Source of the DNA: Escherichia phage cardinal
Length of the DNA stretch: 64,000 nt
Sequence record: PQ567651.1
Reading direction: 5' to 3' (one strand)
Shown: piece by piece, positions 1 to 64,000 of the stretch
How positions within the stretch are numbered: position 1 is the stretch's first letter
Layout of the letters: each line of letters starts with the position of its first letter
The notes under the pieces: generated by a model
Database searches by the model: none
What the model was told of the DNA's origin: nothing
Seen by the model: the letters and a program-made list of their open reading frames with translations, nothing else
Made by a program: the position numbers and the translations under genes

Positions 1-1
1 G

Positions 2-274
2 GAAGTTCAGGACAGTGAAAAAACTCGTTGCCTCACGACTGTGCCTAAAGACGTACTATTAGCTTACATTCCACCTGGAAGATATCTAGATGCCTTTGAA
101 AAATTAAGTGAAGGCGTACATTATAGAAAGTTAACGGTTAAAGAGTGTTGCCGCTTGCAAGGTGTGCCAGATGACTACTTTAAAGTGAGTAGTAACACAC
201 AAGCATATAAGATGTTAGGTAACGGTTGGACTATACCTGTCATTGCACATATTCTTAAATGTATGGAGGAATAG
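2..274 (+). CDS. DNA (cytosine-5) methyltransferase, C-terminal fragment (gene begins upstream of window)
   Basis: C-terminal C5-MTase pattern RKLTVKECCRLQGVPDDY ... MLGNGWTIPVIAHI; frame open to window edge. Confidence 0.7.
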   Translation, partial: EVQDSEKTRCLTTVPKDVLLAYIPPGRYLDAFEKLSEGVHYRKLTVKECCRLQGVPDDYFKVSSNTQAYKMLGNGWTIPVIAHILKCMEE

Positions 275-397
275 TGGAAACATTGTGGAAAGGCTGGAAG
301 ACTGCTCTGATAGCTTTTATAATTCCATTAACTTTTCTTGGTTGGTGTTTTTGGGAATTTATCTTTTGGTTAATTTCCCATATACATTGGGGGTAAT

Positions 398-1006
398 ATG
401 ACTCAAAAAGTTGCATATCAAGTAGATCGTGAAGATGGTGAAGGTAGTGTTGTAGTTTTTGATACACATGGTCTTGCAGCAAGACGCAAAGGCGCTTGTC
501 TACTGGACATTGGTGGTGAAGATGAATACTGCACTGTACGTAGAGTAAAAGAATTTGATCAATATGCTGAAAAAGGTTTTGTACCCGTGAAAGCACTATT
601 AGAAGCTGGATGGTGGATACCTAGTGCACATGATTATGATATTTTGGAAGATACAGATGAATTCAACAGTGAAGATTTTGTTTTTTCTCTGGATGAAAAA
701 TGCGTTTGGAAAAACTGGGATGAAATGGAACGCCATGCTTATTTTATAAACGAAGCATTAGATCGTAAAACTTGGTTTGAAAATACAGTTAAAGCAGCGT
801 ATCCTCAATTTACTTTTATACAGTTTTGGGGTGGCCCACATCATATTACTCATACAGCATATTTCGAGTTCCCAGGTTCACGTTATAAAGGTACTGTTTA
901 TTGGGATTGGGACGAGGACAAAGAACCTTCTGCTCAAGACTTCCGTTGCTATGTTTGTCAAGGTGATCAAGAAGCCCTTGACAAGTACCTTAAAAGTCTG
1001 GTATAA
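398..1006 (+). CDS. hypothetical protein
   Basis: 202-aa ORF, purine-rich stretch before ATG, followed by hairpin terminator. Confidence 0.5.
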   Translation: MTQKVAYQVDREDGEGSVVVFDTHGLAARRKGACLLDIGGEDEYCTVRRVKEFDQYAEKGFVPVKALLEAGWWIPSAHDYDILEDTDEFNSEDFVFSLDEKCVWKNWDEMERHAYFINEALDRKTWFENTVKAAYPQFTFIQFWGGPHHITHTAYFEFPGSRYKGTVYWDWDEDKEPSAQDFRCYVCQGDQEALDKYLKSLV

Positions 1007-1023
1007 TCCGTAAAACTTAACCA

Positions 1024-1050
1024 AAGCCCCCCAAGCAGGGGCTTTATTTG
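1024..1050 (+). terminator. rho-independent terminator
   Basis: aagcccc-ccaagca-ggggctt hairpin followed by tatttg. Confidence 0.5.
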
Positions 1051-1062
1051 TCTGGAGGATAT

Positions 1063-1617
1063 ATGGGTTTTGATGATATGTTATTATATGAGGAGGCTTG
1101 TGTGAAAGAAGCTATGGCTTTACCAGTTTTATCTATTGATATTACAACAGTAGACACTTTTTCAGATTGTGAAACGTGTGGATCGTATTCAAGTATTGTA
1201 CATGTGGTCTGTGGGGATTTAGGCACTTACGAAGATGGAGATTATGCAAGTTGTTTAGGTGATAATCAAGATGGTGAAGTGGCAAATGTTGCAAACTGGA
1301 TTGCTTCTAAGTTAAAAGAAAGAAATCGTCCGTTCCCTAATCTTCTTACACCAGAAGCTATGCTTAAAGCTGAACAAGAGATGTATGATTATGGTTATAA
1401 AGTAGATTATGACTATAATGATCCTAATTATAAAAAATTGAGTGACAAGTATTGGGAACTAGCTAACGCTTATGATAAATACTACTCTACAGAAAACATT
1501 GTTAAATTGTTTTTAGATTTTGGAGTAGAAATTAATTGGGATTTCGAAGAGGAAGAGCGTTACGACGCATCTTCTTGGGATGATGATTACGAAGAGGATA
1601 TTGAATGCGAAGAGTAA
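1063..1617 (+). CDS. acidic hypothetical protein
   Basis: ORF with GGAGG RBS before ATG at 1063; D/E-rich C-terminus. Confidence 0.5.
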   Translation: MGFDDMLLYEEACVKEAMALPVLSIDITTVDTFSDCETCGSYSSIVHVVCGDLGTYEDGDYASCLGDNQDGEVANVANWIASKLKERNRPFPNLLTPEAMLKAEQEMYDYGYKVDYDYNDPNYKKLSDKYWELANAYDKYYSTENIVKLFLDFGVEINWDFEEEERYDASSWDDDYEEDIECEE

Positions 1618-2417
1618 TTTTTGTTAGTGGCGCAGGACTATCTGTGGATAGCGGTATCCCAGCTTTTAGAACAGATACTTCTTCAGGGGAGGCGTTATGG
1701 TCTTCTTATGATCTTTCTGAGGTTTGTGACATTTTCAACTTCCGTGACGGTTATCAGCAAGAACAAGGTGTTCTTGATGCTATGGGTGGTTTAGATGCGG
1801 AAGGATATAACCTCTACCGTAAAACTCACGACTTTTACAATAAACGTCGCGTGGAATTAGAGAAAGTTGACCCGAATCCAGCACATCTTCAGATTGGAGA
1901 ATGGTTCAAAAAATATGGCCCAGAACGAATTATTAACATTACTACTAACGTGGATGACCTCCTTGAACGAGCAGGAGTAGATAGGGAAGAAGTGCTACAT
2001 GTGCACGGTTTTCTTCCTGAAATTACTTTTCAAAGAAAAGCCGGACAACCTACAATTGTAAAAGATGTTGGTTATCAAGCCATAGATGTAGATGACTACC
2101 ATTATGTAAAACCTAATGTAATTTTCTTTGGGGAAGCTGCTCCACTTTACACGGATATGTATTATATTTTTGATACACTGACGGCTCAAGATTTGGTTGT
2201 AGTAGTAGGATGTTCAAACCAAGTTATCAATTTTAATTGGGAATTATTCCCTGCACTTAATATGGGTACAAAAATGATCGTTGTTAACCCAGGAATTAAT
2301 TACGAAGAAACTCTTCTTTACGAAGATAGAGGAGTCTTTGTTTATCGAGAAAAGGCCGCAGATGCTTTTAGCAATCCTGCTTTCATAAAAATGATAGAAG
2401 ATCATTTGACTAAATAA
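1605..2417 (+). CDS. Sir2-family (sirtuin-like) NAD-binding protein lacking the zinc-ribbon module
   Basis: Motifs FVSGAGLSVDSGIPAFRTD (GAGxS..GIPxFR), ITTNVDDLL, VLHVHG, PNVIFFGE; no CxxC pairs. Confidence 0.7.
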   Translation: MRRVIFVSGAGLSVDSGIPAFRTDTSSGEALWSSYDLSEVCDIFNFRDGYQQEQGVLDAMGGLDAEGYNLYRKTHDFYNKRRVELEKVDPNPAHLQIGEWFKKYGPERIINITTNVDDLLERAGVDREEVLHVHGFLPEITFQRKAGQPTIVKDVGYQAIDVDDYHYVKPNVIFFGEAAPLYTDMYYIFDTLTAQDLVVVVGCSNQVINFNWELFPALNMGTKMIVVNPGINYEETLLYEDRGVFVYREKAADAFSNPAFIKMIEDHLTK

Positions 2418-2424
2418 CTTAACC

Positions 2425-2447
2425 AAGGGGCGAAAGCCCCTTTTCTT
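2425..2447 (+). terminator. rho-independent terminator
   Basis: aaggggc-gaaa-gcccctt hairpin plus T-rich tail. Confidence 0.5.
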
Positions 2448-2460
2448 ATAGGAGAATATT

Positions 2461-2718
2461 ATGACCACAGAACAAATCGTTAAAGACCATTTTATGATGC
2501 ACTACGTTTATTACTTCAATAATAATCAACAGAAAGGTGAGGGATTTTGTTATCTATCCGCACAACAAGGTTTTGGTATCCGTCAAGCAGATATTAACGG
2601 AGCAGTGGCTGGAATTACAAAAGGCTTGGTTGCAAACCTTAAAGACAATGTTGTTGTTGTCCCAACGTGCATCTCTTACCTCTCAACCTGCCCTGAAGAA
2701 GATTTTATGCATTCCTAA
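2461..2718 (+). CDS. hypothetical protein
   Basis: 85-aa ORF with AGGAGA RBS. Confidence 0.45.
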   Translation: MTTEQIVKDHFMMHYVYYFNNNQQKGEGFCYLSAQQGFGIRQADINGAVAGITKGLVANLKDNVVVVPTCISYLSTCPEEDFMHS

Positions 2719-2785
2719 AACCTCCTGTAACGAATTCTAACGCACTTTTTATTTTAGTAATACGTTTCCCTATCCAATGCAAACA

Positions 2786-2820
2786 AAAGCCCCTAGAATC
2801 GCTTCTAGGGGCTTTATTTT
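2786..2820 (+). terminator. rho-independent terminator
   Basis: aaagcccctagaa-tcgc-ttctaggggcttt hairpin followed by atttt. Confidence 0.55.
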
Positions 2821-2893
2821 AGTCTTCTGTAAAATATCCTATGACAACAATGATAAAGATGATTAACACTACGATACTCTCTAGTAAAGTCAT

Positions 2894-3115
2894 CTATAAA
2901 TCTCGTTCATATAGTTCAATTATCAATTCATCCTCTGCTGTTATCGTACCAATTTGCCAAGTGTGAAGATAAACCTCTGTGTAAGAGTGTATCTTACTAT
3001 CTAACAAGCACAACCACGTATTGTTGCTTACCTTTTCTTGAATATGAACCTTAACCACGAAAGGGTGAGGGTTATCTACTAAGAAACCAATACTACCTTC
3101 TACAACTACAGACAT
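2894..3115 (-). CDS. hypothetical protein
   Basis: ORF with AGGAGG RBS on minus strand. Confidence 0.5.
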   Translation of the reverse strand: MSVVVEGSIGFLVDNPHPFVVKVHIQEKVSNNTWLCLLDSKIHSYTEVYLHTWQIGTITAEDELIIELYERDL

Positions 3116-3169
3116 AATACCTCCTATTATTTATGCTAAGAAAATACTTATAACAAATAAAGAACACAC

Positions 3170-3197
3170 ATACAAGAAAACCCGCCGAAGCGGGTTT
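3170..3197 (-). terminator. hairpin terminator (bidirectional-looking)
   Basis: aaacccgc-cgaa-gcgggttt hairpin with T-run on minus strand after gene 3203-3526. Confidence 0.45.
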
Positions 3198-3202
3198 ATG
3201 TG

Positions 3203-3526
3203 TTATACAATGTGTTTTGTTTTAACGTGCGAAGATTTAAAAATCTTATTATGTAATGAAATACGATTATCACGGAACACATAATAGTTAACAACATCTG
3301 GTTTATCAACACAGAGTGTAGCCACAACTTTCATAGGTATAGATACATTCTCACGAAGAGTAACACTACCTTTCAAACGTTCAGATGAAATGTGAATCAA
3401 ACCTTCTTTTTCATCAATGATAACTTCTTTAACATTTTTGAAATTATAACAAGAGTTGTCAACATAAGATACCCTTGCTTTTGTTTGCTTCTGTTTAGGA
3501 CGAGAACCAGTGTTTATTTTTTGCAT
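3203..3526 (-). CDS. hypothetical protein
   Basis: 107-aa ORF in co-directional block. Confidence 0.5.
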   Translation of the reverse strand: MQKINTGSRPKQKQTKARVSYVDNSCYNFKNVKEVIIDEKEGLIHISSERLKGSVTLRENVSIPMKVVATLCVDKPDVVNYYVFRDNRISLHNKIFKSSHVKTKHIV

Positions 3527-3534
3527 AGTTTTCC

Positions 3535-3822
3535 TTATTTGCTTTCACGAGCAAAATAATAATTTTCATATTCATTACGTGTAACGATTTCTGGATGATC
3601 AGGTTCACCGTAACTAAGTTTAATTTCAGGATACACTTTGGTGTTGAATAGACACGTAACACCTCTCATATAATATCCTGTAGGACTTAAAACAACATCA
3701 TCTTCACTTACACTTGAGAATTTTATTTCACCATTAGTATCTTTGACGACAATAAGAGCATGTTCAGGCCAATCAAGATTCTCTTCTTTCAGTTTTTCAT
3801 AAACTTCTTGCACTAGTTCCAT
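3535..3822 (-). CDS. hypothetical protein
   Basis: 95-aa ORF, GAGGAGG RBS immediately upstream. Confidence 0.55.
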   Translation of the reverse strand: MELVQEVYEKLKEENLDWPEHALIVVKDTNGEIKFSSVSEDDVVLSPTGYYMRGVTCLFNTKVYPEIKLSYGEPDHPEIVTRNEYENYYFARESK

Positions 3823-3831
3823 ATTGCCTCC

Positions 3832-4005
3832 TCAGATTACAAATTTTTCTTCTTCTGGTTTCTCGTAGTTGGGAGAATAAACGTGGGATGGATTAAAACC
3901 TTTAAAGCTACCCCGCCCTTTTCGTGGACAATTGAATGTTTTAGCTTTGTGATCACCAAAAGATTTACCACAATGTACACATTTATAATTGGTATCTTTG
4001 AACAT
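3832..4005 (-). CDS. small Cys-rich (zinc-ribbon-like) protein, 57 aa
   Basis: MFKDTNYKCVHCGKSFGDHKAKTFNCPRKG..., strong AGGAG RBS; below the 60-aa track cutoff; replaces GTG-start track ORF 3837-4034. Confidence 0.5.
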   Translation of the reverse strand: MFKDTNYKCVHCGKSFGDHKAKTFNCPRKGRGSFKGFNPSHVYSPNYEKPEEEKFVI

Positions 4006-4160
4006 TTTACTCTCCTTTGAAAGATAGGCTGCACAGCAGTACAGCCTTTTAAAAATTAGTGTTTAAATTTTTCGATTACTTCGTCAACTTTAGCGATGAT
4101 AACATCTTGGTACTTGTGACCAAAATAACCAACAACAACACCAACAATAAACGTCATCAT

Positions 4161-4760
4161 TTACTTCTCCTTTTTAACTATAATTGCTTCTTCATTCAGG
4201 GTAAACAGCAAGGAAGATGTATCACCAACACACCTTGCACCTGGAATGAGTTCTAAAATCTTAGAGGATATAGCAATAGTATCTTCATCCAGTACATATT
4301 CTCCAGGTAACAATCTTAATGTTATTGGAAAATCTACGGATGCCAAACCAGAGAACATCCCATCATTAAGAAGAACAACTTCTAAACCGTTGCCTTCTTG
4401 TTGTGCATTATGCACTTTTTCAGGTAAGAAGTCAATACATTGATTTAAAATTTCCACATTTAATTCTACGCCAGTCCGAGCTTTATAAACTCTAGCCAAA
4501 TCTATGATCCGAGGATCAATACTGGCGTAAGGAGATTCTAGGTGTTTTGGGTCAATAGGAGCAACGCGCAATTTACCATCGAGAGATATCCACGTTACAA
4601 TCCACATTTCACCAACCCCAGGTTGATCTCGCTCAGTAAGGAATTCTACTAATGCTCCAGGGTTAGGCATTATGTAATCTTGTGTGATCAACATGTTCTT
4701 TACTCGCAAAAGCATTCCTGGCTTTAGTAAGCCCCTCTCACCACTCCAATATTCTTTCAT
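4161..4760 (-). CDS. hypothetical protein
   Basis: ORF; start moved to internal ATG (MKEYWSGE) with AGGAG RBS to avoid overlap. Confidence 0.5.
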   Translation of the reverse strand: MKEYWSGERGLLKPGMLLRVKNMLITQDYIMPNPGALVEFLTERDQPGVGEMWIVTWISLDGKLRVAPIDPKHLESPYASIDPRIIDLARVYKARTGVELNVEILNQCIDFLPEKVHNAQQEGNGLEVVLLNDGMFSGLASVDFPITLRLLPGEYVLDEDTIAISSKILELIPGARCVGDTSSLLFTLNEEAIIVKKEK

Positions 4761-4773
4761 TTTTACTCCTGAT

Positions 4774-5046
4774 TTAATGTCGTAGTTCACTAAACTTACA
4801 AACAAAGTGAACGTTAAGAAAAGTTAGTTTTCGATCTGGTGTAAACTCTGTTACTGTTTTATACACCTGTGCAATACCGAACCTGTTGATAGCAGGTACT
4901 GACAATTGGCTTATACATTTCATAGCTGACAGTTTTGCCTCTTCTTCAGATGCAAAATAAGTAAAGATACCTTCTTCGTCAACTATAATTTCTTGTGTAA
5001 CACAATCTACAAAACAAAAGAAAACATTAGGTAATTTTTCCGACAT
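4774..5046 (-). CDS. hypothetical protein
   Basis: 90-aa ORF with RBS. Confidence 0.5.
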   Translation of the reverse strand: MSEKLPNVFFCFVDCVTQEIIVDEEGIFTYFASEEEAKLSAMKCISQLSVPAINRFGIAQVYKTVTEFTPDRKLTFLNVHFVCKFSELRH

Positions 5047-5047
5047 A

Positions 5048-5260
5048 TTAGTTGTTCCTGTACTTAGAGAACAAAGTATTGACTAACCAGTCAGCAAACA
5101 GTAATCCAAGTGTACCAATACCGTAACCGATAAGCATAATGTAAGGCACTGCCTTATTTTCATTACCTGTCATTACTTCAGGAAAAATCAAAAACACAAT
5201 ACCGTTACCAACGATAATCCAGAACATAAGAAACACAAACATACGAAGCAACATTGTCAT
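5048..5260 (-). CDS. small hydrophobic (membrane) protein
   Basis: 70 aa, two hydrophobic segments. Confidence 0.5.
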   Translation of the reverse strand: MTMLLRMFVFLMFWIIVGNGIVFLIFPEVMTGNENKAVPYIMLIGYGIGTLGLLFADWLVNTLFSKYRNN

Positions 5261-5261
5261 A

Positions 5262-5444
5262 TTATTCTTCCTCCTTCACTTCTTCAACTTTACGAAGCAT
5301 ACGTTTATCAAATGTAGCTTTCTGTAGTTGTTCATTAACATCAAACCACACCACTTCGCAAGTATCGTAGGTAGATACCATTACAGTCATTAACATTTCT
5401 TCACTGGCAAGACGTACAATATCACCTGTTTTAATATTTACCAT
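5262..5444 (-). CDS. hypothetical protein
   Basis: 60-aa ORF, packed between neighbours. Confidence 0.45.
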   Translation of the reverse strand: MVNIKTGDIVRLASEEMLMTVMVSTYDTCEVVWFDVNEQLQKATFDKRMLRKVEEVKEEE

Positions 5445-5848
5445 AACTCCTCCAGAAGTTTACCAAGTTTAGTTTTAAATTCATTATCCCACGCTATACG
5501 AACTATGTCAAGATCACCTTGTGCATTACGTTTTGTATCTAAGTAGTAACCACCATGCTCATAGCGGTGTTTTATATGCTCGATCAGACGTTCTTTACCA
5601 CTCTTAGATAAATAATCATCAAATTCCCCATTGAAAAGGTCTAAGATTGTTTGTCTATTATCTCCTAATTGAGTGATTCTAAAGCTAATCAAACATCCCT
5701 GTAAACCTATATCTGTTTGTTTAAGAGAAAACTCATGACCAAAGCCGCCTGTAACTATAACAAGCGGTTTTCCTGTGATAGAGCTTTTAATAACATCTTG
5801 CTTAGGTTCTGCCAAAGATGTTAGAAACTCTTTTAACCATTTGAACAT
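5438..5848 (-). CDS. hypothetical protein
   Basis: 136-aa ORF. Confidence 0.5.
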   Translation of the reverse strand: MFKWLKEFLTSLAEPKQDVIKSSITGKPLVIVTGGFGHEFSLKQTDIGLQGCLISFRITQLGDNRQTILDLFNGEFDDYLSKSGKERLIEHIKHRYEHGGYYLDTKRNAQGDLDIVRIAWDNEFKTKLGKLLEELW

Positions 5849-6008
5849 AAACTCTCCTGTGTGGCGTGGCTTTGCCTAAGCGCCGAAGGCGCGGATCAAA
5901 TATAAGCTGAATTTATTACGCCCAGGTAGCCAGGGCGCATAAATATCAGAAATTTACCATCGAATAACTATTCGAGTAAAATTTTCATCGTAATGAGATG
6001 TTTCTGTA

Positions 6009-6203
6009 TCAATAAAAGTTGAAAAAACCTTCAGCATCCAAGCTAACTTTTGCGAAAGTTGGATAAAGCGTGTATATAGCAACTTCTCTGTCTCCATCTT
6101 TAGCTGCTCTCTCAATATACGCGTAGATATTTTGTAAACTCTCCTTTGCTTTGTTAAGTTCTGCGTTTTCTGCCAGTTCTCTCATTTTATCTGCTACAGT
6201 CAT
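6009..6203 (-). CDS. hypothetical protein
   Basis: 64-aa ORF. Confidence 0.45.
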   Translation of the reverse strand: MTVADKMRELAENAELNKAKESLQNIYAYIERAAKDGDREVAIYTLYPTFAKVSLDAEGFFNFY

Positions 6204-6472
6204 TTGTCAGTATCCTTTTCAATAAATCCTGTGGTTTTACAAGGCACACATTCATACATCTGTCCAACATCTGCAACTACCCAACCCATTCCATTGCAAT
6301 AAGGACAGATTGTTTTGTTCTCTTTAGCATACACAGCCAGAAGTCTTTCTTCTAGCTTGTTGTAATCAGCAAGAAGAACATAGTCTCCTTCTGGATCTGG
6401 TACAATATCACATTGACCAGCAGCACCTTGGCTGTACACCTCTAAATCATATCGTGTAACCATTATTCCCAC
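6200..6472 (-). CDS. small zinc-ribbon-like protein
   Basis: CPYCNG...CVPCK cysteine pairs; overlapping start/stop with neighbours. Confidence 0.5.
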   Translation of the reverse strand: MGIMVTRYDLEVYSQGAAGQCDIVPDPEGDYVLLADYNKLEERLLAVYAKENKTICPYCNGMGWVVADVGQMYECVPCKTTGFIEKDTDK

Positions 6473-6681
6473 TCCGCAATCAGTTTTGGATTTTCTGCAC
6501 GAGAATAGAATGTTGTAATGTCACCGTAAGTGTACTCTTGTTCCGACAGTTTTACAAGAGAGATCATTTCACGATCTGGAGTACCAGGAATCCAATCAAA
6601 TACGGCAACGCCACGTGGTGTTACATAGAAACCAGATGTATTACCCGTAAACTTATCTTTTCCTTTATATAATTTGTACAC
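6463..6681 (-). CDS. hypothetical protein
   Basis: 72-aa ORF. Confidence 0.45.
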   Translation of the reverse strand: MYKLYKGKDKFTGNTSGFYVTPRGVAVFDWIPGTPDREMISLVKLSEQEYTYGDITTFYSRAENPKLIAEWE

Positions 6682-6734
6682 TTTCTACTCCTCATAGATA
6701 GAATCTATTAAAAACCTGCTATCAATCGGTATAA

Positions 6735-6805
6735 ACAGTTTTACTTTTCGTAAAAAACATGCTACCCTAATCTTATATACCGAGCGATAGCGAGGTAGAG
6801 AATAT
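6735..6805 (+). promoter_or_regulatory. conserved ~70-nt intergenic element, copy A
   Basis: ttttacttttcgtaaaaaacatgctaccctaa...cgagcgatagcgaggtag matches copy at 33616-33685. Confidence 0.4.
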
Positions 6806-6888
6806 TCCATGTTATACATGGAAAGAGTATATGTAATGTTACTAACTCTATAACTAACTATATACTCTTTATACCTTACTTACTACTC

Positions 6889-7131
6889 TTATTGAAGTTC
6901 AAAGATATCCCCATCTCCATCATATCCATACTCTAACTCTCCTGTATCATATAATACAATAAAGTCTGTATCATCTTCAATAAAAGATTTAGCATAATCT
7001 ACTAACTCTTCATTATCTTCATACCCTTCCAGGTACTCAATACGACCATTGATACATTTAGCTGCAACAACTCCTGGGCCATTGCTTGGAGTCCACTCAC
7101 TGTATACTCGCATACCTAATTCTTTAATCAT
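6889..7131 (-). CDS. hypothetical protein
   Basis: ORF; start set at ATG preceded by GAGGAG. Confidence 0.5.
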   Translation of the reverse strand: MIKELGMRVYSEWTPSNGPGVVAAKCINGRIEYLEGYEDNEELVDYAKSFIEDDTDFIVLYDTGELEYGYDGDGDIFELQ

Positions 7132-7348
7132 TGTTTGTCTCCTCATAATCAATGTAGTTGTAACACTTATTCTTTAAGAAATCTTCTGCTTGTTTCTTGT
7201 GTTTTAGAATGATGCACTTCTCTTTATTCTGTTCTACATCATTATGTAGATTGTATAAGTTAGATGCACCATACAGAATACCAATTAACAAAAGCAAAAA
7301 GATTGCTGTTGATAACAAAAATTGTTGCAACTTGTTTACAGACTTCAT
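7124..7348 (-). CDS. small membrane-anchored protein (paralog of 12134-12343)
   Basis: N-terminal hydrophobic helix; shared C-terminal motif C(I/V)(I/V)LKH..AE.FL...Y.(D/N)Y; AAGGAGG RBS. Confidence 0.55.
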   Translation of the reverse strand: MKSVNKLQQFLLSTAIFLLLLIGILYGASNLYNLHNDVEQNKEKCIILKHKKQAEDFLKNKCYNYIDYEETNND

Positions 7349-7401
7349 AAACCCTCCTTATCGTTAGTACACATTGATACTAACAAGAAGTTAAGATCGT
7401 G

Positions 7402-7575
7402 TCAACATCTTTGTGTTAATTTTATCCACTGTTCACATTCTTCTTTTGTGTCGTACTCTACAGGCTTTCCTGTATCATTTCCACAACCATCTCCGAACGT
7501 AGCCCACCAGGAGAATAGAAAACAAGTTTCTCTTACTCTCCACTTATTGGCATAAGGTACAACATAATAACTCAT
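7402..7575 (-). CDS. small Cys/Trp-rich protein, 57 aa
   Basis: ATG overlaps upstream stop (ATGA); below track cutoff. Confidence 0.4.
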   Translation of the reverse strand: MSYYVVPYANKWRVRETCFLFSWWATFGDGCGNDTGKPVEYDTKEECEQWIKLTQRC

Positions 7576-7823
7576 AAGATTGTGATCCTTAGTTCATTTT
7601 CTAAGGTATGTCTCACACATTCTTTGAAATTGTTATCAATATAAACAACACGTACTCCATGAGGTGTTTCTTTACATTCAAACACATTATATACAGTGTC
7701 AGATAAGACATGTTGTACGTTTACTTGTCCAATACCATCTTTAACCACAACCATCACTTTCAGTAAACTTGTATGGTTTTTAACTTCATCTTCTACGTAT
7801 GCTACAACATCTTTGATATTCAT
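7572..7823 (-). CDS. hypothetical protein
   Basis: 83-aa ORF, AGGAGA RBS. Confidence 0.5.
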   Translation of the reverse strand: MNIKDVVAYVEDEVKNHTSLLKVMVVVKDGIGQVNVQHVLSDTVYNVFECKETPHGVRVVYIDNNFKECVRHTLENELRITIL

Positions 7824-8119
7824 TGTTTCTCCTGTTTAAGTACGATATAAGATTGACGAGATTTCCATCGTCCTATCTTAACAAGGCAAATAATGCCTCT
7901 CTTTAACAGATATTTCATATCTTCGTCATAAGCTGTTTGCAATTGCCACTTACTGTTAACAGGAAGAGAACCATGTACCCTTAAATGAGCTAACAGATAC
8001 TTTCTTCGCTCCTTCCCATAAGGCAGATATTGCCATTCTTTCTTTGATACAGGTTCATGTACTTTACGATGCCAGTAAGTAAGGTGTCTTCTTTTATGTA
8101 AACCCCTATTCCTTACCAT
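7820..8119 (-). CDS. basic hypothetical protein
   Basis: 99 aa, K/R/H-rich; GGAGG RBS. Confidence 0.5.
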   Translation of the reverse strand: MVRNRGLHKRRHLTYWHRKVHEPVSKKEWQYLPYGKERRKYLLAHLRVHGSLPVNSKWQLQTAYDEDMKYLLKRGIICLVKIGRWKSRQSYIVLKQEKQ

Positions 8120-8358
8120 TATACCTCTACCTCCGTTACCCCAGGATCTCTAGTCCAGGTGTAGTAGAGCATACCATCTTCTTTCAGTGCAATGCGATCA
8201 CTTTCGTCTCGAAGATATAGGTCACATACTACGCGCAGTTGCGGATCTGATCCGAGTAGTTCTGAAACAATAAGGTCATCACCGCTCATACGAGCAACAA
8301 TCACTGCATATTGACCAGTATCTGCATCAAAAATTGGTTGTCCGATGTTTAATTGCAT
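8119..8358 (-). CDS. hypothetical protein
   Basis: 79-aa ORF, AAGGAGA RBS. Confidence 0.5.
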   Translation of the reverse strand: MQLNIGQPIFDADTGQYAVIVARMSGDDLIVSELLGSDPQLRVVCDLYLRDESDRIALKEDGMLYYTWTRDPGVTEVEV

Positions 8359-8543
8359 TGTGTTGTCTCCTTATTCAGTACGTTGTTTTGTGCTGCGCAC
8401 CAGCACTCATAAAAACCTTGGGTTAATGGCATAGTGTAGTTTCCAGAAGGATCTCTTTCGAGATCCCCATCTGCATAACAACCACTACCTAAGAACCATT
8501 TTTCAAAATCGGATAAATCATCCCAATCTACACTATTTTTCAT
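8349..8543 (-). CDS. hypothetical protein
   Basis: ORF; start trimmed to internal ATG abutting upstream stop. Confidence 0.4.
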   Translation of the reverse strand: MKNSVDWDDLSDFEKWFLGSGCYADGDLERDPSGNYTMPLTQGFYECWCAAQNNVLNKETTQCN

Positions 8544-8544
8544 A

Positions 8545-9003
8545 TTATACTGTCTTATATCCGACAATAGCAACCTGATTCGTAGGCTTCCAACGACCAA
8601 TAATCTCACCAGAAATCTCTGTGCTACCATTTATGTATTGGTAATGGGTATCATCATGATTAACCCATGCCATAACGTCAAGAGTAGGGGTTTTGACGTG
8701 TACCAGTAGTGTAGCCCATTCTGGGGCTTCTTTAATATCCACAGAATCTTGCCAATCTTCTTCGATGTGCCAAGTAGGTTCGCCATCAACATCTGTAACG
8801 AAGAAACGAGCTTTCATACGTTTAAAGAACATTGGTGTATACCCATGATCGCACTCTGGGATAAAATCATCCATCGTTTCGTCATAGGTGAAATATTGTC
8901 CATCTTTATAATGAAAAGATGCACAAAACAGTTCATTACGAGCAGGAACATGCCATACAGCTACAAAACTACGACCATGTGGATAATGTTTAACCTCTTT
9001 CAT
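8545..9003 (-). CDS. hypothetical protein
   Basis: 152-aa ORF, AAGGAGA RBS. Confidence 0.55.
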   Translation of the reverse strand: MKEVKHYPHGRSFVAVWHVPARNELFCASFHYKDGQYFTYDETMDDFIPECDHGYTPMFFKRMKARFFVTDVDGEPTWHIEEDWQDSVDIKEAPEWATLLVHVKTPTLDVMAWVNHDDTHYQYINGSTEISGEIIGRWKPTNQVAIVGYKTV

Positions 9004-9018
9004 AGTTTTCTCCTTATT

Positions 9019-9363
9019 TTATTCAAAAGAATCAATTCGATTTTGTTCTATGTCAATTGCAGCTTCTAAGATAAGTTTTAATGCTTCAAATTGCAAGTCT
9101 TCCTCTAAAGAGAAGACATATAAAACAACGGATTCCAAGTAAGACAGCACTCCAAGACTAAGCGTTGCAATCTCTACTCCTGCATCGGAGAAACCTGTTT
9201 GCAAAACTTCTTTGAAGAAACGTTGTTTATCAACAATAGCAGATAAGATAAGCGTTTTACGCTCGTCTGCTGATCGTACTGTGCAGTATATGTTGCTAAA
9301 AGAATCTAGCCACATTTTGATCATACCTTGTCGGTACATAAGGATTTCAATATCAGCCAACAT
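9019..9363 (-). CDS. hypothetical protein
   Basis: ORF; start set at internal ATG (MLADIEIL) adjacent to upstream stop. Confidence 0.45.
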   Translation of the reverse strand: MLADIEILMYRQGMIKMWLDSFSNIYCTVRSADERKTLILSAIVDKQRFFKEVLQTGFSDAGVEIATLSLGVLSYLESVVLYVFSLEEDLQFEALKLILEAAIDIEQNRIDSFE

Positions 9364-9364
9364 A

Positions 9365-9532
9365 TTATCTCTCCTCTGGAGAAAGATTTGCATTAATTTG
9401 ATAGTAAAAATCAAAATCCTTGTGTTGATCGCACCATTCTTGAGCTTCTTTAAATGACGCAAATTGCATAGTGAATGTTGCCATCCACGTGTTCATACTT
9501 TTATTGAACTTGTCGATAAAAAATGTTTGCAT
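9365..9532 (-). CDS. hypothetical protein
   Basis: GGGAGGA RBS then ATG overlapping upstream stop (TAATG). Confidence 0.45.
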   Translation of the reverse strand: MQTFFIDKFNKSMNTWMATFTMQFASFKEAQEWCDQHKDFDFYYQINANLSPEER

Positions 9533-9750
9533 TATTCCTCCCATTTTATCCAAAGGCAGTATTCTGGAACATAAACCTCCTTCCCTTTGTTATTTACAAA
9601 GGTGTACTCCACAAATTCTGCTTTATATGTTTTGTTATATTCCTGTGCTGCTGGCACAGGACATTTTGTAATGCGCGTTTCAGTCCAACGGCGGTGTATA
9701 ACCGCCTTGTTCTTTGGATCAAACGGATGTATAAAGTGTGTTTTACTCAT
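9532..9750 (-). CDS. hypothetical protein
   Basis: 72-aa ORF from first ATG. Confidence 0.45.
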   Translation of the reverse strand: MSKTHFIHPFDPKNKAVIHRRWTETRITKCPVPAAQEYNKTYKAEFVEYTFVNNKGKEVYVPEYCLWIKWEE

Positions 9751-10147
9751 GCGCCATTTCCACAAGATTTTTAATCATAGTTTCTCGACAGAGATTCCAC
9801 ATGTCCGAAGCAACCATAGCAGCATATTCATCGGGGTTGGATTCTGGTAAAATCTCTTTAACTGCTTCTGGTGTCGGGTTGCACATAGCAGGTAGTGCTT
9901 TAAGTGCATCTTCAATAGAGAGCTTTTTACCTTCACTGTAAATAACTTCGTAAGCATAGTCATTTACATCTTCTGGAATATCTTGATCCAGGTAACGCAC
10001 AGTAGAGTTATGCATTTTGTTCATAGCTTCACTAACACCAGCGCCACAAAGCTGTGCAACTTCTTTAGAGATACAGTCACAAATAACAACTTCGTAAGGC
10101 TTTCCACCATAATACTGCGCATTATATTTGATTTTAACAGACCACAT
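9743..10147 (-). CDS. hypothetical protein
   Basis: 134-aa ORF with AAGGAGAG RBS. Confidence 0.55.
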   Translation of the reverse strand: MWSVKIKYNAQYYGGKPYEVVICDCISKEVAQLCGAGVSEAMNKMHNSTVRYLDQDIPEDVNDYAYEVIYSEGKKLSIEDALKALPAMCNPTPEAVKEILPESNPDEYAAMVASDMWNLCRETMIKNLVEMAHE

Positions 10148-10157
10148 ATTACTCTCC

Positions 10158-10844
10158 TTATTTAACGTGTTTTAGCAATTCAATGTTGGCAGAATAGTTT
10201 TCACCACAATTAGTAACGCTCAACAGTGACCATTTACAAGAGAATACACCTTTTAGATGATCTGGAACACACATCAGCGGAACATAAACTGTTTCTGAAT
10301 CTTGTGTTTGCTCTGTTTTGTTAACATTGCAACAAAATGGCAATACATCATCATGAATCATTTTACATTCACTCAAATTATCTAACATATGTGAAACTTG
10401 TTCTGAAGTTTCAAACATTTGTGCTTCACAAGCCAGCGCACCAACCACTTGATAAGCCTCTCCACACAAATCTTCTAGTTCTAAAATACGTTCAGACATA
10501 GCTTCGATGATTGCTGATCGTGCTTTCACCTTAGTTTCTGCTTCTTTAATTTTCTTCTCAAGTTCTGTAATGTACTTCAGTAGTGCACTAACAACATCTG
10601 GAGTATTTTCTTGATCATCTTGGGAAATTTTTACCAAAGAAGAAGCTGCTTTGCAGCGCACTTTAGGCTCTACGTAGCCAAAAGTCATATTTTCCGAAGA
10701 AGATTGTTGTGAAAACCAGTGTTTGTTCGAAGAAAACACAGGTTCATCTTCAAACCAGAACACATCTCCAGTGATATCACGAGCCATGAAATTTGCATTG
10801 TCTGGAACTTCGTAACGATGCCCTTCAAACATAATCTCTTTCAT
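10158..10844 (-). CDS. hypothetical protein
   Basis: 228-aa ORF; start overlaps upstream stop. Confidence 0.55.
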   Translation of the reverse strand: MKEIMFEGHRYEVPDNANFMARDITGDVFWFEDEPVFSSNKHWFSQQSSSENMTFGYVEPKVRCKAASSLVKISQDDQENTPDVVSALLKYITELEKKIKEAETKVKARSAIIEAMSERILELEDLCGEAYQVVGALACEAQMFETSEQVSHMLDNLSECKMIHDDVLPFCCNVNKTEQTQDSETVYVPLMCVPDHLKGVFSCKWSLLSVTNCGENYSANIELLKHVK

Positions 10845-11254
10845 TACACATCCTCCATTTGGAACATCTTCTTGTGGTTAGAATAGATCTGTTTGAAAAT
10901 CTTGTCAAGGCGTTCATATGATTCTTTATGCTCTTGTTTCCATCCATGATTTCGGATTTTATCTGCCAGGTCATAAGCCTCGCATAAAACTTTGGCAAAG
11001 TTGGTATTATCTATAGCACAAGCCTCAAAACCTTGAACTAAACCCTCTACATCATACCACGTATAGTCAGAGTCACTAGGAGTCTTTCCTGCATCGGCTA
11101 AACGTTGCCTCACCCATTCGATACGTTTTTCATTTAAATGGCACTTACCTTCTCTACACTCTTGTTCTAATTCTTCTTTAGATTCGTTGAATGGGTGAAG
11201 GACAGGAAGTTCTGCTTTTTGCAATTGCTCCAGGTATTCACCTACAATGCGCAT
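10844..11254 (-). CDS. hypothetical protein
   Basis: 136-aa ORF. Confidence 0.55.
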   Translation of the reverse strand: MRIVGEYLEQLQKAELPVLHPFNESKEELEQECREGKCHLNEKRIEWVRQRLADAGKTPSDSDYTWYDVEGLVQGFEACAIDNTNFAKVLCEAYDLADKIRNHGWKQEHKESYERLDKIFKQIYSNHKKMFQMEDV

Positions 11255-11258
11255 AGCT

Positions 11259-11426
11259 TCACTGTGTACACTTTCTGCCTGTGTGCCAATAACGGAAGAT
11301 ACTTTCTGTTAAACAGATGTTTTTACTAAACATCGCATTGTCTTTAACATTCGATCTATTAACCCAGTCTAAGTAATATACATAAAACTGCAATAATTCA
11401 TAACTGCTTGGTATAACTTTACTCAT
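11259..11426 (-). CDS. hypothetical small protein, 55 aa
   Basis: strong AAGGAGAGG RBS; not in ORF track. Confidence 0.45.
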   Translation of the reverse strand: MSKVIPSSYELLQFYVYYLDWVNRSNVKDNAMFSKNICLTESIFRYWHTGRKCTQ

Positions 11427-11604
11427 AACCTCTCCTTAATTGTGCAAAATGTTATCGATCAGTATGACTAATAGTACGAGGATAGAAGGGAGTAGGAATA
11501 GAAATCTTAACATTATGTGATGCGTGTGAGAAGCGGCTTTAGCGCCAGCCGCCAATAAGCCTACTAATCCTACAATAAAGAGCAGTTGTTCAGGGACACC
11601 CATA

Positions 11605-11829
11605 TTATGGAACACTTGGATACTCCGTAAGTTCGGCTAATAGTTGGATATGTGGACACGTGAATTGTTGTCCTGGATAGCGTGAGCTAATATCATCCAG
11701 TAAAGCAATCACAGCATTGTGCAATGCTTCGTAATCTTCATAATACACCATCTCTCCATTAGGATCTTCAACAATATCACAGTGGCAAGCGTGAGCAGTA
11801 CACGCATCCCATTCCAGACGTTTTACCAT
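11605..11829 (-). CDS. small Cys/His-rich protein
   Basis: 74 aa; AGGAGGG RBS. Confidence 0.5.
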   Translation of the reverse strand: MVKRLEWDACTAHACHCDIVEDPNGEMVYYEDYEALHNAVIALLDDISSRYPGQQFTCPHIQLLAELTEYPSVP

Positions 11830-11875
11830 AAACCCTCCTATTTATATATCAAGAAACACAAAAGAATAACATCTA

Positions 11876-12124
11876 TCACCAAACCGTTACTACTCCGGTA
11901 CGTAGCGTCTCTTCATGTCCCCAAATATCCGCTTCAATTGTAATTACAACCCACTCCGTGCTCCACTGAATACCAGTGATCTCTGTGAGATGTGCAGCTT
12001 CACGTTGTAGTGAGGCTGTGTCTGTAAGAGACGCACGTAAAGCATCCAATTCTTGTTCAATTTTGGTACGTTCTTCTTCGGTAATCGGTGTACCAACACG
12101 ATCAAAGGTAAAAATATCTAACAT
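11876..12124 (-). CDS. hypothetical protein
   Basis: 82-aa ORF, AGGAGGG RBS. Confidence 0.5.
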   Translation of the reverse strand: MLDIFTFDRVGTPITEEERTKIEQELDALRASLTDTASLQREAAHLTEITGIQWSTEWVVITIEADIWGHEETLRTGVVTVW

Positions 12125-12133
12125 ACTTCCCTC

Positions 12134-12343
12134 CTAATTATAATTCACATAGCGCCCACAATCCTGTTCAAGAAATTTTTCAGCATCCCTTTGGTGCTTT
12201 AACACGATGCACTGTTCTTTTTTAGCTTCACTTTCACGAGCTTCTCTTGCCATATACTCACCTAAACGAATGATACTAGAGAATAACACGTATGCAAGAA
12301 TAAGACAAACAGTGATTGCACAGAAAGTTTTAAACTTAACCAT
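12134..12343 (-). CDS. small membrane-anchored protein (paralog of 7124-7348)
   Basis: hydrophobic N-terminus; C-terminal EQCIVLKHQRDAEKFL...YVNYN matches EKCIILKHKKQAEDFL...YIDYE; GGAGGA RBS. Confidence 0.5.
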   Translation of the reverse strand: MVKFKTFCAITVCLILAYVLFSSIIRLGEYMAREARESEAKKEQCIVLKHQRDAEKFLEQDCGRYVNYN

Positions 12344-12686
12344 TGTATTCCTCCATATCACGAATACGATCAATCACCCATTGTACACGTTCTTTATTAA
12401 GGTGTGCAATGCCTAGTTCTGTTTCCGTAAAGTAGTGCGAGAAATCCGTATTAAACGGATGTAAATGGTTCAAACCCGCTTTCTTAAATTGTTCCTTCAT
12501 TTCCTCTCGTACAGAGGATTGGAGCTTTGATACATTCTCAACATCTTTTATCCAAGCAATATTGTACAAGAAGTCTACAAGACACGTGCAAAGACCATAA
12601 TGCTTTTTGCTAAAGTTTGTATCTTCTTGTTCTAACCACCACTCATAAAATTGTAGCAAATAGGAGCTGCTTTTCATGTTACACAC
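12336..12686 (-). CDS. hypothetical protein
   Basis: 116-aa ORF, AGGAGA RBS (possible GTG start). Confidence 0.45.
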   Translation of the reverse strand: MCNMKSSSYLLQFYEWWLEQEDTNFSKKHYGLCTCLVDFLYNIAWIKDVENVSKLQSSVREEMKEQFKKAGLNHLHPFNTDFSHYFTETELGIAHLNKERVQWVIDRIRDMEEYNG

Positions 12687-12699
12687 TTTATTATTCTCC

Positions 12700-12999
12700 T
12701 TAATACCAGTCTACGATCACTGAATCTACAAAGCCCTCTTTGGTGTTTAAAGCATACACCTTACTAAGCCCATGCTCTCGTAGTGCTTCCATAGCAAGAT
12801 CAATCAAATCAACTTGTCGTTTCTTTGCTTGTTCATTTTTTGGATAGTCATCCAAACCGAAAACAGACGGTTTAAATGCTTTGGAGTATTTGCCAGTTTT
12901 AGCCTGATCATAACAGTCCTGAATAATTTCCTCAATAGGAAACCATAAACCTTCTCCACTTTGCTTTGCAATACAGCGCAGTTTTTCTGTAATAGTCAT
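12700..12999 (-). CDS. hypothetical protein
   Basis: 99-aa ORF, AGGAGAGG RBS. Confidence 0.5.
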   Translation of the reverse strand: MTITEKLRCIAKQSGEGLWFPIEEIIQDCYDQAKTGKYSKAFKPSVFGLDDYPKNEQAKKRQVDLIDLAMEALREHGLSKVYALNTKEGFVDSVIVDWY

Positions 13000-13208
13000 T
13001 CTTCCTCTCCTTTCAATTTACACTCAAAGATACCATTCTTAATGTTATCTGTCAAATAAAGGCTATCTTCTATCTCTTCTTTTGTATACACATAAGCCTC
13101 CTTTTCCACGTCTGTCAGACCTTGCATCGGAGCTAGTAGCCACCAGCCCCGCCAGTCAAACATAGGAGACTTATCAGATACACGAAGAATGTATCTGTCA
13201 TTACACAT
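12996..13208 (-). CDS. hypothetical protein
   Basis: 70-aa ORF. Confidence 0.45.
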   Translation of the reverse strand: MCNDRYILRVSDKSPMFDWRGWWLLAPMQGLTDVEKEAYVYTKEEIEDSLYLTDNIKNGIFECKLKGEEE

Positions 13209-13211
13209 ATA

Positions 13212-13664
13212 TTATACGATGTTCACACTAATATCTGCAACACCAACAAGAGAATAGACTTCAACTACACTTTGTGTACGATCCAGCTTGTAACGTTTCG
13301 CCTCTTTTTCAACTTCCTCACGGGAGATGGTTTCCATGATCGGAACTCCATCCACTACAAGCAGGTATTTCTCTTCGTGTTTACTTTTTGGTGCTTCCTC
13401 TAAGACTTCTACAAAATACTCAAACTCACTTTTTGCAAGCAACGTGTAACACTGAAGAAAGTCTCCTTCATTTTGAGCGATAATTTCTTGTTCTCCTGCT
13501 AAGGATTGCAAAGCAGTGACACCATACCAATCATCCACATCTAATACACGAAAATAAGAATCACCTAAAAAAGAAGCAATCCTGCTATTGCACTCAGACA
13601 CGTTAGCAAACTTACGGATATAAGATGGGTTTTTAAAACGATACACTTTACCAATTTCAAACAT
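13212..13664 (-). CDS. hypothetical protein
   Basis: 150-aa ORF. Confidence 0.5.
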   Translation of the reverse strand: MFEIGKVYRFKNPSYIRKFANVSECNSRIASFLGDSYFRVLDVDDWYGVTALQSLAGEQEIIAQNEGDFLQCYTLLAKSEFEYFVEVLEEAPKSKHEEKYLLVVDGVPIMETISREEVEKEAKRYKLDRTQSVVEVYSLVGVADISVNIV

Positions 13665-13675
13665 TACACAAATCC

Positions 13676-13852
13676 TTATTGTTCAAGAGTAAAAGGAATG
13701 ATTTCACCATAGCTGTATTGCATGGCATTCACTTCTGCTTCTGCACGTTGTGCTAGTTCTAATGTTGCACAGATTTTGTAAGGTACAGTGCTGCATTGGC
13801 TCCAGCCTGGGGTATTCTTTGTTACTAAGTACACAGTAGTCTCTTTATCCAT
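13676..13852 (-). CDS. hypothetical small protein, 58 aa
   Basis: AAGAGGAAAAG RBS; not in track. Confidence 0.45.
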   Translation of the reverse strand: MDKETTVYLVTKNTPGWSQCSTVPYKICATLELAQRAEAEVNAMQYSYGEIIPFTLEQ

Positions 13853-13866
13853 CTTCTTTTCCTCTT

Positions 13867-14082
13867 TTAAACAGTATATTCGTGTGGAAGGAAAACATAG
13901 TCTTCTCCTTCAACAACATCAACTACTTCCCACTTCCAGCCAGGTACTTGGCTCATTGTCTTGAATGACACATAAGCAACTCCGCTGTAAGCGATATCGG
14001 CATCTAACATAAGAGGGAAAGCAACGTGTGTCAATCCCAGATAACCACAATTATTTTCAATACACACCTGAATGCTTTTCAT
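13867..14082 (-). CDS. hypothetical protein
   Basis: ORF trimmed to ATG next to upstream stop. Confidence 0.45.
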   Translation of the reverse strand: MKSIQVCIENNCGYLGLTHVAFPLMLDADIAYSGVAYVSFKTMSQVPGWKWEVVDVVEGEDYVFLPHEYTV

Positions 14083-14083
14083 G

Positions 14084-14542
14084 TTATGCTCCATTAAAGA
14101 CGGGGCGTGTAGCATTACGTTCATCATTCACTGTAATAAGGTTTTTCATAACCATAACACCCTGAATATAGCCTAACCAACGATGGCGTTTGGTTTCAGA
14201 CATACCATTACACCCATCCTGAATTTCATTCAACATCCACAGTAAGTGGGAAGCACCTGTTTCACTGGTATCTGGATCTTCTACAGAACTAAGAATCGTT
14301 TCATAGCGTTCACAAATTTCTGGGTAGAATTCATAATCCTGTTGTACATCTCGCATTTCTCGAATGAAGTGACGAGCAATAGGCTTCCCACGAAAATATT
14401 CATTGATGAAATCAATAACACACATCTCACTGCCTGTCACCACGGAAGGCGTTCCTATGTTAAATTGAACACTCACACCGCATTCTTTTACAAGATTATG
14501 TACACGCTCAGTGTTAGCAAGATACAAAGATACAGTTTTCAT
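14084..14542 (-). CDS. hypothetical protein (first gene of leftward block)
   Basis: 152-aa ORF next to the large non-coding region. Confidence 0.5.
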   Translation of the reverse strand: MKTVSLYLANTERVHNLVKECGVSVQFNIGTPSVVTGSEMCVIDFINEYFRGKPIARHFIREMRDVQQDYEFYPEICERYETILSSVEDPDTSETGASHLLWMLNEIQDGCNGMSETKRHRWLGYIQGVMVMKNLITVNDERNATRPVFNGA

Positions 14543-15000
14543 TTACACCTCTCATTAGTAGTTTGTTATGCGCGATATTGCATATTTTATGGAACACAGT
14601 GTACAGACATTTCTATTCAATGCAAGCATTATTTGCATCTTATAAATTTACGTCTCATGCCACACATCATACAGCGTCTTTTCATCTATTACAAGAACAG
14701 CAACCTAGGAACATCATTAATGGAGGGATTAGTATAGGGATTAGTATAGGATTTCCCTATCAATTATTCTATATATACCTAATATTTTTAACACACCCCT
14801 TTGTACATAATATAGACAAATAAATATCTATGCCACAAAAATTTTCTGGTATACCCGATTTATTTCGACACACCCCCTTTTCATAAGCGTAAAGTCAATA
14901 ATATCAATAACTTGCCGCAAAATACTGCTCGCTTGCGAGAGGTGCTTAACGCGATTTTCAGCGCCCCCCCGATTTCTGCCGACCGTCCCCCTCAAATATC

Positions 15001-15036
15001 AATGAGAATAATTATCATTTGCATTATCATTCAATG
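15001..15036. promoter_or_regulatory. Fur-box-like palindromic site(s)
   Basis: aatgagaataattatcatttgcattatcattcaatg; overlapping (n)AT(a/t)AT hexamers. Confidence 0.4.
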
Positions 15037-15198
15037 ACTTATAAGACTTTTGATTATTTTCTGAGCAAGAAAGGTACTACTCACAACAAAACAGATAAAT
15101 TCTAAGTAAATCAATGGCTTGGCAAGTCTAAACATCTATATACACCTTGCCAAATGAAATGATCTGGCGTGAAATAGTGCCACCCGTGGAAGATAGCT

Positions 15199-15217
15199 GA
15201 TAATGATTATCATTTGC
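15199..15217. promoter_or_regulatory. Fur-box-like 19-mer
   Basis: GATAATGATTATCATTTGC vs E. coli Fur consensus GATAATGATAATCATTATC (16/19). Confidence 0.45.
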
Positions 15218-15450
15218 ATACTTTCTGTACTATAAAACCGACTAAAAATCAAGATAATTCTGATTTATTGCGCTTTTAAGAGAGTAGGCTCAACAAATAA
15301 CAACAAATGAGGTATGTTATAGGGGCAATAGTATGAAAAATCATCTATTCAGATGTAAATAATTTTGCGCAATAGTGGTAATATTTTTCTTGACAAGAAA
15401 GATTTCTTTGTGTGCACATAGCGCCCCTGGAGGGTGGCGCATTATGATCA

Positions 15451-15504
15451 TCAGTGTCATTATTCATTTCAGTGTCATTATTCATTTCAGTGTCATTATT
15501 CACC
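15451..15504. repeat. tandem direct repeat, 3 x 18 bp
   Basis: tcagtgtcattattcatt repeated three times head-to-tail. Confidence 0.9.
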
Positions 15505-15604
15505 ATGTTTATTATTGCATAGCTTATTATATGGAGCTTATATTATAGCCAATGTTCTAAACATTAGCTAATAATAACGCACCGCAACAATGTAAGGGAT
15601 ACAA

Positions 15605-15745
15605 TATACCATGTATATTGTTGCGCTTGCAATTGTTGCAAGCTACATAAGCACAAATAATAACTATCGGTGATGGTTATTATGTGGGGTGTGTAGTTGC
15701 GTTATTATTAGCCGCCTATGTGTCCGGCATAGGCTGCTAATGATA
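15605..15745. repeat. inverted-repeat cluster
   Basis: gcttgcaa-ttg-ttgcaagc palindrome and gccgcctatg...cataggctgc hairpin. Confidence 0.6.
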
Positions 15746-15779
15746 CGCTTGCGAATTATATTTCTTGTTATAGTTATTG

Positions 15780-16203
15780 TATGGAATGATTACTACATGA
15801 AATGGTTACTGTATGAAATGATTATCTAAGTAATAGATAGGAAGGTAAAGATTAGATCATAAATAGATAGGATGTGAATTATTTAGTAATGTTACTAACA
15901 ATTTAATAGTTACTTTGTGCAACAATTCGATAGATTATAATTGTAGTTTTAAGGGTTAGATAGATTATATTTAGCTTAGTAATGATTTATATTAGTTATT
16001 ATTGTTTAATACAATGTTATCAATGAGATAGTAACAGTAAGTTATAAATAAAGGTGAGATAATTAGTTTTAATTTAGTTAGATAACTTATTATTTTATAG
16101 GTTAGATGGTCTTAAGTTAAGAATGATTCTCATTATTGCATTATGCAATTTATTGCATAAATAATCAGCTATAAATAAGAATGATTATCATTTAAGAGGA
16201 AAG
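15780..16203. repeat. AT-rich iteron-like region with Fur-box-like sites near 3' end
   Basis: repeated tagatag(g) and atgaaatg(g/a)tta motifs; agaatgattctcattattgc and agaatgattatcattta near 16120-16203. Confidence 0.5.
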
Positions 16204-16402
16204 ACAAGAAAAAGGCTGTTTTTGCCAGGTAATTACATGAAGAAATTAAAAATAAGCGGTCTAAAACACGTTGTAAGCGCCTTATGATCTTCATGGTATG
16301 GTTGTTCATCTGCTCCTTGATTAGCTCGATACCGCGATCTATTCACTTTTTTCGGTGAACGTTTTTGATAGGTAAAAGCTATCATCTTTATTTAGGTAAA
16401 AA

Positions 16403-16430
16403 GAAAGGGCGCAATAAGCGCCCTTGTTTG
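16403..16430 (-). terminator. hairpin terminator after gene 16440-16811
   Basis: aagggcgc-aataa-gcgccctt plus T-run on minus strand. Confidence 0.5.
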
Positions 16431-16439
16431 AAATGTTAT

Positions 16440-16811
16440 TTACTGATAAGCTGGATCGTTTGTTATATCAATCCAATGAGATAAATTAATTTTATTTTTT
16501 GCTTTCATTTTCTCGATCAAACGTTCGGCTAATGTTTCTGAACGAATATAAACATGCTCGCTAAAATCTTGCCCCGTTTCTTCGTCGATCATTTCTCTAT
16601 ATTCAACCTTGCCGATAAACGCATAAGTTTTACCCGTGTACCAGTTATGTAAATGGATCTCGCATTTATAATCATCGCTATACCCTTCGGTTGTTCTAAC
16701 TTCAACCAAGTCACCTTTAAACACTGATAAGCACCACATAGGATCACGATCTACAGCGCCGTTAAAATCTTTACCGTTTACAGTAGCCGCCAGGTTGATG
16801 ATATTGCTCAT
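16440..16811 (-). CDS. hypothetical protein
   Basis: 123-aa ORF with GAGGAA RBS. Confidence 0.55.
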   Translation of the reverse strand: MSNIINLAATVNGKDFNGAVDRDPMWCLSVFKGDLVEVRTTEGYSDDYKCEIHLHNWYTGKTYAFIGKVEYREMIDEETGQDFSEHVYIRSETLAERLIEKMKAKNKINLSHWIDITNDPAYQ

Positions 16812-16886
16812 GGTGATTCCTCGTTTACCGTTTAAAATGATTTGCCCTACACGATAACTATAAGTTAACAGAGGCTATAAAGCAAG

Positions 16887-17117
16887 TTATTTTTCAAAAA
16901 ATTTTTCTACTGTGATATTCTTCCCAGTGGGATTAGCTACTTTCAAAATTTTATCATGTACTGGACGCCCAAAAGAATAAGATCCGTATACAGTAAACCA
17001 ATAATCACCGTCAGGCTGTACTATCACCGCTGCATAGGGTACGCCTTTTTCGTTATTGCTGACAGAATAGATCACATTGCCGTTAATAGCTTCAGCGCGT
17101 TTAATTTGTTCGATCAT
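16887..17117 (-). CDS. hypothetical protein
   Basis: 76-aa ORF preceded by promoter/stem-loop cassette. Confidence 0.55.
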   Translation of the reverse strand: MIEQIKRAEAINGNVIYSVSNNEKGVPYAAVIVQPDGDYWFTVYGSYSFGRPVHDKILKVANPTGKNITVEKFFEK

Positions 17118-17134
17118 GATATGATTCCTATATT

Positions 17135-17195
17135 GAGCGGGAAACCACTTCCCGCCTTACGTGATACATCTTAGTATAAGGGCGATCCGGTGTCA
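17135..17195 (-). promoter_or_regulatory. promoter + 5' stem-loop cassette
   Basis: minus strand: TTGACA-N17-TAAGAT then GGCGGGAAGTGGTTTCCCGC hairpin before RBS. Confidence 0.6.
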
Positions 17196-17317
17196 ATAGG
17201 TAGAATTGTAAAGATTTGATAGTTTATTTCTTTGATGTTTTGTTATTTGATAGGTGGAAGCTATCAATATATAATAAGATCGTCCGGTGATTATCTTCCC
17301 CTGCTCCCAGGTGCCGC

Positions 17318-17352
17318 CCGTTCAATAAGCATAACAAAAAACAGGACAAAAA
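17318..17352 (-). terminator. hairpin terminator after gene 17373-17576
   Basis: acagg...cctgt stem followed by T-run on minus strand. Confidence 0.4.
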
Positions 17353-17372
17353 CAAGCCCTGTTTTGTAAAGA

Positions 17373-17576
17373 TTAGATGATCTGCATATCCTCCACGATA
17401 ATTTCTAATTTCCAAACAAGATGATCTAAGCTCCCTGATAAAAATGATTCCGATACATAACCGCCATCTGACACCGTAGCAAGGATCTCGCCATTTGCTT
17501 GCTCTTTGATTTGAACATCCAGGCGGTTAGCCTTTGCTTTATTCAGGACGGCGATCAGGCGGTTAGCTGTAGTCAT
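17373..17576 (-). CDS. hypothetical protein
   Basis: 67-aa ORF with GGAAGGAAA RBS. Confidence 0.5.
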   Translation of the reverse strand: MTTANRLIAVLNKAKANRLDVQIKEQANGEILATVSDGGYVSESFLSGSLDHLVWKLEIIVEDMQII

Positions 17577-17590
17577 GGTGTTTTCCTTCC

Positions 17591-17654
17591 AGTTGTGAGC
17601 GGCACTATTGCCGCCCTACGAAATACATTCTACCCGATTTATAATTGTTGTCAA
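17591..17654 (-). promoter_or_regulatory. promoter + 5' stem-loop cassette
   Basis: TTGACA-N16-TAGAAT then GGGCGGCAATAGTGCCGCTC hairpin. Confidence 0.55.
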
Positions 17655-17655
17655 A

Positions 17656-17925
17656 CTATTTTTTCAAGCTCGACCAGTCAAAACACGGGGCGATCTCGTT
17701 AAAACTTGTACCATGTAAAGCACATAATTTTTTAGCAATAGCCGCCGTAACCTGGCGTTGTACGCGCGGATCTGCTACTGATTGGAGAAAATAGGCGGTT
17801 TTATATGTGATCATGCTTTCGCCTGTTTCCTTGTTAACGTGGTGCACGGTTTTAGCCTTATCATCTTTTACCAGGGTGTAACCGGATTCGATGGCCTTGA
17901 TTGCAACGTCCAAAGATATTTTCAT
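17656..17925 (-). CDS. hypothetical protein
   Basis: 89-aa ORF. Confidence 0.5.
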   Translation of the reverse strand: MKISLDVAIKAIESGYTLVKDDKAKTVHHVNKETGESMITYKTAYFLQSVADPRVQRQVTAAIAKKLCALHGTSFNEIAPCFDWSSLKK

Positions 17926-17972
17926 GATTTACCTCTTTATTGACGGCGGGGAATACTCCCCCGCCTTATTAA

Positions 17973-18143
17973 TTACTCTTCATCGTCGCCGTTATAGTAT
18001 TCAATGCCGTTTTCATCGGTTACAGTAATGTTAACGCCACCGATAGCAACACGATCACGGGCAAACGTCATGGCTTCATTTAAATCTTCAGACCAAAAAA
18101 TATTGTGACCTTTGCGCGATACATAAAACATAGTTGGGATCAT
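17973..18143 (-). CDS. hypothetical small protein, 56 aa
   Basis: ATG after cassette at 18166-18226; not in track. Confidence 0.45.
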   Translation of the reverse strand: MIPTMFYVSRKGHNIFWSEDLNEAMTFARDRVAIGGVNITVTDENGIEYYNGDDEE

Positions 18144-18165
18144 GATTTGTTTCTCTTCTGTTGTG

Positions 18166-18226
18166 AGCGGGAAACCATTTCCCGCCCTATGTGATAAACT
18201 TTACTACGTTGTTTGCCTAGTGTCAA
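18166..18226 (-). promoter_or_regulatory. promoter + 5' stem-loop cassette
   Basis: TTGACA-N17-TAAAGT then cacatag-GGCGGGAAATGGTTTCCCGC. Confidence 0.6.
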
Positions 18227-18227
18227 A

Positions 18228-18512
18228 TTATTTTTTAATGTTTTGCCCTACAAAATTGATCACTTCCTTAAGCTGTTTCTCAGTCATGATCGTGCCTGGT
18301 AATTCTTCTTTGATTTCTTCCGGTAGATAGATATTACCGCGCCAGGTTAATAAACAACCGTTTTGATCTTCGCAGATAGAATAAGAGAAGATCCACTCAT
18401 TATCATTCTCAAGCTCCCAAAAGCACAAAAAATCTTCTTTCCCTAAATTTTCAACGGTTAAACATAATCCGCGACGTGCTGCATAGTTGGAAAGTGCTTT
18501 TGTGATCTTCAT
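18228..18512 (-). CDS. hypothetical protein
   Basis: 94-aa ORF. Confidence 0.5.
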   Translation of the reverse strand: MKITKALSNYAARRGLCLTVENLGKEDFLCFWELENDNEWIFSYSICEDQNGCLLTWRGNIYLPEEIKEELPGTIMTEKQLKEVINFVGQNIKK

Positions 18513-18532
18513 AGCTTATCTCTTCTGTTAAG

Positions 18533-18594
18533 GCGGGGAAACCATTTCCCCGCTCTATGAGATACAATATACTATCTGTTAGGTGTGCTGTCAA
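18533..18594 (-). promoter_or_regulatory. promoter + 5' stem-loop cassette
   Basis: TTGACA-N17-TATATT then GCGGGGAAATGGTTTCCCCGCC. Confidence 0.6.
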
Positions 18595-18918
18595 TCAATA
18601 ATCTTTAAGATTTTCTACATTTACAAAAGTGCGTTTATTTTCTAAGTTTTCGCCGTACCATTGCCCCATGTTGATTTCTGCGGTGCGCAACCAGGACATG
18701 CCGCGCTCTATCTTTTTACTTGCAATCTCGATCCGGCTTTTGCATAGTGCTTTCGCTTGCAATGTAAAAACACTATTGCCCTGTAATGCTTCCAGGTCAT
18801 CATGTGCAAGGCGATACTCTTTAAAGCCTGATTCTATCATTTCAATAGCATCAAGTAAACGCGCGCGATGATAGAAAAAATCAGAGTTATCCAAATAAAC
18901 ACCGATCACAGATTTCAT
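18595..18918 (-). CDS. hypothetical protein
   Basis: ORF from ATG (MKSVIGVY) with AAAGGG RBS. Confidence 0.5.
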   Translation of the reverse strand: MKSVIGVYLDNSDFFYHRARLLDAIEMIESGFKEYRLAHDDLEALQGNSVFTLQAKALCKSRIEIASKKIERGMSWLRTAEINMGQWYGENLENKRTFVNVENLKDY

Positions 18919-19247
18919 AATTTTACCCTTTTGTTTGCGGCCTTTGCCGTTTTCAAGATATAGTTTAAAGCATAACAAAAAATTGTCAAGCCTTTAAAGC
19001 GTACAACTATAAAACCTATTAAAACACAATGTATAACAACATGGCTATAGTAGCAATACAACATAAAGCCATGCTTGTTTTCCTTCCTTCCTCGTATGCT
19101 GGATTTATTACGCTATATTGTACGGGAATAATTTTCATGCTGTTTCCTTAATGTCTTAAAACGTGGTTTACAATAGAAACAAGCATACAGAAGAAAAAAG
19201 ATCCTGTCAATAAGATACCGAAAAATAAATGTAAATAGGGCATGGTT

Positions 19248-19550
19248 TTACTCCTTAAAAAAATCATTGACAATTAAACTGATAACGCCCAGCACCAGAT
19301 CACCAGGTAGTGCCGCGCTTTCGTTGTTGCTTGTTTGCACTTCCTCACTAGTACCAGCACGATAGATTGCATGGTAAGCAATAGTATAATAACCTTTCGT
19401 TATTTCTTTAAGATTAATGATTAGCACGTTATTTGTTTCATCTTGAAACAATTTAGCGGTGATAGTATTGTTTTCTTTTACACTATCGACTTTTATTGAT
19501 GGATCATTTACACCAGAAAAAAGAAAAAACGTTTTAGCTATGCCGTTCAT
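19248..19550 (-). CDS. hypothetical protein
   Basis: 100-aa ORF with AAGGAGA RBS; TTGACA-N15-TATAAG upstream. Confidence 0.5.
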   Translation of the reverse strand: MNGIAKTFFLFSGVNDPSIKVDSVKENNTITAKLFQDETNNVLIINLKEITKGYYTIAYHAIYRAGTSEEVQTSNNESAALPGDLVLGVISLIVNDFFKE

Positions 19551-19597
19551 GTAGTTCTCCTTTGTTGTGTGTATCTTATAACGTGCTTTCTATGTTG

Positions 19598-19999
19598 TCA
19601 ATCTTTTATCTCGGTGCATTTTGCCAGGGTATACGTTGCAAGTGCTGACACTAGTTTTTCATTGCTACGATCTGCGGCTGTACTGTGTACTTTTTGAATA
19701 CTTTTTAACCACGGCGTAAAATTTTGAGTAGTCAGCACACTGGTAATAATTTCACATGGCACATCTTCATTTAAGCCGTTAACAATAGATTTATCTATTT
19801 TTGCCGTTAGTTGTGTAACAGCACCATAAGCGATCATGTGTGAATCCTCCATGATTTCATCGGGGATCGCATTATTAATAAGCATGACGTTTTCCATTGC
19901 ATCAACGGCGCTTAATTCTGCTACTGTGGAGGATATCGCCGCGCTAGATGTTCCAACCATGCCAAAAGAGATTAAACCAGCGATCAATAATTTTTTCAT
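19598..19999 (-). CDS. secreted/periplasmic hypothetical protein
   Basis: N-terminal signal peptide MKKLLIAGLISFGMVGTSSAA. Confidence 0.55.
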   Translation of the reverse strand: MKKLLIAGLISFGMVGTSSAAISSTVAELSAVDAMENVMLINNAIPDEIMEDSHMIAYGAVTQLTAKIDKSIVNGLNEDVPCEIITSVLTTQNFTPWLKSIQKVHSTAADRSNEKLVSALATYTLAKCTEIKD

Positions 20000-20007
20000 T
20001 TCTTGCC

Positions 20008-20190
20008 TCATATATGTTTTATTGAGATTATATTGTCACTATATACAACGTTTTTCAACGTGTCAATAAAAATCTTATTGCCTTCAATCCCCAGGATCAC
20101 GCCGCTAGTTATGAAGCCATATTGATCACGATATCGGGCGCATAACCTTTGCCCCTGGGCTAGTGCCTTGCTTATTTCGTCTAATTTCAT
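20008..20190 (-). CDS. hypothetical protein
   Basis: 60-aa ORF with AGGAG RBS. Confidence 0.45.
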   Translation of the reverse strand: MKLDEISKALAQGQRLCARYRDQYGFITSGVILGIEGNKIFIDTLKNVVYSDNIISIKHI

Positions 20191-20283
20191 TTTTAAAGCT
20201 CCTGTAAAGCCGTCTAACGTTGATTTATAGGCTTATCCTGGCGTTACCATTGCCTATGGGTAACAAGCCTCTATATAAGCTAA

Positions 20284-20308
20284 AAGGGCGCTTATTGCGC
20301 CCTTTTTT
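20284..20308 (-). terminator. bidirectional hairpin terminator
   Basis: gggcgc-ttatt-gcgccc flanked by T-runs on both strands. Confidence 0.5.
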
Positions 20309-20309
20309 G

Positions 20310-20447
20310 TTATTCGTTCCAGTATCTTTTTGTGCTGCGATCTCTTTTTGTTTTGTTCCGCTTGTCGCCTTTTTTGGTGATCTCTTCGTTCCAATTTTTA
20401 CGCGCCTTGCTGCGGTTGAATTTTTCGATCTGCTGTGATGCGTTCAT
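20310..20447 (-). CDS. very basic small protein, 45 aa
   Basis: MNASQQIEKFNRSKARKNWNEEITKKGDKRNKTKRDRSTKRYWNE; AAGAGGAAG RBS. Confidence 0.4.
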   Translation of the reverse strand: MNASQQIEKFNRSKARKNWNEEITKKGDKRNKTKRDRSTKRYWNE

Positions 20448-20462
20448 GTTTCTTCCTCTTAA

Positions 20463-20822
20463 TTACGCCACGTTATGCTGTTTTGCCAGGATTACGATCA
20501 TGCTTGCAATATATAACCAATAATTTTCCCGCTCACGGGTAACGGTTGTTTCTTTGCTTGTTTCTTTTATGTACTTCCATTCAATTAACAAGTGATCGAT
20601 CTCGTTATAATCAAAAGCAATATTGATTTCTGACGGTAAACCTTGTAACCAGGAGGCTATCGCCTTGATCATGTTGTGATTGTAACGTTTTTGATTATCG
20701 GGATACCAGTATTCAGATGTAAAACGGCGCATCAGTTCGGTGATCTTTTCTTTTTCTGTTGTAGTACCCTCAAAAGAAATAGCCGACACAATGTAAGTTT
20801 TAATTGCTTTTACTGATTTCAT
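20463..20822 (-). CDS. hypothetical protein
   Basis: 119-aa ORF. Confidence 0.5.
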   Translation of the reverse strand: MKSVKAIKTYIVSAISFEGTTTEKEKITELMRRFTSEYWYPDNQKRYNHNMIKAIASWLQGLPSEINIAFDYNEIDHLLIEWKYIKETSKETTVTRERENYWLYIASMIVILAKQHNVA

Positions 20823-20842
20823 AATCTTATCTCTTTATTGTT

Positions 20843-20901
20843 GGCGGGAAACCATTCCCCGCCGTTGTTGTTACTTTACTTATAAATGATGCTACTGTCA
20901 A
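20843..20901 (-). promoter_or_regulatory. promoter + 5' stem-loop cassette
   Basis: TTGACA-N17-TAAAGT then GGCGGGGAATGGTTTCCCGCC. Confidence 0.6.
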
Positions 20902-20908
20902 ACGGATA

Positions 20909-21079
20909 TTATTTGTTTTTTAACGTTAATGTTCCCAGCTTATCAGCGTGACGCAGACCAGGAAAGATCCATTTTCCTGATTCATCTTTTACCGGGGCTT
21001 TAAGCGTAGCGCCCAGGTTGGCGGCATTAACTTTACGTGCAACGTTGCGAGCGGCTTCACGGGTAGCGAAAGTGATCAT
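20909..21079 (-). CDS. hypothetical small protein, 56 aa
   Basis: AAGAGGAAAA RBS; not in track. Confidence 0.4.
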   Translation of the reverse strand: MITFATREAARNVARKVNAANLGATLKAPVKDESGKWIFPGLRHADKLGTLTLKNK

Positions 21080-21103
21080 GATGTTTTCCTCTTCTCTTTG
21101 TTA

Positions 21104-21165
21104 GGCGGTGGGCTATTCCACCGCCTTGATGAATACAGTTTACTTTATTTTTGCAGTATTGCAAG
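21104..21165 (-). promoter_or_regulatory. promoter-like + 5' stem-loop cassette (variant)
   Basis: GGCGGTGGAATAGCCCACCGCC hairpin with TTGCAA-N16-TAAACT upstream. Confidence 0.45.
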
Positions 21166-21170
21166 CGGTT

Positions 21171-21386
21171 TTATGAAATAAATGTCAAAGTAAAATCATA
21201 ATCTTTTGACAGTTTATATTGCACCTTGTTACCGTATATGTCACCTTTACGTAAAGATCCGCGAATACCTATTACATCCTTTACATCTTTAAGATTTTTC
21301 ACGCCTGTAATGTCTTTATTGAAATGATCGTGATCAGAAAATAAAACCTGCTTTGCATTTTTTAACAGTGTGCGGATATTAGCCAT
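21171..21386 (-). CDS. hypothetical protein
   Basis: 71-aa ORF. Confidence 0.5.
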   Translation of the reverse strand: MANIRTLLKNAKQVLFSDHDHFNKDITGVKNLKDVKDVIGIRGSLRKGDIYGNKVQYKLSKDYDFTLTFIS

Positions 21387-21405
21387 TTGATAATCTCTCT
21401 TACTA

Positions 21406-21464
21406 GGGGCGGCACTATTGCCGCCCTATGCATTACATTTTACTGATTTTAGTTATCTTGTCAA
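21406..21464 (-). promoter_or_regulatory. promoter + 5' stem-loop cassette
   Basis: TTGACA-N16-TAAAAT then GGGCGGCAATAGTGCCGCCCC. Confidence 0.6.
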
Positions 21465-21472
21465 TATTATTT

Positions 21473-21700
21473 TTAGTTTAATTGATCCAGGCACAACAAG
21501 CGATCAACATTCAGATCGGTTAGGCTAATCGTTGGCACCTGGTAGGATTCGATGTACTCAACGCTCGACCATTGCCCGAAGTTAGCGACCGCCCAGCTAT
21601 TCAAGGAAGAGTGAAGATCATCCCCTTTCTTCTCGGTGATAACTGCTACTACCTGGGAGCTTCCAACCGTACCGGATACGCGAACAATAACGATAGCCAT
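21473..21700 (-). CDS. hypothetical protein
   Basis: 75-aa ORF. Confidence 0.5.
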   Translation of the reverse strand: MAIVIVRVSGTVGSSQVVAVITEKKGDDLHSSLNSWAVANFGQWSSVEYIESYQVPTISLTDLNVDRLLCLDQLN

Positions 21701-21721
21701 AATGATAACCTTTCTTTGATT

Positions 21722-21781
21722 TGGCGGGAAACCATTTCCCGCCCTATGTGATATATCTTACACTAATTTAAAACGTTGTCA
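21722..21781 (-). promoter_or_regulatory. promoter + 5' stem-loop cassette
   Basis: TTGACA-N16-TAAGAT then atatcacatag-GGCGGGAAATGGTTTCCCGCC. Confidence 0.65.
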
Positions 21782-21877
21782 AATTATTTTCTATTTCTTC
21801 CGTAATAGCCCAATTTATGATCTAAGCTAAAACGTTTTGTGAGATAGGTCGAACGATGTTTCATTTTTATGTCTCCT

Positions 21878-22117
21878 TTACATTCCAACCATAGCGGCAC
21901 GGATCGCGGTTTTACTGAACTTGAATCCGTCTGGCGTTTTATCTTGATCCATACTTTCAAGAAATAACATCATATCCCGCGCTGCGTCATTCTTATTGGT
22001 GTTAGCTGCGATAAATTCACGCGCAAGATTATAAAAACCTTCATCGTTGTTGATCCAAAGGCTTACATTCCAATGAGTTTTGTTTTTGTGACCTAAGAAC
22101 ATTTTAGATTTAGCCAT
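21878..22117 (-). CDS. hypothetical protein
   Basis: 79-aa ORF. Confidence 0.5.
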   Translation of the reverse strand: MAKSKMFLGHKNKTHWNVSLWINNDEGFYNLAREFIAANTNKNDAARDMMLFLESMDQDKTPDGFKFSKTAIRAAMVGM

Positions 22118-22140
22118 GATGTTAATCTCTTTTTCAGTGA

Positions 22141-22199
22141 GGCGGGAACTATTCCCGCTCTCGATATAAGTATTATATGCTTTTTATTCGTGCTGTCAA
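22141..22199 (-). promoter_or_regulatory. promoter + 5' stem-loop cassette
   Basis: TTGACA-N16-TATAAT then GCGGGAATAGTTCCCGCC. Confidence 0.65.
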
Positions 22200-22205
22200 T
22201 GCTTT

Positions 22206-22571
22206 TTATAAATCTTTTTTACGTTTAACATCGCTTGCATGACTGTATACAGCGATCCCATTATCACGGCAAAAACGGGAAAGATACGCGCCGCGTGAAA
22301 ACTCTTTGCCCTCCAGGTTGATAACCTTGCTAAACTCTTCCAGGGCGACGGTATCAAAATGATCCCCATAACCATATTGAAACGGAACGTTAACGACTTC
22401 AATCAGTTTACCGCCGATCTCAACGTCAACCATCAAAGAGAAATAAGTATTACCATAAGACTTTTGAAACCAGCGACGGGCGCTAATATGTACCGCTTCA
22501 ATGCTGGATAGTTCAATTTTAGCAGTGTTAGCCAGGGTAGCATAAGCAGAAACATTGATATTTTTAGCCAT
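22206..22571 (-). CDS. hypothetical protein
   Basis: 121-aa ORF with AAAGAGA RBS. Confidence 0.5.
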   Translation of the reverse strand: MAKNINVSAYATLANTAKIELSSIEAVHISARRWFQKSYGNTYFSLMVDVEIGGKLIEVVNVPFQYGYGDHFDTVALEEFSKVINLEGKEFSRGAYLSRFCRDNGIAVYSHASDVKRKKDL

Positions 22572-22666
22572 AGTCTTTAATCTCTTTTGATTAGTTAGGA
22601 GTATTCCCGATAAAAGTTATTATGCTTGTACTATCGTTCGTTGTCAATAGCACAAGACTAAAACTT

Positions 22667-22846
22667 TTAACGATAATCATCATAGGCTTTATTGACCTGG
22701 CGAATATAGCATTCAAAAGCTAGATCAATAGATTTATATTCACGGATATAATCACCATAGGAAACCACATACATTTCTATAGCTTCCTCATATGCCAGGA
22801 TGATAGAATCTAAACCTACGATCTCAGTCTTTGCAATAATAGCCAT
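22667..22846 (-). CDS. hypothetical small protein, 59 aa
   Basis: ORF downstream of cassette 22934-22989; not in track. Confidence 0.4.
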   Translation of the reverse strand: MAIIAKTEIVGLDSIILAYEEAIEMYVVSYGDYIREYKSIDLAFECYIRQVNKAYDDYR

Positions 22847-22933
22847 GCTTTTATTCCTTAGTAATGTTTCAATCTATATAAGCATTATAGCTTACTGATT
22901 TCAGGTGTCAAGTGATTTTTTATTTCACCTTAT

Positions 22934-22989
22934 GGGGCGTTGCCCCGCTTTATGTGGTACATATTACGGGGCTTGTTCGCATATGTCAA
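22934..22989 (-). promoter_or_regulatory. promoter + 5' stem-loop cassette
   Basis: TTGACA-N17-TAATAT then GCGGGGCAACGCCCC. Confidence 0.55.
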
Positions 22990-22992
22990 GCC

Positions 22993-23547
22993 TTACACAA
23001 GACAATTTTCATAATTTTTTAGGGCTTGTCTTTTTTCCTCTTCCGTCGGCATGTATGGCTGGATCTCTTCCTCTTCCAGGGTAGGCATGATTTCTTCCTC
23101 TTCCTCCTGGTCGTCCTGGTCTTCCTCTTGCGCTACTGCAACAAGTTTATTGATCTTCTCCTGGGCTTTAATCAATTTTGCATCTAGCACCATTTTAGCG
23201 GTGTTGTATACCGTCCATGCCATGCGTTTTTCTTCGTATGCTTTATCTAGTGCGGCTAATTTAGCGGGATACTCTTCCAACACCTTAAAAGCCGGATCAA
23301 TGCTGTATAAGGGATTATTTTTAGCGTCATCGCTTGGATCTGCGGCGCTTGCAATGTCAGCGTTGCCATTCGCCAGCCATCCAGGGCGAACGGATCGCGC
23401 CTTTGTGTTGCCGTTGCTCTTTGCCGCTCGATTTCCTATCTGCTCCCCGCTATACCCTACCATGTGATCGATCATGTCATCTGGTATTATGCGCGGATCA
23501 TTAGCGTCATGCTTTACCCAGGACTGGATCACATATTCACGCCCCAT
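22993..23547 (-). CDS. hypothetical protein with acidic C-terminal tract
   Basis: 184 aa; QEEDQDDQEEEEE run. Confidence 0.5.
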   Translation of the reverse strand: MGREYVIQSWVKHDANDPRIIPDDMIDHMVGYSGEQIGNRAAKSNGNTKARSVRPGWLANGNADIASAADPSDDAKNNPLYSIDPAFKVLEEYPAKLAALDKAYEEKRMAWTVYNTAKMVLDAKLIKAQEKINKLVAVAQEEDQDDQEEEEEIMPTLEEEEIQPYMPTEEEKRQALKNYENCLV

Positions 23548-23809
23548 GTTCGTTCGCCTCTTCTGTTAGTAGTTTACATACCTTAAACATGCTTGCCGCG
23601 TCTTTTGACGGTAGCCAGCCTATGCGATACACTCCAGGATCTGGATTCGTTATATCTGTTAATTGAGCGTTACGATGATTAAAAATAGTGTAACCGCCGC
23701 CAGCACGGGGATAAACATTATCTTTAAACCTGATAGCGTATCTCGCCAGGTTGAACGTTGTAGCATGTTCAAAAGCGATCACATTATCAAAAACTTTTAG
23801 AAAAAACAA
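23537..23809 (-). CDS. hypothetical protein
   Basis: 90-aa ORF, GGGGAGGA RBS. Confidence 0.5.
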   Translation of the reverse strand: MFFLKVFDNVIAFEHATTFNLARYAIRFKDNVYPRAGGGYTIFNHRNAQLTDITNPDPGVYRIGWLPSKDAASMFKVCKLLTEEANEHGA

Positions 23810-23976
23810 GATTATCCTCCCCAGCGTTTAAAGCCCGTTGCACGGTTATTTTTTAACTCTCGTTTTAGTCTCTTGCAACGGTTTACAAGTGCAAACCGTG
23901 CCGGAGTGGTAACAGTAGCGCCGTTTTTGGTGTGAATACTCATTACATATTGTTTCATAAAGTTTTATCCTATGTA

Positions 23977-24030
23977 AGCGGGAACTATTCCCGCTTTAAG
24001 ATAGCTTATCAGGTTTTAGTGCAATGTCAA
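23977..24030 (-). promoter_or_regulatory. promoter + 5' stem-loop cassette
   Basis: TTGACA-N16-TAAGCT then GCGGGAATAGTTCCCGCT. Confidence 0.55.
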
Positions 24031-24036
24031 CCGTTT

Positions 24037-24399
24037 TTATTCGTAAATTTTACCGCTTTCTACCCATACCATAACGCGGCGCATATTATCCCATGCATCT
24101 TGTCGCAGATTTAAGGCATGCAATTCTTCGGTTGTGCTCATACCTGGTACGGGCTTGCTATATGTTACAAAGAGATCGCCAGCATATTCATAAGCCAGGG
24201 TAAGATCACATTGAATCATCTTTTTAAGCATAGCATTAAGCATCATATTAGCGGCATGTTGATCACGTTTTAGCGGTAGCGTTGCGATCTGTGAGCGATA
24301 GCTTTCGATCCGTGCATCCACTGCATCACGTGGAAGATTTTTCACGTCGTCGCGGAAAGATACCAGGTTTAACATGATAGTATTGATTTGCTTGCTCAT
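24037..24399 (-). CDS. hypothetical protein
   Basis: 120-aa ORF. Confidence 0.5.
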   Translation of the reverse strand: MSKQINTIMLNLVSFRDDVKNLPRDAVDARIESYRSQIATLPLKRDQHAANMMLNAMLKKMIQCDLTLAYEYAGDLFVTYSKPVPGMSTTEELHALNLRQDAWDNMRRVMVWVESGKIYE

Positions 24400-24424
24400 T
24401 GTGTTACCCTTTCTTTGATGGCCT

Positions 24425-24484
24425 GGCGGGAAACCATTTCCCGCCCTATGTGATACATCTTATCAGATTAAAAAACGTTGTCAA
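24425..24484 (-). promoter_or_regulatory. promoter + 5' stem-loop cassette
   Basis: TTGACA-N16-TAAGAT then gtatcacatag-GGCGGGAAATGGTTTCCCGCC. Confidence 0.65.
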
Positions 24485-24503
24485 GAATATTTTTTAGATA
24501 ATT

Positions 24504-24785
24504 TTAACTATATGATCCACATTGTTCGCAGTAGTGATCATCGTCGCCATCAGCTACCTGGCTGATAAAGTGATCTACTTTTGCTTTTAGGTTATTATAA
24601 TTGTTTTCTACTTCCTTTAATCGCTCCTGATAGTAGCCCAGGGCTTTAATATACGCCGCCTCTTCTGTTTTTTCACGCATGGCTAAATTCATGCCGCGCG
24701 TATCATCATACAGCCAAAAGCCATCGGTACATTCACTCATTGAAAGGGTAGGGCTTAACTCTTTATGATTAATTACCTTGCTCAT
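24504..24785 (-). CDS. hypothetical protein
   Basis: ORF; C-terminal CEQCG motif; start uncertain (24785 or 24818). Confidence 0.45.
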   Translation of the reverse strand: MSKVINHKELSPTLSMSECTDGFWLYDDTRGMNLAMREKTEEAAYIKALGYYQERLKEVENNYNNLKAKVDHFISQVADGDDDHYCEQCGSYS

Positions 24786-25169
24786 AGTGTGCGCCTTATA
24801 GAATGATTGAAACAACAATTGCTACAGTGATCCACACTGGAACGGCTAACAAAATAGCGTTAATCGTTCCAACCGTCAAGCTGTTTTCTTTCTTGATCAT
24901 CGTTATCAACCTTTTATAAGTAATGTTATTGTGACGGTGGATTGTGGAGATCCTCACCTTTGCCCGTCCTGCATTGCGCCCTCCTTTTGTTTATTGTCGT
25001 TGTGCCTCGCCCCCCTCGACAAGATGAATAATACGCTACCAGGTGAGGAACGTCAACCCCTTTTTTAATCTTTTTTTCATTTCTTTTTTTTGCTTGCTAT
25101 CTATAAAGGAAAGGGCTATTATCTTTCTACCACGCCAACCAGGGCGCACATCAAAGAAAGGGCGATACC

Positions 25170-25436
25170 ATGACAAATACTACTTTACACCTCATGCACT
25201 CATTAGGCTGGCAAGGCGGCACGGTGCACCAGGTAGCAAGCGCAACGGGCTTAAAGGTTGAAACCGTTCTCAACCTGGGCGATCATAAGGTGGAAGAAAT
25301 AGATCATTTTGATACGTTCGCAAATGGTTATCTATGGGCTTGCAGTGGCGGCGGGGAAAGCAAGATCCCACCAGGGGCGCGGGGTGATATATATTTTTGG
25401 TTAGGTGTCCTATCCTGGCAAGAAAACAAAAAATAA
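25170..25436 (+). CDS. hypothetical protein
   Basis: 88-aa ORF with AAAGAAAGGG RBS; TTGCTA-N17-TATTAT upstream. Confidence 0.45.
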   Translation: MTNTTLHLMHSLGWQGGTVHQVASATGLKVETVLNLGDHKVEEIDHFDTFANGYLWACSGGGESKIPPGARGDIYFWLGVLSWQENKK

Positions 25437-25437
25437 T

Positions 25438-25472
25438 ATTGACAAGCCCAGGGATCGGGCTTATACTGTTTT
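25438..25472 (+). promoter_or_regulatory. sigma70-like promoter with palindrome in spacer
   Basis: TTGACA-agcccagggatcgggct-TATACT; spacer is an inverted repeat. Confidence 0.55.
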
Positions 25473-25586
25473 ACATACAGAAGAGGAAGCGCCACCCCCA
25501 CGGCGTAAAGGCGGGGCTAACATACCAGGGCACTACTGGTTGGAAGGTTGATCGCTGGTACAACGTATTTACAAAGGAGGTTAGCA

Positions 25587-26180
25587 ATGAAAAAAGTTTT
25601 TGGAGTAGGCATTAACGATAGTGCAAAGCCGATCAAAGGTTGTCGATTCTATGCAACATGGCGCAACATGTTACAACGTTGTTATAGTGAATCATATCAG
25701 GACAAAAGGCCATCTTATAAAGGTTGTAGTGTTTGTGATGAATGGTTGACGTTTAGCACTTTTCGTGCTTGGATGGAACAGCAGGATCACCAGGGAAAAC
25801 AATTAGATAAAGATATAATAACACCGGGTAATAAACTCTATTGTCCTGATCGTTGCGTATTTGTAACGCAAGAAATGAATAGTTTGTTAACAGTTACAAA
25901 GAGTAACAAAGGGGATCATCCTTTGGGTGTTTCATTTTTGAATCATAAACCATTGCCGCGCCCTTATTTAGCAACAATACGTTATAATAACGTAGTGGAA
26001 AGATTAGGGTACTATGTAGATCCTTTATCCGCTCATTTGGCCTGGAATAGGCGCAAACGTGAAATAATCATAGAGATTATTAGTAATGAAACGGATTCAA
26101 GGATCGCCGCTGGCTTGGCTTTACGTGTTGACGCTCTCGATCTGGCTTATGAAAATAAAGCGGAAATAACTTGCTTATGA
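25587..26180 (+). CDS. putative homing-endonuclease-like protein with AP2-type DNA-binding domain
   Basis: N-terminal YATWRNMLQRCY...CDEWLTFSTFRAWM and AP2-like YLATIRYNNVVERLGYYVDPLSAHLAWN; AAAGGAGG RBS. Confidence 0.4.
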   Translation: MKKVFGVGINDSAKPIKGCRFYATWRNMLQRCYSESYQDKRPSYKGCSVCDEWLTFSTFRAWMEQQDHQGKQLDKDIITPGNKLYCPDRCVFVTQEMNSLLTVTKSNKGDHPLGVSFLNHKPLPRPYLATIRYNNVVERLGYYVDPLSAHLAWNRRKREIIIEIISNETDSRIAAGLALRVDALDLAYENKAEITCL

Positions 26181-26184
26181 CGCT

Positions 26185-26217
26185 TGACAAGCGCCCGACA
26201 AGGGCGCATAATCTCTT
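26185..26217 (+). promoter_or_regulatory. sigma70-like promoter with palindrome in spacer
   Basis: TTGACA-agcgcccgacaagggcg-CATAAT; gcgccc...gggcgc inverted repeat. Confidence 0.5.
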
Positions 26218-26435
26218 ACATAGACAGGAACGCCTACCAATGGCGCTAAACTTGGTGATGATAGCCGCAGGGCATCGACAGCTATAATCGCCGGTAGCTC
26301 GTCTAAAATAAATTTGTAAAGAAATGTAAAGATAAAAATAATCGCTTGCTTTTGTTGTTGGTTATGCTATTCTTATTGTATGGCGAGGGGACACGGGAGC
26401 GCGAGACAAACACCGCCCCTGCGCGTTATTTTCTA

Positions 26436-26550
26436 AATGAGAAAATTCTCATTTGCTAATGATTCTCATTCTCTTACTGAGAATGATTATCACTTACATA
26501 ATTAAATGATAATGATTCTCATTTACAAATGAGAATGATTATCATACGCA
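26436..26550. promoter_or_regulatory. cluster of Fur-box-like palindromes
   Basis: aaatgagaaaattctcattt, aatgattctcattctc, gagaatgattatcac, gataatgattctcattta, gagaatgattatcatacg. Confidence 0.45.
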
Positions 26551-26564
26551 TACCTATAAAAACA

Positions 26565-26775
26565 CGAAATTGAACTTTTCATTTTTGATTTTTCTACGGA
26601 AAAAGGCAAAAAAACTTTAAATAAACTGGGGAATTTTTAAAAAATTGAAGTTTTCATTTTCAAAATCTGGATAGAAATACGTACAAAAACTTTAAATAAT
26701 TTTGACCAAACTTGAACTTTTCATTTTCAAAATTTGTACCCAAAAATCTGTAAAAACTTTAAATAATTTTGTACT
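26565..26775. repeat. three ~65-bp imperfect direct repeats
   Basis: units start aaattgaa(c/g)ttttcatttt... and end ...aaaaactttaaataa at about 26568, 26642, 26711. Confidence 0.8.
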
Positions 26776-27082
26776 TTTTATAAAAATGATTTTACTGTTC
26801 TGTTATAAGTAGTAGTTAAGAGATAGTATGCCTTTTAAAGATCAGATACCATAGTCAAACAAACAAATTAAATACTTTATTAACAGAGTACAGAATAATA
26901 TTTACTCTGGATATATTATTCAGAGGGTGGATTTCCGTACATGAAACCCACACCCCTTTTTATAAAAATAAAAATTTTCAAAATATCAGTAAATATCAGA
27001 TTGTGCTTTTAGATAAACAGCAAGGTCTGTATGCCATTTTCCTAAAAGATTTTGTCCTTTCCAACAGTCCTTATTTTCCACA

Positions 27083-27538
27083 TCACGATCCCACATTCCC
27101 ATTTTTGATACCATAAATAGAATCATAAGGGCTTGCCTCTACGAACTCCTTATCTGCGTAAGCGATAAGTTTATTTTTGAGATCTTCATTTTGTGTGTAT
27201 TTAAGATACAAACCACGTTTGACAATCTTCTCCCGTAAAGAAGTCCAGGTATCTTCATCATAATCTTTAACTAATCTGCCTAGACGTTTATAATATGCTT
27301 GTTCTTTTTCTCCTGTATATCTTAGATCTCCGGTTAAAATAGAAGATGCAATATTGTAATCATAAAACAAACATGCTTTTCTCCACATCATATATTGTTC
27401 CACACAAGTAAATTCGACAGAACTTGTGATAGAATTATTATACTTGGGAGCTAAAGGTTCAATAAAAGATGATAGATACCAGTTGCTAAATTCATCTTTT
27501 GCCGAGAAAAAGAACACATACTTGTCAGTAATCCGCAT
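27083..27538 (-). CDS. NADAR (YbiA-like) domain protein
   Basis: YVFFFSAKDEFSNWYLS, FTCVEQYMMWRKACLF, EFVEASPYDSIYGIKNG align with E. coli YbiA motifs. Confidence 0.75.
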   Translation of the reverse strand: MRITDKYVFFFSAKDEFSNWYLSSFIEPLAPKYNNSITSSVEFTCVEQYMMWRKACLFYDYNIASSILTGDLRYTGEKEQAYYKRLGRLVKDYDEDTWTSLREKIVKRGLYLKYTQNEDLKNKLIAYADKEFVEASPYDSIYGIKNGNVGS

Positions 27539-28936
27539 TTACACCTCCTTATTGTATACTAATTTGCCACCATATTGTGTAACAATTTTTTGAAGATTTT
27601 CCAAATCAGAAACACTTACTGTTTCTGTATGACCATCTTTCAACTCTCTTGCCGTTAAAATACCAGTTTTTAATTTTTTCTTTATAGCTCTTTCAGCAGC
27701 CTTACATTGTTTCACTGTGCTAAAATCATATAAACAAATACGCTCCATAGGAAACATATTACAGCTATTTTGACGTTTTAATCGACTATCACTATTTTTA
27801 GCTATACCAAACTTAAGAGCAACTATAATATTATCATCCTTAACAATATTAATATATAACTGCTGCTGACTATGACCAGCACACATAGGACAACCTCGAC
27901 CGTGGCTTAATAAGGCATTAGCCCTCCCTGTCTGTTCCCCATGCACAAGACAAAGATATTTAAACTTACCGTGACTTCTAGACGGTTTACCGATCCAACC
28001 TACCCAGACATACCCTTTCCCTTCTACTTCCTTTTTTACCCTGTAGGTAATCTGATTTTCTGTATAGTGATAACTAGTTGCACAGCGGCAAGGGATACTT
28101 CCTTGTTTTAGGGGCCACCCTTTAGAGTAAAATTTACCATCGCAAACACCTGCTTGAACATATTCATCATGGGAGCAAACAGGACACTCAACCATCCATA
28201 CTGCATCACGCTTGTTACGTTTCCCTGTATTGGTGAAGATAGTGCCTTCCTTAAATTTCCCTGTAGAAAAGAAATCTGCAATATGTTGATCGTCGGACAT
28301 TGTTAGTGCCTTCCTTGTATTCTCATACCTACATAAAGGACAACCATAACCACGTTTAAAATTGTTAATACTTGTAGTATCCCATTTATAACCACAGTGA
28401 CACAACAAATCAAGTTTTGTTTTATGTCCTTTCCATTTTCCAACGTACCCTAACACCTGATACCCCTTCTTCTGTGCTATCTCTTCCAAGATCGGTAATT
28501 CTGTTTCCCATGCTAACGGTTTATTACTTGCACATGCCGGACAACCACGTCCATTCCTAAAATCAATAATGTTTGTGGTGTTCCACTCTCCATGTTTAGG
28601 GCAAATTATGCGAATTTTTGTTCGCACACCTCGCCACTCCTCGGCAAGACCTATAAAAGTAAACCCTCTTTCTTTAGCAATATCAACAAGGGAGATACAT
28701 TCCTTTTCTTCTGTTACTTTTCTATGACCATTGCAATCGGAGCAACATTTACCGCCTTTAGTTTTAAATACATTGATTATGGTACTTTCCCACTCTCCAT
28801 GATCAGAGCAAGATAGCTTAAGCCTAGTCCTGCTACCTTTCCATTCACCAACATAACCCAAGATTTGAATATTGTGATTTTTAGCAAGGGGTATTAATTC
28901 TTCTTTATATTGTTCCCATGATTTTAGTGCTACCAT
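27539..28936 (-). CDS. Cys/His-rich triple-repeat protein with C-terminal GIY-YIG-like (T5orf172-type) domain
   Basis: three modules of form GYVGxWKG..TKL.L.C..HGEW.T..I..F..G.GCP.C; C-terminal LYINIVKDDNIIVALKFGIAKNSDSRLKRQ. Confidence 0.45.
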   Translation of the reverse strand: MVALKSWEQYKEELIPLAKNHNIQILGYVGEWKGSRTRLKLSCSDHGEWESTIINVFKTKGGKCCSDCNGHRKVTEEKECISLVDIAKERGFTFIGLAEEWRGVRTKIRIICPKHGEWNTTNIIDFRNGRGCPACASNKPLAWETELPILEEIAQKKGYQVLGYVGKWKGHKTKLDLLCHCGYKWDTTSINNFKRGYGCPLCRYENTRKALTMSDDQHIADFFSTGKFKEGTIFTNTGKRNKRDAVWMVECPVCSHDEYVQAGVCDGKFYSKGWPLKQGSIPCRCATSYHYTENQITYRVKKEVEGKGYVWVGWIGKPSRSHGKFKYLCLVHGEQTGRANALLSHGRGCPMCAGHSQQQLYINIVKDDNIIVALKFGIAKNSDSRLKRQNSCNMFPMERICLYDFSTVKQCKAAERAIKKKLKTGILTARELKDGHTETVSVSDLENLQKIVTQYGGKLVYNKEV

Positions 28937-28973
28937 CTACTACTCCTTTTATTAAATCTGGCATCAATACAAG

Positions 28974-29003
28974 AAAACCCGCCGAAGCGGGTTTTTATTT
29001 GCT
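28974..29003 (-). terminator. bidirectional hairpin terminator
   Basis: aaaacccgc-cgaa-gcgggtttt with T-runs. Confidence 0.5.
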
Positions 29004-29010
29004 GGCTTAC

Positions 29011-30139
29011 TTAAAACACACTTGCCAAAGTTGCACCATTGGTGATAGTTGGTTCCAGAACAATACGGAAAGAATCTTCTGGATCATCACTAAACACAAC
29101 GATTTTACCGCCTGTAATAAGGTCTGCTTTCATTTTTGTCGCATTCAATGGAATTCGAGCATCTCCTTCATCATCAAAAACCACGTAAGAGCTATTAGCA
29201 AGGGCTTCTTTAGAGTCTGCATCACTTGGAGATGACAAGTACACGTCTAGTGTGCACGAACCACCTAAAAAGATTGCAGGTGTGAAGTTATGCCAACTAG
29301 ATACCCAGCTAACTTTCTGAAGTTTTCCATTAATAACAACGCTGCTGATATCCCATTTATTACCACCACCTAAAGAAACACCCATCATAGAGATGCATTC
29401 TTTAAAGGATAAATCAGGGTAGAAATTAAGTTCTTCTACTATACCTTGGATCACATCAAAGGACAACTCTAAACTTACATCCCAAAGTCTTTGGAAATTA
29501 TCAAAGTGTGCTTTGTTATCCAGGTTTTTATCTAAATAGTCAATCATAGTTTCTAGTGAGATTTTATCATAATTAAAATTATAAAACACACGACTAGGAC
29601 GATTTAAAAAGAATTCAGAGATAAAACCACTGTTTTTAGTCAGAATAAACAGTTTATTACCACTGCCAGTACCATCTAACAAAGTGAGAAGTGCTTCTTG
29701 ATCTTGTTTCTTCTCATACACTTTATCAAACTCGTCAAAAATAATCACTGCTTTGTCGGTGATCTTGCTAATAAGTTCAATGAAATTAGCATCGCTGTAG
29801 GCTTGAGTAACCATAATAGTTGGAATACCTTCTTCTACAAGGTCACGACTAATGAGTTTGGCTAACATAGTTTTACCACTGCCCTTAGTTCCTGTCAGGA
29901 GCAAACCTGTATTTTTACCTTGTGCACTCCGGCGATGGAATGTACGAATAACGTGATTTGCTCGTTTTTCTGTTTCACCATACAGAACATCCGGTACACC
30001 TGTTAGATTACCACGGCTTAAAAAAATAATTGCCAAGGGGATCACGACTAACAGTATAGAATCCAGGTGGAAGATAGTTAGATTCCACGCCCATATCTTT
30101 ATTTACACTTACAATATCACCATAAATCGTGTATTTCAT
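29011..30139 (-). CDS. P-loop ATPase, paralog of 45151-46311, interrupted by a frameshift at a T7 run (~30020-30026)
   Basis: Walker A TGTKGSGKT, Walker B VIIFDEFDK; N-terminal 40 codons (ATG 30139, AAAAGGGG RBS) are in another frame and restore paralog alignment if one T is removed. Confidence 0.5.
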
Positions 30140-30151
30140 TTTAAACCCCTT

Positions 30152-30589
30152 TTATTTTTGTTGAGATGAACGAATTAAATCAGCAGCAAATTCAATCAGA
30201 TACACTTTTGGTGCAATAATGATTTTTAGCCAATCAAAATTCGAAAAGAAAATAACAAATCCTAAAAAGAAAAAGAAAGCACAGACAACAAGACCAACAA
30301 TAGGTAAAGCAGATACTTCACCATAGCGATCTCGTGACCACAGGCATTCTTTATCTTTAATTGCTTTTACGAGGTTCCGTACAGCAATAAAAGTAATAAA
30401 CATAAAGCAAATACTAAAAAGTTGCCATAAACCTGCGGATACTGCTTTCCACAATAACAATTGATGGATTACTTCTGGAATTTGTTGTTTTCCAAACTCC
30501 ACAACATCACTCATTGTTTGAATAGTGACGTTAACCATGTTCAGAAGTACATCCGTTGCTTTATCTGCGATTGCGTTTGTTTTACTCAT
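30152..30589 (-). CDS. membrane protein
   Basis: 145 aa with several hydrophobic segments. Confidence 0.5.
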   Translation of the reverse strand: MSKTNAIADKATDVLLNMVNVTIQTMSDVVEFGKQQIPEVIHQLLLWKAVSAGLWQLFSICFMFITFIAVRNLVKAIKDKECLWSRDRYGEVSALPIVGLVVCAFFFFLGFVIFFSNFDWLKIIIAPKVYLIEFAADLIRSSQQK

Positions 30590-30603
30590 TCTTTATTCCT
30601 CAC

Positions 30604-30777
30604 TTACCTTTTAAGGAAACCAATCATAATGAAGAACCACATCCAGGCAGGAGAGATAATAAAGCCAAAGAAACCGCAAATAACCGCTTTCTTAATCTCT
30701 TCCAGACAACCCACCAGGAAAAGACCGAGTGAGACTACAATCCAGATAGCCATAAATACTGTAACAAAGAAACTCAT
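30604..30777 (-). CDS. small membrane protein, 57 aa
   Basis: hydrophobic; GGGAGAAAGG RBS; not in track. Confidence 0.45.
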   Translation of the reverse strand: MSFFVTVFMAIWIVVSLGLFLVGCLEEIKKAVICGFFGFIISPAWMWFFIMIGFLKR

Positions 30778-30797
30778 ACCTTTCTCCCGTCTGTATT

Positions 30798-31049
30798 TTA
30801 AAATTCAACCACCACTTTATCGAGGTGCTCTGCTTCAACTTGATCTAATGTTAACACCTCAACTAAACCCTTGTCAATACCTAATTTAATAACATCAACA
30901 TATTGTCCAAACAGATCCTGAATAGATATCTTGTGTTCGACAACAACCACTACTTCATTCCCTTTTGTGAATTCTCTCCATACACGTCCACATTTGAAAA
31001 TAAAGTCTGCTTCATCTGCTGTTATCATTTTAGGTTTGATACTTAACAT
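30798..31049 (-). CDS. hypothetical protein
   Basis: 83-aa ORF. Confidence 0.5.
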   Translation of the reverse strand: MLSIKPKMITADEADFIFKCGRVWREFTKGNEVVVVVEHKISIQDLFGQYVDVIKLGIDKGLVEVLTLDQVEAEHLDKVVVEF

Positions 31050-31600
31050 TATAAAACTCCGTATTCCGGCTCAAAATCATATTTTTCACAAATCATGTCC
31101 CAGCGTTCGTTGCCGAAGCTGCGACCACAAATTGCATCGTAAGCATAATGCTCTGCTAACCATTTTACAACAGTGTCTACATCGTTATCAAGTGGTAATC
31201 TGAATTCTTTGCCATATCGCATACGAAGAACAAATTCATCCCCTTCTTCAAACAAGTGCATATGGCTTTTTGCATAAGAAGCCAAGTTGAAAAAAGATAC
31301 CTCTTCCCAGCATTCTTTTTCCACTGCAATCCCGTGATCAACAACTAAAGCACCGATAACGCGATACATAATAGGGCTAAACAGTGCGCTTGAGCTAGGC
31401 TGCTCTTCAACTACAGACCAACCTGTTCCCTGCCAAATTTCATTTTTGAACCATTGTTGCATGTCATTCCCTTTTTCATCTACAAGGGATCGGTTACGCA
31501 TTTCAAACCATTCTCCTTCGCAAAAGTATTTATGTTTAACACGTTTGCCTTTTAACATTGCTTCTTTGGCTTCTATCCAAGTCAGATCGGTGTTTTGCAT
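31049..31600 (-). CDS. hypothetical protein, N-terminus DUF2829/Tad2-like (tentative)
   Basis: start MQNTDLTWIEAKEAMLKGKRVKHKYF with GAGAGGAGA RBS; resembles recalled DUF2829 opening pattern. Confidence 0.4.
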   Translation of the reverse strand: MQNTDLTWIEAKEAMLKGKRVKHKYFCEGEWFEMRNRSLVDEKGNDMQQWFKNEIWQGTGWSVVEEQPSSSALFSPIMYRVIGALVVDHGIAVEKECWEEVSFFNLASYAKSHMHLFEEGDEFVLRMRYGKEFRLPLDNDVDTVVKWLAEHYAYDAICGRSFGNERWDMICEKYDFEPEYGVL

Positions 31601-31719
31601 TCGTTTATCTCCTCTCATTTGTGTATGCATTAAGATTAGCACAATAAAACAGTATGTCAATACTTGATCTGAAATTAATTTCTGGTATTCTGTGTGTATC
31701 GTAACAAAAGAGGTTAGAT

Positions 31720-32010
31720 ATGAACATCACACTAGCAACTAAGAATATTACAGAAACTTTTGATGGTTTTGGCATTATTATTGCTGTTCATGGGCATAAC
31801 GAAAAATGGTTAGCCTCTTTTGAAGAGGACAAAGAACGCAATGTACGTTTGAATGCACCAATCAAAGTTTTACACCAGGTAGGTGAGAATAAGAAACAAT
31901 GGAGATCATACAAAGAGTGGAACATTACGAACGAGTTAATACACAAACTTGACAAAGTGATAAACATGTTCGACAATGCACCAAGCAGTGCAAAACGTGT
32001 TTTACTATAA
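31720..32010 (+). CDS. hypothetical protein
   Basis: 96-aa ORF, AAAGAGG RBS. Confidence 0.5.
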   Translation: MNITLATKNITETFDGFGIIIAVHGHNEKWLASFEEDKERNVRLNAPIKVLHQVGENKKQWRSYKEWNITNELIHKLDKVINMFDNAPSSAKRVLL

Positions 32011-32021
32011 AGGAGAGTGAT

Positions 32022-32375
32022 ATGAAAATTGTACACGATGAAATTCAATTTGAAGAGAGTGATCTTCTTGATCTAGATGTAGCACTAAGTAAACTGATCT
32101 ACAATGCACTTTCTGCTTATCGTGCAAAAGTGATAGCCACAAACAATGTTAAAATTCCTAGTGGGTTACTTCGTCGGATGTACCCACACGCTAAAGGTGA
32201 CTATCTACCTTATATGGAAGAACGAGCAGCAGAGCACTGGTTGGAAATTCTTGAAAAAATGGAGTCTTCTTTTAAGGACTCAACTCCACCAGAAGAAGTT
32301 AATGAAAAACAGCGGCAAGATCGTTTAGAAGGTCGTATTTTGTTTGCTAAGTATTTTCATAATCTGTGGATGTAA
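32022..32375 (+). CDS. hypothetical protein
   Basis: 117-aa ORF, AAGGAGAG RBS. Confidence 0.5.
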   Translation: MKIVHDEIQFEESDLLDLDVALSKLIYNALSAYRAKVIATNNVKIPSGLLRRMYPHAKGDYLPYMEERAAEHWLEILEKMESSFKDSTPPEEVNEKQRQDRLEGRILFAKYFHNLWM

Positions 32376-32387
32376 CAAGGAGTAAAC

Positions 32388-32543
32388 ATGGTTATCTACA
32401 AAAATAAGTTCACTGGCTGTCTGCGTAAATTTATTGACAAAAAAGGGTATGTTTCTGTTGACAATGGTGTTACGTGGGTGCAAAATGGCACTTCAGAACA
32501 ACTGATCAAGGCTTTACCTTACTATGAGGAGTTTACAAAATGA
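32388..32543 (+). CDS. hypothetical small protein, 51 aa
   Basis: CAAGGAG RBS; stop overlaps next ATG. Confidence 0.4.
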   Translation: MVIYKNKFTGCLRKFIDKKGYVSVDNGVTWVQNGTSEQLIKALPYYEEFTK

Positions 32544-32740
32544 CAGGATGGGCAAAAGTAGAAGATCCATACGATATCCCACTAGGTGAGTATGTGGTGG
32601 TAATGGAAGATGGTGGAAAAGGGTATTGTGAAGTGCATAAAAGTATGTCTGGTAAGATTATTGTGGTGAACCATCATTTTCACTTTGATTACCCTCCCAT
32701 TGTGGCATATATGCCTTTACCTAAATATGAAGGGGATTAA
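32540..32740 (+). CDS. hypothetical protein
   Basis: 66-aa ORF. Confidence 0.45.
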   Translation: MTGWAKVEDPYDIPLGEYVVVMEDGGKGYCEVHKSMSGKIIVVNHHFHFDYPPIVAYMPLPKYEGD

Positions 32741-32883
32741 ATGTTATTCTTTAGACTTAATATTGCTTTTTGTTTGTTTGCAAACATTGCATTCTGGGTA
32801 TTGGGTAGTGTAAAATTAGGCTACTTCTTTATTGTACTACAAGCTATTTGTTTAGCTGGTCAAATAATCACTAAGGGGCGAGT

Positions 32884-33312
32884 ATGACACAACAAATCCA
32901 AGACAAGTTTAATGAACTCTATCCAGCAAGCGAAAGCGGCACTCATAACGTGCGTAAATCGCTCTATAACGTCTTTAAAGCAGGATGGGAGGCTTGCCTT
33001 CAGGCTCAAGAAGAACCAGCTTCAGGGACGCGTAACGGCTTTTATATCCCGATTGTTGAAAGTGAGGAAGGATGGGGTAGCAAACATGATGGTTATATGG
33101 TAGGATTCACCATAGAAGATCTTGAAGAACGCCGTAAAGTCTTTGAGGCAGCTAATACAGAAAAGTATGGCTACTATTATGAACGACCTGTTCGTTACAT
33201 TCCTGTTGTGCTTAGTCCTAAAGCTGTTGAAACAATGTCTGCAACAGAAAAAGAAAGGACTCGCCATTGTGTATGGTTTGACGATATTGACGATTTTCGA
33301 TTTGGAGAATAA
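32884..33312 (+). CDS. hypothetical protein
   Basis: 142-aa ORF. Confidence 0.5.
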   Translation: MTQQIQDKFNELYPASESGTHNVRKSLYNVFKAGWEACLQAQEEPASGTRNGFYIPIVESEEGWGSKHDGYMVGFTIEDLEERRKVFEAANTEKYGYYYERPVRYIPVVLSPKAVETMSATEKERTRHCVWFDDIDDFRFGE

Positions 33313-33315
33313 ATT

Positions 33316-33588
33316 ATGAAAAATAAACACCCTTACTACAAATTATTGCATGTACTGCGCCGATTGCGCAATAAACAGATTGAAGATTTCCGTCACTTCA
33401 AGCGTGATCGTGTGAATCGTCAATGGATGGATCATCGTTTCTTCTCTTTAACTGTACGTAAGTTCCGTGAAGAGATTAAGAAGACAGACCAGGTAATTGC
33501 AGGTGCTAAACGTGCAATCTCTATGTCAAAAATCACAGGTGTAAATCATATGTACGACTTCAAAACAGACTCTGTTGTACCTATGTAA
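33316..33588 (+). CDS. basic hypothetical protein
   Basis: 90 aa, K/R-rich. Confidence 0.5.
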   Translation: MKNKHPYYKLLHVLRRLRNKQIEDFRHFKRDRVNRQWMDHRFFSLTVRKFREEIKKTDQVIAGAKRAISMSKITGVNHMYDFKTDSVVPM

Positions 33589-33615
33589 AAGTATTTTGTA
33601 AAGTTTTGTGGAGAG

Positions 33616-33685
33616 TATTGACTTTTTCAGAAAAACATGCTACCCTAAACCTGAAAGGTGACGAGCGAAGCGAGTTAGTATTCTC
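33616..33685 (+). promoter_or_regulatory. conserved ~70-nt intergenic element, copy B
   Basis: ttgactttttcagaaaaacatgctaccctaa...gacgagcgaagcgagttag matches 6735-6805. Confidence 0.4.
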
Positions 33686-33752
33686 TATAGATATTGTTCC
33701 TGTCACTCATGGAGGGGCAGGAACAGAGTATATTACTGTATAGGAGAATGCT

Positions 33753-33959
33753 ATGGATATTACTACACTAAAGTTTATACTTCTCTTCTTACTTATAGTT
33801 ATAGGCTTAATTGTTATACCCTATCTATATGTCTACATGTTATCTCGTAAGTATGGTTATGAGCGTATACCATTTTACTATTTAATACCTGTCTTAGTTA
33901 TCTATCTATTTCTCTTTTGTAGATATTGTCCTGAACTAGTCCTGAACATTGGAAGTTAG
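33753..33959 (+). CDS. small membrane protein
   Basis: 68 aa, two hydrophobic helices. Confidence 0.5.
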   Translation: MDITTLKFILLFLLIVIGLIVIPYLYVYMLSRKYGYERIPFYYLIPVLVIYLFLFCRYCPELVLNIGS

Positions 33960-34078
33960 AACCTGTTGAAGTTTACCATCGTGTATGGAAGACAAAATAC
34001 AGATCTAACAGTAATTAGTTATTGACTCTATCTACTAAATAATCTAGACTCTATGTAAAGTTTACTAAGGAGATTACT

Positions 34079-34243
34079 ATGCAAAACATTTCTATCACTA
34101 AAACAAAAAGATCTGTACCTAAACTTACTCACTCTACCTACCCTGTTATCATCCGAAAAGGAAAAGAATGGATTAAAGATGATCATGGTGGTTATGTAGA
34201 AGTGTCAAAGCTGAAAGAAGCAGAAGTTAACTTTGTACGCTAA
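34079..34243 (+). CDS. hypothetical small protein, 54 aa
   Basis: TAAGGAGA RBS; not in track. Confidence 0.45.
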   Translation: MQNISITKTKRSVPKLTHSTYPVIIRKGKEWIKDDHGGYVEVSKLKEAEVNFVR

Positions 34244-34253
34244 GGAGTAGATT

Positions 34254-34535
34254 ATGACTGAAGAGTTTAAGCAATGGTTTGATAAAAACTTTCTACCACA
34301 TCTGTGGCCTAATGAAGAAGAACGTCAAGAGATGATGATCTACACTTGGCTTGCCTGGCGGGATGGCATCCGTAGCAAAGAAGCACAGGAAGAGGAACCT
34401 ATTGCTTACATCTTTAAACATCCAGCAGGTAAGTTGTTTTGGGCTTTAACAGATGAAAGTAATAAAGATCACGACGATGTTATTCCTGTGTATACCAAGA
34501 GCAATGTAAAGGATCAATCAGATGACAATGTATAG
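34254..34535 (+). CDS. hypothetical protein
   Basis: 93-aa ORF. Confidence 0.5.
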   Translation: MTEEFKQWFDKNFLPHLWPNEEERQEMMIYTWLAWRDGIRSKEAQEEEPIAYIFKHPAGKLFWALTDESNKDHDDVIPVYTKSNVKDQSDDNV

Positions 34536-35004
34536 CATATGGGGTAGAATGGGCGAAGACCATGATTACTATTGCTTGAAAAGTAATGTTGAACAGGCAG
34601 ATGTTGATAAAATTATAAAGCACTACCTAAAAACATGGCGTGAAGTGGAGTTTAGAGAGTTCGCTATCCTCCATAGTCAAGAAGGAGAAAAGGAGATAGA
34701 CATGAGTACACTAACTAAAGCAGTACAAACGCATAAAGAATATGAGGAAGCAGTTAAAGATGAAATAAACCCTACTTCACTGACCTTCGAAAACCTTACC
34801 CCTTTGTTTTGGTCATACGATGGTAATGAAATTCTTACACATCATACACCAGAAGCCGTTAAAAATTGGGAAGGCTGTTGTAATTCCTATGAGGTATTAT
34901 ATGTCGTAGAAGAAGATGATACGTACATTATGTTCCGCATAGATAACGGTTGTGGTGATCAATGGGATATTGTTCTTTCTAAACATTTGCAATTGGGTGG
35001 TTAA
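34522..35004 (+). CDS. hypothetical protein
   Basis: 160-aa ORF. Confidence 0.5.
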   Translation: MTMYSIWGRMGEDHDYYCLKSNVEQADVDKIIKHYLKTWREVEFREFAILHSQEGEKEIDMSTLTKAVQTHKEYEEAVKDEINPTSLTFENLTPLFWSYDGNEILTHHTPEAVKNWEGCCNSYEVLYVVEEDDTYIMFRIDNGCGDQWDIVLSKHLQLGG

Positions 35005-35005
35005 A

Positions 35006-35368
35006 ATGCTAAAGTACCTGATGATCACTTGGTTATGTTTACTTTCATTTGCTGGACATGCAACAGAAGGTTTTAAACTTGGTGCTGACGGTACTAAATT
35101 CTTTACATATTGGGGTGGGAAAGCCTTATACCAAGAAGAAAAGAATAGCATAGAGTGTACGGTTAGTAAGAAGATTAAATCAGTAGATCAATATGGGGAT
35201 GCCTATACTGGTGTAGGTTTTAACTGTGGAAAAGATTTATTTCTATTTGTTAAGAAGTATTTAGATGTTAACCTTGTATTGCTTATTGTTGTAGATCCTG
35301 CTAAGTTTGAAGAGCGTAAAGCATATCGTGCAGATATGTTCTTAGAATATGATGATAAGGAGAAATAA
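35006..35368 (+). CDS. secreted hypothetical protein
   Basis: signal peptide MLKYLMITWLCLLSFAGHA. Confidence 0.5.
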   Translation: MLKYLMITWLCLLSFAGHATEGFKLGADGTKFFTYWGGKALYQEEKNSIECTVSKKIKSVDQYGDAYTGVGFNCGKDLFLFVKKYLDVNLVLLIVVDPAKFEERKAYRADMFLEYDDKEK

Positions 35369-35719
35369 ATGCTTGATGTAACTATTAATGGTGTTAAATA
35401 TATTCCTTATGTAGAGAAAAGCAATCCTGATGCCTTGGATGTTATGTTTGAGGATTCAGATCTTGGTACTGTCACTGTACGGGAATATTTCCGACAACTA
35501 CTCTCTACGTTATGGAGAGAAGAAGAGTGTTTTAATGGTAAACGTCCATTTGGTAACTCATGCTGGCAATTTGATATGATCCGCGCCTTAATTGAGGCAG
35601 GGTATATTGAAGGTACAGTTGTGTACGATGAAGATGGATATCCAGAAGAGACTGACTACGACAGTAAAGAAGCTAATAAATTTATACAGGGCTTGATTGC
35701 ACAGATGTGTTTGGGTTAA
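35369..35719 (+). CDS. hypothetical protein
   Basis: 116-aa ORF. Confidence 0.5.
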   Translation: MLDVTINGVKYIPYVEKSNPDALDVMFEDSDLGTVTVREYFRQLLSTLWREEECFNGKRPFGNSCWQFDMIRALIEAGYIEGTVVYDEDGYPEETDYDSKEANKFIQGLIAQMCLG

Positions 35720-35720
35720 T

Positions 35721-36107
35721 ATGAAAGTATTAAATTTTTACCACTTAGGTAAAGTAATACCTGAAGGTGCAGTGTACATTGGCAGAGCTATGCCTCATAT
35801 GGGACTAAAAGCCTCAAAGTTTGCAAATCCTTTTAAGCTAAAGGATGATGAACCACGAGGATCAACTATACAAAGATATAAAGAGTGGTTGTGGGAACAA
35901 ATTCGTTGTGGTAAAATCACTCTTGAGGATTTGTTAGAATTAGAAGGGAAAGACTTAGTTTGCTTCTGCGCACCTCAACCTTGTCATGGTGATGTGTTGG
36001 TAGCAGCGGTTGCTTGGGCTAGAACAGAGTGGGATAAAAGGCATCCTACTTACACAGATGATTATTGGATTTGGGAGGATATTTATGAAGACTACACAAG
36101 AAATTAA
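35721..36107 (+). CDS. DUF4326-like protein (tentative)
   Basis: YIGRAMPHMGLKASKFANPF and LVCFCAPQPCHGDVL resemble recalled DUF4326 pattern. Confidence 0.4.
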   Translation: MKVLNFYHLGKVIPEGAVYIGRAMPHMGLKASKFANPFKLKDDEPRGSTIQRYKEWLWEQIRCGKITLEDLLELEGKDLVCFCAPQPCHGDVLVAAVAWARTEWDKRHPTYTDDYWIWEDIYEDYTRN

Positions 36108-36450
36108 CGTATTTGATCTGTCAGGTTTAGATATGGAAAAAGCAACCCTGTATCATCACGATAAAGATAACATTACATACATCTACATCGGAGCAGATAA
36201 ATATAACATTCCTGAAAACTCCCTGGCAGTAATGAAGGAAGGGGATATGCCTTTGCAAGAGAAGATGATTGGTTTTTCCTTTCGTCAAGATGTTAAGATG
36301 GATGGTGTTATTGCTATCTTCCAGGTGGACGAGTTTTATATGGTTACTTTTGTCACACCAAATTTCACCAATATCAATGGGGAAGAGGCAGCAAACGATG
36401 TTATTGTTCTAACGTTGGGTAATGCCTTAAAAGATTTAGAAAACGTTTAA
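36085..36450 (+). CDS. hypothetical protein
   Basis: ORF from ATG with GGGAGGA RBS. Confidence 0.45.
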   Translation: MKTTQEINVFDLSGLDMEKATLYHHDKDNITYIYIGADKYNIPENSLAVMKEGDMPLQEKMIGFSFRQDVKMDGVIAIFQVDEFYMVTFVTPNFTNINGEEAANDVIVLTLGNALKDLENV

Positions 36451-36471
36451 CAAACCAATAAGGAAAATATA

Positions 36472-36987
36472 ATGTTTTTTGATGCTCAATCTCCACTTGT
36501 TGACTCTGTAAGCAGGGCGGTAATATATCCAGACTTTGATGAAAGAGAAATATGGCTTAAGGAACACCACTATGATCCAGAAAATGTCAACTGGTGCAAT
36601 CTGGATGTTGGTAAGTATCCGCGAGATAAGGGCATCTTGAAATATTATGCTTGCTATACGGTGGATAACATCTATGAATACTACGTGTTTCGTAGTTTGA
36701 TTATCCATCTAAATAAATTGGGTGCTCTAACAGGGGATTCTCAATTTACTCTAGGCCACTATAAACCATTTAAGAAAGGTGGAGAGCACTTTCCAAGCAA
36801 TTGGATTATACAAACATTAAAAGATAATTCTCGTGCTAGTGATGTTATCCCAGACAAAAAAGAAAAGTGGACATGGCATGAGCAAATGGAGTATATTATA
36901 CAACATATGCCACAACGTGTATTGTATGAGGAAAAGTTGGTCAACCGTTGTGCCGAGTTAATACAGATTGTTAAAGGGTTTTACTAG
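36472..36987 (+). CDS. hypothetical protein
   Basis: 171-aa ORF. Confidence 0.5.
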   Translation: MFFDAQSPLVDSVSRAVIYPDFDEREIWLKEHHYDPENVNWCNLDVGKYPRDKGILKYYACYTVDNIYEYYVFRSLIIHLNKLGALTGDSQFTLGHYKPFKKGGEHFPSNWIIQTLKDNSRASDVIPDKKEKWTWHEQMEYIIQHMPQRVLYEEKLVNRCAELIQIVKGFY

Positions 36988-36995
36988 GGGGAAAT

Positions 36996-37472
36996 ATGTC
37001 TAAACGTTTTGGTCGTAATCAAAAAAGAAAGTTAAGTGCTCAACTAGCAGCTTTGCAAAAAGAGGTTAACACTTTACAAAAAAGTGTTTGTGAACTTAAG
37101 GAACAAAACCAACTTGAAAAAGAGTGTATCCAGCTTACACAGGAAGTTATTGGTGAGTATTTTCCTTCACTAGTTCCTAAGAAGGTGGCTCTTAGGGAAA
37201 ATCTACCTTTTACCTTGTCCTTAATGCAAGCAAATGATAGATTCCAAACTGAAACTGATGATTTGATGTTTGCAATGCATCAATTACATGGTTTAGAATA
37301 TACAGCACAAGTGGATAAACTTCGTAACATGTTATATGTGCGGGTAGAAACACCTAAAGGTGAGACAGTAGCTTTTAATTATAATTTCCAACAGCTACCT
37401 GATCATATTATTGAACAAATTTTAAAACGAGATTTTGTTCCTATGCTTGTTAAACAAATTAAGAGAGGTTGA
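36996..37472 (+). CDS. hypothetical protein (coiled-coil N-terminus)
   Basis: 158-aa ORF. Confidence 0.5.
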   Translation: MSKRFGRNQKRKLSAQLAALQKEVNTLQKSVCELKEQNQLEKECIQLTQEVIGEYFPSLVPKKVALRENLPFTLSLMQANDRFQTETDDLMFAMHQLHGLEYTAQVDKLRNMLYVRVETPKGETVAFNYNFQQLPDHIIEQILKRDFVPMLVKQIKRG

Positions 37473-37473
37473 A

Positions 37474-40248
37474 ATGGCTAAGAAAGAGTTGAGCTTCACT
37501 CCGACAGAAGAGCAAACAGCTATTAAGGAGGCTTTTCCAGATCATCGCTTTTTAACTATCCAAGCTAAATCTGGATCAGGTAAAACGTCAACACTTTATT
37601 TGCTGGCTAACAGTACAGAAGATCGCATTCTTTACTTAGCTTTCAATAAAAGCATGGCAGAAGAAGCACGACGTAAGATGCCACCAAATGTAGAATGCCG
37701 TACATTGCATTCTATTTGCTATCAATTCCTGGATCATCGTTTACGTGCAAAACTGTCACGACCAGAAGGACAGTATGTTAACGTTGCAGGTACAGGTAGC
37801 GAGATAGCAAAGAAATTTAAGATTAATAATCTTATTGATAAACGAGGGAAAACACTTTTAACTCGTGCTATGATTGGTTTAATGATCAAGCAAACCGTAG
37901 GTAAGTTTGAATTTTCGGATGATCCTTTTATCAGCCGTAAACATTTTCCTAGTGTACATCTTGCAGATATTAAAAGAAAAGGTATTAACGAACACAAACT
38001 AATTACAGAAGTAGTTAAGTATGCAAAACAATTGTGGCGAGAGCGCATCGATCCTAACACAGATACTTTGATGACGCATGACACCTATGTAAAATTGTTT
38101 GAATTGTCTGGTGCTGATCTTGGTTATGACATTATTTTTGGGGATGAATTCCAGGATGTTAACCCTGCATTCTTGTCTATTCTGCGAAATGCTAAATCTG
38201 CAAAACAAATTGTGGTAGTTGGCGATGAATTCCAATGTGTGTCGGAAAACACGGTACTTAACACCGAGAATGGTCAGGTTACAATGAAAGACCTGCAAAT
38301 CGGTGATAAGGTAGAGTCTTATTCTAATGGTAAAGTTACATTTAGAAAAGTAACAAATAAGACTTTATCTACACGTACAAAAGGTAGGAATATTATTACT
38401 GCTACAGGTAAAACTTTAGATATGACACATAACCATCGTATTTGGGCTTCATCCTATGTTCTGAAAGATGACCAGATGGTGGTATACCTAATGTGGAGGA
38501 AAGATTTAGGTTTCCGAGTAGGGATCACTAACAAATTCGATGATAAAGAAGGTTTTTCTAAACTGGGGCAACGTACACGTTCTGAAAAAGCACAGAAATT
38601 ATGGGTGTTGGACATTGTTGAAAATCGCGAAGCTGCTATGGAAAAAGAAATGGCATACAGTTTACAATATGGCATTCCTACTTGTGTATTTGAAGCAAGT
38701 TCACGCGGCATTAATCAAGAAAGGATCAATAACATCTTTGAACAATTCGGACAAAATGGTTTTAAACTTTTAGAGGATAAAGATTATCATTTTGCTTATC
38801 CACACTGGCACAGCATCAATTGTGCAGTAGATGAAAGAAAAATGCTAACAGTGACTTTGCGAGCACAAAGTTGTAAAGGAACACAAGTTAGTTTTGAGTG
38901 GACAGAAAGTGAAATGCCGATCTATTCTTCACTGATTAAAGCAGGTGTAAGCGTAAGTGCTGCTAAATTGGAAGGTCGTTACCGTGTACGTAAATATTTC
39001 AATTCTTATCGTGAAGCATTGAGTTTTGCACAAAAGATCCTTGAAATAGTTCCGTTTGCATCTTTAAAAGAATGCATGTCCTCTGTGAACAGTGCCAAAT
39101 ATAACTTAATTCCGGCAGCGGGTTTGTTTAAAGGCATGTCTGTGTTGGTAAAAGATGGTGATACTGTAACGGCAGAAGAGATTGTGGATATTGTAGATAG
39201 TGAGGGTATCTATTATGATATTGAAGTAGAGGATACTGCTAACTTCTTTGGCAATGAAATTCTTAGCCACAACTGCATTTATCAATTTAGAGGTAGCTCT
39301 AATATGATGATTGAAACAGCTAAGTATGGGGCAGAACTTCCATTAACTGCTTGCTTCCGTTTTGGCCCCAAAGTGGCAAACATTGCCAATATGATTTTAA
39401 GCGATAAAGAACCTTTGCGTCATCCTTTGGTTGGTAAAGGCTTTGATACTGTAGTAGGTAGCTACAAATCAGATGTTGTAGACTATACAAAACCTTACAC
39501 TATCATCTTTCGCAAGAATTTAACCTTGCTTATGGAGGCAATGGATCGTATTGCAGATGGGGAAGAAATTATTATTAACGTAGATACCAGGGATTTTATC
39601 TCTATGGTAGATAGTGTTAATGCTCTTCGGAGAGGAGATATTGAGAAAGTAAAACATGAAACTGTATTACCTTACGCAGACTGGGATGAATTTGTTGAGT
39701 GTGCAGAGGCTGATCCAGATGCTAAACGCTTGTTAAACATCGTAGTTTCTGGTAAGGCGAACACCATAGCACATACACTTAGAACGCACAGAAATTCTCC
39801 TACAGCAAAAGTCACACTTACTACAGCACACAAGTCTAAAGGTTTGGAGTGGGATCAGGTTATTGTTGCTAATGATTTTCCTTCCAACTATGATAAAAAG
39901 ACTGGTGAATGGGTAGGACTAGAAGAGGCAGAGCGAAACCTACTGTATGTAGCGCATACCCGTTGTGTTAAATGCTTACAATGGAACACAACCGTACAGG
40001 AGATTATAGATATCAATCGTGTTGCAACAGAGAAAGTACCAACAAGCACCACTTTACCGATCAATGGTATTAAACTTGGTGTATTTGGCGCTGGCACATC
40101 TCGAAAAACTGTAGAAAAATTTGTTGCAGATTCTTTTGATGGTAACTATAATCATGCACAAGCATATGAGAGTTGGTTAGAGGAAGGTGAAGGTGATTTT
40201 TTAGGTGAAATAAATCTTTTACCAGACATAAATAAACTGGTAAACTAA
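37474..40248 (+). CDS. SF1 (UvrD/PcrA-like) DNA helicase containing an intein
   Basis: Walker A AKSGSGKTSTL, motif II FGDEFQD, motif III VVVGDEFQ|CIYQFRG split by 346-aa insert; AAGAGAGG RBS. Confidence 0.8.
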   Translation: MAKKELSFTPTEEQTAIKEAFPDHRFLTIQAKSGSGKTSTLYLLANSTEDRILYLAFNKSMAEEARRKMPPNVECRTLHSICYQFLDHRLRAKLSRPEGQYVNVAGTGSEIAKKFKINNLIDKRGKTLLTRAMIGLMIKQTVGKFEFSDDPFISRKHFPSVHLADIKRKGINEHKLITEVVKYAKQLWRERIDPNTDTLMTHDTYVKLFELSGADLGYDIIFGDEFQDVNPAFLSILRNAKSAKQIVVVGDEFQCVSENTVLNTENGQVTMKDLQIGDKVESYSNGKVTFRKVTNKTLSTRTKGRNIITATGKTLDMTHNHRIWASSYVLKDDQMVVYLMWRKDLGFRVGITNKFDDKEGFSKLGQRTRSEKAQKLWVLDIVENREAAMEKEMAYSLQYGIPTCVFEASSRGINQERINNIFEQFGQNGFKLLEDKDYHFAYPHWHSINCAVDERKMLTVTLRAQSCKGTQVSFEWTESEMPIYSSLIKAGVSVSAAKLEGRYRVRKYFNSYREALSFAQKILEIVPFASLKECMSSVNSAKYNLIPAAGLFKGMSVLVKDGDTVTAEEIVDIVDSEGIYYDIEVEDTANFFGNEILSHNCIYQFRGSSNMMIETAKYGAELPLTACFRFGPKVANIANMILSDKEPLRHPLVGKGFDTVVGSYKSDVVDYTKPYTIIFRKNLTLLMEAMDRIADGEEIIINVDTRDFISMVDSVNALRRGDIEKVKHETVLPYADWDEFVECAEADPDAKRLLNIVVSGKANTIAHTLRTHRNSPTAKVTLTTAHKSKGLEWDQVIVANDFPSNYDKKTGEWVGLEEAERNLLYVAHTRCVKCLQWNTTVQEIIDINRVATEKVPTSTTLPINGIKLGVFGAGTSRKTVEKFVADSFDGNYNHAQAYESWLEEGEGDFLGEINLLPDINKLVN
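38236..39273 (+). mobile_element. intein (346 aa) in helicase motif III
   Basis: N-terminal CVSENTVLNT (block A), TLDMTHNHRIW (block B), C-terminal YYDIEVEDTANFFGNEILSHN then +1 Cys. Confidence 0.75.
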
Positions 40249-40258
40249 GGGGGTTAAA

Positions 40259-40510
40259 GTGGCAGGGTATCATTTGAAGGAGATTAGCAAAGAGGAATAT
40301 GGTTCTATTGCTAAGATTCAAGAAGAGCTTTATGAACTTCAAGATGCTATTGATCAAGATTGCAAGCTGATGCAACTTATTGAGTTATCAGATATTGTAG
40401 GCGCTGTTGAAGGTGTTCTTGAACAACATTTTCCTGATATGACGCTTCAAGATTTGATCACTATGTCAAACATTACTAAACGTGCATTCCGCAATGGAGG
40501 TCGATCATGA
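40259..40510 (+). CDS. hypothetical protein
   Basis: 83-aa ORF, GTG start with AAGGGGG RBS. Confidence 0.45.
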   Translation: MAGYHLKEISKEEYGSIAKIQEELYELQDAIDQDCKLMQLIELSDIVGAVEGVLEQHFPDMTLQDLITMSNITKRAFRNGGRS

Positions 40511-41079
40511 ATGTTGCAGTAATAGCTCAAGCTGTTGATTACTATGGTCGGTTTGCACAAATGTTGGAAGTTCCATATCTCGTGGATGCTGATATACTGG
40601 CGTACACACTACCAGAAAATAAAGAGGATCGCCCATTAGGGCATCCTAACGGTAAATACTATGTAGCTAGTGCAGAACAATCTTTCCTGCAAATGGAGAA
40701 GGATGGTTTTGAATTTGCAGCAGGAAATCCTTACATGGCACTAACACCATGTTACCGTACAGAAGAAAATTTAGATGATACTCATTTTAATATTTTCTTG
40801 AAATTGGAGTTGATTGAGTTCTACCCTGATGCTACAATTGAAGAGTATGCTAACTCTATGCGCTGTTTCTTCTCTACTTATTATGGAGTTAAAACATATT
40901 TAGTACCCACTAATATTGGGGTTGACGTAGAGGATGAATATGGTTTAGAATTAGGTTCATTCGGTATAAGGGAGTCTCCAAAAGGTCATCCTTATATCTA
41001 TGCAACAGGTATTGCGGAGCCTAGGGCTTCACTGGCAATAAACCGTGTTGTAAATAAGATTCAAAGCATTAGCAAATAA
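40507..41079 (+). CDS. hypothetical protein
   Basis: 190-aa ORF. Confidence 0.5.
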   Translation: MNVAVIAQAVDYYGRFAQMLEVPYLVDADILAYTLPENKEDRPLGHPNGKYYVASAEQSFLQMEKDGFEFAAGNPYMALTPCYRTEENLDDTHFNIFLKLELIEFYPDATIEEYANSMRCFFSTYYGVKTYLVPTNIGVDVEDEYGLELGSFGIRESPKGHPYIYATGIAEPRASLAINRVVNKIQSISK

Positions 41080-41091
41080 GAGGAGAATAGA

Positions 41092-41526
41092 ATGTCTATT
41101 GTGACACAAATGAAAGCAGATCGTATCTTAGCACGTACAACCGATAAGGGTGCTTTTGCTTTGTTAACTAATATTATTGGTGAGTTTGACCTTGCTCGTA
41201 CTCAAAAGGCAAATCTGAATAAATCAGAAGATGATATTATGATTAACATTGTTAAGATTGGTATTGCACACGCTAAAGAGGAACTAGACTCGCTTAAGAA
41301 AGTTAATGCCTCCATTAGCAAATGTGAGCGAGCTATGCGTGATATCACCACTCTGGAGAAATATTTACCAGAAATGCTATCTGAAGATGATCTTCGAGCT
41401 ATTGCCGAAGAATTTGCCTTGACAGGCAAGAAAATGCCAGATATGATGAAACACCTTAAAGCAGAGTATCCGAATCAATATGATGGAAAACTTGCTTCTA
41501 CCATTGCAAAAGAAATTTTAAACTAA
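41092..41526 (+). CDS. GatB/YqeY-domain protein
   Basis: LSEDDLRAIAEEFALTGKKMPDMMKHLKAEY resembles YqeY C-terminal pattern. Confidence 0.5.
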   Translation: MSIVTQMKADRILARTTDKGAFALLTNIIGEFDLARTQKANLNKSEDDIMINIVKIGIAHAKEELDSLKKVNASISKCERAMRDITTLEKYLPEMLSEDDLRAIAEEFALTGKKMPDMMKHLKAEYPNQYDGKLASTIAKEILN

Positions 41527-41543
41527 TTTAGAAGGAGAACATA

Positions 41544-42494
41544 ATGATTGCATTTTACGCTAATAAACTGGAAGTTAAAAAAGCAGCAGAAGAGATGGGT
41601 ATCCTGCATATTCTTAATGAAGCAATTCACAAAAGTTTTGGTTACACATCTGAAGCAGAAATCAATGATCTGATTCATAGTGTTAATGACTTGTTCTTCT
41701 ATCCTAACTTCCTACAGCAATTAGATGGTTGTGGATTTGAATATATGGAACTTCACCCTGAATACACATTTATGGAAGTAACACCTGAAGGTTTTCTGGA
41801 GATTATTCGTACTGAATATCTTGCCAACGAGGATAAAGAAATGGATATGGTTGCAAAAGTACAACTGACTGTGCATAATACGTGTTTCCTGGATACTAGT
41901 GCAACGGAAGAAGATATTAGTTATCTGCTTTCCGTTTGTAATCCGCATTGTCCACAACCACATTGGAAAGATGCAGACCATTATCTAACATATTCAACTG
42001 AAGAAAACATTACTTTCTTCGATGAAAACAGTGGTATTAATGGTGCACATAAGAATTCTCCATATAGGAAAGATCGGTTTGTAGTTGATGTAAAAACATT
42101 TACTAAACTGTTTGAGGAGTATTATTCAAAAAATGAAAGTAAGACTGAATCTTCACCAAAACCACGTTTTCGTCGTCCACGTAAACCTGTGCCTACTCGT
42201 TCTGTAAGTTATGTTCGTATCATTTACACTACGCAGCAGGTATATACTCTTAAGAACGTAAGCACTCTTACTGTACAAGAAGATGTAATTAATATTGTGC
42301 GTAATAATGTTATTACAGAGGGTATTGAGGAAAAGATTATGTCTGTTATCGATCCTAAACTTGTTATGGCAATCATTATTAATGAACCAAAAGGTGTAAC
42401 AACATTGTTCCGAAATATTCATGGCACTTGGGAAACTCAAGTTGACGGTTTGACTTCTGACGGTTGTACACGTATTACCAAAAACCTTGACTAA
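41544..42494 (+). CDS. hypothetical protein
   Basis: 316-aa ORF, AGAAGGAGA RBS. Confidence 0.5.
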   Translation: MIAFYANKLEVKKAAEEMGILHILNEAIHKSFGYTSEAEINDLIHSVNDLFFYPNFLQQLDGCGFEYMELHPEYTFMEVTPEGFLEIIRTEYLANEDKEMDMVAKVQLTVHNTCFLDTSATEEDISYLLSVCNPHCPQPHWKDADHYLTYSTEENITFFDENSGINGAHKNSPYRKDRFVVDVKTFTKLFEEYYSKNESKTESSPKPRFRRPRKPVPTRSVSYVRIIYTTQQVYTLKNVSTLTVQEDVINIVRNNVITEGIEEKIMSVIDPKLVMAIIINEPKGVTTLFRNIHGTWETQVDGLTSDGCTRITKNLD

Positions 42495-42541
42495 GATCAA
42501 GGACAATCTTACGAAAAAGATTTAAAATAAAGATCCACCCT

Positions 42542-42572
42542 AAAGCCAGCATTAAGCTGGCTTTTATTTTCC
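42542..42572 (+). terminator. rho-independent terminator
   Basis: aaagccagc-atta-agctggcttt then tatttt. Confidence 0.6.
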
Positions 42573-42583
42573 ACGGAGGATTA

Positions 42584-43441
42584 ATGACCCAAAAACTATA
42601 TGAGGATGTAATCGGATTCCTCGAACAAACATCCGAAGAATTTACTCGTGAAAATGCAAACAAACCTGCAATGATTGTTAATACTCACCGAGATTTACTA
42701 GCAGGTATCCTAAGCAAGCACATGGCAATGACCCATATTTTACCTGAAGATTTAGCAGAATGGCATAAAAGTGGGTATGGTCACATCCACGATTTAGATT
42801 ATTTACTCTCACCTTTAACTAATTGTTGCCTGGTAAATTACCAAGATATGCTTGAGAACGGTTTCCGTATTGGTAATGCACATATTGAAAAACCAAAATC
42901 TATCGGTGTAGCGACTACTGTCCTAACTCAAATTATTCAAGCAGTAGCTTCTAGCCAATATGGTGGACAAACTTGTGCACATGTTGATACTGGGCTTAGT
43001 CAATACGTTAAAGCAAGTTTTAATAAAATATATGCCGATGTTGGCGATTATGATATTGCTATGCGTATGGTAGATAAACAGGTCTATGATGCAATGCAAA
43101 CTTTAATCTACCAGGTGAACACTCTAATGAGTGTAAATGGTCAGTCACCTTTTATAACAATTAGTTTAGGTTTGGATACCTCTGCTTTTGGTAGAATGAT
43201 CACTAAAAACTACCTAATGGTGCACAAACAAGGATTGGGAAAAGATAGGGTAACTCCTGTGTTTCCTAAAGTTATCTTCTTCTTGGAAGATGGTGTTAAC
43301 ATGAAAGCTGGCGATCCAAACTATGATTTGAAGCAACTGGCAATGGAGTGTTGTGCTGAACGCATTTATCCTGATTTTATCTCTGTACCTTTAAACAAAG
43401 AAGTTACAGGATCTTCAGATGGTCGCGTCACAAGCATGGGT
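42584..43441 (+). CDS. nrdD: anaerobic ribonucleoside-triphosphate reductase NrdD, exon 1 (3' boundary approximate)
   Basis: N-terminal NrdD-like sequence ...GYGHIHDLDY...; frame hits stop inside intron. Confidence 0.75.
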
Positions 43442-43688
43442 AAACTATAACTGCTCATGTAAAATCTGCCTAAACGGGGGAACTCTCAACGAGACAATCC
43501 CGTGCTAAACGTAACAGAACTCCCAACACAGAAGAAGGGGGGTACTATTACGAAATGCCTAACGACTAGCTGTGATGAATGTAGCAGCGTAGGGTGTAAG
43601 CCTATGACACCCCAAATGGTAGACATGCTTTAAGCATGAAGATATAGTCTGATCTGCATGGTGACATGCAGCAGCACGTAATGGTGCG
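43442..43688 (+). ncRNA. group I self-splicing intron (ORF-less) in nrdD; boundaries approximate
   Basis: aaatctgcctaaacggggg...gagacaatcccgtgctaaa...aatgcctaacgacta...aagatatagtctga.ctgcatggtgacatgcag resembles the T4 nrdD (sunY) intron core as recalled from memory. Confidence 0.7.
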
Positions 43689-44663
43689 GGAGTGGCCTTG
43701 CGAGCCACTTTGAACATAATGTGTAGAAGTTTCTTGTCATACTATGCAACAGAGCAAGGTGAAAAATATGATGGTCGTTTCAACTTAGGCGTAGTTTCTT
43801 TAAACTTACCTATCATTGCAGCAGAGTCCCGTGAAAAGGGCATCTTATTTACTGAACTGTTGGAACAACATATGGAGATGGCGTATAAGGCACATATGCT
43901 ACGTGTTAACCGTATTAGACATACCAAAGCATCTCAAAACCCTACATTGTTTATGGAAGGGGCTTTAGCTCGACTAGAAGCTAATGAAGAGATTGGTAAA
44001 CTATTTGAAGGTGGTTATGCCTCTATTAGTATCGGTTATGTAGGTTTAGCAGAAGCTATGGAGATTTTATACCCAAATAACACCAATCCAAAAGCAATGG
44101 GTAAAAACATCCTTCAATATATGAAGGATATCTGTTGCACATTTAAAGAACGTTCTGGTTTAGCTTTTAGTTTGTATGGAACACCAGCAGAATCCTTGTG
44201 CTATAAATTTGCCAAAGCGTTAAATGATCGCTATCCTGGCTCTATTGATCGTGACTATTTGACAAACTCTTTCCATCAACCTGTATGGATGCACACTACC
44301 CCGTTCCAAAAGTGGGATTATGAGGAAGGTTTTGCACAAATTAGTAATGGTGGGAACATAGGTTATGTAGAAACACCAAACCTTAAAAATAACTTGCAAG
44401 CACTGGAAACTCTTGTAGATTATGCCTACAATAAAATTCCTTATTTTGGCGTGAACCAACCTGTAGATCAGTGTTTCAAATGTGGTTTTCATGGTGAATT
44501 TAAGGCAACAGCTAAAGGCTTCGAGTGTCCAAGTTGTGGAAATCATGAAGAAGAATCCATATCTGTGATCAGAAGAGTGTCAGGATACCTTTCTGCTCCT
44601 AACTCTCGCCCTTATAATAAAGGTAAGATGCAAGAGGTACTAGAAAGGGAGAAACACTTTTGA
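43689..44663 (+). CDS. nrdD: anaerobic ribonucleoside-triphosphate reductase NrdD, exon 2 (5' boundary approximate)
   Basis: NIMCRSF near exon start; C-terminal glycyl-radical motif RVSGYL and Zn site CFKCGFHG...CPSCG. Confidence 0.8.
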   Translation, partial: GVALRATLNIMCRSFLSYYATEQGEKYDGRFNLGVVSLNLPIIAAESREKGILFTELLEQHMEMAYKAHMLRVNRIRHTKASQNPTLFMEGALARLEANEEIGKLFEGGYASISIGYVGLAEAMEILYPNNTNPKAMGKNILQYMKDICCTFKERSGLAFSLYGTPAESLCYKFAKALNDRYPGSIDRDYLTNSFHQPVWMHTTPFQKWDYEEGFAQISNGGNIGYVETPNLKNNLQALETLVDYAYNKIPYFGVNQPVDQCFKCGFHGEFKATAKGFECPSCGNHEEESISVIRRVSGYLSAPNSRPYNKGKMQEVLEREKHF

Positions 44664-45130
44664 ATTACGCCGGATATGAACCTGTTGACATGCTCAACGG
44701 TGACGGTGTAAGATGCTCTTTGTGGGTGAGCGGTTGTAGCCACGGTTGCCGTGGCTGCTTTAACCAGAAAGCCTGGTCGTATAACTACGGACAAGAGTTC
44801 ACTGCTGAAACATTAGATCTTATCTTGGAAGATTTATCTCGACCTTTCATTAAAGGATTAACAGTTTTAGGTGGTGAACCTCTTGACAAAGAGAACATTG
44901 ACACTGTAGAGTATGTTCTTGAGAAGGTAAGAGATTGTTTTGGAAACAAAAAAGATATTGTCTTATATACAGGATATCTTTTTGAAGAAATTCCAGAGAA
45001 AATTAAAAAACTGGTTGACATAGTGATAGATGGTAAGTATGATATGAATCAACCAACAACGAAACGTTATAGAGGTTCAGATAATCAACGAATGTGGGTT
45101 AAGAAAGACAACATTTGGGAATCTGACTAA
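44660..45130 (+). CDS. nrdG: anaerobic RNR activating protein (radical SAM) NrdG
   Basis: CSHGCRGC radical-SAM cluster motif; directly downstream of nrdD; TTG start overlapping nrdD stop. Confidence 0.7.
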   Translation: MNYAGYEPVDMLNGDGVRCSLWVSGCSHGCRGCFNQKAWSYNYGQEFTAETLDLILEDLSRPFIKGLTVLGGEPLDKENIDTVEYVLEKVRDCFGNKKDIVLYTGYLFEEIPEKIKKLVDIVIDGKYDMNQPTTKRYRGSDNQRMWVKKDNIWESD

Positions 45131-45150
45131 ATTAAATAGAGGAGAAAACT

Positions 45151-46311
45151 ATGTTTACAGTATTCGGCAATCAAATCTTTCTGCGTCAGAAATCTGGTAC
45201 AGATATTGAAGAAATTCCAGCAGGAACTTTTGGTGTAGGTGTTACTCAAAGTGGTGAGTTCTTCCTGTATCCTAAAAACGATATGGAAGTCCCTTCAGTA
45301 ACATACGGTGATACTGATGATAAATCAGAACGTATTATCAAAACGTTCCTTAGCCGCAAAGGTAAAAACACAGGTGTTCTCCTTGAAGGTACGAAAGGTA
45401 GCGGTAAAACTTTGCAAGCTAAAATGCTGTCTTCTGCTCTTCGTGAAATGGGTATTCCTACTATTTCTATCGGTAGTGCTTTTAATGGTGAAGGCTTTAT
45501 CAATTTTATGTCTAAAATCACACAACCTGTGATGATTATGATCGATGAATTTGATAAACTGTATGCTGAAAAAGATGCACAAGATGGTTTGCTTACCCTG
45601 CTGGATGGTGTTGGTGGCTACGACAAACTGTTTGTATTGACTAAAAATGATGGTTATGTATCAGAATTTTTGCGTAATCGTCCTAGCCGTATTTTCTACA
45701 GTTTTAGCTATAAGAAACTACCTAAAGCTACTATGGATGATTATCTGGCTAAAAATCTGGAGAACAAAGCCTTCTTACCAGACTTTGAAACGCTTTATAA
45801 TCTCTCCGTGGATTTGAACTTTGATATTGTTCAGTCATTAGTAGAAGAACTTAACCGTTACCCTAATGACAAATTTTCTGATGCACTTGCACTAATGGGT
45901 ATCAGTATTACTGAACACCGCTATGCTGCAAAAGAGGTTAAACTTCTGAAAGTTAACGGTGTAGATCGTACAGGAGATGTTTCGGCAGATACCGATATTG
46001 ACGGTATGACAGCACAAGGTTTGTTTAGTGGTAATCGTTATGTTGTAGCTGTAGACCATAAACTAGGTGAAGAGCATCTTCCTGAAATGGAAGGGATCGT
46101 TACCGTAGAAGATAAAGATGAAGAAGGTGACTACTACTGGGGTGTAGACCGTATCTTGCTAACGTATGATGAAAAACACATCCGTACAATGGGTGGTGAC
46201 GGTTATCACTTTATGTTCACCGATGATAAAGGTAACAACATTGAAGTTGTTATTAAAAACAAAGAACGTAAAAACTACACAGAGTATGTGTTTGGTGGTC
46301 GTTCTTACTAA
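45151..46311 (+). CDS. P-loop ATPase (paralog of 29011-30139)
   Basis: Walker A EGTKGSGKT, Walker B VMIMIDEFDK; collinear similarity to the minus-strand paralog. Confidence 0.6.
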   Translation: MFTVFGNQIFLRQKSGTDIEEIPAGTFGVGVTQSGEFFLYPKNDMEVPSVTYGDTDDKSERIIKTFLSRKGKNTGVLLEGTKGSGKTLQAKMLSSALREMGIPTISIGSAFNGEGFINFMSKITQPVMIMIDEFDKLYAEKDAQDGLLTLLDGVGGYDKLFVLTKNDGYVSEFLRNRPSRIFYSFSYKKLPKATMDDYLAKNLENKAFLPDFETLYNLSVDLNFDIVQSLVEELNRYPNDKFSDALALMGISITEHRYAAKEVKLLKVNGVDRTGDVSADTDIDGMTAQGLFSGNRYVVAVDHKLGEEHLPEMEGIVTVEDKDEEGDYYWGVDRILLTYDEKHIRTMGGDGYHFMFTDDKGNNIEVVIKNKERKNYTEYVFGGRSY

Positions 46312-46316
46312 GTGAT

Positions 46317-46345
46317 AAAAGGAGGCGAAAGCCTCCTTTATTTAT
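46317..46345 (+). terminator. rho-independent terminator
   Basis: aaaggaggc-gaaa-gcctccttt then atttat. Confidence 0.5.
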
Positions 46346-46357
46346 ATGGAGGGTATT

Positions 46358-46549
46358 ATGGATCATTATTTTGTTTTTAAAGATAAAGTTGATACAGCAG
46401 GTGGTCACGTTGCTAAAAATGATCGTGACATTAAAGAAGTATTAGGAGATCTGATTAACATTTTAGAACAAAAAGAGTTGCTTTTAGATAAGGATATTGC
46501 TAGACTTCTTGGTGTGGGGATAAGTGATATACAAAGATTACCATTCTAA
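46358..46549 (+). CDS. hypothetical protein
   Basis: ORF with TGGAGGG RBS. Confidence 0.45.
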   Translation: MDHYFVFKDKVDTAGGHVAKNDRDIKEVLGDLINILEQKELLLDKDIARLLGVGISDIQRLPF

Positions 46550-46560
46550 AGGGGAAGAAA

Positions 46561-46716
46561 ATGCTTACAGATGATGAATATAAAGCTATCCAAGAAAAAC
46601 TAACGGAGCTTGAAATTCTTGCTGTCAATATTAAAGATCAATCACATGCTGGAAAGTTACTACATCAAGAGATCAATAAAATTAAGCAGATGATATTCTT
46701 TTGGACGGAGGATTAA
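46561..46716 (+). CDS. hypothetical small protein, 51 aa
   Basis: AGGGGAAGAAA RBS; not in track. Confidence 0.4.
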   Translation: MLTDDEYKAIQEKLTELEILAVNIKDQSHAGKLLHQEINKIKQMIFFWTED

Positions 46717-46718
46717 AA

Positions 46719-47375
46719 ATGACTGTTAAGCATATTTCTTTTGATGTATGGAACACTCTTATTACTGCTAATCCTTTGTATGCAGAAGAGCGCAACAAGG
46801 TAATTGCCGAGTATGCCTCTTGTTCTGAGGCAGAAGCAGCAACTGTATATAAAGAAGTAAAAACTCTCCTGGATTTAAGAGCAGAAAAAGGCATTTGTGG
46901 AACATCTAGAAATGCTTGGGAAACACTTTCTGCTCATTTGAACATTGATCTTGATAAAGTAGATGGGTTAAAAAGAGACTGTTTAGCAATGTTTATAAAA
47001 CATCCTCCAATATTAAACCCTGAACTTTGCAAGAAGTTGGAAGAGCTAAGTTCAACCTATTCTTTGAGTATTAAAAGCAATACCAATTTTGTACCTGGTA
47101 GTTTCTTAGCTGTATATTCTGGCTTGACAAAATTACCATTTGACTTTATGCATTTTTCTGATGAGTTTTGCTTGTGTAAACCAGATCCCAGGTTTTTTAA
47201 ACTCTCTTTTGATGAAATGGTAACGTTTGATCTCGCACCAGAGGAGATCTTACACGTTGGAGATAGTTTGATCTATGATGGAAAAGCTGTTGACATAGGG
47301 ATGAAGTTCTGTCATATTATTAATCCAGAAGACTTGTTGGCTAAACTTAAAAAAGAGGAACTTATTAATGCGTAA
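46719..47375 (+). CDS. HAD-superfamily hydrolase-like protein (variant motif I)
   Basis: ISFDVWNTLI (motif I-like, second Asp replaced) and HVGDSLIYDGKA (motif IV GDxxxD). Confidence 0.5.
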   Translation: MTVKHISFDVWNTLITANPLYAEERNKVIAEYASCSEAEAATVYKEVKTLLDLRAEKGICGTSRNAWETLSAHLNIDLDKVDGLKRDCLAMFIKHPPILNPELCKKLEELSSTYSLSIKSNTNFVPGSFLAVYSGLTKLPFDFMHFSDEFCLCKPDPRFFKLSFDEMVTFDLAPEEILHVGDSLIYDGKAVDIGMKFCHIINPEDLLAKLKKEELINA

Positions 47376-48225
47376 TCAAATTCAACATTTTGCTAATATT
47401 TTTACTAACCTGAAGGAAGCAAAATTTAACATTGCAGATTATTCCAAGCTAAAGTTTGGTAGTAACCAGGCAGCAAAAAGAATGGGGCGCATTCTGGCTG
47501 AAAGTTTCTTTTCCAAGTATGAAGAACGACTGGTAAATGAAAGTTTTGTTGTTATTCCATCTCCATATAACTATGTGAAAAATGCAGCTACAGTGTTATC
47601 TGAACATTTTGTAGATCACCTCAACTACCTAATCTCTATCAAAGGAGGTAAAGCAGTGGAGTGGGATATCGTTCATCGTAAAGTGAGCTATATCAATGAT
47701 TATGGATTTCTTAGCAAAGAAGATCGTAAGGCTTTGATCGATGGTGACACTTTCTCTATCAATCGTGATTTCTGGGGTAATAAAACTCTGATTTTCATTG
47801 ATGATGTTAATATTACAGGAACGCACGAAGAAAAACTTATTGAAATTTTAGACAAAGAAGGTGTTGAAAACGATACGTTTTTCCTGTACTTTGCAAAGTA
47901 TGAAGGTACAGAAGCCAACACCGAAGCTGCACTTAACTTCAACTATATCAATAACCTGGCAGCTTTTATTAAAATGATTAAGCAAGAAACTGATGCTAAA
48001 TGTTTGGTTCGTCCTATTAAGTATCTAATGAGTCAAAGCGAAGTTGATTTTAAAATTGCACTTTCACAGCTTCCTTTGTATTATGTAGAACAACTGTTCT
48101 TTGGTTGCCTTGCAGAAGGCTACAATAACATTGAAAAATATAAAGAGAACTTTGATTTCCTGCGTCAATTTTTTGAAAGCAACATTATCAACAAATCTAA
48201 TGTTAAAGGGGATTATTATGTCTAA
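47368..48225 (+). CDS. type I phosphoribosyltransferase (PRTase)-like protein
   Basis: PRPP-binding signature TLIFIDDVNITGTHEE. Confidence 0.6.
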   Translation: MRNQIQHFANIFTNLKEAKFNIADYSKLKFGSNQAAKRMGRILAESFFSKYEERLVNESFVVIPSPYNYVKNAATVLSEHFVDHLNYLISIKGGKAVEWDIVHRKVSYINDYGFLSKEDRKALIDGDTFSINRDFWGNKTLIFIDDVNITGTHEEKLIEILDKEGVENDTFFLYFAKYEGTEANTEAALNFNYINNLAAFIKMIKQETDAKCLVRPIKYLMSQSEVDFKIALSQLPLYYVEQLFFGCLAEGYNNIEKYKENFDFLRQFFESNIINKSNVKGDYYV

Positions 48226-48934
48226 TAAAGTAATGACTTTCGGAGATCCTATCACCAATATTACAGAAAAAGATTTTGGGCGTGTAGCAACAGATAAAGA
48301 TGGTGTCTTAAGAATTCGTGTACAAGGTATTACAGCACAGGATGAATATGCTGTGTATGTTTCAGGTCTTAACTATATTGATGATCGCATTACACAAAAC
48401 TTTGCACTGATCGGTGGTGTAGAGAAAATGTATTGGGAAGATGAAATTGTAACAAGTTATCCGGCAGGTATCATTGAGGTATACGGTGATCTTTTAGCAG
48501 CAGCCGAGAGAGGCGATATAGACGCTATAGCACACTGCTGTAACTGTTTTTGCACTATGGGTAGTGGTATTGCACCAAAAATTAAAAGCAAGTGGCCTGG
48601 TGCGTTTAAAGCAGATTGTGCCACTAAACGTGGTGATTATAAAAAATTAGGTACGTTTACCAAATATACAGAAAACAATTTGACAATTTATAATTTATAT
48701 GGACAATATGGTTATAGTCGTCGTGAGGAAGGTAAGCGTGACCTGAATTATGAAGCTATCTACAATGCGTTAGATAGTATGGGAGACGATGTTGTATCTT
48801 CAGGCGGTAAAGTTGTAGGTTTACCGATGCTGGGTTGTGGTTTGGCTGGAGGGTCTTGGAATATTGTAAAACTTATGATCGAAGAAACTCTAGTAAACAA
48901 AGGTTTAAATGTAATTGTTTACAAACTGAAATAA
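48218..48934 (+). CDS. macro-domain-like protein (tentative)
   Basis: IAHCCNCFCTMGSGIAPKI and GLPMLGCGLAGGSW resemble macro-domain glycine-rich motifs; AAAGGGG RBS. Confidence 0.4.
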   Translation: MSNKVMTFGDPITNITEKDFGRVATDKDGVLRIRVQGITAQDEYAVYVSGLNYIDDRITQNFALIGGVEKMYWEDEIVTSYPAGIIEVYGDLLAAAERGDIDAIAHCCNCFCTMGSGIAPKIKSKWPGAFKADCATKRGDYKKLGTFTKYTENNLTIYNLYGQYGYSRREEGKRDLNYEAIYNALDSMGDDVVSSGGKVVGLPMLGCGLAGGSWNIVKLMIEETLVNKGLNVIVYKLK

Positions 48935-48943
48935 GGAGAAAGT

Positions 48944-49150
48944 ATGGCAGGTGTTTTAGCAGTATTAGGTTGTTTTATTGTTGTGTTTTTGATTGTGTTA
49001 ATCCCTAGTTGGCTGCTGCTTTTAGCATACAACTATATGATTGACATTATCGGTTTAGACTGGCATCATGTTCCTGTAACGTTTTGGAGTGTAGTCTGTG
49101 TGACGTTCATTCTTGCGGTACTTCGTGGTATCTTTCAATCTAACAAATAA
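48944..49150 (+). CDS. small membrane protein
   Basis: 68 aa hydrophobic; AAGGAGA RBS. Confidence 0.5.
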   Translation: MAGVLAVLGCFIVVFLIVLIPSWLLLLAYNYMIDIIGLDWHHVPVTFWSVVCVTFILAVLRGIFQSNK

Positions 49151-49177
49151 GAGAGGATTTTTATATGCGTAAAGTAA

Positions 49178-49414
49178 ATGTTGAAGTGCTTGAAAAAATT
49201 TAGAAACACTCGTGATTGTACTATCGGCAAGGTTTACGAGGCTATTCTCCTTGAAGATGGAGATCAAGTTCCTGCCCCGTATCACGCCTTTAATGGTCAG
49301 ATTAGCAAAGTGGAAGGTGGTATTGCTATTTGCTTTATTGATGACGTAGGTGATGCTGTAGCTTTCCCTATCATTAACAAAGAAGATAAACTTAAAATTA
49401 CAGAACTGAACTAG
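49178..49414 (+). CDS. hypothetical protein (start uncertain; possible frameshift from 49165)
   Basis: RBS GAGAGG serves ATG 49165, which terminates after 12 codons at an A6 run; long frame starts at ATG 49178. Confidence 0.4.
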   Translation: MLKCLKKFRNTRDCTIGKVYEAILLEDGDQVPAPYHAFNGQISKVEGGIAICFIDDVGDAVAFPIINKEDKLKITELN

Positions 49415-49491
49415 TTGACTTTCTTTAAAAACAGTTTATAGTATAAGACATAGAGCGGAGGATTGTCCTCCGCATTAAAGAGGAGAAAAGA

Positions 49492-50469
49492 ATGCAACTG
49501 GGTTTCCCAATTATTGATGTGGTTGTTTTAGTGGGTATTTTAGTCTTGTCGATTTGTATTGACTTCTTTGGACACAGAGAAAACAAAGAAATTTCATTTA
49601 AATCGGCAGTTGGTTGGTCAATTTTCTGGATTGGAGTATCATTAGCCTACTATGGTTTTGTATACTTCCAACACGGTGCTGATTTTGCGAGCTTGTTCTT
49701 GAGTGGGTATGTGTTGGAGAAATCTCTTTCTGTAGATAACTTAGTAGTATTTGTGGCAGTATTCGCAAGTTTTGGTATTAAAAGCACACACTTGCAACAC
49801 AAGATTCTACTTTGGGGTATTGCAGGTGCGATTGTCTTCCGAGGTGTGTTTGTAGCAGTAGGCACTTACTTGTTGAGTTTGGGCTGGTATGTTAATATCT
49901 TCTTCGGTGCTGTCATCCTTTTCTGTGCGGCTAAAATGGTATTCGCTGGAGATAATGATGCAGAAGTTGATTACTCTAAACACTGGGCTACTCGCATTGT
50001 TCGTAAGCTGTTCCCTGTATCTGATCAGATGGATGGTGAGAAGTTCTTCACAATCAAAAATGGTGTTCGTGTAGCAACTCCGGCTCTGGTTTGTGTGTTT
50101 GTAATGGAAATGGTTGACGTAATCTTTGCAGTAGACTCTGTTCCAGCAGTAATTGCAGTGACACAAGAACCTCTGCTTGTATTTTCTTCGATGCTCTGTG
50201 CAATCTTAGGTTTACGTGCTCTGTTCTTTGTTCTTAGTGTTGCACTGAAGTATTTGGTTCATCTGGAGAAAGCAGTTATCGTAGTCCTGGTATTTGTGGG
50301 TGCAAAACTGATGTATCATCCGTTTGCAGAAACTCTGCACGCAAAAATGAGTTTCCTGCCAGCACACATTGATCCGACGATCAGTATGTATATTGTGTTA
50401 GGTACTCTTGGGTTGGGTGTTGTTGCAAGTTTAATCTTCCCTGAAAAAGAAGATCAGACTGTTGCTTAA
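49492..50469 (+). CDS. terC: TerC-family integral membrane protein
   Basis: multiple TM helices and TerC signature LEKSLSVDNLVVF. Confidence 0.8.
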   Translation: MQLGFPIIDVVVLVGILVLSICIDFFGHRENKEISFKSAVGWSIFWIGVSLAYYGFVYFQHGADFASLFLSGYVLEKSLSVDNLVVFVAVFASFGIKSTHLQHKILLWGIAGAIVFRGVFVAVGTYLLSLGWYVNIFFGAVILFCAAKMVFAGDNDAEVDYSKHWATRIVRKLFPVSDQMDGEKFFTIKNGVRVATPALVCVFVMEMVDVIFAVDSVPAVIAVTQEPLLVFSSMLCAILGLRALFFVLSVALKYLVHLEKAVIVVLVFVGAKLMYHPFAETLHAKMSFLPAHIDPTISMYIVLGTLGLGVVASLIFPEKEDQTVA

Positions 50470-50475
50470 TTCATT

Positions 50476-50498
50476 AAGCCCCTTCGGGGGCTTTGTTG
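50476..50498 (+). terminator. rho-independent terminator
   Basis: aagcccc-ttcg-ggggctt then tgttg. Confidence 0.55.
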
Positions 50499-50508
50499 AG
50501 GTGATCTG

Positions 50509-50715
50509 ATGGTGGTTTTACGTGTTCTTTGGATTCTGTTTGAAAATATTTGTTTTGCTCTAGGGTTGTTTTGTTTGATTTTTATCTTGACAACATATAT
50601 TGATAACCATACAATTACTATCAACAGGAACGGAGAACAGATGTATTGTTTCTCTAGGGATTTTAAAAATTGTGTTGAGACTTTAAATGAGAGGGTTACA
50701 AATGAAAAACATTAA
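50509..50715 (+). CDS. small membrane protein
   Basis: 68 aa with hydrophobic N-terminus. Confidence 0.45.
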   Translation: MVVLRVLWILFENICFALGLFCLIFILTTYIDNHTITINRNGEQMYCFSRDFKNCVETLNERVTNEKH

Positions 50716-51292
50716 ATCTTTTATTGTTGCAGTTGTTTTAGGTAGTGCATTGCTGGTAGGTTGTGATGATTCTGAAAATGTACAAAATCAACGTTACCAA
50801 CAAACACCAAATCAGATGGTAGATGAACAATATGTAAATCAGCCTGCACCTCAAGTTGTTCAAGCAGCACCTGCACAACCTTCAACAGTTGTTGTGCAAG
50901 GAGGCGGCAGTGGTTCTTCTGGCGTAGGTGAGTTTGCTACAGGTATGCTTCTTGGTCATATGTTGAGTGGTAATAGTGGCGGTGGTGGTTATAGAGATGG
51001 CGGTAGCAATACAACAATTATTAATAACAACGCTGCTCCTACAACTAACAGTAAAGCATATACAACACAAAAACATAGTTTTTATGATAAACAAGGGAAT
51101 ACATATACAACAACTAAACAAAACACAATTAAGCAGCAAAGTGTACAAACGTATTCACGCCCATCAACAACAAAAGTGAATAGTGATTACTCTGCTCGTA
51201 AGTCTTACTCAAGCCCTATTAGCTCTTATAGTAAGTCTTCGAAAAGTTATTCTTCGTCGAAACGTAGTTTTAGTAGCTCACGTCGTCGTTAA
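50702..51292 (+). CDS. putative lipoprotein with Gly- and Ser/Thr/Tyr-rich low-complexity regions
   Basis: signal peptide with lipobox MKNIKSFIVAVVLGSALLVGC; C-terminal SYSSPISSYSKSSKSYSSSKRSFSSSRRR. Confidence 0.6.
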   Translation: MKNIKSFIVAVVLGSALLVGCDDSENVQNQRYQQTPNQMVDEQYVNQPAPQVVQAAPAQPSTVVVQGGGSGSSGVGEFATGMLLGHMLSGNSGGGGYRDGGSNTTIINNNAAPTTNSKAYTTQKHSFYDKQGNTYTTTKQNTIKQQSVQTYSRPSTTKVNSDYSARKSYSSPISSYSKSSKSYSSSKRSFSSSRRR

Positions 51293-51327
51293 TAATTTAA
51301 TACAGATTAAATAAGAAGGAGAAACAG

Positions 51328-52179
51328 ATGAAACTAGAAGTTGGTAAAGTGTATCGCCTGGAAGGTTGGATCTTTAATCAAGAAATTCTTGAGAAGAATA
51401 AAGATGGTTTTGAGTTTGTTGGTACTACCAAAGAAAGTATGCACGATGACGAATACTGTAAATTCGTTGGTAAAAATACAGGTCAAGAACAATTTTGCTT
51501 TAAAAGCGCAATCGGTGATTATGCTTCTGTAATGCCAACACCAGAAAAGACTTCGAAGCAATATACTGTCTTTGGTGTAAAACTTGAAGAACTTGTAGAA
51601 CACCCACGTTTTGAAGAGTTCAAGGTTGCTGCAATGCGCAAGCATTCTGAAATTAAAATACATAATTTGTTTGATTTAGAAGATCGGTTTGATATCTTTA
51701 TGTATGATCGCAGGGAAAAGCATTTTGATGCAACGACTTCAAAATTTGCTGCAACAGAGGATATTAAAATCCTTGATGTTGATACCTTTCTTGAGAGTGT
51801 ATCGTTTGTATTCATCCATAAATACAAGAAACGTAGTGATCATAAACGTGTGAAAGGAACTCCTCGTAAGAAACGTACTGTAAACAAAGCAACTTTGCAC
51901 TTCACTTCTGGTGATAAATATACTCTCAAAGGGTTTGAAAGTGTTTTGTATGATGCTGGAACGGGTAATATCAAGTTTATTATTAAGGCAACCTACAAAG
52001 GTACGGTATTGCACGAAGAGGCTGTTACACTACCTGTATTCGATATCTCTCGTGTTGAGGTACGGGGTGTTAAAGAGTCCTTCGATCTGGATTTCTTAAC
52101 TGCTAATACCACGGGTTATGTTAATCTGGAAGCAGATGGAGCATTTATTACTACAAATTATTTAGATATGTTTGTTTAA
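51328..52179 (+). CDS. hypothetical protein
   Basis: 283-aa ORF, AAGAAGGAGA RBS. Confidence 0.5.
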   Translation: MKLEVGKVYRLEGWIFNQEILEKNKDGFEFVGTTKESMHDDEYCKFVGKNTGQEQFCFKSAIGDYASVMPTPEKTSKQYTVFGVKLEELVEHPRFEEFKVAAMRKHSEIKIHNLFDLEDRFDIFMYDRREKHFDATTSKFAATEDIKILDVDTFLESVSFVFIHKYKKRSDHKRVKGTPRKKRTVNKATLHFTSGDKYTLKGFESVLYDAGTGNIKFIIKATYKGTVLHEEAVTLPVFDISRVEVRGVKESFDLDFLTANTTGYVNLEADGAFITTNYLDMFV

Positions 52180-52247
52180 TACTTAACTTGTGTTATGATG
52201 GTGGTACAGAGGTATCACCATTTACTAAAGAATATGGAGGAAATTGA

Positions 52248-53351
52248 ATGTCCAGTCCTTTTATCAGTGCCGTAAAAAGCAAACCGTCTGAAATGAGTGT
52301 ATTCACGGCAACAACAGAAAAAAGTAAGTCTTTGTTTGCTCCAAGTGCTATGGATGCAAGCCCTGTATATGCCCCTGCTGTTGCACGCCCTGTACAAATG
52401 CTGCCTCCAATGTCTCGTGAAGAGATTGAACAGGTTGGTGCTGATGCAGGACTTACTCTTCGTAACCTTAATGCTGAAGTGCTTAAACACCAGCGTTCAT
52501 CTCAGGGAGATGAAATGAGTGAACGTTTAACTGCGCTTATTAAGCAAGCAAAGCAACTTGATCCTAACTCTATTAAACAATCTAAAGGTTTAGGTAAACT
52601 AGTTAAGAAAGTTTTAGGTATGAAAGAAGATTTGTTTGGAGAATTTGACACCATCAATAACCGTATTGAAGGTTTGGTAAAGACACTCCAAACAGACTTG
52701 AAAAAAGAAGAAGATTCTTTACGATATCTGCAACGTTTAGAGGAAGCTATTGCAAAATATGCTCTTAGCTTAAACAGGGATATAGAGCTTCTAACAGCTA
52801 CTTATGAAAAAGAAGAAGTTCGCCTTAATACACTACCTGAAAATGAGGTAGAAGAGCGTCAACGTACTCGTGATACTATGGATCTGCTTGAAATTCGTAT
52901 TGCAGACCTGAAAGCCTTACGCTTACTATGTGTTCAGATGGGGCCACGTGTACAAAGTATGCAGAAAGTATCTGCAAGTTTGATGCGATCAGCCCGTAAT
53001 ATTGTGAATAATGTTATTCCTGCTTACTCTGCAAACTTTTCTATGTATATTGAAAGTCTACGCCAGAAGAAAGCAGCCGATACACAGAACAATGTACTGA
53101 ATGAATTTAATGCTGCTATTGCAATGGGTAGTGATCTGGCTGCACAAAACCAGATTGAAGCTACACAACTTGCTAATCGTCAAGTATTGGATATTGAAAC
53201 ATTGCGTCGTGATCAAGAAAACTTAGTTAAAATGTTGGAAGAAACTAACCGAATCAACACTGAAGCCCGTGCTGCTCGTATTGATTACATTCAAGAAGTG
53301 CAGTCTCTTGAAGATGGTATGATTCAAACTGTTAAACGTGGTCTACTTTAA
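52248..53351 (+). CDS. TelA-like (toxic anion resistance family) protein, tentative
   Basis: 367-aa mostly helical/coiled-coil protein; call rests mainly on size, composition and Ter-gene context. Confidence 0.4.
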   Translation: MSSPFISAVKSKPSEMSVFTATTEKSKSLFAPSAMDASPVYAPAVARPVQMLPPMSREEIEQVGADAGLTLRNLNAEVLKHQRSSQGDEMSERLTALIKQAKQLDPNSIKQSKGLGKLVKKVLGMKEDLFGEFDTINNRIEGLVKTLQTDLKKEEDSLRYLQRLEEAIAKYALSLNRDIELLTATYEKEEVRLNTLPENEVEERQRTRDTMDLLEIRIADLKALRLLCVQMGPRVQSMQKVSASLMRSARNIVNNVIPAYSANFSMYIESLRQKKAADTQNNVLNEFNAAIAMGSDLAAQNQIEATQLANRQVLDIETLRRDQENLVKMLEETNRINTEARAARIDYIQEVQSLEDGMIQTVKRGLL

Positions 53352-53364
53352 GGAGAAATATATT

Positions 53365-53571
53365 ATGAATATTAAAATTTACAAACTGTCTGGTTCTATG
53401 ATTGCTGTTCAGTATGACAATGAAGATCGTTATGTTCTCCTCCAGGATGCTTGGTTAGATGATCCTAATGTATTCACTGTCCTGCGAGAACTACGTGCTG
53501 TCTATACCTATTCTTCTAAAGATGGTTTTGACAATTCAACAATGGAATTGGTAAAAGAGGAGAATGTGTAA
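53365..53571 (+). CDS. hypothetical protein
   Basis: ORF with AAGGAGA RBS. Confidence 0.45.
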   Translation: MNIKIYKLSGSMIAVQYDNEDRYVLLQDAWLDDPNVFTVLRELRAVYTYSSKDGFDNSTMELVKEENV

Positions 53572-53771
53572 TGAGTAAAGATATTCACTTAACTCGTGAA
53601 GAATTGCAAACCATTATGGAAGATGCTTTCATTGATGGTTGGAAACAAGGTCAAGAATCAGATTGGTATGATGCCGAAGATTTTTTGTATTATCATATGA
53701 CTGCACCTGTAGACGAGCAAACACACTCTGAAACAACTTTGGCTTTAATTGATCTTAAGGCTGGTGTATAA
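53571..53771 (+). CDS. hypothetical protein
   Basis: 66-aa ORF, overlapping start/stop. Confidence 0.45.
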   Translation: MSKDIHLTREELQTIMEDAFIDGWKQGQESDWYDAEDFLYYHMTAPVDEQTHSETTLALIDLKAGV

Positions 53772-54334
53772 TGGGGTGTTTTAGTTTCTTGTGCAAAGAG
53801 TCTGGTAATGCTGCTCTTTCTACCTCTTTCGATGGCTCTCCTTGCTACCTATTTCTTTTGAAAGGTGGTAAGGTTGTCGAAGAGATGTATGGGAATTATG
53901 ATAGCTATGGTAGTGTTTTCTCTAACGAAGAAGATAAACATGGCAATCGTAAAAGATTCAAGTGGTCTATGCCTTGGGAAGAAGTTTGTAATTTGATGTT
54001 CTCTTCCGATCTTGGAGATGGGATTGCTCTGGTATTAGAAGAGCACTTTACAGGCGAGATCCCAACAGAAAGATCTGAAGAAGATCCTAACCAGGGTTGG
54101 GGTGATGGGGAAGAAGATCCAGATTGCTTCTTCAGCACTGAAAATAATAAATTTAAACGTGTTGACAATCCTTACCACAAAGTGCATAATACTTGCATTG
54201 AGACAGAAGAAGACTCAAAGCTAGAAATTGAAGATGATTTAGTTGTAACTATCTCTTTAAACGAGTTGCAAAAGATCACCAGAGAGGCTTTCTATTTAGG
54301 CTTGAGAGCAGGTAAAGGAGAAGACAGTGCTTAA
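53771..54334 (+). CDS. hypothetical acidic protein
   Basis: 187-aa ORF. Confidence 0.5.
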   Translation: MGCFSFLCKESGNAALSTSFDGSPCYLFLLKGGKVVEEMYGNYDSYGSVFSNEEDKHGNRKRFKWSMPWEEVCNLMFSSDLGDGIALVLEEHFTGEIPTERSEEDPNQGWGDGEEDPDCFFSTENNKFKRVDNPYHKVHNTCIETEEDSKLEIEDDLVVTISLNELQKITREAFYLGLRAGKGEDSA

Positions 54335-54596
54335 ATTTAATATCAAAGACGACAAATCAGATGAACCTAAATGTTTTGGAGAACTTGACGTAGGTGATAC
54401 ATTTGTATATTATGTTGCCTATCAAGATTCTGGTTTAGATACGTTCAGAAACTTAGTGTTTATTAAAGTTAATACAAACCAAGCAATGTGTCTGAACGGT
54501 TCGCAAAGAGGTCAAATTAGCTGTATTTCGTATGATACAGAAATGGTAGAAGTGGATTTAGAAGTTACTAACATTACACTCAGAAAGGAGAAATAA
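54327..54596 (+). CDS. hypothetical protein
   Basis: 89-aa ORF, GTG start with AAAGGAGA RBS. Confidence 0.4.
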   Translation: MLKFNIKDDKSDEPKCFGELDVGDTFVYYVAYQDSGLDTFRNLVFIKVNTNQAMCLNGSQRGQISCISYDTEMVEVDLEVTNITLRKEK

Positions 54597-54597
54597 T

Positions 54598-55391
54598 ATG
54601 TCCAATAAAATCAGTCTTAAAAAACGTCAAGAAACTCTTACCGTATCTCTGCGTAAGAAAAAGATTAACGATGTTGTTCTTCGTGTCGGTAGCGCCTTAG
54701 ATATTTCGGGTAGTATGTGTGAGCTGTATCGTGATGGCACTGTTAGTGATTTTGTAGGTAAGCTGCTGCCGTTTGGTATGAAGTTTGATGATAATGCACA
54801 GATTGACATGTGGGCTTTCAATAGTTCTTCTTTTGAACTGCCTCCTGCAACGGCTGATGTATATGATGATTATGTCGGCTCTTGTATGTCTAACGTTTGC
54901 ATCAATGGTGGTACAGCTTATGCTCCAGTAATGCAAGAGATCTATGATACATACTTCGGTAGTGTACCTATGAAAAATATTACACGCGAAGTCGTTGAGT
55001 ATGAAGAAGTTCCGGCTAAGGGTTTCCTTGCTAAACTAACTGGTAAAAAGAACTTGTAGAAGTAACACGTACTGTTGTAGAACAGGTTGTAGATACTGAT
55101 GCACAAGTTGATCGTACTCCTGCAATGATTTTCTTCCAAACTGACGGGGAGAACATGGATACTTCAGCAGTACGTAGCTTACTGAACAAACACCGCAATA
55201 CGCCTGTTTACTGGTTTATGGTTGGTGTAGGTAATGCAAACTTTAAATTCCTGAAAGACTTGGCAAAGGAATACGATAATGTTGACTTTATCGGTATTGC
55301 AGATTTGTCCTTGTCTGATGAAGAACTTTACGATAAACTGTTATCCGAAGAGTTTGGTGAGTGGGTTAAAAAATTTGGAGCAAAAGCGTAA
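54598..55391 (+). CDS. von Willebrand factor A (vWA) domain protein (TerY-like), interrupted by a frameshift at an A5 run (~55045-55049)
   Basis: MIDAS motif ALDISGSM, NGGTAYAP; after TAG at 55057-55059 the domain continues in another frame (...MIFFQTDGENMD...). Confidence 0.6.
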
Positions 55392-55463
55392 AAAACGCTT
55401 GACTTTGTAGAAAAGATTAGTAAAATAGACAACGTAAATTAACAACAAAGGAGATAATAAATT

Positions 55464-56060
55464 ATGACTCAGAAAATTTCCCTGAAAAAAGGTTCTAGCG
55501 AAAAAGTTTCTCTGAAAAAGATCGCACCAGCACTGAAACGCATTCGTCTGGAATTCTCTTGGAAATCTAACGAAAAACTGGATCTGGATGTTAGTGCTCT
55601 GATTTGCCGACACAATGCATCTGGTCTGCCGGAACTGTTGTCTCCTCGTCACCTGGTGTGCTACGCGCAGAAATTTGATCCTGAACGTTCTACTTTTGCA
55701 GGTGAAGATGTTCGTGATGGTGTAGGACAGATGGAGCAGATCGATGTTACTCTGGATAATATCTCTGCTGAAGCACAGGAAATTGCATTCGTAATTACTA
55801 TTGATGACGAAACGGGTAAGAAACGCCTTGGTCACGCTACCGAAGGTTTCCTTAAAATCTTCGATGATGAACGTAACGTTGAACTGCTGGATTTTGACTT
55901 CTTGGCTCCAGAACTTGCAGGTAATACCATTTGCCACGTTGCCTCCCTGGTGCGGGAAGATAATGAATGGAAACTGAAAGCATATGGTGTAGGTAAAGCT
56001 GGACTTGACATTTATGATGTAGTTAAAGCGTTTGGCGCTGGTGACGATTGGTTCGAGTAA
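55464..56060 (+). CDS. terD: TerD-family protein
   Basis: collinear with E. coli TerD: SLKKGSSEKVSLKK, DLDVSALIC, IAFVITIDDE, NEWKLKAYGVGKAG. Confidence 0.8.
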   Translation: MTQKISLKKGSSEKVSLKKIAPALKRIRLEFSWKSNEKLDLDVSALICRHNASGLPELLSPRHLVCYAQKFDPERSTFAGEDVRDGVGQMEQIDVTLDNISAEAQEIAFVITIDDETGKKRLGHATEGFLKIFDDERNVELLDFDFLAPELAGNTICHVASLVREDNEWKLKAYGVGKAGLDIYDVVKAFGAGDDWFE

Positions 56061-56068
56061 TAAATCAT

Positions 56069-56093
56069 AGCGCCCTTCGGGGCGCATATTTTA
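56069..56093 (+). terminator. rho-independent terminator
   Basis: gcgccc-ttcg-gggcgc then atatttt. Confidence 0.55.
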
Positions 56094-56112
56094 AATAGAA
56101 GAGGAGAAAACA

Positions 56113-56715
56113 ATGGGTATTACTTTAGAAGGTCAAAAACTTATTCGTAGCGGTAATTTTCTTGTAGATATTGACAACAATGAAGATTATGCTTTAGAAG
56201 TTAGTGATGTACTGTTTGATGCTTTGCAGTCTGGTTTCAATTTTGAAGTTTATGAAGTAATCCGTGGAACTAAACTCAGAGAAACCCTTGGATCAACTAG
56301 TGATGTTTATTCTGCGATCTGGCAATATTTCGGGTTAATGGATGGTAAGACATACCTTACTGATAGTTATTCTGAAGATGTTGTTTATCTTGATATGGAA
56401 GAGTTTCGTCGTCTGTTCAAGAATGAAGAAAATGAAGAAGAGGGCGAACTTTTTGAAGGAATTACTCTCGAAGGTAATGTTGAAATTGTGTATAAAGCAG
56501 GAAAAACATTCCACTTGCGCGAAAACGGTAAAGCAAAAGTTGATTTTGTAAACAAGACAGTGACAACCGAACATAATTATCTTAAAGATGGTCAACCAGC
56601 TTTTGAACGTGTAAAAATTAAATTTAAAGTGTTGTCTGCACTAGTTACGGATCAAGAACGTATTGATTTTGTAGAAGATGGTGTAGTAACTCATACAAAG
56701 GTTTACAATATCTAA
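56113..56715 (+). CDS. hypothetical protein
   Basis: 200-aa ORF, AGAGGAGAAAA RBS. Confidence 0.5.
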   Translation: MGITLEGQKLIRSGNFLVDIDNNEDYALEVSDVLFDALQSGFNFEVYEVIRGTKLRETLGSTSDVYSAIWQYFGLMDGKTYLTDSYSEDVVYLDMEEFRRLFKNEENEEEGELFEGITLEGNVEIVYKAGKTFHLRENGKAKVDFVNKTVTTEHNYLKDGQPAFERVKIKFKVLSALVTDQERIDFVEDGVVTHTKVYNI

Positions 56716-56807
56716 CAGAGTGTAAGAGGGGGATAGTCCCCCTCCACTTGCAAAATAGCCTCTTCTGTGTTACAATAAAAGTTCGTTTAACAAAATAGGA
56801 GGCAAGT

Positions 56808-57317
56808 TTGTCAATAAAAACCTTTGTCGCAATTGCGTTACTATCCTTAACTGCTTTTACATTTACACCTGTTGTGGCGCAAGCCGAAGCTGCAAACGTA
56901 AAAACTGCTAAAGTAGTTCACAAGTGTACAAAGCGTGATAGTAAAGAAAATCTATTAGCTTGTGCAATCTATGCAGAAAGTCGTAATCAAGGAAAGCGCG
57001 GTATGTCTGCTGTTGGTAATGTAGTATTGAATAGGGCTAGAGATTCATATTTCCCTGATACTATAAAAGAAGTTTTGTTTCAAAAAGGACAATTCTCTTA
57101 CACAAAGACATTCAACGTTATGGAACGTGATAAGTGGAAAGACGCTAAAGCTATAGCAGAACGTCTACTTTATCTCGATAACCATTTTCCAGAATTACGA
57201 ATTGCATTAGATATTACAAAAGGAGCATTATACTTTAAAAAATCTACAATAAGAGCACACTGGGAAAAAGATATGGTTCTAGTGTACCGCTACAAAGAAC
57301 ATCAATTCTATCGCTAA
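56808..57317 (+). CDS. secreted SleB/CwlJ-family cell-wall hydrolase
   Basis: signal peptide then LLACAIYAESRNQGKRGMSAVGNVVLNRARDSYFPDTIKEVLFQKGQFS; TTG start with AGGAGG RBS. Confidence 0.7.
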   Translation: MSIKTFVAIALLSLTAFTFTPVVAQAEAANVKTAKVVHKCTKRDSKENLLACAIYAESRNQGKRGMSAVGNVVLNRARDSYFPDTIKEVLFQKGQFSYTKTFNVMERDKWKDAKAIAERLLYLDNHFPELRIALDITKGALYFKKSTIRAHWEKDMVLVYRYKEHQFYR

Positions 57318-57327
57318 GGAGATATAG

Positions 57328-57606
57328 ATGAAAGATGGCGTTATCGTTGCAAGTTATCTTGTTATTGGTCTTACAGAAGAGGATGTACATTACATTAGGA
57401 AACATTTAGAACAGTTTGCAATGATGTTCATCGAAGACGAAGACAATGTGGATGTTTATTCAATTGAAATGATCAATGATAACGTCTATCCTTGTGTAGC
57501 TTTACGAGTCGATGAAGATGTTTGGGAACGTTTTTCACGTAGTCACGATAATGTTGAATGTTCTATGGTTATGTCACAAAGCAACATACTGGGAGTGTTA
57601 CACTGA
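57328..57606 (+). CDS. hypothetical protein
   Basis: 92-aa ORF, TAAGGAGA RBS. Confidence 0.5.
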   Translation: MKDGVIVASYLVIGLTEEDVHYIRKHLEQFAMMFIEDEDNVDVYSIEMINDNVYPCVALRVDEDVWERFSRSHDNVECSMVMSQSNILGVLH

Positions 57607-57836
57607 TGGCTGATGTTATTGAAGTTAACTTTAAAACAAAAAAGAAAGTTGATAAGTATACAATCTTAAAAAATATTTGCGTTGTGTGCTTCAATTCTGT
57701 AATATATGACTCACGTAAGGGCGAAAATGAAAATGAACCTTACATCCAGATTTCTAAAGGTAAAGGGCAGTGTATCTGCAAAAACTGTGCTGTAGCAATT
57801 AAGGAGGTTGTAGATGAAAACCATTGGGATCAATGA
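57606..57836 (+). CDS. small zinc-ribbon-like protein
   Basis: CVVCF...CICKNC; ATG overlaps upstream stop. Confidence 0.45.
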   Translation: MADVIEVNFKTKKKVDKYTILKNICVVCFNSVIYDSRKGENENEPYIQISKGKGQCICKNCAVAIKEVVDENHWDQ

Positions 57837-58008
57837 TACTGGTGAAGTTGTAAAGTCTTGGGATGATCTTAGTGGTATCCCTACAGATAAACTGATTAAA
57901 CTGCGTGATGTTTGTCGTGATCATCTTAATGAAACATATAAAGAGTATATGGAAGCACGAGATCACAGTTTAGCTATCCAGATGGAACTCGCAAAACGTA
58001 ATCAATAG
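57814..58008 (+). CDS. hypothetical protein
   Basis: 64-aa ORF. Confidence 0.45.
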   Translation: MKTIGINDTGEVVKSWDDLSGIPTDKLIKLRDVCRDHLNETYKEYMEARDHSLAIQMELAKRNQ

Positions 58009-58065
58009 GTAAAACCATTTGGACTTTTTAGTCTAAAAATGCTAAAGTAATAATACGGAGGGAGT

Positions 58066-58629
58066 ATGATATTTCACATAACTCCCTATCTTTCTGGAGA
58101 TATTGGAAAAGGTATCAATGACACAATAAGTGTCTTACCAGAAGATAGTTGGATTTGCCTAAGAGACATTGATACAATGTTTCTTCTTCCAGAACAACCT
58201 GCTTGGTTGGAATCAATAGTCCGTTCAAATCCTGATTTTGATGTTCTTGGTGCATCTTGTAATAGATTGGGATCAACATATCAATTATTTAATAATGAAA
58301 GAAGTGAAGATCCAAATATATTACACCACATTGAGATTGCAAAAAGAGCACATCTAGAATGGGGAAACTCAATAGAGGAAGTACCTACAGATGCTATCTT
58401 AGCAGGATTCTTTCTTCTCTTTCGTAAGAGTCTGTGGAATGAAATCCCTTTTGAGGAAAGATCAATACAGTTTGATATAATTTTCTCTAAAGCATTACAC
58501 GCTAACAATAAAAGGCTAGGTTTATTACGTGGGCTATATTTATTTCACACATACCGTTTAGGTAGTGATGATCCTAGGAAAGCTGTTTCACACCTTTTAC
58601 ATTGTCAAGACATGAATAAAATTATTTAA
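58066..58629 (+). CDS. hypothetical protein (possible glycosyltransferase-like)
   Basis: 187-aa ORF with DID motif (CLRDIDTMFL); assignment weak. Confidence 0.35.
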   Translation: MIFHITPYLSGDIGKGINDTISVLPEDSWICLRDIDTMFLLPEQPAWLESIVRSNPDFDVLGASCNRLGSTYQLFNNERSEDPNILHHIEIAKRAHLEWGNSIEEVPTDAILAGFFLLFRKSLWNEIPFEERSIQFDIIFSKALHANNKRLGLLRGLYLFHTYRLGSDDPRKAVSHLLHCQDMNKII

Positions 58630-58638
58630 GGAGTTATT

Positions 58639-59325
58639 TTGGAAAATACAAAAATTGGTGTTGGTGTTATTACTGTAGGTAAGCGTCCTCTTAAAGATTA
58701 TCTTGTGACTGATCCTAATGCTACTTTTGTTGTACAGTATGATCGGGAACGAAAAGGTGTTGCATATGCCCGTAATGAACTGATGAAAAAGTTTTATGAT
58801 GAAGGGTATGATTACTGGTTTATTTTTGATGATGATTGTTATCCGGTTGTGCCAGGTTGGGAAACATATTTTGTAAAACAGGCTAAGGAAAATGGTTGGG
58901 ATTTCTTTGGTATGCCTGAATACTTTAAAGATAAAGTAAAAGGTATTGAAGGTGAAGTGGTTATTTGGGAACTAGGTATGTGCCAGTTTGGTATGTATTC
59001 CCGTGCAGTTATTGAGAAAGCTGGCTATTTCCGTTCATACACCCACGGTTATGGATATGAAGATGCAGAGTGGATTCAGCGCGTTCCACTGGCAGGTTTG
59101 AACCGAGGTATTCTCGGCGTACCATGTCCTATTCGAATTATGGCGTTTATCCATCCTGACGATGTGTTTGGAGATAATCCTTTACCTTTTGCGAATCTGT
59201 CAAAAGAAGAGAAAGAACAGGGGATTGGTGTAAACTGGGAACAATATAAACAATCACTGGAGGATCTTCGCAATGGTAAAACTTTTATCTCTTATGAGGA
59301 GGCTCAAAAATATGGTAAGTCCTAA
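58639..59325 (+). CDS. putative GT-A-type glycosyltransferase
   Basis: DYWFIFDDDCYP (DxD-like) after N-terminal nucleotide-binding-like segment. Confidence 0.4.
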   Translation: MENTKIGVGVITVGKRPLKDYLVTDPNATFVVQYDRERKGVAYARNELMKKFYDEGYDYWFIFDDDCYPVVPGWETYFVKQAKENGWDFFGMPEYFKDKVKGIEGEVVIWELGMCQFGMYSRAVIEKAGYFRSYTHGYGYEDAEWIQRVPLAGLNRGILGVPCPIRIMAFIHPDDVFGDNPLPFANLSKEEKEQGIGVNWEQYKQSLEDLRNGKTFISYEEAQKYGKS

Positions 59326-60286
59326 TACTCCTGTACTTAAGTGTGATAATAAGTTAGGCAGTGGTTGTGATTACCATCGTATTGTAATGCCGTTTGCGGG
59401 AAATACATTTAAACCTAAGAAAGACGTTTTGGTTTTTAATAGAGTGTATTCTCGTGGATCAGACGAGGTTAAACGCCTGAAGGCACAAGGTGTTAAGATT
59501 ATTGTTGACTTAGATGACTTTTATTCACTTAACCCTGAACATTATATGGCTGGCGTATTTACTAATCACTCAAAGACTATTGTAGAGATGATTAAGTTAG
59601 CAGATGTTGTTACTGTAACAACAGAATATCTAGCTTACAAAATTCGTCATTTAAACCGTAATGTTGTCGTTATTAGAAACGCACTGCCTTACGACGAAGG
59701 TCAATTTACTTTGACAAAAGACCGTTATTCTGACACGCCTATTATTTGGGCTGGAGGAGCAAGCCATGAGCCTGACTTATCTCTTGTAGCTAATACATTT
59801 GATGATACACTATTGACAATTGCAGGGTATGAAGTGTATCCTTCTGCACCTGTTGGAAATAATAGTCAGTATCTAACTACTGCGGAGTGGGTTAAAGTAA
59901 AACGTAAAATTCCAAATGCACAGTATAAACCAGCTATTAAAAATTTAGGTGAGTATATGTCTGTGTATGACGGTCACAGTATTGCAATTGCTCCTCTGGT
60001 AGATAACGACTTCAACAACTGTAAAAGTAATTTGAAGATTTTGGAAGCAGGTGCAAAGGGTCTTCCTATTATCTGTTCTCCTGTGCTGCCGTACTTCAAT
60101 CCGGTAGATGCAAAGGCTGTTATCTATGCAGACTCTAAAGCATCTTGGCATTATGAAGTTGTCAAGCTAATGAGAAACCCTAGATACACAGAAGATCGTG
60201 GTATGATGCTTGCAGAACACGTTCGTCTTAATTATAATCTTGCAGATGCCAATGAACTGCGTCGTCAAGTTATTGAAAGTCTTTAA
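59312..60286 (+). CDS. putative GT-B glycosyltransferase (paralog A)
   Basis: C-terminal KSNLKILEAGAKGLPIICSP (GT1/GT4-like E..G.P motif); GAGGAGG RBS. Confidence 0.5.
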   Translation: MVSPNTPVLKCDNKLGSGCDYHRIVMPFAGNTFKPKKDVLVFNRVYSRGSDEVKRLKAQGVKIIVDLDDFYSLNPEHYMAGVFTNHSKTIVEMIKLADVVTVTTEYLAYKIRHLNRNVVVIRNALPYDEGQFTLTKDRYSDTPIIWAGGASHEPDLSLVANTFDDTLLTIAGYEVYPSAPVGNNSQYLTTAEWVKVKRKIPNAQYKPAIKNLGEYMSVYDGHSIAIAPLVDNDFNNCKSNLKILEAGAKGLPIICSPVLPYFNPVDAKAVIYADSKASWHYEVVKLMRNPRYTEDRGMMLAEHVRLNYNLADANELRRQVIESL

Positions 60287-60297
60287 TAAGGAGCGAT

Positions 60298-61242
60298 ATG
60301 CCTAATATTATTCTTGACACACGTGGGCATGAGAGGTATAGTGTATGTGATTTTCATAGAATCATTTTGCCATATAAACGCAAACTGACCATTAATCCTA
60401 AGCATAATATTTTTGTGTTTAATGGAGTACCAACCCGTGGAAAGCCAGGTTTCCTGGCTCTTAAACAACTTGGGTTTAAATTGGTAATGGATCTGGATGA
60501 TTCTTTAATTATTCCTGAAGGGCATATGCTGGAAGGATTATTTGAAAATCAAATCCGAGATGACCTAAAATGGTTCCTTGAAAGAAGCGATCTTGTAACT
60601 ACAACAACTCCGGCATTAAAGGTTGAACTAAGCCAATACAATGATAATGTACATATTGTGCCTAACGGACTACCTTTTGATGAAGGACAGTTTGTTCTTA
60701 CTAAAGATCGTTATTCTAAAAGTCCACTGGTTTGGGCGGGAAGTGAAACACATAAACATGATTTAGCAATTCTTCCTGATTTTGGTAAAGATTTAACTTT
60801 ATGTGGATTTCGTAGAGATCACGAAGAGTTAAGTAGTGCTCAATGGTTGCAAATTAAAGAAAATATTCAACCAGATTGTGTTTATGAAGGTATTCGTCCT
60901 TATGAGTGTTATATGGAAGCATACGATGGTCATCAAATCTCCATAGCTCCATTAGTAAATAATCATTTTAATAATGCCAAAAGTAATTTAAAAATTCTTG
61001 AAGCTGGTGCTAAAGGTTTGCCACTCGTTTGTTCGCCACGAGAGAACTATTATACTGAAGAATTTAAAGATCTAATCTTCTTTGCTGATTCAGTTAAAGA
61101 GTGGAAAGATATTGTAGAATACTTAATCGAATCCCCTGATGTTTGTATTGAGAAAGGATTGGCTCTTGCTAAGTATGTAAGAGATAACTACAATATTGAT
61201 GATTTAAATGAAACCCGCAGACTGCTTATCGAGGATTTATAA
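60298..61242 (+). CDS. putative GT-B glycosyltransferase (paralog B)
   Basis: shares FVLTKDRYS..P..WAG and KSNLKILEAGAKGLP with paralog A. Confidence 0.5.
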   Translation: MPNIILDTRGHERYSVCDFHRIILPYKRKLTINPKHNIFVFNGVPTRGKPGFLALKQLGFKLVMDLDDSLIIPEGHMLEGLFENQIRDDLKWFLERSDLVTTTTPALKVELSQYNDNVHIVPNGLPFDEGQFVLTKDRYSKSPLVWAGSETHKHDLAILPDFGKDLTLCGFRRDHEELSSAQWLQIKENIQPDCVYEGIRPYECYMEAYDGHQISIAPLVNNHFNNAKSNLKILEAGAKGLPLVCSPRENYYTEEFKDLIFFADSVKEWKDIVEYLIESPDVCIEKGLALAKYVRDNYNIDDLNETRRLLIEDL

Positions 61243-61511
61243 TGCACACTTTTGATTTTGAGTATAAACAAGATAATAAAGAACCTATTATTGTTGAAGT
61301 AGATTACTATTATGAAGAACCTAACCCTTTCTCACGAGAAAGTGATTGGGATTATTATGGTGGTCTTATTGTTGATGGTATTAGGTTTTATTCTGGTACA
61401 AAAGACCTTTTTGATATAGATATTTCCCCATCGGAAATTGTTTACCAATTTAAGAAACATATGGAAGATTTGGAAATGCAATATATTATGGAGACAAACG
61501 AATCATTTTAG
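61242..61511 (+). CDS. hypothetical protein
   Basis: 89-aa ORF. Confidence 0.45.
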   Translation: MHTFDFEYKQDNKEPIIVEVDYYYEEPNPFSRESDWDYYGGLIVDGIRFYSGTKDLFDIDISPSEIVYQFKKHMEDLEMQYIMETNESF

Positions 61512-61523
61512 TAGGAGAATCCT

Positions 61524-63296
61524 GTGTCTTATGTTGTAAATAAATATGGGTATAACATTGATCTAAGTCAAGAAGGACATACTGGGTGTCCTCGTTGTAT
61601 GAAAGGAGGGCGTGATCGATCACAAAACAATTTGATGGTATATGGCTTAGATGCCGATGAAGACCATCGAGGCGCACATTGTTTTTCTTGTGGCTTTACT
61701 ATCCCTGATCAAAAATGGTTAAATGCACACGGCGAAGAAATTGAAGAGGAGGATATCTTGGGTAGTGAGTTTAATCCAGAAGTACATGATAAACTAAAAG
61801 CCAGCACTGGAACTAATCCAAAAGGTTATCGCGGTATTCGTGAAGATATCTCTAAGCCTTTCGGTGTACGTTATATGTACGATGAAGCTACTGGCGAAGT
61901 AATTTCAACACTATACCCTACAACTAAAGATTACAATATTGCTGGGTATAAACAACGTATCGATCCAAAAGATTTCTCACATCCTATAGGTGAAACAGGA
62001 AAGGATTGTGATCTTTTTGGGGAGTTTAAATATCGTAACCACAGCGGTACTATTCTAATCGTTGGTGGTGAACACGATATGCTGGCTGCAACACAGATGC
62101 TAAAAGATTATAACAAGGGTGGTAAATATCCTGTTCCTGCTGTAGTATCTGGTACTTGTGGCGAAACATCTCTGCATAAGCAGCTTCAACATCGTTATAA
62201 ATTCTTAGATCAATTTAAAAAGATTGTTCTATGTATGGATAATGATGAAGCTGGACGTGCAGCAGTTGAGAAATGTGTTAAAATCTTACCACGTAATAAA
62301 GTTTACGTGATGGAACTAACGGATGTTAAAGATCCTAACCAGGCACTAGTAGAAGGAAAAATTGATCATTTTATTGATCGCTTTTTCAAAGCTAAACTGT
62401 ACACACCTGCTGGTGTTTACGCTTCTAACGTACTATATGAAGCAGCCTTGGAATGCCTGGAAGCTAAAATGATCACCCTTCCTCCATTCATGCGTGTTGC
62501 TTCTAACATGTTAGGTGGAGGCTTGGTAGAAGAAGAAATTACTGTTATACTTGCAAAAACAAGTATCGGTAAAACACTGTTGGTTAACGAGATTACGAAG
62601 CACATTATTCTTGCACACCCAGAACATACTCTTGGTATTTTATCTTTGGAGGCAACGTATAAGAAGTATTCTCGTAACTTACTGTCTTCATTCTTGCACA
62701 TCCCTCTTCACCGTAAAACAAAAGAAGAGAAGGAAAAGATTTTAAAAGATAATGAAGAAAAGATTCGTGATTTTTACGAACGAGAAGATGGAACACCACG
62801 TTTCTATGTTTGTGATGATCGTGGAGCTAACGTAGATGTGATTAAAGAGAAGGTTCTGGAAATGATTATTTATTTCGGAGTAACCATTCTTGTTATCGAC
62901 CCTTATTCTGACTTGCTTTCTGGTATGGACGTGTCACAACAAGAGGAACTTGCGACGTGGCTCAAACGCATTATGAAAGAGTACGCAATTACCATTGTTG
63001 TAATTTCACACGTTAAAAAGTCTTCTAACAATAGTAATGAACATATTGTAGAAGATGATGCAATGGGTAGTAGCTTCCTTGCTAAAGGTGCTGGTATCAC
63101 AATTGCGCTGGAGCGTGATAAACAAGCTGAAGATCCTATGGAACGTAACCGCACATATTGCTACATTCTAAAGAACCGTGAGTTCTCAGAGACTGGTGCA
63201 GCAGGTAGTTTCTTCTATGAGATTAAAACAGCGACACTTCACGATTACGATCAATACACAAGTAACCCAGAGAATATTCCTGATGGTTCTTATTAA
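61524..63296 (+). CDS. bifunctional DNA primase-helicase (T7 gp4-like)
   Basis: N-terminal zinc ribbon CPRC...CFSCG, TOPRIM-like VGGEHD...CMDNDEAG, DnaB-type Walker A AKTSIGKT; GTG start with AGGAGA RBS. Confidence 0.8.
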   Translation: MSYVVNKYGYNIDLSQEGHTGCPRCMKGGRDRSQNNLMVYGLDADEDHRGAHCFSCGFTIPDQKWLNAHGEEIEEEDILGSEFNPEVHDKLKASTGTNPKGYRGIREDISKPFGVRYMYDEATGEVISTLYPTTKDYNIAGYKQRIDPKDFSHPIGETGKDCDLFGEFKYRNHSGTILIVGGEHDMLAATQMLKDYNKGGKYPVPAVVSGTCGETSLHKQLQHRYKFLDQFKKIVLCMDNDEAGRAAVEKCVKILPRNKVYVMELTDVKDPNQALVEGKIDHFIDRFFKAKLYTPAGVYASNVLYEAALECLEAKMITLPPFMRVASNMLGGGLVEEEITVILAKTSIGKTLLVNEITKHIILAHPEHTLGILSLEATYKKYSRNLLSSFLHIPLHRKTKEEKEKILKDNEEKIRDFYEREDGTPRFYVCDDRGANVDVIKEKVLEMIIYFGVTILVIDPYSDLLSGMDVSQQEELATWLKRIMKEYAITIVVISHVKKSSNNSNEHIVEDDAMGSSFLAKGAGITIALERDKQAEDPMERNRTYCYILKNREFSETGAAGSFFYEIKTATLHDYDQYTSNPENIPDGSY

Positions 63297-63306
63297 GGAG
63301 AGAAAT

Positions 63307-63702
63307 ATGAAAGACAACGAAAATATCCTCTATGGAGTATCCCCTTCTGCGTTAGGGTATGATTATACGAAAACTATTGCTAAGTTTAAATTTCAAGATG
63401 GATCGGAGTTAGAACCATACGGTTATGCTTATGGTGAACATTTGTGGTTTGAGGATGGTTGCCTATACCTTCTCATTCAAACTACCAGTGGTTTTGTGGG
63501 AGAGCTTGTAGATCGTATGCTGAAAAATGTTAGTGATAAAGTTGTTCTTGATATCGCTAGTAAGGATGAAAACATTAATAACATTGTTTCCACTTTTAAT
63601 GGTTTGACAGGCACTGTTAAAATTGAACGTGTAGGCTTGAGAAATACCAATGGTGTCCCTAATTGCCTTATTAAAGTACAACTAAGTGCTGACAATAAAT
63701 AA
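63307..63702 (+). CDS. hypothetical protein
   Basis: ORF from ATG with AAGGAGAG RBS. Confidence 0.5.
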   Translation: MKDNENILYGVSPSALGYDYTKTIAKFKFQDGSELEPYGYAYGEHLWFEDGCLYLLIQTTSGFVGELVDRMLKNVSDKVVLDIASKDENINNIVSTFNGLTGTVKIERVGLRNTNGVPNCLIKVQLSADNK

Positions 63703-63706
63703 CAAG

Positions 63707-63730
63707 AAGGGGCGAAAGCCCCTTTACAAA
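63707..63730 (+). terminator. hairpin, weak terminator
   Basis: aaggggc-gaaa-gcccctt, T tract weak. Confidence 0.35.
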
Positions 63731-63792
63731 ACAATTAATTTGTGGTACAGTATTAACAAATTAAGACTTTAGAAATATTTTAAGGAGGGAGA

Positions 63793-64000
63793 ATGGGAGC
63801 TTTTACTTTCGACATTGAAAGTAACAACTTGCTTAATGACGAAAGTGTAGATTACTTGGCAAGTCCATATCGTTTAAAAGATAGTTTTGCAATGCACTGT
63901 ATTGTGTGCGAAAGTCATGAGACTGGAGAGATTATTGCTTTCCATGATGGTGATAAATATCTTTTCGATGGTCGTCCGTATATTGAGACTGACGGAAAGT
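63793..64000 (+). CDS. family A DNA polymerase (T7 gp5-like), N-terminal fragment
   Basis: FTFDIESNNLL (Exo I DxE) and FHDGDKYLFDG resemble T7 DNA polymerase N-terminus; AAGGAGGGAGA RBS. Confidence 0.6.
   Translation, partial: MGAFTFDIESNNLLNDESVDYLASPYRLKDSFAMHCIVCESHETGEIIAFHDGDKYLFDGRPYIETDGK

Follow-up and report, generated by a model that had tools for sequence, protein, structure and literature searches.

A zinc-free, class III-like sirtuin of Escherichia phage cardinal and its phage clade

What does a phage do with a sirtuin that has no zinc-binding cysteines? The question is raised by one gene in the 64,000-nucleotide stretch of Escherichia phage cardinal (PQ567651.1) analysed here and referred to as the window. 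The original prediction took the missing zinc ribbon of the encoded protein as a sign of a Sir2-domain NADase or ADP-ribosyltransferase, possibly a captured effector. In almost all related genomes such a gene already carries a Sir2-like annotation, and both the missing zinc ligands (2016) and a functional prediction (2022) have already been published. Our literature search found no biochemistry on any member of the clade, and no experimental work on a phage sirtuin apart from a fitness call in a T5 knockdown screen.

The sir2 gene, its fold and its motifs

The sir2 gene occupies positions 1605..2417 (+), with an ATG start and a TAA stop; its coordinates were confirmed, and it encodes a protein of 270 amino acids. 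Its match to the Pfam family SIR2 is beyond chance (PF02146; 73 bits, with the cut-off at 24; E=3.7e-20), and the PHROG 2162 profile covered it at full length, residues 1-269 (E=2.6e-99). PF02146 was matched by 54 of the 54 clade members scanned and was the sole Pfam family common to all, with no second Pfam family found in them at E<=0.01. The top NCBIfam model was 'NAD-dependent protein deacylase', and the curated CobB cut-offs were not reached (93.7 bits vs 243 for NF001753; 77.9 vs 320 for NF040867). Sequence searching of the PDB gave Sir2Af2, CobB and SIRT5 as best matches. The AlphaFold (AF2) model (pLDDT 91.2) has a Rossmann fold and a small domain, with NAD+-binding motifs (GAGxS, xNxD, GxS and N) and the catalytic His in HG. 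CobB and Sir2Af1 were its top structural matches in the fold search (CobB, PDB 1S5P and 6RXJ, has the same fold at a target-normalised Foldseek TM-score of 0.84); defence Sir2 structures were lower-ranked matches and not nearest neighbours. Sequence and predicted structure place the protein closest to the class III deacylases (E. coli CobB, Sir2Af1 and SIRT5), and not to defence NADases or ADP-ribosylating SirTMs.

The Sir2-family motifs on which the gene was originally recognised were all located and confirmed. In an alignment of 54 clade members (mean column identity 60%), invariant residues include G9-A10-G11, S16, F21-R22, Y78, R81, N115, D117, H134-G135, F175, E177, G202, S204 and N228, among them the His that deacylation requires as general base and the Y-x-x-R typical of desuccinylases and demalonylases. 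The glycine-rich NAD+-binding motif with the start of the cofactor-binding loop, GAGLSVDSGIPAFR (aa 9-22; 1629..1670, +), holds G9, A10, G11, S16, F21 and R22, which are also present in zinc-bearing relatives. At the class III Y-x-x-R motif, Y78-N-K-R81 (1836..1847, +), HMMER aligned FYNKRR with FYNARR of CobB, and R82 is invariant as well. This motif recognises succinyl and malonyl groups in SIRT5 and CobB, in which the counterparts of Y78 and R81 are Y102/R105 and Y92/R95, respectively. TTNVDDLL (aa 113-120; 1941..1964, +) stands at the position of the TQNxD motif and keeps N115 and D117; the clade-specific T114 is invariant, whereas the nearest zinc-bearing relatives have a consensus Q at this position. 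The catalytic His134-Gly135 of HVHG (aa 132-135; 1998..2009, +) aligned with HG of CobB and Sir2Af2, and the FGE substrate-loop motif, VIFFGE (aa 172-177; 2118..2135, +), has F174, F175 and E177 invariant. Lastly, GCSNQVINFNWELFP (aa 202-216; 2208..2252, +), aligned by HMMER with GSSLVVYPA of Sir2Af2, combines the conserved GTS NAD+-binding motif with a substrate-binding strand that differs from that of zinc-bearing relatives in a clade-specific manner (V-I-N for V-Y-P).

The nearest zinc-bearing relatives have the same motifs (FYxxRR, TQNVDxLxERAG, HxHG and FGExAPxY), which makes the phage clade resemble a branch of the CobB-like enzymes that does without zinc. With CobB and human SIRT5 the phage protein shares GAGxS, the catalytic HG, N-x-D, FGE and Y-x-x-R, as well as a similar size and a single domain pair. 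However, identity to them is only 22-26%, and the phage protein differs in having no zinc ligands, both CxxC knuckles deleted, TTN for TQN, a different substrate strand, an acidic pI and a cofactor loop that carries an insert of 3-4 residues and has low pLDDT over residues 23-29. Two of the changes, TQN to TTN and GTSxxVYP to GCSNQVINFNWELFP, are clade-wide and fall at active- or substrate-site motifs; the substrate of the zinc-free clade may therefore differ from the CobB type. The protein is strongly acidic (pI 4.7, net charge about -16), as is the whole clade (pI 4.6-6.05, median 4.9).

A zinc-ribbon remnant

The claim that the zinc ribbon is missing stands for the ligands and fails for the module as a whole. 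C41 and C203 are the only cysteines, neither of them at the zinc-ribbon location; the protein has no CxxC, no Cys from HG (135) to KPNV (169), and no four-cysteine structural zinc site of the kind found in the class III small domain. CxxC was likewise found in none of the 120 closest homologue clusters. The HMMER alignment with Sir2Af2 has two 3-residue gaps, exactly at both CxxC knuckles, and AlphaFold predicts a beta-hairpin at the zinc-ribbon position (strands 135-143 and 151-154, pLDDT about 95). The alignment and the model therefore show loss of the ligands and knuckles with retention of the scaffold, and not deletion of the module. This remnant (aa 136-168; 2010..2108, +) has neither Cys nor a conserved His. 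Structure prediction, proposed earlier as a check, showed no intact zinc module, and the nearest folds were CobB and Sir2Af1.

Canonical sirtuins are inactivated when their zinc ligands are lost or the cysteines mutated. Sirtuins use zinc for structure and not for catalysis (PMC8556138), and the same view was taken in a 2016 modelling study of a KVP40-type orthologue, in which the zinc ligands were found to be missing (PMC5107563).

The phage clade and its gene neighbourhoods

The cardinal protein is a member of the PHROG 2162 clade, together with T5.102 (the T5 orthologue, phrog_2162), rV5 ORF84, the 'Sir2-like protein' of phi92/phAPEC8-like phages and the Sir2/CobB of KVP40/phiSt2, and the zinc-less state is common to them all. 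Orthologues occur in 982 phage records of several families at 45-99% identity, a degree of conservation that sits badly with the suggestion of a captured effector; the gene is no recent acquisition, and 911 of these records retain at least 80% of the length. T5-like, rV5-like, phi92-like, KVP40-like and jumbo phages are among the carriers. Identity reaches 99.6% to Salmonella phage UAB_1 and 97.8% to muut, and is 51-57% to T5-like orthologues, 57% to Stitch and 49% to rV5 ORF84. Cluster members of the nearest zinc-less and zinc-bearing representatives are almost all metagenome proteins.

The gene of the window differs from its PHROG 2162 relatives in context only, its partner being a lineage-specific protein without assigned function. 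This upstream gene (1063..1617, +; 184 aa, PHROG 9509) overlaps the sir2 start by 13 nt and is presumably co-transcribed with it; its product has invariant C13, C36-x-x-C39, C64 and C182 and an acidic tail. Ahead of the two genes lies a putative promoter with a perfect, TG-extended sigma-70 consensus, TTGACA-18-TATAAT (978..1007, +), which is conserved in muut, PaulScherrer, L008 and L009 (blastn); the window has 3 perfect consensus matches, with 0.11 expected. An intrinsic-terminator-like hairpin, AAGGGGCGAAAGCCCCTT followed by TTCTT (2425..2442, +), lies 8 nt past the sir2 stop. No Pfam domain was found in the flanking ORFs 398-1006, 1048-1617 and 2461-2718, no macrodomain partner, operonic or fused, among the flanking ORFs, and no RNA-end-processing domain (RNA ligase, cREC, kinase, HAD_SAK, 2H or Nudix) in the adjacent ORFs. 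ORF 398-1006 (PHROG 8514) was considered as a conserved sir2 partner and rejected. It adjoins sir2 in two differently arranged lineages in which a Dcm-like gene is syntenic too, and in the window a terminator and the promoter lie between this ORF and sir2; inherited synteny is the probable explanation.

Elsewhere in the clade the neighbours are of another kind, with sir2 paired with RNA ligase, cREC and kinase genes in rV5-like relatives and with HAD_SAK_2 in T5-like ones. The order in rV5-like and PVP-SE1-like phages is metallophosphoesterase, Rnl1-type RNA ligase, cREC (PF20274), AAA_33 kinase, Sir2, DNA ligase and MazG. The HAD_SAK_2 'RNA repair' phosphatase (PF18143) lies 0-2.4 kb downstream of sir2 in T5-like phages and two other lineages, and in jumbo phage 7t3 an Acb1-like 2H phosphoesterase lies directly upstream and a Nudt16-like Nudix gene one gene downstream. 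An RNA-end-processing neighbourhood is therefore present in rV5-like, T5-like and jumbo lineages and absent from the window locus; it characterises the genomic setting of the clade and not the protein itself. The near-identical phage muut does have homologues of the rV5 metallophosphoesterase, RNA ligase, kinase, cREC and MazG; its RNA ligase cluster, at 16.8-22.9 kb, is about 30 kb from sir2 (50.8 kb) and outside the window. Genes of NAD+ salvage recur as well: NAMPT directly upstream of the sir2 orthologue in L067, NMNAT/ADPRase and NAMPT 2-4 kb upstream in 7t3, and NAMPT and Prs at a distance of 5-6 kb in rV5-like phages. Phage muut encodes NAMPT and Prs too. More generally, the regions around sir2 form islands of genes for nucleotide and NAD+ metabolism (Nrd, Td, PhoH, MazG, DNA ligase and NAMPT).

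Candidate activities

Our best guess, offered tentatively, is that the protein is active and removes acidic acyl groups from lysines in an NAD+-dependent reaction; beyond the observed family, fold, residues, zinc-ligand loss, distribution and context, we infer its activity, acyl preference and targets. It would be a descendant of a class III (CobB/SIRT5-type) enzyme that lost its four zinc cysteines, carries a Cys-free hairpin in their place and stays catalytically competent, provided that the hairpin needs no metal for its stability. NAD+ would be bound as usual and acyl groups, probably acidic ones (succinyl or malonyl, for example), removed from lysines: the acyl oxygen would attack C1' of the nicotinamide ribose, nicotinamide would leave, and His134 would activate the ribose 2'-OH, so that resolution of the intermediate gives free lysine and O-acyl-ADP-ribose. 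Coming second in a two-gene unit with its own promoter, sir2 would serve an accessory function rather than an essential one, and the released nicotinamide could be recycled by phage-encoded NAD+ salvage enzymes. The acidity of the clade suits protein substrates better than RNA, and the NAD+ salvage genes near orthologues in several lineages also speak for deacylation, whereas the RNA-end-processing neighbours in other lineages go unexplained. The scores far short of the CobB cut-offs and the two motifs changed across the clade likewise count against it. Host CobB restricts phages T4 and lambda (PMC4271551), and thus CobB-like deacetylation is not obviously useful to a phage.

Those neighbours are what the main rival proposal accounts for. 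The two-step chemistry of sirtuins parallels that of Tpt1, and the whole zinc-free clade might use NAD+ to remove 2'-phosphates from cleaved tRNA or RNA in the manner of Tpt1/KptA, or to act on a related phospho-substrate, and not deacylate proteins, which we regard as possible if rather doubtful. A host anticodon nuclease would cut a tRNA and the 2',3'-cyclic phosphate would be opened to a 2'-phosphate; an oxygen of this phosphate, in place of the acyl oxygen, would attack C1' of NAD+ in the sirtuin site, and the His-activated ribose 2'-OH would then set free ADP-ribose 1'',2''-cyclic phosphate, leaving a clean 2'-OH ready to be ligated. Iyer, Burroughs, Anantharaman and Aravind (2022) predicted such a role in RNA repair for this very clade and named rV5, Mydo, SP15 and Serratia phage BF, with Tpt1/KptA, which consumes NAD+, releases nicotinamide and proceeds by a two-step attack on ribose C1', as the proposed functional analogue (PMC9503650). 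We re-verified the published contexts (the rV5-like/PVP-SE1-like ligase locus, HAD_SAK_2, and 2H with Nudix), and both the presence of the rV5 repair-cluster homologues in muut and the clade-wide remodelling of the substrate strand agree with the proposal. So does the phage distribution of KptA, which is largely complementary to that of the sirtuin clade: of the 98 phage records with a KptA homologue, almost all belong to jumbo phages and none is found under the Escherichia or Salmonella names among which clade Sir2 abounds. This complementarity is based on organism names, with KptA in about 98 mostly jumbo phages, and is suggestive. Even so, the phage protein could be an analogue of Tpt1/KptA in function only, as it has the sirtuin Rossmann fold and not the unrelated ADP-ribosyltransferase fold with its Arg-His-Arg-Arg tetrad. 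Tpt1/KptA enzymes are basic RNA-binding proteins, whereas the phage sirtuin is acidic with few clade-specific conserved basic residues, unlike RNA-end enzymes, and its Y-x-x-R acyl pocket and FGE loop are unchanged. In the window and its lineage sir2 does not stand beside an RNA-repair gene and forms its own promoter-to-terminator unit; given the metabolism islands, linkage to repair genes elsewhere may stem from common timing rather than from a common pathway. The ligase itself is distributed differently. Only 14 'Salmonella'-named records have the Rnl1-type ligase vs 289 for Sir2, which makes it probable that T5-like phages carry the sirtuin but not the ligase, and Pseudomonas and Streptomyces phages, which make up 304 of the 821 ligase matches, are absent from the ten most frequent organism names among the Sir2 matches.

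The activities originally proposed from the missing zinc fare less well. Defence Sir2 NADases (ThsA, Sir2-HerA, DSR and the Avs5 Sir2) likewise have a Sir2-type Rossmann domain without a zinc ribbon, and the phage protein is a stand-alone NAD+-binding enzyme; yet we consider it very improbable that it acts as a free NADase on host NAD+, depleting or manipulating it, or that the phage captured it as a defence effector. A scan with PADLOC defence models returned 0 families even at E<=1, PF02146 is the only Pfam family, and no sensor or partner (SLOG, HerA, pAgo, TIR or STAND) is adjacent or fused at the sir2 locus. For lack of a PADLOC defence Sir2 match, the defence-effector interpretation was rejected. 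The gene is moreover old and widespread in lytic phages, its invariant Y-x-x-R acyl pocket would be needless for a pure NADase, and NAD+ synthesis by the same phages (NAMPT, Prs, NMNAT) is the opposite of depletion. Mono-ADP-ribosylation of a host or phage protein or other macromolecule, reprogramming the cell like SirTM or T4 Alt/Mod, is unlikely, although phages commonly ADP-ribosylate host proteins (PMC9503650), some sirtuins have such activity (PMC4518038), and the Nudix and 2H genes nearby in jumbo phages could process ADP-ribose derivatives. SirTM, the one established ADP-ribosylating sirtuin class, has the sirtuin fold, the bacterial or phage setting and NAD+ use in common with the phage protein, but it keeps its zinc domain and has QG in place of HG (PMC4518038), a replacement absent from the phage clade with its invariant H134-G135. 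The description as a Sir2-family, NAD+-using phage protein lacking zinc ligands holds; with these results and the structural role of zinc, the step from 'no zinc' to either activity is left unsupported. The broader idea of a non-deacetylase may still be right on the strength of the published prediction of an ADP-ribosyl-transfer-type reaction onto RNA 2'-phosphate (PMC9503650), and not of the zinc argument.

Least probable of all is an inactive or purely structural relic whose small domain was destabilised by zinc loss. Mutation of the zinc cysteines does kill canonical sirtuins. In the genome-wide knockdown screen T5.102 was called 'Not Fit', that is, dispensable (PMC11879866, supplementary file 16), but genes with accessory or counter-defence roles can usually be spared in a laboratory host. 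The catalytic and NAD+-binding residues are all invariant across phage families at only 45-57% identity, prediction confidence is high for the hairpin and for the model as a whole, and the retention of length across records completes the pattern of an enzyme under purifying selection.

Few accessory enzymes are shared as widely as this family among the large lytic phages of enterobacteria and vibrios (T5, rV5, phi92, KVP40 and jumbo), several of the phages that carry it are used in therapy, and it would consume NAD+, a metabolite central to many bacterial anti-phage systems. If deacylation is correct, phages edit host lysine acylation. If RNA 2'-phosphates are removed instead, sirtuins would gain a nucleic-acid repair activity, with catalysis new to the sirtuin fold, and the enzyme would round off the RNA repair with which phages counter anticodon nucleases. 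Either activity would mean that a sirtuin works without structural zinc.

The sir2 gene and its phage family

The sir2 gene (window 1605-2417, + strand) encodes 270 aa from an ATG start to a TAA stop; a GAGGA Shine-Dalgarno sequence lies 7 nt before the start, and the gene shares 13 nt with the end of the upstream ORF. Its product carries GAGLSVDSGIPAFR at residues 9-22, TTNVDDLL at 113-120, HVHG at 132-135 and VIFFGE at 172-177, so the original prediction of a Sir2-like ORF was exact in its coordinates and in every motif quoted. Based on matches to Pfam SIR2 (E=3.7e-20, 73 bits against a gathering score of 24) and to PHROG 2162, "Sir2 (NAD-dependent deacetylase)", which aligns to residues 1-269 (E=2.6e-99), sirtuin-family membership is far beyond chance. 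It is typical of its phage gene family, which is known and already annotated.

Over its first 6 kb the window shares ~98% identity with Escherichia phage muut and 96-98% with other Justusliebigvirus phages (subfamily Stephanstirmvirinae, phi92/phAPEC8 group), in which sir2 is annotated as a Sir2-like protein, a sirtuin family protein or an NAD-dependent deacetylase/deacylase. Orthologues were found by tblastn in 982 phage records, with at least 80% of the protein covered in 911 of them. Identity is 99.6% in Salmonella phage UAB_1, 65-77% in Phapecoctavirus, 51-59% in T5-like Demerecviridae, 46-55% in rV5-like and PVP-SE1-like phages, ~36% in KVP40-like vibriophages and 29-37% in jumbo phages. 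This breadth is that of an old, broadly shared phage gene and argues against its capture as a recent event. Two GenBank records carry Campylobacter host labels that look doubtful: MG065674 (Campylobacter phage A140, ~135-141 kb, labelled as a C. jejuni phage) encodes an RNA ligase with 96.8% identity to the rV5 enzyme, and MG065658 (Campylobacter phage C7, similar to A140) has a Sir2 orthologue at the rV5 level (49% to the query).

The absence of zinc ligands and the possibility of a role other than deacetylation have both been published before. Skliros et al. 2016 (PMC5107563) built a model of the KVP40/phiSt2 orthologue, listed T5 as a carrier, and described an absent zinc ligand with a conserved catalytic His and acetyl-lysine tunnel; they suggested stabilisation by salt bridges and a function as a deacetylase. 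Iyer, Burroughs, Anantharaman and Aravind 2022 (PMC9503650) described "a distinct clade of sirtuins" in proteobacterial phages, naming rV5, Mydo, SP15 and Serratia phage BF, and predicted from gene neighbourhoods a KptA/Tpt1-like removal of RNA 2'-phosphates in RNA repair. Our literature search turned up no biochemical or genetic work on the phage sirtuins of this clade apart from a knockdown fitness call in T5, where the orthologue T5.102 was scored "Not Fit", that is, dispensable in the laboratory host (CRISPRi-ART; PMC11879866, supplementary file 16). The nearby T5.105 (phrog_1818), which sits where other T5-like phages have a HAD gene, was likewise "Not Fit" in that screen.

Zinc ligands, small domain and conserved residues

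C41 and C203 are the only cysteines of the sir2 product; it has no CxxC, and no zinc-site-like residues were found between the HG motif and the KPNV strand. An AlphaFold2 model built with 54 homologues (mean pLDDT 91.2, pTM 0.88) is confident except at residues 23-29, which form a short insertion within the cofactor-binding loop. Where canonical sirtuins have their zinc ribbon, after the catalytic HG and before the next Rossmann strand, it places a beta-hairpin (strands 135-143 and 151-154, pLDDT ~95). The HMMER alignment with Sir2Af2 leaves two 3-residue gaps exactly at the Sir2Af2 knuckles, CLDC and CRKC. Hairpin and gaps together indicate that the metal ligands and knuckles were lost and that the small-domain scaffold was retained; the zinc ribbon reported as missing is thus missing in its ligands, with its scaffold predicted to persist. 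Conserved His or Cys residues offer no alternative metal site: position 166 is variable across the clade, and E139 is the only invariant residue of the hairpin. A CxxC was found in 0 of the 120 closest homologue clusters and in 0 of the 23 representatives with E<1e-30 when 1.84 billion were searched exhaustively; relatives with two CxxC a few residues past HG are first seen at ~E=1e-30. Across the sequences compared, loss of the zinc ligands is a trait of the whole phage sirtuin family.

Sir2Af2, E. coli CobB and SIRT5 are the solved proteins closest in sequence. Among NCBIfam models, "NAD-dependent protein deacylase" matches best, with all scores far under the curated cut-offs. Among structural neighbours, Sir2Af1 (21.7) and PfSir2A (19.4) are followed by SIRT4, SIRT2, SIRT1 and Hst2 (17-18) and by SirTM (14.5-15).

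Over 54 aligned clade members (mean column identity 60%), the NAD+-binding motifs G9-A10-G11, S16, F21-R22, G202, S204 and N228 are invariant, as are N115 and D117, the catalytic H134-G135, and F175 and E177 of the FGE loop. Also invariant are Y78 and R81 of FYNKRR, which HMMER aligns to FYNARR of CobB. Y-x-x-R is the class III sirtuin signature, the motif through which SIRT5 and CobB bind the carboxylate of succinyl- and malonyl-lysine. Two family-wide changes lie near the active site: the nearest zinc-bearing relatives have TQNxD whereas the phage clade has TTNVD, and the strand past the GTS motif reads GCSNQVINFNWELFP in the clade, with V-I-N instead of the usual V-Y-P. The clade is uniformly acidic (pI 4.6-6.05, median 4.9), whereas the median pI of the zinc-bearing relatives is 6.3 (n=62).

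Organization of the locus and its neighbourhoods

A perfect, TG-extended sigma-70 consensus promoter (TTGACA-18-TATAAT; 978-1007, +) lies inside the 3' end of the ORF at 398-1006. Three perfect sigma-70 promoters occur in the 64-kb window against 0.11 expected; the other two (22172-22199 and 22884-22911) are on the - strand. Straight after the promoter come a GC-rich hairpin (1023-1045, +) and the GGAGGA ribosome-binding site of the partner gene (1063-1617, +; 184 aa, PHROG 9509, without a Pfam domain), which overlaps sir2. Downstream of the sir2 stop lies a terminator-like hairpin (2425-2442, +). The promoter is kept in muut, PaulScherrer and two metagenomic relatives, and the promoter-then-hairpin cassette (978-1045) is conserved among related phages. 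Given the promoter, the overlapping partner gene and the terminator-like hairpin, sir2 appears to come second in a compact unit of two genes that, judging from consensus matches, would be read by the host RNA polymerase.

The partner protein is restricted to phi92-like phages (five clusters among 5.8 billion proteins) and has invariant C13, C36-x-x-C39, C64 and C182 and a poly-acidic C-terminal tail. No informative structural neighbours of its AlphaFold2 model (pLDDT 82) were found. Its PaulScherrer annotation as a "putative aminoacyl-tRNA synthetase" has as its sole support a sub-threshold PheRS B1 match (E=0.023). In muut, a 741-bp HNH_3-like homing endonuclease gene (gp166; locus L002, 20044-20784) lies exactly between the partner gene and sir2. 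The insertion point corresponds to window ~1605-1617, where the window has no endonuclease gene, and the partner C-terminus and Sir2 N-terminus differ slightly between the two phages.

The PHROG 8514 protein (398-1006, +; 202 aa) is also encoded directly upstream of sir2 in a second lineage (loci L051-L055 and L059), at only ~31% identity. There, a Dcm-like methyltransferase gene is likewise syntenic, and DprA-like, NinI-like and "HisRS-like" genes have switched to the opposite strand. Strong bidirectional terminator-like hairpins at 2786-2815 and 3178-3197 (stems of 13 and 8 bp) separate the + operon, ending after 2461-2718, from a long block of small - genes.

The comparison of neighbourhoods covered 60 loci from IMG/VR together with several GenBank records. 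The rV5-like and PVP-SE1-like phages share the gene order metallophosphoesterase, Rnl1-type RNA ligase, cREC (PF20274), AAA_33 kinase, Sir2, ATP-dependent DNA ligase and MazG, with NAMPT and Prs 5-6 kb upstream of Sir2. T5-like phages and two other lineages have a HAD_SAK_2 "Swiss-army-knife RNA repair" phosphatase (PF18143) 0-2.4 kb downstream. Such a phosphatase in Salmonella phage Stitch (CPT_Stitch112; L004, 7156-7671, 171 aa; PF18143, E=7e-18) bears the RefSeq label "Sir2 (NAD-dependent deacetylase)", which we reject; the mislabel was probably carried over from the real sir2 nearby. The Salmonella jumbo phage 7t3 (L069, 4510-6667) has NMNAT/ADP-ribose pyrophosphatase and NAMPT 2-4 kb upstream, an Acb1-like 2H phosphoesterase (PF23474, anti-CBASS family) directly upstream, then Sir2, one ORF and a Nudt16-like Nudix gene, surroundings that look like a compact NAD+/ADP-ribose module. 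NAMPT lies immediately upstream of Sir2 in a vibriophage-like contig (L067), and the neighbours in the KVP40-like VH7D are thymidylate synthase, MazG, topoisomerase and metallophosphoesterase.

None of these neighbours from other lineages is adjacent to sir2 in the window's lineage. In muut, the block cREC, phosphoesterase, RNA ligase, kinase, DNA ligase and MazG (16760-22912) and NAMPT with PRPP synthetase (Prs; 12026-14724) lie ~30 kb away from sir2, beyond the window. This block is syntenic with that of rV5 except that Sir2 is absent from it; therefore, the sirtuin seems to have moved ~30 kb out of the rV5-type block in the phi92-like lineage.

Candidate activities of the sir2 product

A class III-type deacylase is, tentatively, the best-supported reading. 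All the intrinsic evidence points to it, from the closest relatives and the modelled fold to the general-base His, Y-x-x-R and FGE, each of them invariant. The acidic surface suits protein better than RNA substrates. Such an enzyme would be active without structural zinc. Following canonical chemistry, the acyl oxygen would attack C1' of the nicotinamide ribose and nicotinamide would leave; the 2'-OH, activated by His134, would then attack to form a cyclic intermediate, and O-acyl-ADP-ribose and free lysine would be released. Nicotinamide could be recycled by the NAMPT, Prs and NMNAT that these phages encode. Against a deacylase stands the finding that host CobB restricts T4 and lambda (Koyuncu et al. 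2014, PMC4271551).

The main rival, that the protein removes RNA 2'-phosphates as Tpt1 does (PMC9503650), is somewhat less likely. It has a real chemical parallel with Tpt1, and its supporting gene context is reproduced in three or four independent arrangements. However, linkage to RNA-repair genes is absent in the window's lineage, the neighbourhoods have the character of general "metabolic islands", and the product is acidic. Sir2 and RNA ligase also co-occur only partially: T5-like phages appear without an Rnl1-type ligase, and Pseudomonas and Streptomyces phages, which provide 304 of 821 ligase matches, are outside the ten commonest Sir2 organism names.

Protein ADP-ribosylation is improbable; the ADP-ribosylating SirTM class retains the zinc domain and has QG for HG (Rack et al. 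2015, PMC4518038). Still less probable is a free NADase. PADLOC defence models gave zero matches even at E<=1, PF02146 was the sole Pfam family matched in the 54 clade members, and the defence Sir2 proteins PsSIR2 (13.4), HerA-Sir2 (12.1), ThsA (11.4) and Avs5 (10.2) score well below Sir2Af1 as structural neighbours, which speaks against the proposed NADase or defence effector. An inactive relic, in a family with an invariant catalytic H134-G135, has the slimmest chance. The original observation on the zinc site was correct, and the inference drawn from it was right only in part. The moderate interest of sir2 lies in the actual substrate of a very widespread phage sirtuin.

Follow-up and report, generated by a model that had tools for sequence, protein, structure and literature searches.

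The window, a stretch of 64,000 nucleotides from Escherichia phage cardinal (PQ567651.1), comes from a phi92-like coliphage (Justusliebigvirus, subfamily Stephanstirmvirinae). Two of its intergenic spacers carry related copies of one sequence module, copy A at 6740-6832 and copy B at 33618-33752, which have an exact 18-mer in common and share further motifs downstream of it. Over these sites and their flanks, the Escherichia phages AV123 and phi92 and about 50 further Justusliebigvirus genomes match the window at 97.6-100% identity. In the terms of the phi92 annotation, copy A lies between gp024 and gp023, and copy B between gp209 and gp208; that annotation marks ribosome-binding sites only in the two spacers, with no promoter and no RNA feature. 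Both copies sit within the early arms, amid other sigma-70-type promoters (Table 1).

Known families offer little guidance. At either site no Rfam match reaches the gathering score, and permissive scans return chance-level matches only (E at least 0.07); the proteins that flank the sites gave no informative family; 5,426 E. coli genomes contain no similarity to the module; and a search of the literature for promoter or transcript data on the subfamily found none. A search for tRNA and tmRNA was likewise empty. A group I catalytic intron does lie elsewhere in the window, in the plus-strand block at 43396-43671 (+; RF00028, 72.3 bits, E = 2e-16, a full-length match to the model).

Table 1. Features of the two copies of the module and of the genes beside them (window coordinates)
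Feature	Position	Strand	Basis or remark
Minus-strand genes around copy A	6463-6681 and 6889-7152	-	ORF map
Copy A -35 box TTTACT	6740-6745	+	Aligns with TTGACT of copy B and homologues
Copy A extended -10, TG-C-TACCCT	6760-6768	+	Spacer 17 nt; TG and TACCCTA invariant in 21/21
Copy A predicted start, A	6775	+	7th nt past the -10 hexamer; purine there in all homologues
Copy A 5' hairpin, tandem G·A, ACC-GA-GC-GAUA-GC-GA-GGU	6779-6796	+	Minimum-energy and centroid folds
Copy A second hairpin, TTCCATG-TTATA-CATGGAA	6805-6823	+	Fold, compensatory changes
Copy A AGAGTATAT and third hairpin (AGAGTATAT ... ATATACTCT)	6824-6868	+	Fold; AGAGTATAT (6824-6832) common to copy B
Plus-strand genes around copy B	33316-33588 and 33753-33959	+	ORF map
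Copy B -35 box TTGACT	33618-33623	+	Alignment
Copy B extended -10, TG-C-TACCCT	33638-33646	+	Alignment
Copy B inverted repeat ACCT-GAA-AGGT, across the predicted start	33649-33659	+	Covaries among B copies
Copy B predicted start, G	33653	+	Purine at 7th nt
Copy B 5' hairpin, tandem G·A, GAC-GA-GC-GAA-GC-GA-GUU	33660-33676	+	Fold, covariation
Copy B remaining structured 5' UTR	33677-33752	+	TATTCTCT 33679-33686, second hairpin 33696-33724, AGAGTATAT 33725-33733
Copy B Shine-Dalgarno AGGAGA	33742-33747	+	Within the 5' UTR
Gene downstream of copy B: 68-aa hydrophobic protein (phi92 gp208)	33753-33959	+	ORF

The original prediction was of an element of roughly 70 nt, duplicated in one orientation. 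The repeat is borne out: the exact 18-mer AAAAACATGCTACCCTAA stands at 6753-6770 and at 33631-33648, on the plus strand both times and nowhere else in the window, and the strand context is as claimed, A lying within a minus-strand block and B within a plus-strand one. An ungapped alignment that starts at the -35 box gives 26 identities in 31 positions. A second motif further downstream is also present in both copies (CGAGCGATAGCGAG at 6781 in A, CGAGCGAAGCGAG at 33662 in B), but what had been read as a t/a substitution within it is a 1-nt indel, GAGCGA-T-AGCGAG in A against GAGCGA-AGCGAG in B. The length was set too short: the likeness runs beyond 70 nt, through a second hairpin and AGAGTATAT, both common to the two copies.

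Taken alone, the exact match is only mildly unusual, since 15 of 200 resamples of the window under a first-order Markov model also contain a repeated 18-mer; chance is excluded for the repeat because it is conserved across genera. The proposed search for further copies gives only two per window, and relatives keep both. No third site for AAAAACATGCTACCCTAA exists in the window at up to 3 mismatches (0.15 expected by chance), nor one for the downstream motif at up to 2, and the 98 kb of phAPEC8 examined hold no copy beyond the known two. A weak 'third copy' at 20870-20900 (repeat family D9) was rejected: its sequence is that of an ordinary early promoter, at 20901, read on the complementary strand. 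The window has other repeats of its own. An exact 28-nt repeat, ATACAAGAAAACCCGCCGAAGCGGGTTT, is found at 3170-3197 and 28967-28994, and an exact 19-nt repeat, AAGGGGCGAAAGCCCCTTT, at 2425-2443 and 63707-63725; both form GC-rich hairpins with GNRA-type loops and the look of bidirectional terminators. Three head-to-tail copies of an 18-nt unit, CATTATTCATTTCAGTGT (repeat family D11), occupy 15440-15502.

Homologues come from Justusliebigvirus, Phapecoctavirus, unclassified Klebsiella and Citrobacter members of the Stephanstirmvirinae, and metagenomes. The BLAST queries were the bare spacers; IMG/VR was scanned with a generic promoter pattern and metagenomes with a shortened one, and, the matches listed being mostly chance, the true homologues were recovered by filtering. 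Among the matches listed, 21 distinct sequences remained, and the divergent B copy of phiWec188 brings the set to 22. Discarded as chance were three matches in GC-rich coding sequence, one terminator hairpin that happens to come after TACCCTAA, and one similar promoter with neither hairpin nor protein similarity.

By BLAST, Phapecoctavirus genomes (phAPEC8 and many others) show 79% identity over about 96 nt at 2 places per record; the Klebsiella phages listed (KP13-26, FKP3, KP2025, phi1_175008) show 81-88% over 75-86 nt; Citrobacter phage Tr1 shows 76-78%. Matches to the element come from 133 phage records and matches to the neighbouring gene gp209 from 135, and every one of these records bears a Stephanstirmvirinae-type name. 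Both loci were fetched for four genomes (phAPEC8, KP13-26, Tr1 and IMG/VR UViG_3300030441_000047), and in these, as in phi92 and the window, two copies stand in the same orientation at syntenic positions: A antisense in a gene block beside the gp024 homologue, B in sense directly after the gp209 homologue. The distance from A to B, measured in four genomes, is about 27-33 kb (26.9 kb in the window, 29.4 in KP13-26, 33.1 in Tr1 and 33.7 in phAPEC8). Identity of the flanking proteins across lineages is only 37-59%, whereas TT.A.TTT, TG.TACCCTA and CGAGCGA..GCGAG are invariant in the alignment of 21. Synteny and invariance beside such divergent proteins indicate that the duplication is old and under strong purifying selection. 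Lack of conservation in relatives had been named as grounds for abandoning the original prediction; conservation is in fact very strong, and the module is the most conserved non-coding sequence noticed in the early arms, surpassing the adjacent protein genes. It is real, ancient, unannotated, and present twice per genome across the Stephanstirmvirinae lineages sampled.

The upstream half has the makeup of a sigma-70 promoter of the extended -10 kind. The -35 hexamers are close to TTGACA: 17 of the 21 sequences have TTGACT, three TTTACT and one TTGATT, with columns 13, 14, 16 and 18-20 of alignment A2 invariant in this region. The spacer, 17 nt in all but one homologue (18 nt), ends in TGn, whose invariant TG, one base upstream of the hexamer, is the mark of an extended -10. 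TACCCT fits TAnnnT in its second and sixth bases, A and T, but its middle CCC is far from consensus. The seventh nucleotide after the hexamer, the predicted start, is a purine in every copy, mostly with a pyrimidine before it. Conservation starts sharply at the -35 box, as would be expected of a promoter rather than of a longer RNA. The other early promoters of the window have ordinary, variable -10s (TAAGAT, TAGAAT and TATAAT, for example), so the fixed CCC of this pair points to a special constraint; TACCCT is a poor -10 hexamer, and its full invariance suggests a constraint beyond recognition by sigma-70. The suggestion of a promoter with a leader is thus well supported, by the invariant -35, TGn, TACCCT and start purine of 22 homologues and by the covarying hairpins that follow. 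The qualifier 'middle or late' is not: the promoter looks like a host sigma-70 promoter of the extended -10 kind, and both copies lie in the early arms.

One element sits awkwardly with this simple promoter. B copies and some A copies carry an inverted repeat that straddles the predicted start and varies in both arms (ACCC/GGGT, AACC/GGTT, CAC/GTG, AAAC/GTTT); the energies of its folds sum to -18.6, where shuffles give -4.4 +/- 2.6. The 5' arm belongs to the discriminator and precedes the predicted start; the repeat of another B copy is at L263 1204-1216. With a simple promoter this can be reconciled only if the repeat works in DNA or in RNA that reads through from the gene upstream; alternatively, the true start may be further upstream than predicted. 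In some of the B copies the 3' arm can extend the stem of the 5' hairpin instead, which hints at alternative pairings.

The downstream half folds. The 5' hairpin begins at about +4 to +8 of the predicted transcript and has, from the outside inward, 2-4 pairs of Watson-Crick or G·U type, the tandem G·A/A·G mismatch, a G-C and a C-G pair, and a loop of 3-4 nt. The loop varies among the 22 copies (GAA in 11, GAUA in nine, GAAU and GGGA in one each) and the stem is constant. The pair that flanks the G·A motif is CG in 14 of 21 copies, AU in five and unpaired in two; the next pair outward may be UA, UG, AU, GU or CG. These facts bear directly on the suggestion of a protein-binding site. If CGAGCGA(N)AGCGAG, at +7 to +22, were a double-stranded DNA operator for a repressor or activator of phage or host, the RNA fold would be incidental; and the motif is indeed invariant in sequence and not merely in pairing, contains a direct repeat of AGCGA, and is so placed as to suit a roadblock repressor. 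However, the centre of 3 or 4 nt changes the spacing of the half-sites by one base, which would turn one half-site with respect to the other; on either side of the motif the bases covary as Watson-Crick or G·U pairs; and the helices further downstream show compensatory changes and U·G pairs that are sensible only in RNA. Since loop length varies, the stem is invariant and the flanks covary, a hairpin is favoured over a duplex-DNA operator, which is very unlikely to be the function of the downstream motif. Indels of 1 nt and 5 nt inside the conserved core argue that the element is not coding.

The second hairpin follows 8-20 nt after the first, and its arms differ by compensatory changes: TTCCATG/CATGGAA in copy A of the window, TTTCATG/CATGAAA in two other homologues, GTTTCAT/ATGAAAC in phAPEC8, GTTCCTG/CAGGAAC in copy B of the window. 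RNAalifold gives eight B leaders the 5' hairpin and a 17-pair hairpin, with 95% of cells paired; 10 pairs are changed on both sides, compared with 3.7 +/- 1.2 in shuffles (none of 500 reaches 10) and with 1-3 pairs in slid controls. In the minimum-energy fold of copy B in the window, the Shine-Dalgarno AGGAGA is paired with UAUUCUCU (33679-33686). Two U·G pairs are kept in the B leaders, in 8/8 and 7/8 sequences, where the other strand would have A·C mismatches. Fold energy also favours the plus strand over its complement, at -33.3 vs -20.4 kcal/mol for B and -16.4 vs -13.4 for A (fold z -3.8 for B and -5.5 for A). The conserved U·G pairs and the stronger plus-strand folds indicate that the functional molecule is the plus-strand RNA.

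The contrary supposition, that the opposite strand is the functional one, would make the hairpins terminators or 3'-end stabilisers of the gene-sense transcripts at A and the promoter motif incidental, or a relic whose copies gene conversion keeps similar. The minus strand from 6823 to 6805, followed by TATTCTCT, does score as terminator-like. Moreover, the A and B copies of one genome share an identical stretch, GCCGAGCGAAGCGAGGGGAGATTCT, from about +8 to +32, where other lineages differ; such identity points either to gene conversion, as this supposition would have it, or to equivalent constraints. But the U-rich tail is not conserved in other genera, the minus strand carries no gene at B, U·G pairs would turn into A·C mismatches on that strand, the folds are weaker there, and invariant, correctly spaced -35, TG and -10 boxes in 22 sequences are unlike a relic. 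This use of the opposite strand is highly improbable.

What each copy serves differs. Copy B is, from its sequence, a putative promoter with a structured 5' UTR of about 100 nt for a small membrane-protein gene. In most lineages the gene after B encodes a small hydrophobic protein that starts with MD(V/I)MT.RF; phAPEC8-type genomes have a different small gene there. The gp208-type protein has no PHROG match.

Copy A has no ORF with a ribosome-binding site. Past about +58 (about 6833) its sequence is unconserved between genera and G-poor for 55-95 nt, in the window from the third hairpin to 6888; JLBYU50 has a 12-nt duplication (ACTAACTCTATA) in the loop of that hairpin. No convincing plus-strand intrinsic terminator follows copy A in the window. 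We infer a short non-coding RNA whose 3' end would be set by Rho or at the weak third hairpin; it should lie antisense to the minus-strand operon across the junction of gp023 and gp024. The small RNA of the original prediction is accordingly reasonable for copy A alone, which has no ORF and is antisense to a gene block, and does not apply to copy B.

Several other roles for the sites were considered and set aside. ORFs of 39-45 aa are annotated across the element, but their frames are unconserved and lie on opposite strands at A and B. A leader peptide (AUG-N6-AUG, in the second hairpin of A copies) was dropped, as it has no ribosome-binding site and the likeness comes from the palindromic CATG arms. 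Type I toxin-antitoxin pairing of A RNA with B mRNA was rejected: such a pair would need an sRNA complementary to the mRNA of the small hydrophobic protein, but the two RNAs are homologous, not complementary, and in five genomes the best duplex of B mRNA with the unique part of A RNA is no better than with shuffled A (z from -1.1 to +1.1). Copy A as the boundary of an early promoter array is weakened, both because looser scans give minus-strand promoters to its left (5511, 4435) and because phAPEC8 has a gene-sense promoter, at 20602, right by its A copy. A separate promoter for gp024 was sought in the window and none was found.

In public records, phAPEC8_0059 (L003 20383-20502) and the 'hypothetical protein' calls in both spacers of VivaForever, Eryne, EmilieFrey and others are almost certainly spurious. 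Two records, JLBYU50 (OK272470.1, L261 1-218) and inny (MN850601.1, L262 13-219), start by the site A spacer, at its gp023-side edge: JLBYU50 at the first base, inny 12 bases before. This is probably one convention copied from the other, and not evidence for a genome end.

Replication offers a further parallel. The T4 origins ori(uvsY) and ori(34) are promoters that prime replication; a gene is expressed from one of them as well, and a non-coding RNA comes from the other. The module, with a pair of promoters of a single special class, one coding and the other an orphan, recalls that arrangement, and the transcript might form an R-loop in AT-rich downstream DNA, such as the AT-rich, G-poor tracts after the A copies. 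But G-poor RNA disfavours stable R-loops, and the window has a better candidate for an origin in the 900-bp non-coding region with tandem repeats at 26181-27082; priming by this module is improbable in the extreme. The region just named, about 900 bp without an ORF of at least 50 aa, has five or six palindromes resembling the E. coli Fur box at 26437-26548 (TGAGAATGATTATCA and AAATGATAATGATTCTCATTT, for example) and, after them, three tandem repeats of 67-75 bp at 26567-26787. It is a candidate replication origin or iron-responsive control region, and probably corresponds to the 'non-coding' box drawn for rV5. Similar Fur-like boxes occur near 15 and 16.2 kb (14988-15024, 15183-15219, 16165-16195).

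The best explanation, to which we give a probability of about 0.65, is that the two sites are paralogous copies of a host sigma-70 extended -10 promoter joined to some 60 nt of its transcript. That is, an old duplication would have yielded two promoters with the unusual invariant -10 region TGnTACCCTAA; the transcript of each would start about 4-8 nt before a compact tandem-G·A hairpin, with the second hairpin next; the transcript of copy B would be the leader of gp208, in whose UTR the fold predicted for the window has a pyrimidine stretch paired to the ribosome-binding site downstream of it; copy A would fire against the minus-strand operon and give a short non-coding RNA antisense to the gp023-gp024 junction; and the 5' hairpin would give both transcripts one fate, whether by protection of the 5' end or through one trans-acting factor. 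The hairpin is taken as the shared functional part because both copies keep the same promoter and hairpin, and because A and B are identical over a stretch next to the hairpin in some lineages. The simplest reading of the sequences is that promoter and 5' hairpin form one unit, which would put two otherwise unrelated transcripts under the same control. The sequences show the anatomy, conservation, covariation and strand of the module; use of the promoters, the start positions, the length of the A transcript and the role of the hairpin are inferred from them.

Phages like phi92, phAPEC8 and rV5 are widely isolated for therapy, and their transcriptional control is essentially unstudied; a covarying fold in exactly two copies per genome gives a concrete experimental handle on regulation. 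In practical terms, several GenBank records can be corrected where they list spurious 'hypothetical protein' genes, and the module would lend itself to a clean new covariance model.

A different fate for the two transcripts is suggested by the put sites of phage HK022. The put RNA suppresses termination in cis by binding the zinc-binding domain of the beta' subunit of RNA polymerase. By analogy, the RNA with its two hairpins would remain attached to the polymerase that is making it, by itself or together with a phage protein, and render the enzyme insensitive to terminators and Rho, B covering the promoter-poor plus block and A running antisense through the early region. The layout is like that of putL and putR, two similar RNAs of about 70 nt with two stem-loops, just after sigma-70 early promoters (PMC9378689): there are two copies per genome, of about 60-70 nt, and the two stem-loops start a few nt from the 5' end, although two hairpins behind a promoter are a layout not specific to put. 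The put RNAs also have a -10-like sequence near +23 to +28 (PMC9378689), and most copies here have TAGTAT, TAGATT or GAGATT at about +24 to +30; but about 5 of the 21 copies lack that motif, which does not stand out statistically. Left unprotected, an untranslated antisense RNA from A would readily fall to Rho, and after 34022 the next consensus promoter on the plus strand comes only at 41419.

On the other hand, neither the sequence nor the detailed structure resembles put. Both promoters here point the same way, one of them antisense to a gene block; no conserved terminator stands downstream of either copy, a U-tract after the B hairpin being present in the KP13-26 lineage only; and long antisense transcription from A has no obvious benefit. 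A lambda nut site, with its boxB loop of 5 nt, GNRA-like, and its boxA, was rejected as a match, the loops of the module being of 3-4 nt and variable, with no conserved boxA. Processive antitermination of the put or nut kind is on balance unlikely.

HK022 is a lambdoid phage, and the module resides in large virulent myoviruses. In the boldest form of the analogy, it would be a new antitermination or polymerase-modifying leader of such phages, with A launching antisense transcription across the 25-kb early region; this is distinctly unlikely. The module would then be analogous to put, or would be a nut site for a phage protein that recognises the tandem-G·A hairpin, and antisense transcription from the orphan copy A would shut off early genes. 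Should the hairpin recruit a factor or modify RNA polymerase, control of the put or nut type would reach beyond temperate lambdoid phages.

Other known systems share parts of the promoter-hairpin unit. The RfaH ops element (GGCGGTAGnnTG) has conserved G5 and T6 in a hairpin of the non-template strand; as a candidate it was rejected, since AGCGATAGCGAG of copy A has A at position 5 and the T is missing in the 11 copies with GAA loops, B among them. PeSL, the promoter-early stem-loop cassette of T4-like phages, is a repeated intergenic composite of a sigma-70-type early promoter and a stem-loop (PMC4122927, PMC2839356). It resembles the module in being a promoter with a stem-loop, repeated in the intergenic spaces of a large myovirus. 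The PeSL stem-loop, however, is upstream of the promoter and is a terminator, whereas the hairpin of the module is downstream and transcribed; and PeSLs are present in many copies that flank variable ORFs and mediate shuffling, whereas the module has two copies, syntenic across genera. A closer analogue of PeSL in the window is the set of TTGACA promoters followed by the GGGCGGGAAATGGTTTCCCGCC hairpin at 17-24.5 kb. They form a dense minus-strand early promoter array (17100-24500; TTGACA, 16-17 nt, TAnnnT), in which a near-identical leader hairpin, GGGCGGGAAATGGTTTCCCGCC or GGGCGGCAATAGTGCCGCC, stands at about +8 and is followed by a ribosome-binding site; phAPEC8 has the family as well.

The remaining comparisons touch the two parts of the preferred reading, the shared 5' hairpin and the antisense RNA. 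Stabilising stem-loops at 5' termini, such as that of the ompA 5' UTR, place a hairpin near the primary 5' end and need no particular sequence. The module, like them, has a stable hairpin close to the 5' end, attached to unrelated downstream sequences; unlike them it has 12 invariant stem nucleotides, and its 4-8 unpaired 5' nucleotides exceed the usual, being rather long for a classical protective hairpin. Lambda oop and P22 sar are phage cis-antisense RNAs with promoters of their own. Copy A is likewise a short, non-coding, convergently transcribed unit within an operon, as predicted from its position and strand, but its promoter and 5' end are also those of an mRNA leader at another place in the genome, and it has no defined terminator. 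Set among these systems, the module appears to be a fresh example of a familiar type of element, with a modest chance of being a leader that modifies RNA polymerase or binds a factor.

Follow-up and report, generated by a model that had tools for sequence, protein, structure and literature searches.

The question raised by this locus is whether two small ORFs of Escherichia phage cardinal, here called genes A and B, are copies of a single gene, and if so, what their products might contribute to infection. Small membrane proteins that phages make early in infection are among the least understood of phage gene products, and the examples that have been studied (Spackle, Imm, RI, Llp and Cor) control superinfection, the timing of lysis or access to receptors. 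The phage is a Justusliebigvirus, i.e., a phi92-like coliphage, and phi92-like and phAPEC8-like phages are widely used in therapy collections. The analysis covers the 64,000-nucleotide stretch of its genome (record PQ567651.1) that we refer to as the window.

Genes A and B and their expression signals

The positions, minus-strand orientation and translations of the two ORFs agree with those in the initial annotation (Table 1), as does their assignment to the early region, since their phi92 counterparts gp007 (B) and gp022 (A) are the 7th and 22nd genes counted from the left terminal repeat of that phage. The product of A is 96% identical to Phi92_gp022 and that of B is 100% identical to protein 230 of phage inny. 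Gene A is full length in 55/55 Justusliebigvirus records, and B is frameshifted or truncated in some public assemblies (P0031-P0034), so that B may be dispensable or these alleles may reflect sequencing errors.

Table 1. Features of genes A and B and their surroundings (window coordinates)
Feature	Coordinates	Strand	Description and basis
Gene A	7124..7348	-	74 aa; ORF and translation; phi92 gp022 ortholog, PHROG 23204 member
A residues 10-28, hydrophobic helix	7265..7321	-	Putative membrane anchor or signal peptide; hydropathy and SignalP
A residues 40-68, conserved C-terminal core with Cys45 and Cys62	7145..7231	-	Alignment, Cys spacing 17, dN/dS
A candidate sigma-70-like promoter	7377..7405	-	TTGACA-17-TAGTAT with TG before the -10 (TGtTAGTAT); consensus scan, 10/12 plus extended -10
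A ribosome-binding site AGGAGG	7353..7358	-	4 nt ahead of ATG; sequence; also annotated in phi92
Gene B	12134..12343	-	69 aa; ORF and translation; phi92 gp007 ortholog, PHROG 15662 member
B residues 7-25, hydrophobic helix	12269..12325	-	Putative membrane anchor; hydropathy and AF2
B residues 40-68, conserved C-terminal core with Cys45 and Cys62	12140..12226	-	Invariant columns, polymorphism
B ribosome-binding site GGAGG	12350..12354	-	Sequence
gp006 homolog, upstream of B	12336..12686	-	PHROG 2510-like (E=1.8e-25), all-helical

The candidate promoter of A has an identical sequence in phi92 and in phage Eryne; it was recognised by its fit to the consensus alone, and matches of this kind are not enriched in the region (37 found versus 35.5 expected). 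The initiation codon of B and the stop codon of the upstream gene overlap (ATGGTTAA), an arrangement that suggests translational coupling between the two.

Ancient paralogy of A and B

A and B are anciently diverged paralogues of one phage-only family. The C-terminal motif on which this relationship was first proposed is present exactly as described in both proteins, as E43-K-C-I-I-L-K-H...A-E-D-F-L...C62-Y-N-Y-I-D-Y in A and E43-Q-C-I-V-L-K-H...A-E-K-F-L...C62-G-R-Y-V-N-Y in B, and pairwise alignment finds the similarity to be significant, with 32% identity over 66 aa in BLASTP (39.3 bits, E=4e-11) and a Smith-Waterman score of 93 that none of 5000 shuffles reached (mean 23.9, sd 4.6; z=15). 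When the non-hydrophobic halves of the proteins were compared alone, their score was likewise reached in 0/5000 shuffles. The N-terminal segments alone align no better than their shuffles (z=-0.4), and the whole of the similarity signal is confined to ~30 C-terminal residues. Thus the transmembrane helix that the two proteins had been said to share exists as a hydrophobic segment in each, but what the segments have in common is hydrophobic character and no measurable homology.

A similar distinction applies to the description of the genes as duplicated. They are true paralogues, but the duplication is not a recent one, since the cores are only 52% identical, no DNA-level repeat was found between the two genes and both lineages have relatives in other phages. 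A search for further members detected no third copy in the window, nor elsewhere in the closest complete genome; each genome has exactly two copies.

Family extent, conserved core and selection

In the PHROG collection A and B fall into two separate unannotated groups, to which they make full-length profile matches (A to PHROG 23204, E=1e-49; B to PHROG 15662, E=9.5e-33). Each protein also matches the profile of the other's group (1.5e-8 and 6.9e-7), and the two PHROGs of "unknown function" are in fact one family, with a defined two-cysteine core. An exhaustive HMMER search (E<=1e-3) gathered 18 cluster representatives of 54-131 aa, the intact members having 61-83 aa and a common layout. Besides the Justusliebigvirus proteins, they come from phAPEC8, a Klebsiella Stephanstirmvirinae phage, Pseudomonas phage PsgM04F, and IMG/VR and metagenome contigs that are mostly ~150 kb long. 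The family is confined to ~150-kb Stephanstirmvirinae-like phages and metagenomic contigs, and a search of 185,579 species genomes from bacteria and archaea detected no member. B represents its mainstream type and A a divergent copy. One metagenomic relative carries a tandem pair of family members.

The layout consists of a poorly conserved N-terminal hydrophobic helix, a charged helical spacer of 13-24 residues and a strongly conserved C-terminal module of ~27 residues, [KT]-E-x-C-[IV]-[IVY]-x-K-x4-A-x-x-F-L-x3-C-x-[RKN]-[YWL]-x-x-[YW]. In the alignment the columns corresponding to E43, C45, L58 and C62 are invariant and those of K49, A54 and F57 nearly so. The distance from the end of the helix to the first cysteine varies between 13 and 24 residues, and the spacing of the two cysteines is 17 in all 19 members examined. 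From these results we define the family by an N-terminal hydrophobic helix and a C-terminal E-x-C...F-L-x3-C core in which the cysteines lie 17 residues apart; both A and B have these features.

Purifying selection acts on the C-terminal core, and the anchor is under loose constraint. The overall dN/dS values of 0.23 for A and 0.27 for B indicate real, constrained genes, although looser ones than their neighbours (~0.08), and the value falls to 0.18 for the core of A (residues 40-68). Among nine Justusliebigvirus genomes, polymorphic codons in residues 1-39 of B are nonsynonymous in nine cases and synonymous in one, as compared to one nonsynonymous and six synonymous in the core (residues 40-58; Fisher p=0.0037). 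From its sequence conservation, the C-terminal core appears to be the functional part of these proteins. The idea that the resemblance of A to B is a product of chance or composition, or that the ORFs are not genes, might be entertained for proteins so short and so hydrophobic over half their length, but it has a negligible probability and is refuted by the shuffling results, the reciprocal PHROG matches, the conservation of an invariant motif across genera, dN/dS values well below 1 and the strong ribosome-binding sites of both genes.

The result is a tidy improvement in annotation, modest and fairly ordinary rather than a surprise. It merges two unannotated PHROGs, traces conservation and selection to a minimal module of 27 residues with two cysteines, and offers experimenters a small, defined target of two genes, two cysteines and one motif.

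Predicted topology and candidate functions

Hydropathy analysis bears out the presence of one strongly hydrophobic 19-residue segment in each protein, with mean Kyte-Doolittle values for the best 19-residue window of 2.41 (A) and 2.55 (B). An AF2 model of B (pLDDT 85) is helical without a break from residue 2 to residue 50 and, after a turn, again over residues 54-59. Two BFVD models that were built independently agree with it: the model of an A-type protein can be superimposed on it (TM 0.93, rmsd 1.1 Å), and that of a Phapecoctavirus member matches it as well. A periplasmic location of the C-terminus is suggested by the charges flanking the helix, by the two invariant cysteines of the core, which may form a Cys45-Cys62 disulfide, and by a signal peptide prediction for gp022 in the phi92 record (SignalP 3.0 HMM, residues 1-27, probability 0.985, cleavage after residue 27). 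In A, two Lys residues precede the helix and no Lys or Arg occurs in the 14 residues that follow it.

The explanation that we favor, and hold tentatively at somewhat less than an even chance, is that A and B are early, inner-membrane-tethered periplasmic "disulfide-knob" proteins that bind a component of the envelope or of a phage. Expression of both would begin early in infection: A would have a sigma-70-type promoter of its own, and B, as part of the leftmost operon, would be translated through coupling to the gene before it. In the inner membrane each protein would have its N-terminus inside and its C-terminus outside, so that a tiny helix-turn-helix knob, stapled by a Cys45-Cys62 disulfide, would stand some 20-35 Å away from the periplasmic surface. 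This knob would do the work, by binding to a conserved protein of the envelope or to a component of related phages that attempt to infect the cell, and the hydrophobic helix would be a mere tether. The role would most likely lie in early remodelling or protection of the envelope, either as superinfection exclusion along the lines of T4 Spackle and Imm or as modulation of a host inner-membrane protein along the lines of MgrB, and the two paralogues might differ in specificity. Topology, disulfide, tethering, target and phenotype are all features that we infer. Should the module bind a conserved component of the envelope, it might serve as a compact probe or inhibitor.

A more ambitious version of the tethered-knob proposal, which we regard as rather unlikely, would make A and B representatives of an unrecognised class of effectors specific to Stephanstirmvirinae-like jumbo-ish myoviruses, in which the 27-residue stapled hairpin blocks genome ejection by kin phages or disarms a membrane-embedded host defence or sensor, and in which the paralogues and the metagenomic tandem pair would reflect specificities diversified by an arms race.

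The same SignalP prediction could mean instead that the helix is a true signal peptide and that a mature protein of ~45 residues is released as a free periplasmic factor, comparable to a soluble, Spackle-like inhibitor. Several metagenomic members do carry an A/G-K-A|D motif 8-10 residues past the hydrophobic stretch, but the family as a whole shares no conserved cleavage motif, and B lacks one altogether; the hydrophobic stretches (18-20 residues) are long for Sec signal peptides, and AF2 models a single continuous helix running from the hydrophobic segment into the core. We consider export with cleavage unlikely. The charge distribution, for its part, can be turned against a periplasmic C-terminus, since Lys and Arg residues within 15-residue flanks are more numerous on the C-terminal side in 14/19 members, several members carry no charge at all before the helix, and a strict positive-inside reading of this count would place the tail in the cytoplasm. 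There the cysteines of a dimer might together coordinate a metal, or a cytoplasmic partner such as the neighbouring gp006-family protein might be bound by the tail. A PHROG 2510-like gene adjoins, and often overlaps, the B-type gene of the window and those of phi92, phAPEC8, L003 and L028; in L014 the two are adjacent in reversed order. The PHROG 2510-like genes, however, occur in 3-8 copies per genome and also in phages that lack the A/B family, and are absent beside A, L004, L006 and L008, so that the adjacency is weak evidence. In addition, the residues just past the helix are acidic (e.g., DFD, TDF and ESEPDDD) in exactly those members that lack N-terminal charge, and one cysteine per helix would be an unusual metal-binding site. 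A reversed topology is therefore improbable in our estimate.

The role in host takeover or exclusion suggested in the initial annotation is a generic prior, for which the computed results speak neither way. Searches of Pfam, PHROGs, NCBIfam, PADLOC, PDB sequences and PDB folds gave no match of A or B with a characterised family of exclusion, lysis, toxin or defence proteins, and no literature on the gp007 and gp022 genes was found; by sequence or fold, neither protein could be placed in a characterised family. The nearest likenesses are architectural. T4 Spackle (gp61.3) is a superinfection-exclusion factor that is made early and exported; it is helical, contains one disulfide and inhibits the tail lysozyme of a superinfecting phage (PMC7677548). 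A and B resemble it in their early position, putative N-terminal export segment and small all-helical domain, with periplasmic placement and a disulfide that are predicted, but their soluble part is ~45 aa as compared to 75 aa in Spackle and is probably tethered rather than released. No similarity to Spackle emerged among annotated PHROGs (E<=1), Pfam (E<=10) or Foldseek comparisons to the PDB (0 matches). In the closest genome, neither the hub nor the spike nor the tape-measure protein contains a lysozyme domain known to Pfam that an inhibitor of the Spackle type could act on, although a target could exist in other phages. The host-encoded MgrB, an enterobacterial membrane protein of 47 aa, inhibits the sensor kinase PhoQ and cannot do so without its two conserved cysteines in the periplasm (PMC8404706). 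Like A and B, it is a small single-pass protein with two conserved cysteines in a short C-terminal tail; it is unrelated in sequence (no MgrB profile match in Pfam or NCBIfam), and its transmembrane helix is conserved and functionally important, whereas that of A and B is variable. Anti-phage defence profiles in PADLOC gave no match at E<=1. A C-type lectin domain was rejected: the one match of this kind is a weak one to L-selectin (E=0.0055, over "EDC..IYIK..KDAGKWNDDAC"), none of the other C-type lectins in the PDB was matched, Pfam gave no Lectin_C match, and the predicted structure is helical.

T4 RI and T4 Imm are small membrane-associated phage proteins that act at the inner membrane or in the periplasm. 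Imm, which has two transmembrane segments, yielded no match (Pfam Imm_superinfect, E<=10), and no immunity family in PHROGs was matched either. RI works together with a T-type holin. A and B might be RI-like antiholins or other regulators of lysis timing, with a weakly anchored periplasmic domain that would bind the periplasmic part of the holin. The general layout, in which a small cysteine-containing helical domain comes after a hydrophobic N-terminus, would fit such a role; the helices of many family members are also rich in Gly, Ala and Thr (e.g., LLGWTTGFALLMWGAV) and resemble signal-anchor-release domains. The helices of A and B themselves, however, are strongly hydrophobic, neither protein matches a lysis-category PHROG, no T-type holin was identified, and both genes lie far from the endolysin and Rz-like spanin genes in the closest genome, all of which makes an RI-like role quite unlikely. 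Rz-type i-spanins also combine an N-terminal transmembrane helix with a helical, cysteine-containing periplasmic region, but A and B are half their size, belong to the early region and match no spanin profile, including PHROG 4297 and PHROG 1267, to which the phage's own Rz-like spanins belong (Eryne 144352-145018).

Very unlikely, finally, is a function as membrane-active peptides that kill the host or shut off its activities in the manner of Hok or amurins, with the hydrophobic helix as effector. The small size, early location and single hydrophobic helix of A and B would suit such peptides, but neither Hok/Gef (E<=10) nor any other toxin is among the Pfam matches, and conservation is lowest in the helix and highest in the soluble tail, a pattern opposite to that expected for a membrane-damaging peptide.

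A pair of old paralogues in the early region

The 74- and 69-residue proteins A and B (Table) had been singled out in the initial annotation as related membrane-anchored proteins, and at the level of sequence comparison this observation is confirmed as correct and statistically solid. The translations and the quoted C-terminal motif were exact for both ORFs. BLASTP aligns the two proteins over 66 residues with 32% identity (E=4e-11), and their local-alignment score of 93 stands against 23.9 +/- 4.6 for shuffled sequences, none of which reached 93 in 5000 trials; when the halves following the hydrophobic helix were compared alone, again 0/5000 shuffles reached the real score. The claim of a shared N-terminal transmembrane helix holds in part: each protein carries one strongly hydrophobic 19-residue stretch (mean Kyte-Doolittle 2.4-2.6), but between the N-terminal segments there is no measurable homology (z=-0.4 relative to shuffles). 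A belongs to PHROG 23204 and also matches the profile of PHROG 15662 at 1.5e-8, while B, a member of PHROG 15662, matches the profile of PHROG 23204 at 6.9e-7, such that two PHROGs can be brought together as one family with a defined motif. No repeat or duplication at the DNA level was found to link the two genes. Family and core-only HMMs, applied to the window and to the other 82 kb of the closest complete genome (phage Eryne) after translation in six frames, detected no third copy, leaving exactly two per genome.

Features of the window in and near the A and B genes
Feature	Coordinates	Strand	Description
A	7124-7348	-	74 aa; ortholog of phi92 gp022, 22nd gene from the physical left end
Candidate A promoter	7377-7405		Consensus match only
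gp010 homolog	10844-11426	-	phi92 homolog 194 aa; PHROG 27059 / 2510-like, gp006 paralogue
gp010 frameshift	11255-11262		Splits the homolog into 55-aa and 136-aa ORFs
gp009 homolog	11436-11615	-	59 aa; small, hydrophobic
PHROG 17168 ORF	11876-12124	-	82 aa; directly downstream of B
B	12134-12343	-	69 aa; ortholog of phi92 gp007, 7th gene from the physical left end
B 3' end	12134-12170		Allele-variable stretch beside the PHROG 17168 ORF
gp006	12336-12686	-	Directly upstream of B; PHROG 2510-like

Between bases 6000 and 13500 the window shares 96-99% identity with 55 phage records. Almost all of these are of Escherichia phages in Justusliebigvirus, a genus of phi92-like Stephanstirmvirinae, with Eryne the closest at 98.7%. 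In the phi92 record the block consists of small genes on the same strand, all with Shine-Dalgarno sites, directly after the left terminal repeat; ranks 22 and 7 from the left end are typical of early genes and bear out the early-region placement originally proposed for A and B. We regard A and B as two old paralogues that are present in every phi92-like genome. A is full-length in 55/55 Justusliebigvirus records. Several public assemblies carry alleles of B (P0031-P0034) with a frameshift just before or inside the conserved core and products of 47-77 aa; some isolates may be able to do without B, or the assemblies may be in error. Three records of ~146 kb labelled as Campylobacter jejuni phages ('Campylobacter phage' A145, A150 and A110a; MG065645, MG065639 and MG065689) are 94-97% identical to E. 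coli Justusliebigvirus over this region, and their host label looks doubtful.

Upstream of A lies TTGACA-17 nt-TAGTAT, with TG before the -10 element, followed by AGGAGG 4 bases before the ATG, and phi92 and Eryne have the same sequence here. It counts as a candidate promoter purely on its fit to the consensus: the region holds 37 such matches, no enrichment over the 35.5 expected. In B, GGAGG precedes an ATG that overlaps the gp006 stop codon (ATGGTTAA), which suggests translational coupling. No Rfam family was detected in window positions 5000-16000.

A conserved two-cysteine module on a variable helix

A word-indexed search returned only the phi92-like orthologs and one divergent metagenomic protein. 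Searched exhaustively with HMMER, 1.84 billion cluster representatives yielded 18 with E<=1e-3, all of 54-131 aa, three of which are truncated, fused or without the N-terminal helix; the intact members are 61-83 aa long and have a common layout. By tblastn, matches occur in 128 of 50,697 phage records: Justusliebigvirus genomes usually have two places of this type each, Phapecoctavirus (phAPEC8 and relatives) has one, and single copies are found in a Klebsiella phage of the Stephanstirmvirinae and in the 151-kb Pseudomonas phage PsgM04F. Scans of IMG/VR and metagenomes added 12 loci, seven of them on contigs of ~148-153 kb, and no bacterial, archaeal or prophage relative was detected in 185,579 species, each represented by one genome. 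As far as seen, the family is confined to phages, and to this group of large myoviruses. One metagenomic locus (L006, positions 5759-6213 of a contig from Logan SRR13494276) has two copies in tandem, so duplication has recurred in the family; the members, of 80 aa and then 70 aa, have adjacent stop and start codons and are preceded by a promoter-like sequence containing TTGACA. The upstream member is the most divergent seen, with the C-x16-C spacing retained.

Members are small proteins with one helix and, at the C-terminus, a conserved module that holds two cysteines. A 17-sequence alignment shows no variation at E43, C45, L58 and C62 (numbered as in B) and almost none at K49, A54 and F57; the spacing between the cysteines is 17 residues in 19/19 members examined, whereas the first cysteine is 13-24 residues away from the helix end, depending on the member. 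The invariance and spacing of the cysteines point to a putative Cys45-Cys62 disulfide. Within the core, which spans 27 residues, B shares 52-89% identity with 13 of the 16 relatives against which it was compared and 33-48% with the remaining three; the highest identity of A to any sequence is 56%. This makes B the mainstream ortholog, with A as a divergent paralogue.

The AlphaFold2 model of B, built on the family alignment (mean pLDDT 85), predicts a long helix (residues 2-50) comprising the hydrophobic segment and spacer and running into the core, then a turn (51-53), a helix (54-59) and a short helical turn (62-64). Foldseek found no match to this model in the PDB, and its matches in BFVD were all family members, namely a B ortholog, an A-type protein and a Phapecoctavirus member. 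The model superimposes on that of the A-type protein with a TM score of 0.93 and an rmsd of 1.1 A, a likeness between predicted structures that independently supports the paralogy of A and B.

Selection was assessed in nine Justusliebigvirus genomes (the window, phi92, Eryne, PHB05, BME3, PD06, J-01, EC_OE_11 and alia). By the Nei-Gojobori method, pooled dN/dS values are 0.23 (A) and 0.27 (B), against 0.02-0.18 (median near 0.08) in 17 neighbouring genes; A and B are constrained, yet 2-4 times freer in their evolution than their surroundings. Within B, polymorphic codons in the anchor region (1-39) are amino-acid-changing in nine cases and synonymous in one, as compared to one and six in codons 40-58 (Fisher p=0.0037). 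Selection protects the core of B, and the anchor is close to neutral; positive selection on the anchor was considered and set aside, since its 9/10 nonsynonymous codons are not distinguishable from the neutral expectation (p=0.27). Constraint on A is looser and more even, with a core dN/dS of 0.18.

Topology and possible function

The weakest link in any model for these proteins is the location of the C-terminal tail, which we consider probably periplasmic. In favour of this prediction are the two lysines that precede the helix of A, with no Lys or Arg over the next 14 residues, the acidic residues (DFD, TDF, ESEPDDD) right after the helix in members without N-terminal charge, the presence of exactly two invariant cysteines in the core, and a SignalP 3.0 signal-peptide call in the annotation of phi92 gp022. 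Against it, Lys plus Arg in the 15-residue flanks are more numerous on the C-terminal side in 14/19 members. Some members may be cleaved at a signal peptide rather than anchored, but no cleavage motif is conserved across the family, and this, together with the long hydrophobic stretches, favours an uncleaved anchor.

No characterised family in Pfam, PHROGs, NCBIfam, PADLOC or PDB sequence profiles matches A or B. The sole PDB sequence match, a weak one to the C-type lectin domain of L-selectin (E=0.0055), is attributed to chance, since no other C-type lectin and no Pfam Lectin_C match appeared and the predicted fold is helical. The Rz-like spanins and T4-lysozyme-like endolysin of the phage are encoded elsewhere in the genome, so A and B are neither the spanins nor part of a lysis cassette. 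The closest analogues, in architecture only, are Spackle and MgrB. Spackle of T4 is an early, exported, helical protein with one disulfide that inhibits the tail lysozyme of superinfecting phage (PMC7677548); in the closest genome, no lysozyme domain was detected in the hub, spike and tape-measure proteins, which leaves a literal Spackle mechanism without an obvious target. MgrB, a membrane protein of 47 aa, requires its two periplasmic cysteines to inhibit PhoQ (PMC8404706); unlike in MgrB, the helix is the variable part in A and B. We found nothing on the A and B genes in the literature on early genes or exclusion in phi92 and the Stephanstirmvirinae. As the best-supported mechanism, though with somewhat less than even confidence, we suggest that A and B might be early periplasmic binding knobs, tethered to the inner membrane, that would serve in exclusion or modulation of the envelope. 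Uniting the two PHROGs improves annotation, and the family offers a clean experimental handle; findings of this kind are already familiar.

Neighbouring genes and variation around B

Genes of the B type often adjoin, and often overlap, a gene of the gp006 family (PHROG 2510-like, predicted all-helical, motif FY.WL...GLC..L...PF...HLN..R..WV). The two are adjacent in the window, phi92, phAPEC8 and loci L003 and L028, adjacent in reversed order in L014, and one gene or <1 kb apart in PsgM04F/L015, L005, L026 and L027. As an obligate partner of A and B, gp006 was rejected, the adjacency being real but limited to some lineages. A genome contains 3-8 genes of the gp006 family, and the family occurs also in Erwinia, Rhizobium and other phages without A or B relatives and is not found beside A or beside the members in L004, L006 and L008; it is therefore a lead and not part of a system. 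A model of gp006 from a window-only alignment (AlphaFold2, pLDDT 54) was too poor for a usable fold search. Other gp006-like genes occur in L015, L022 and the metagenomic contig L003, where positions 557-2188 hold a tandem array of about five copies.

In comparison with phi92 and Eryne, the window lacks 2 bp of an (AC)n run (GTGTACACACAG -> GTGT--ACACAG), a deletion that splits the gp010 homolog; the split gene is either a pseudogene or the product of a sequencing error. Two to three genes downstream of B, the gp009 homolog, which has no PHROG match at 1e-5, apparently contains two hydrophobic segments; further unrelated hydrophobic proteins of small size are encoded close to family members in L003, L004 and L005, so that small membrane proteins cluster in this early region.

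The PHROG 17168 ORF is found only in genomes with the 69-aa allele of B (the window, Eryne, PD06 and alia), and is absent from those with a 72-aa allele ending in ...ALDCNRYVSYQMYE (phi92, PHB05, BME3, J-01 and EC_OE_11). Synonymous divergence in B rises from 0.009 in codons 1-39 to 0.285 in codons 40-58, a jump that points to a recombination breakpoint inside the gene. The metagenomic contig L022 encodes a B protein with 100% identity to that of the window and carries, 2-3 kb upstream, two additional gp006-like genes (L022 65-854, set against window positions of about 14490-15279); no such genes were detected by the family HMM anywhere in the window, and gene content near the left genome end thus varies between otherwise near-identical phages.
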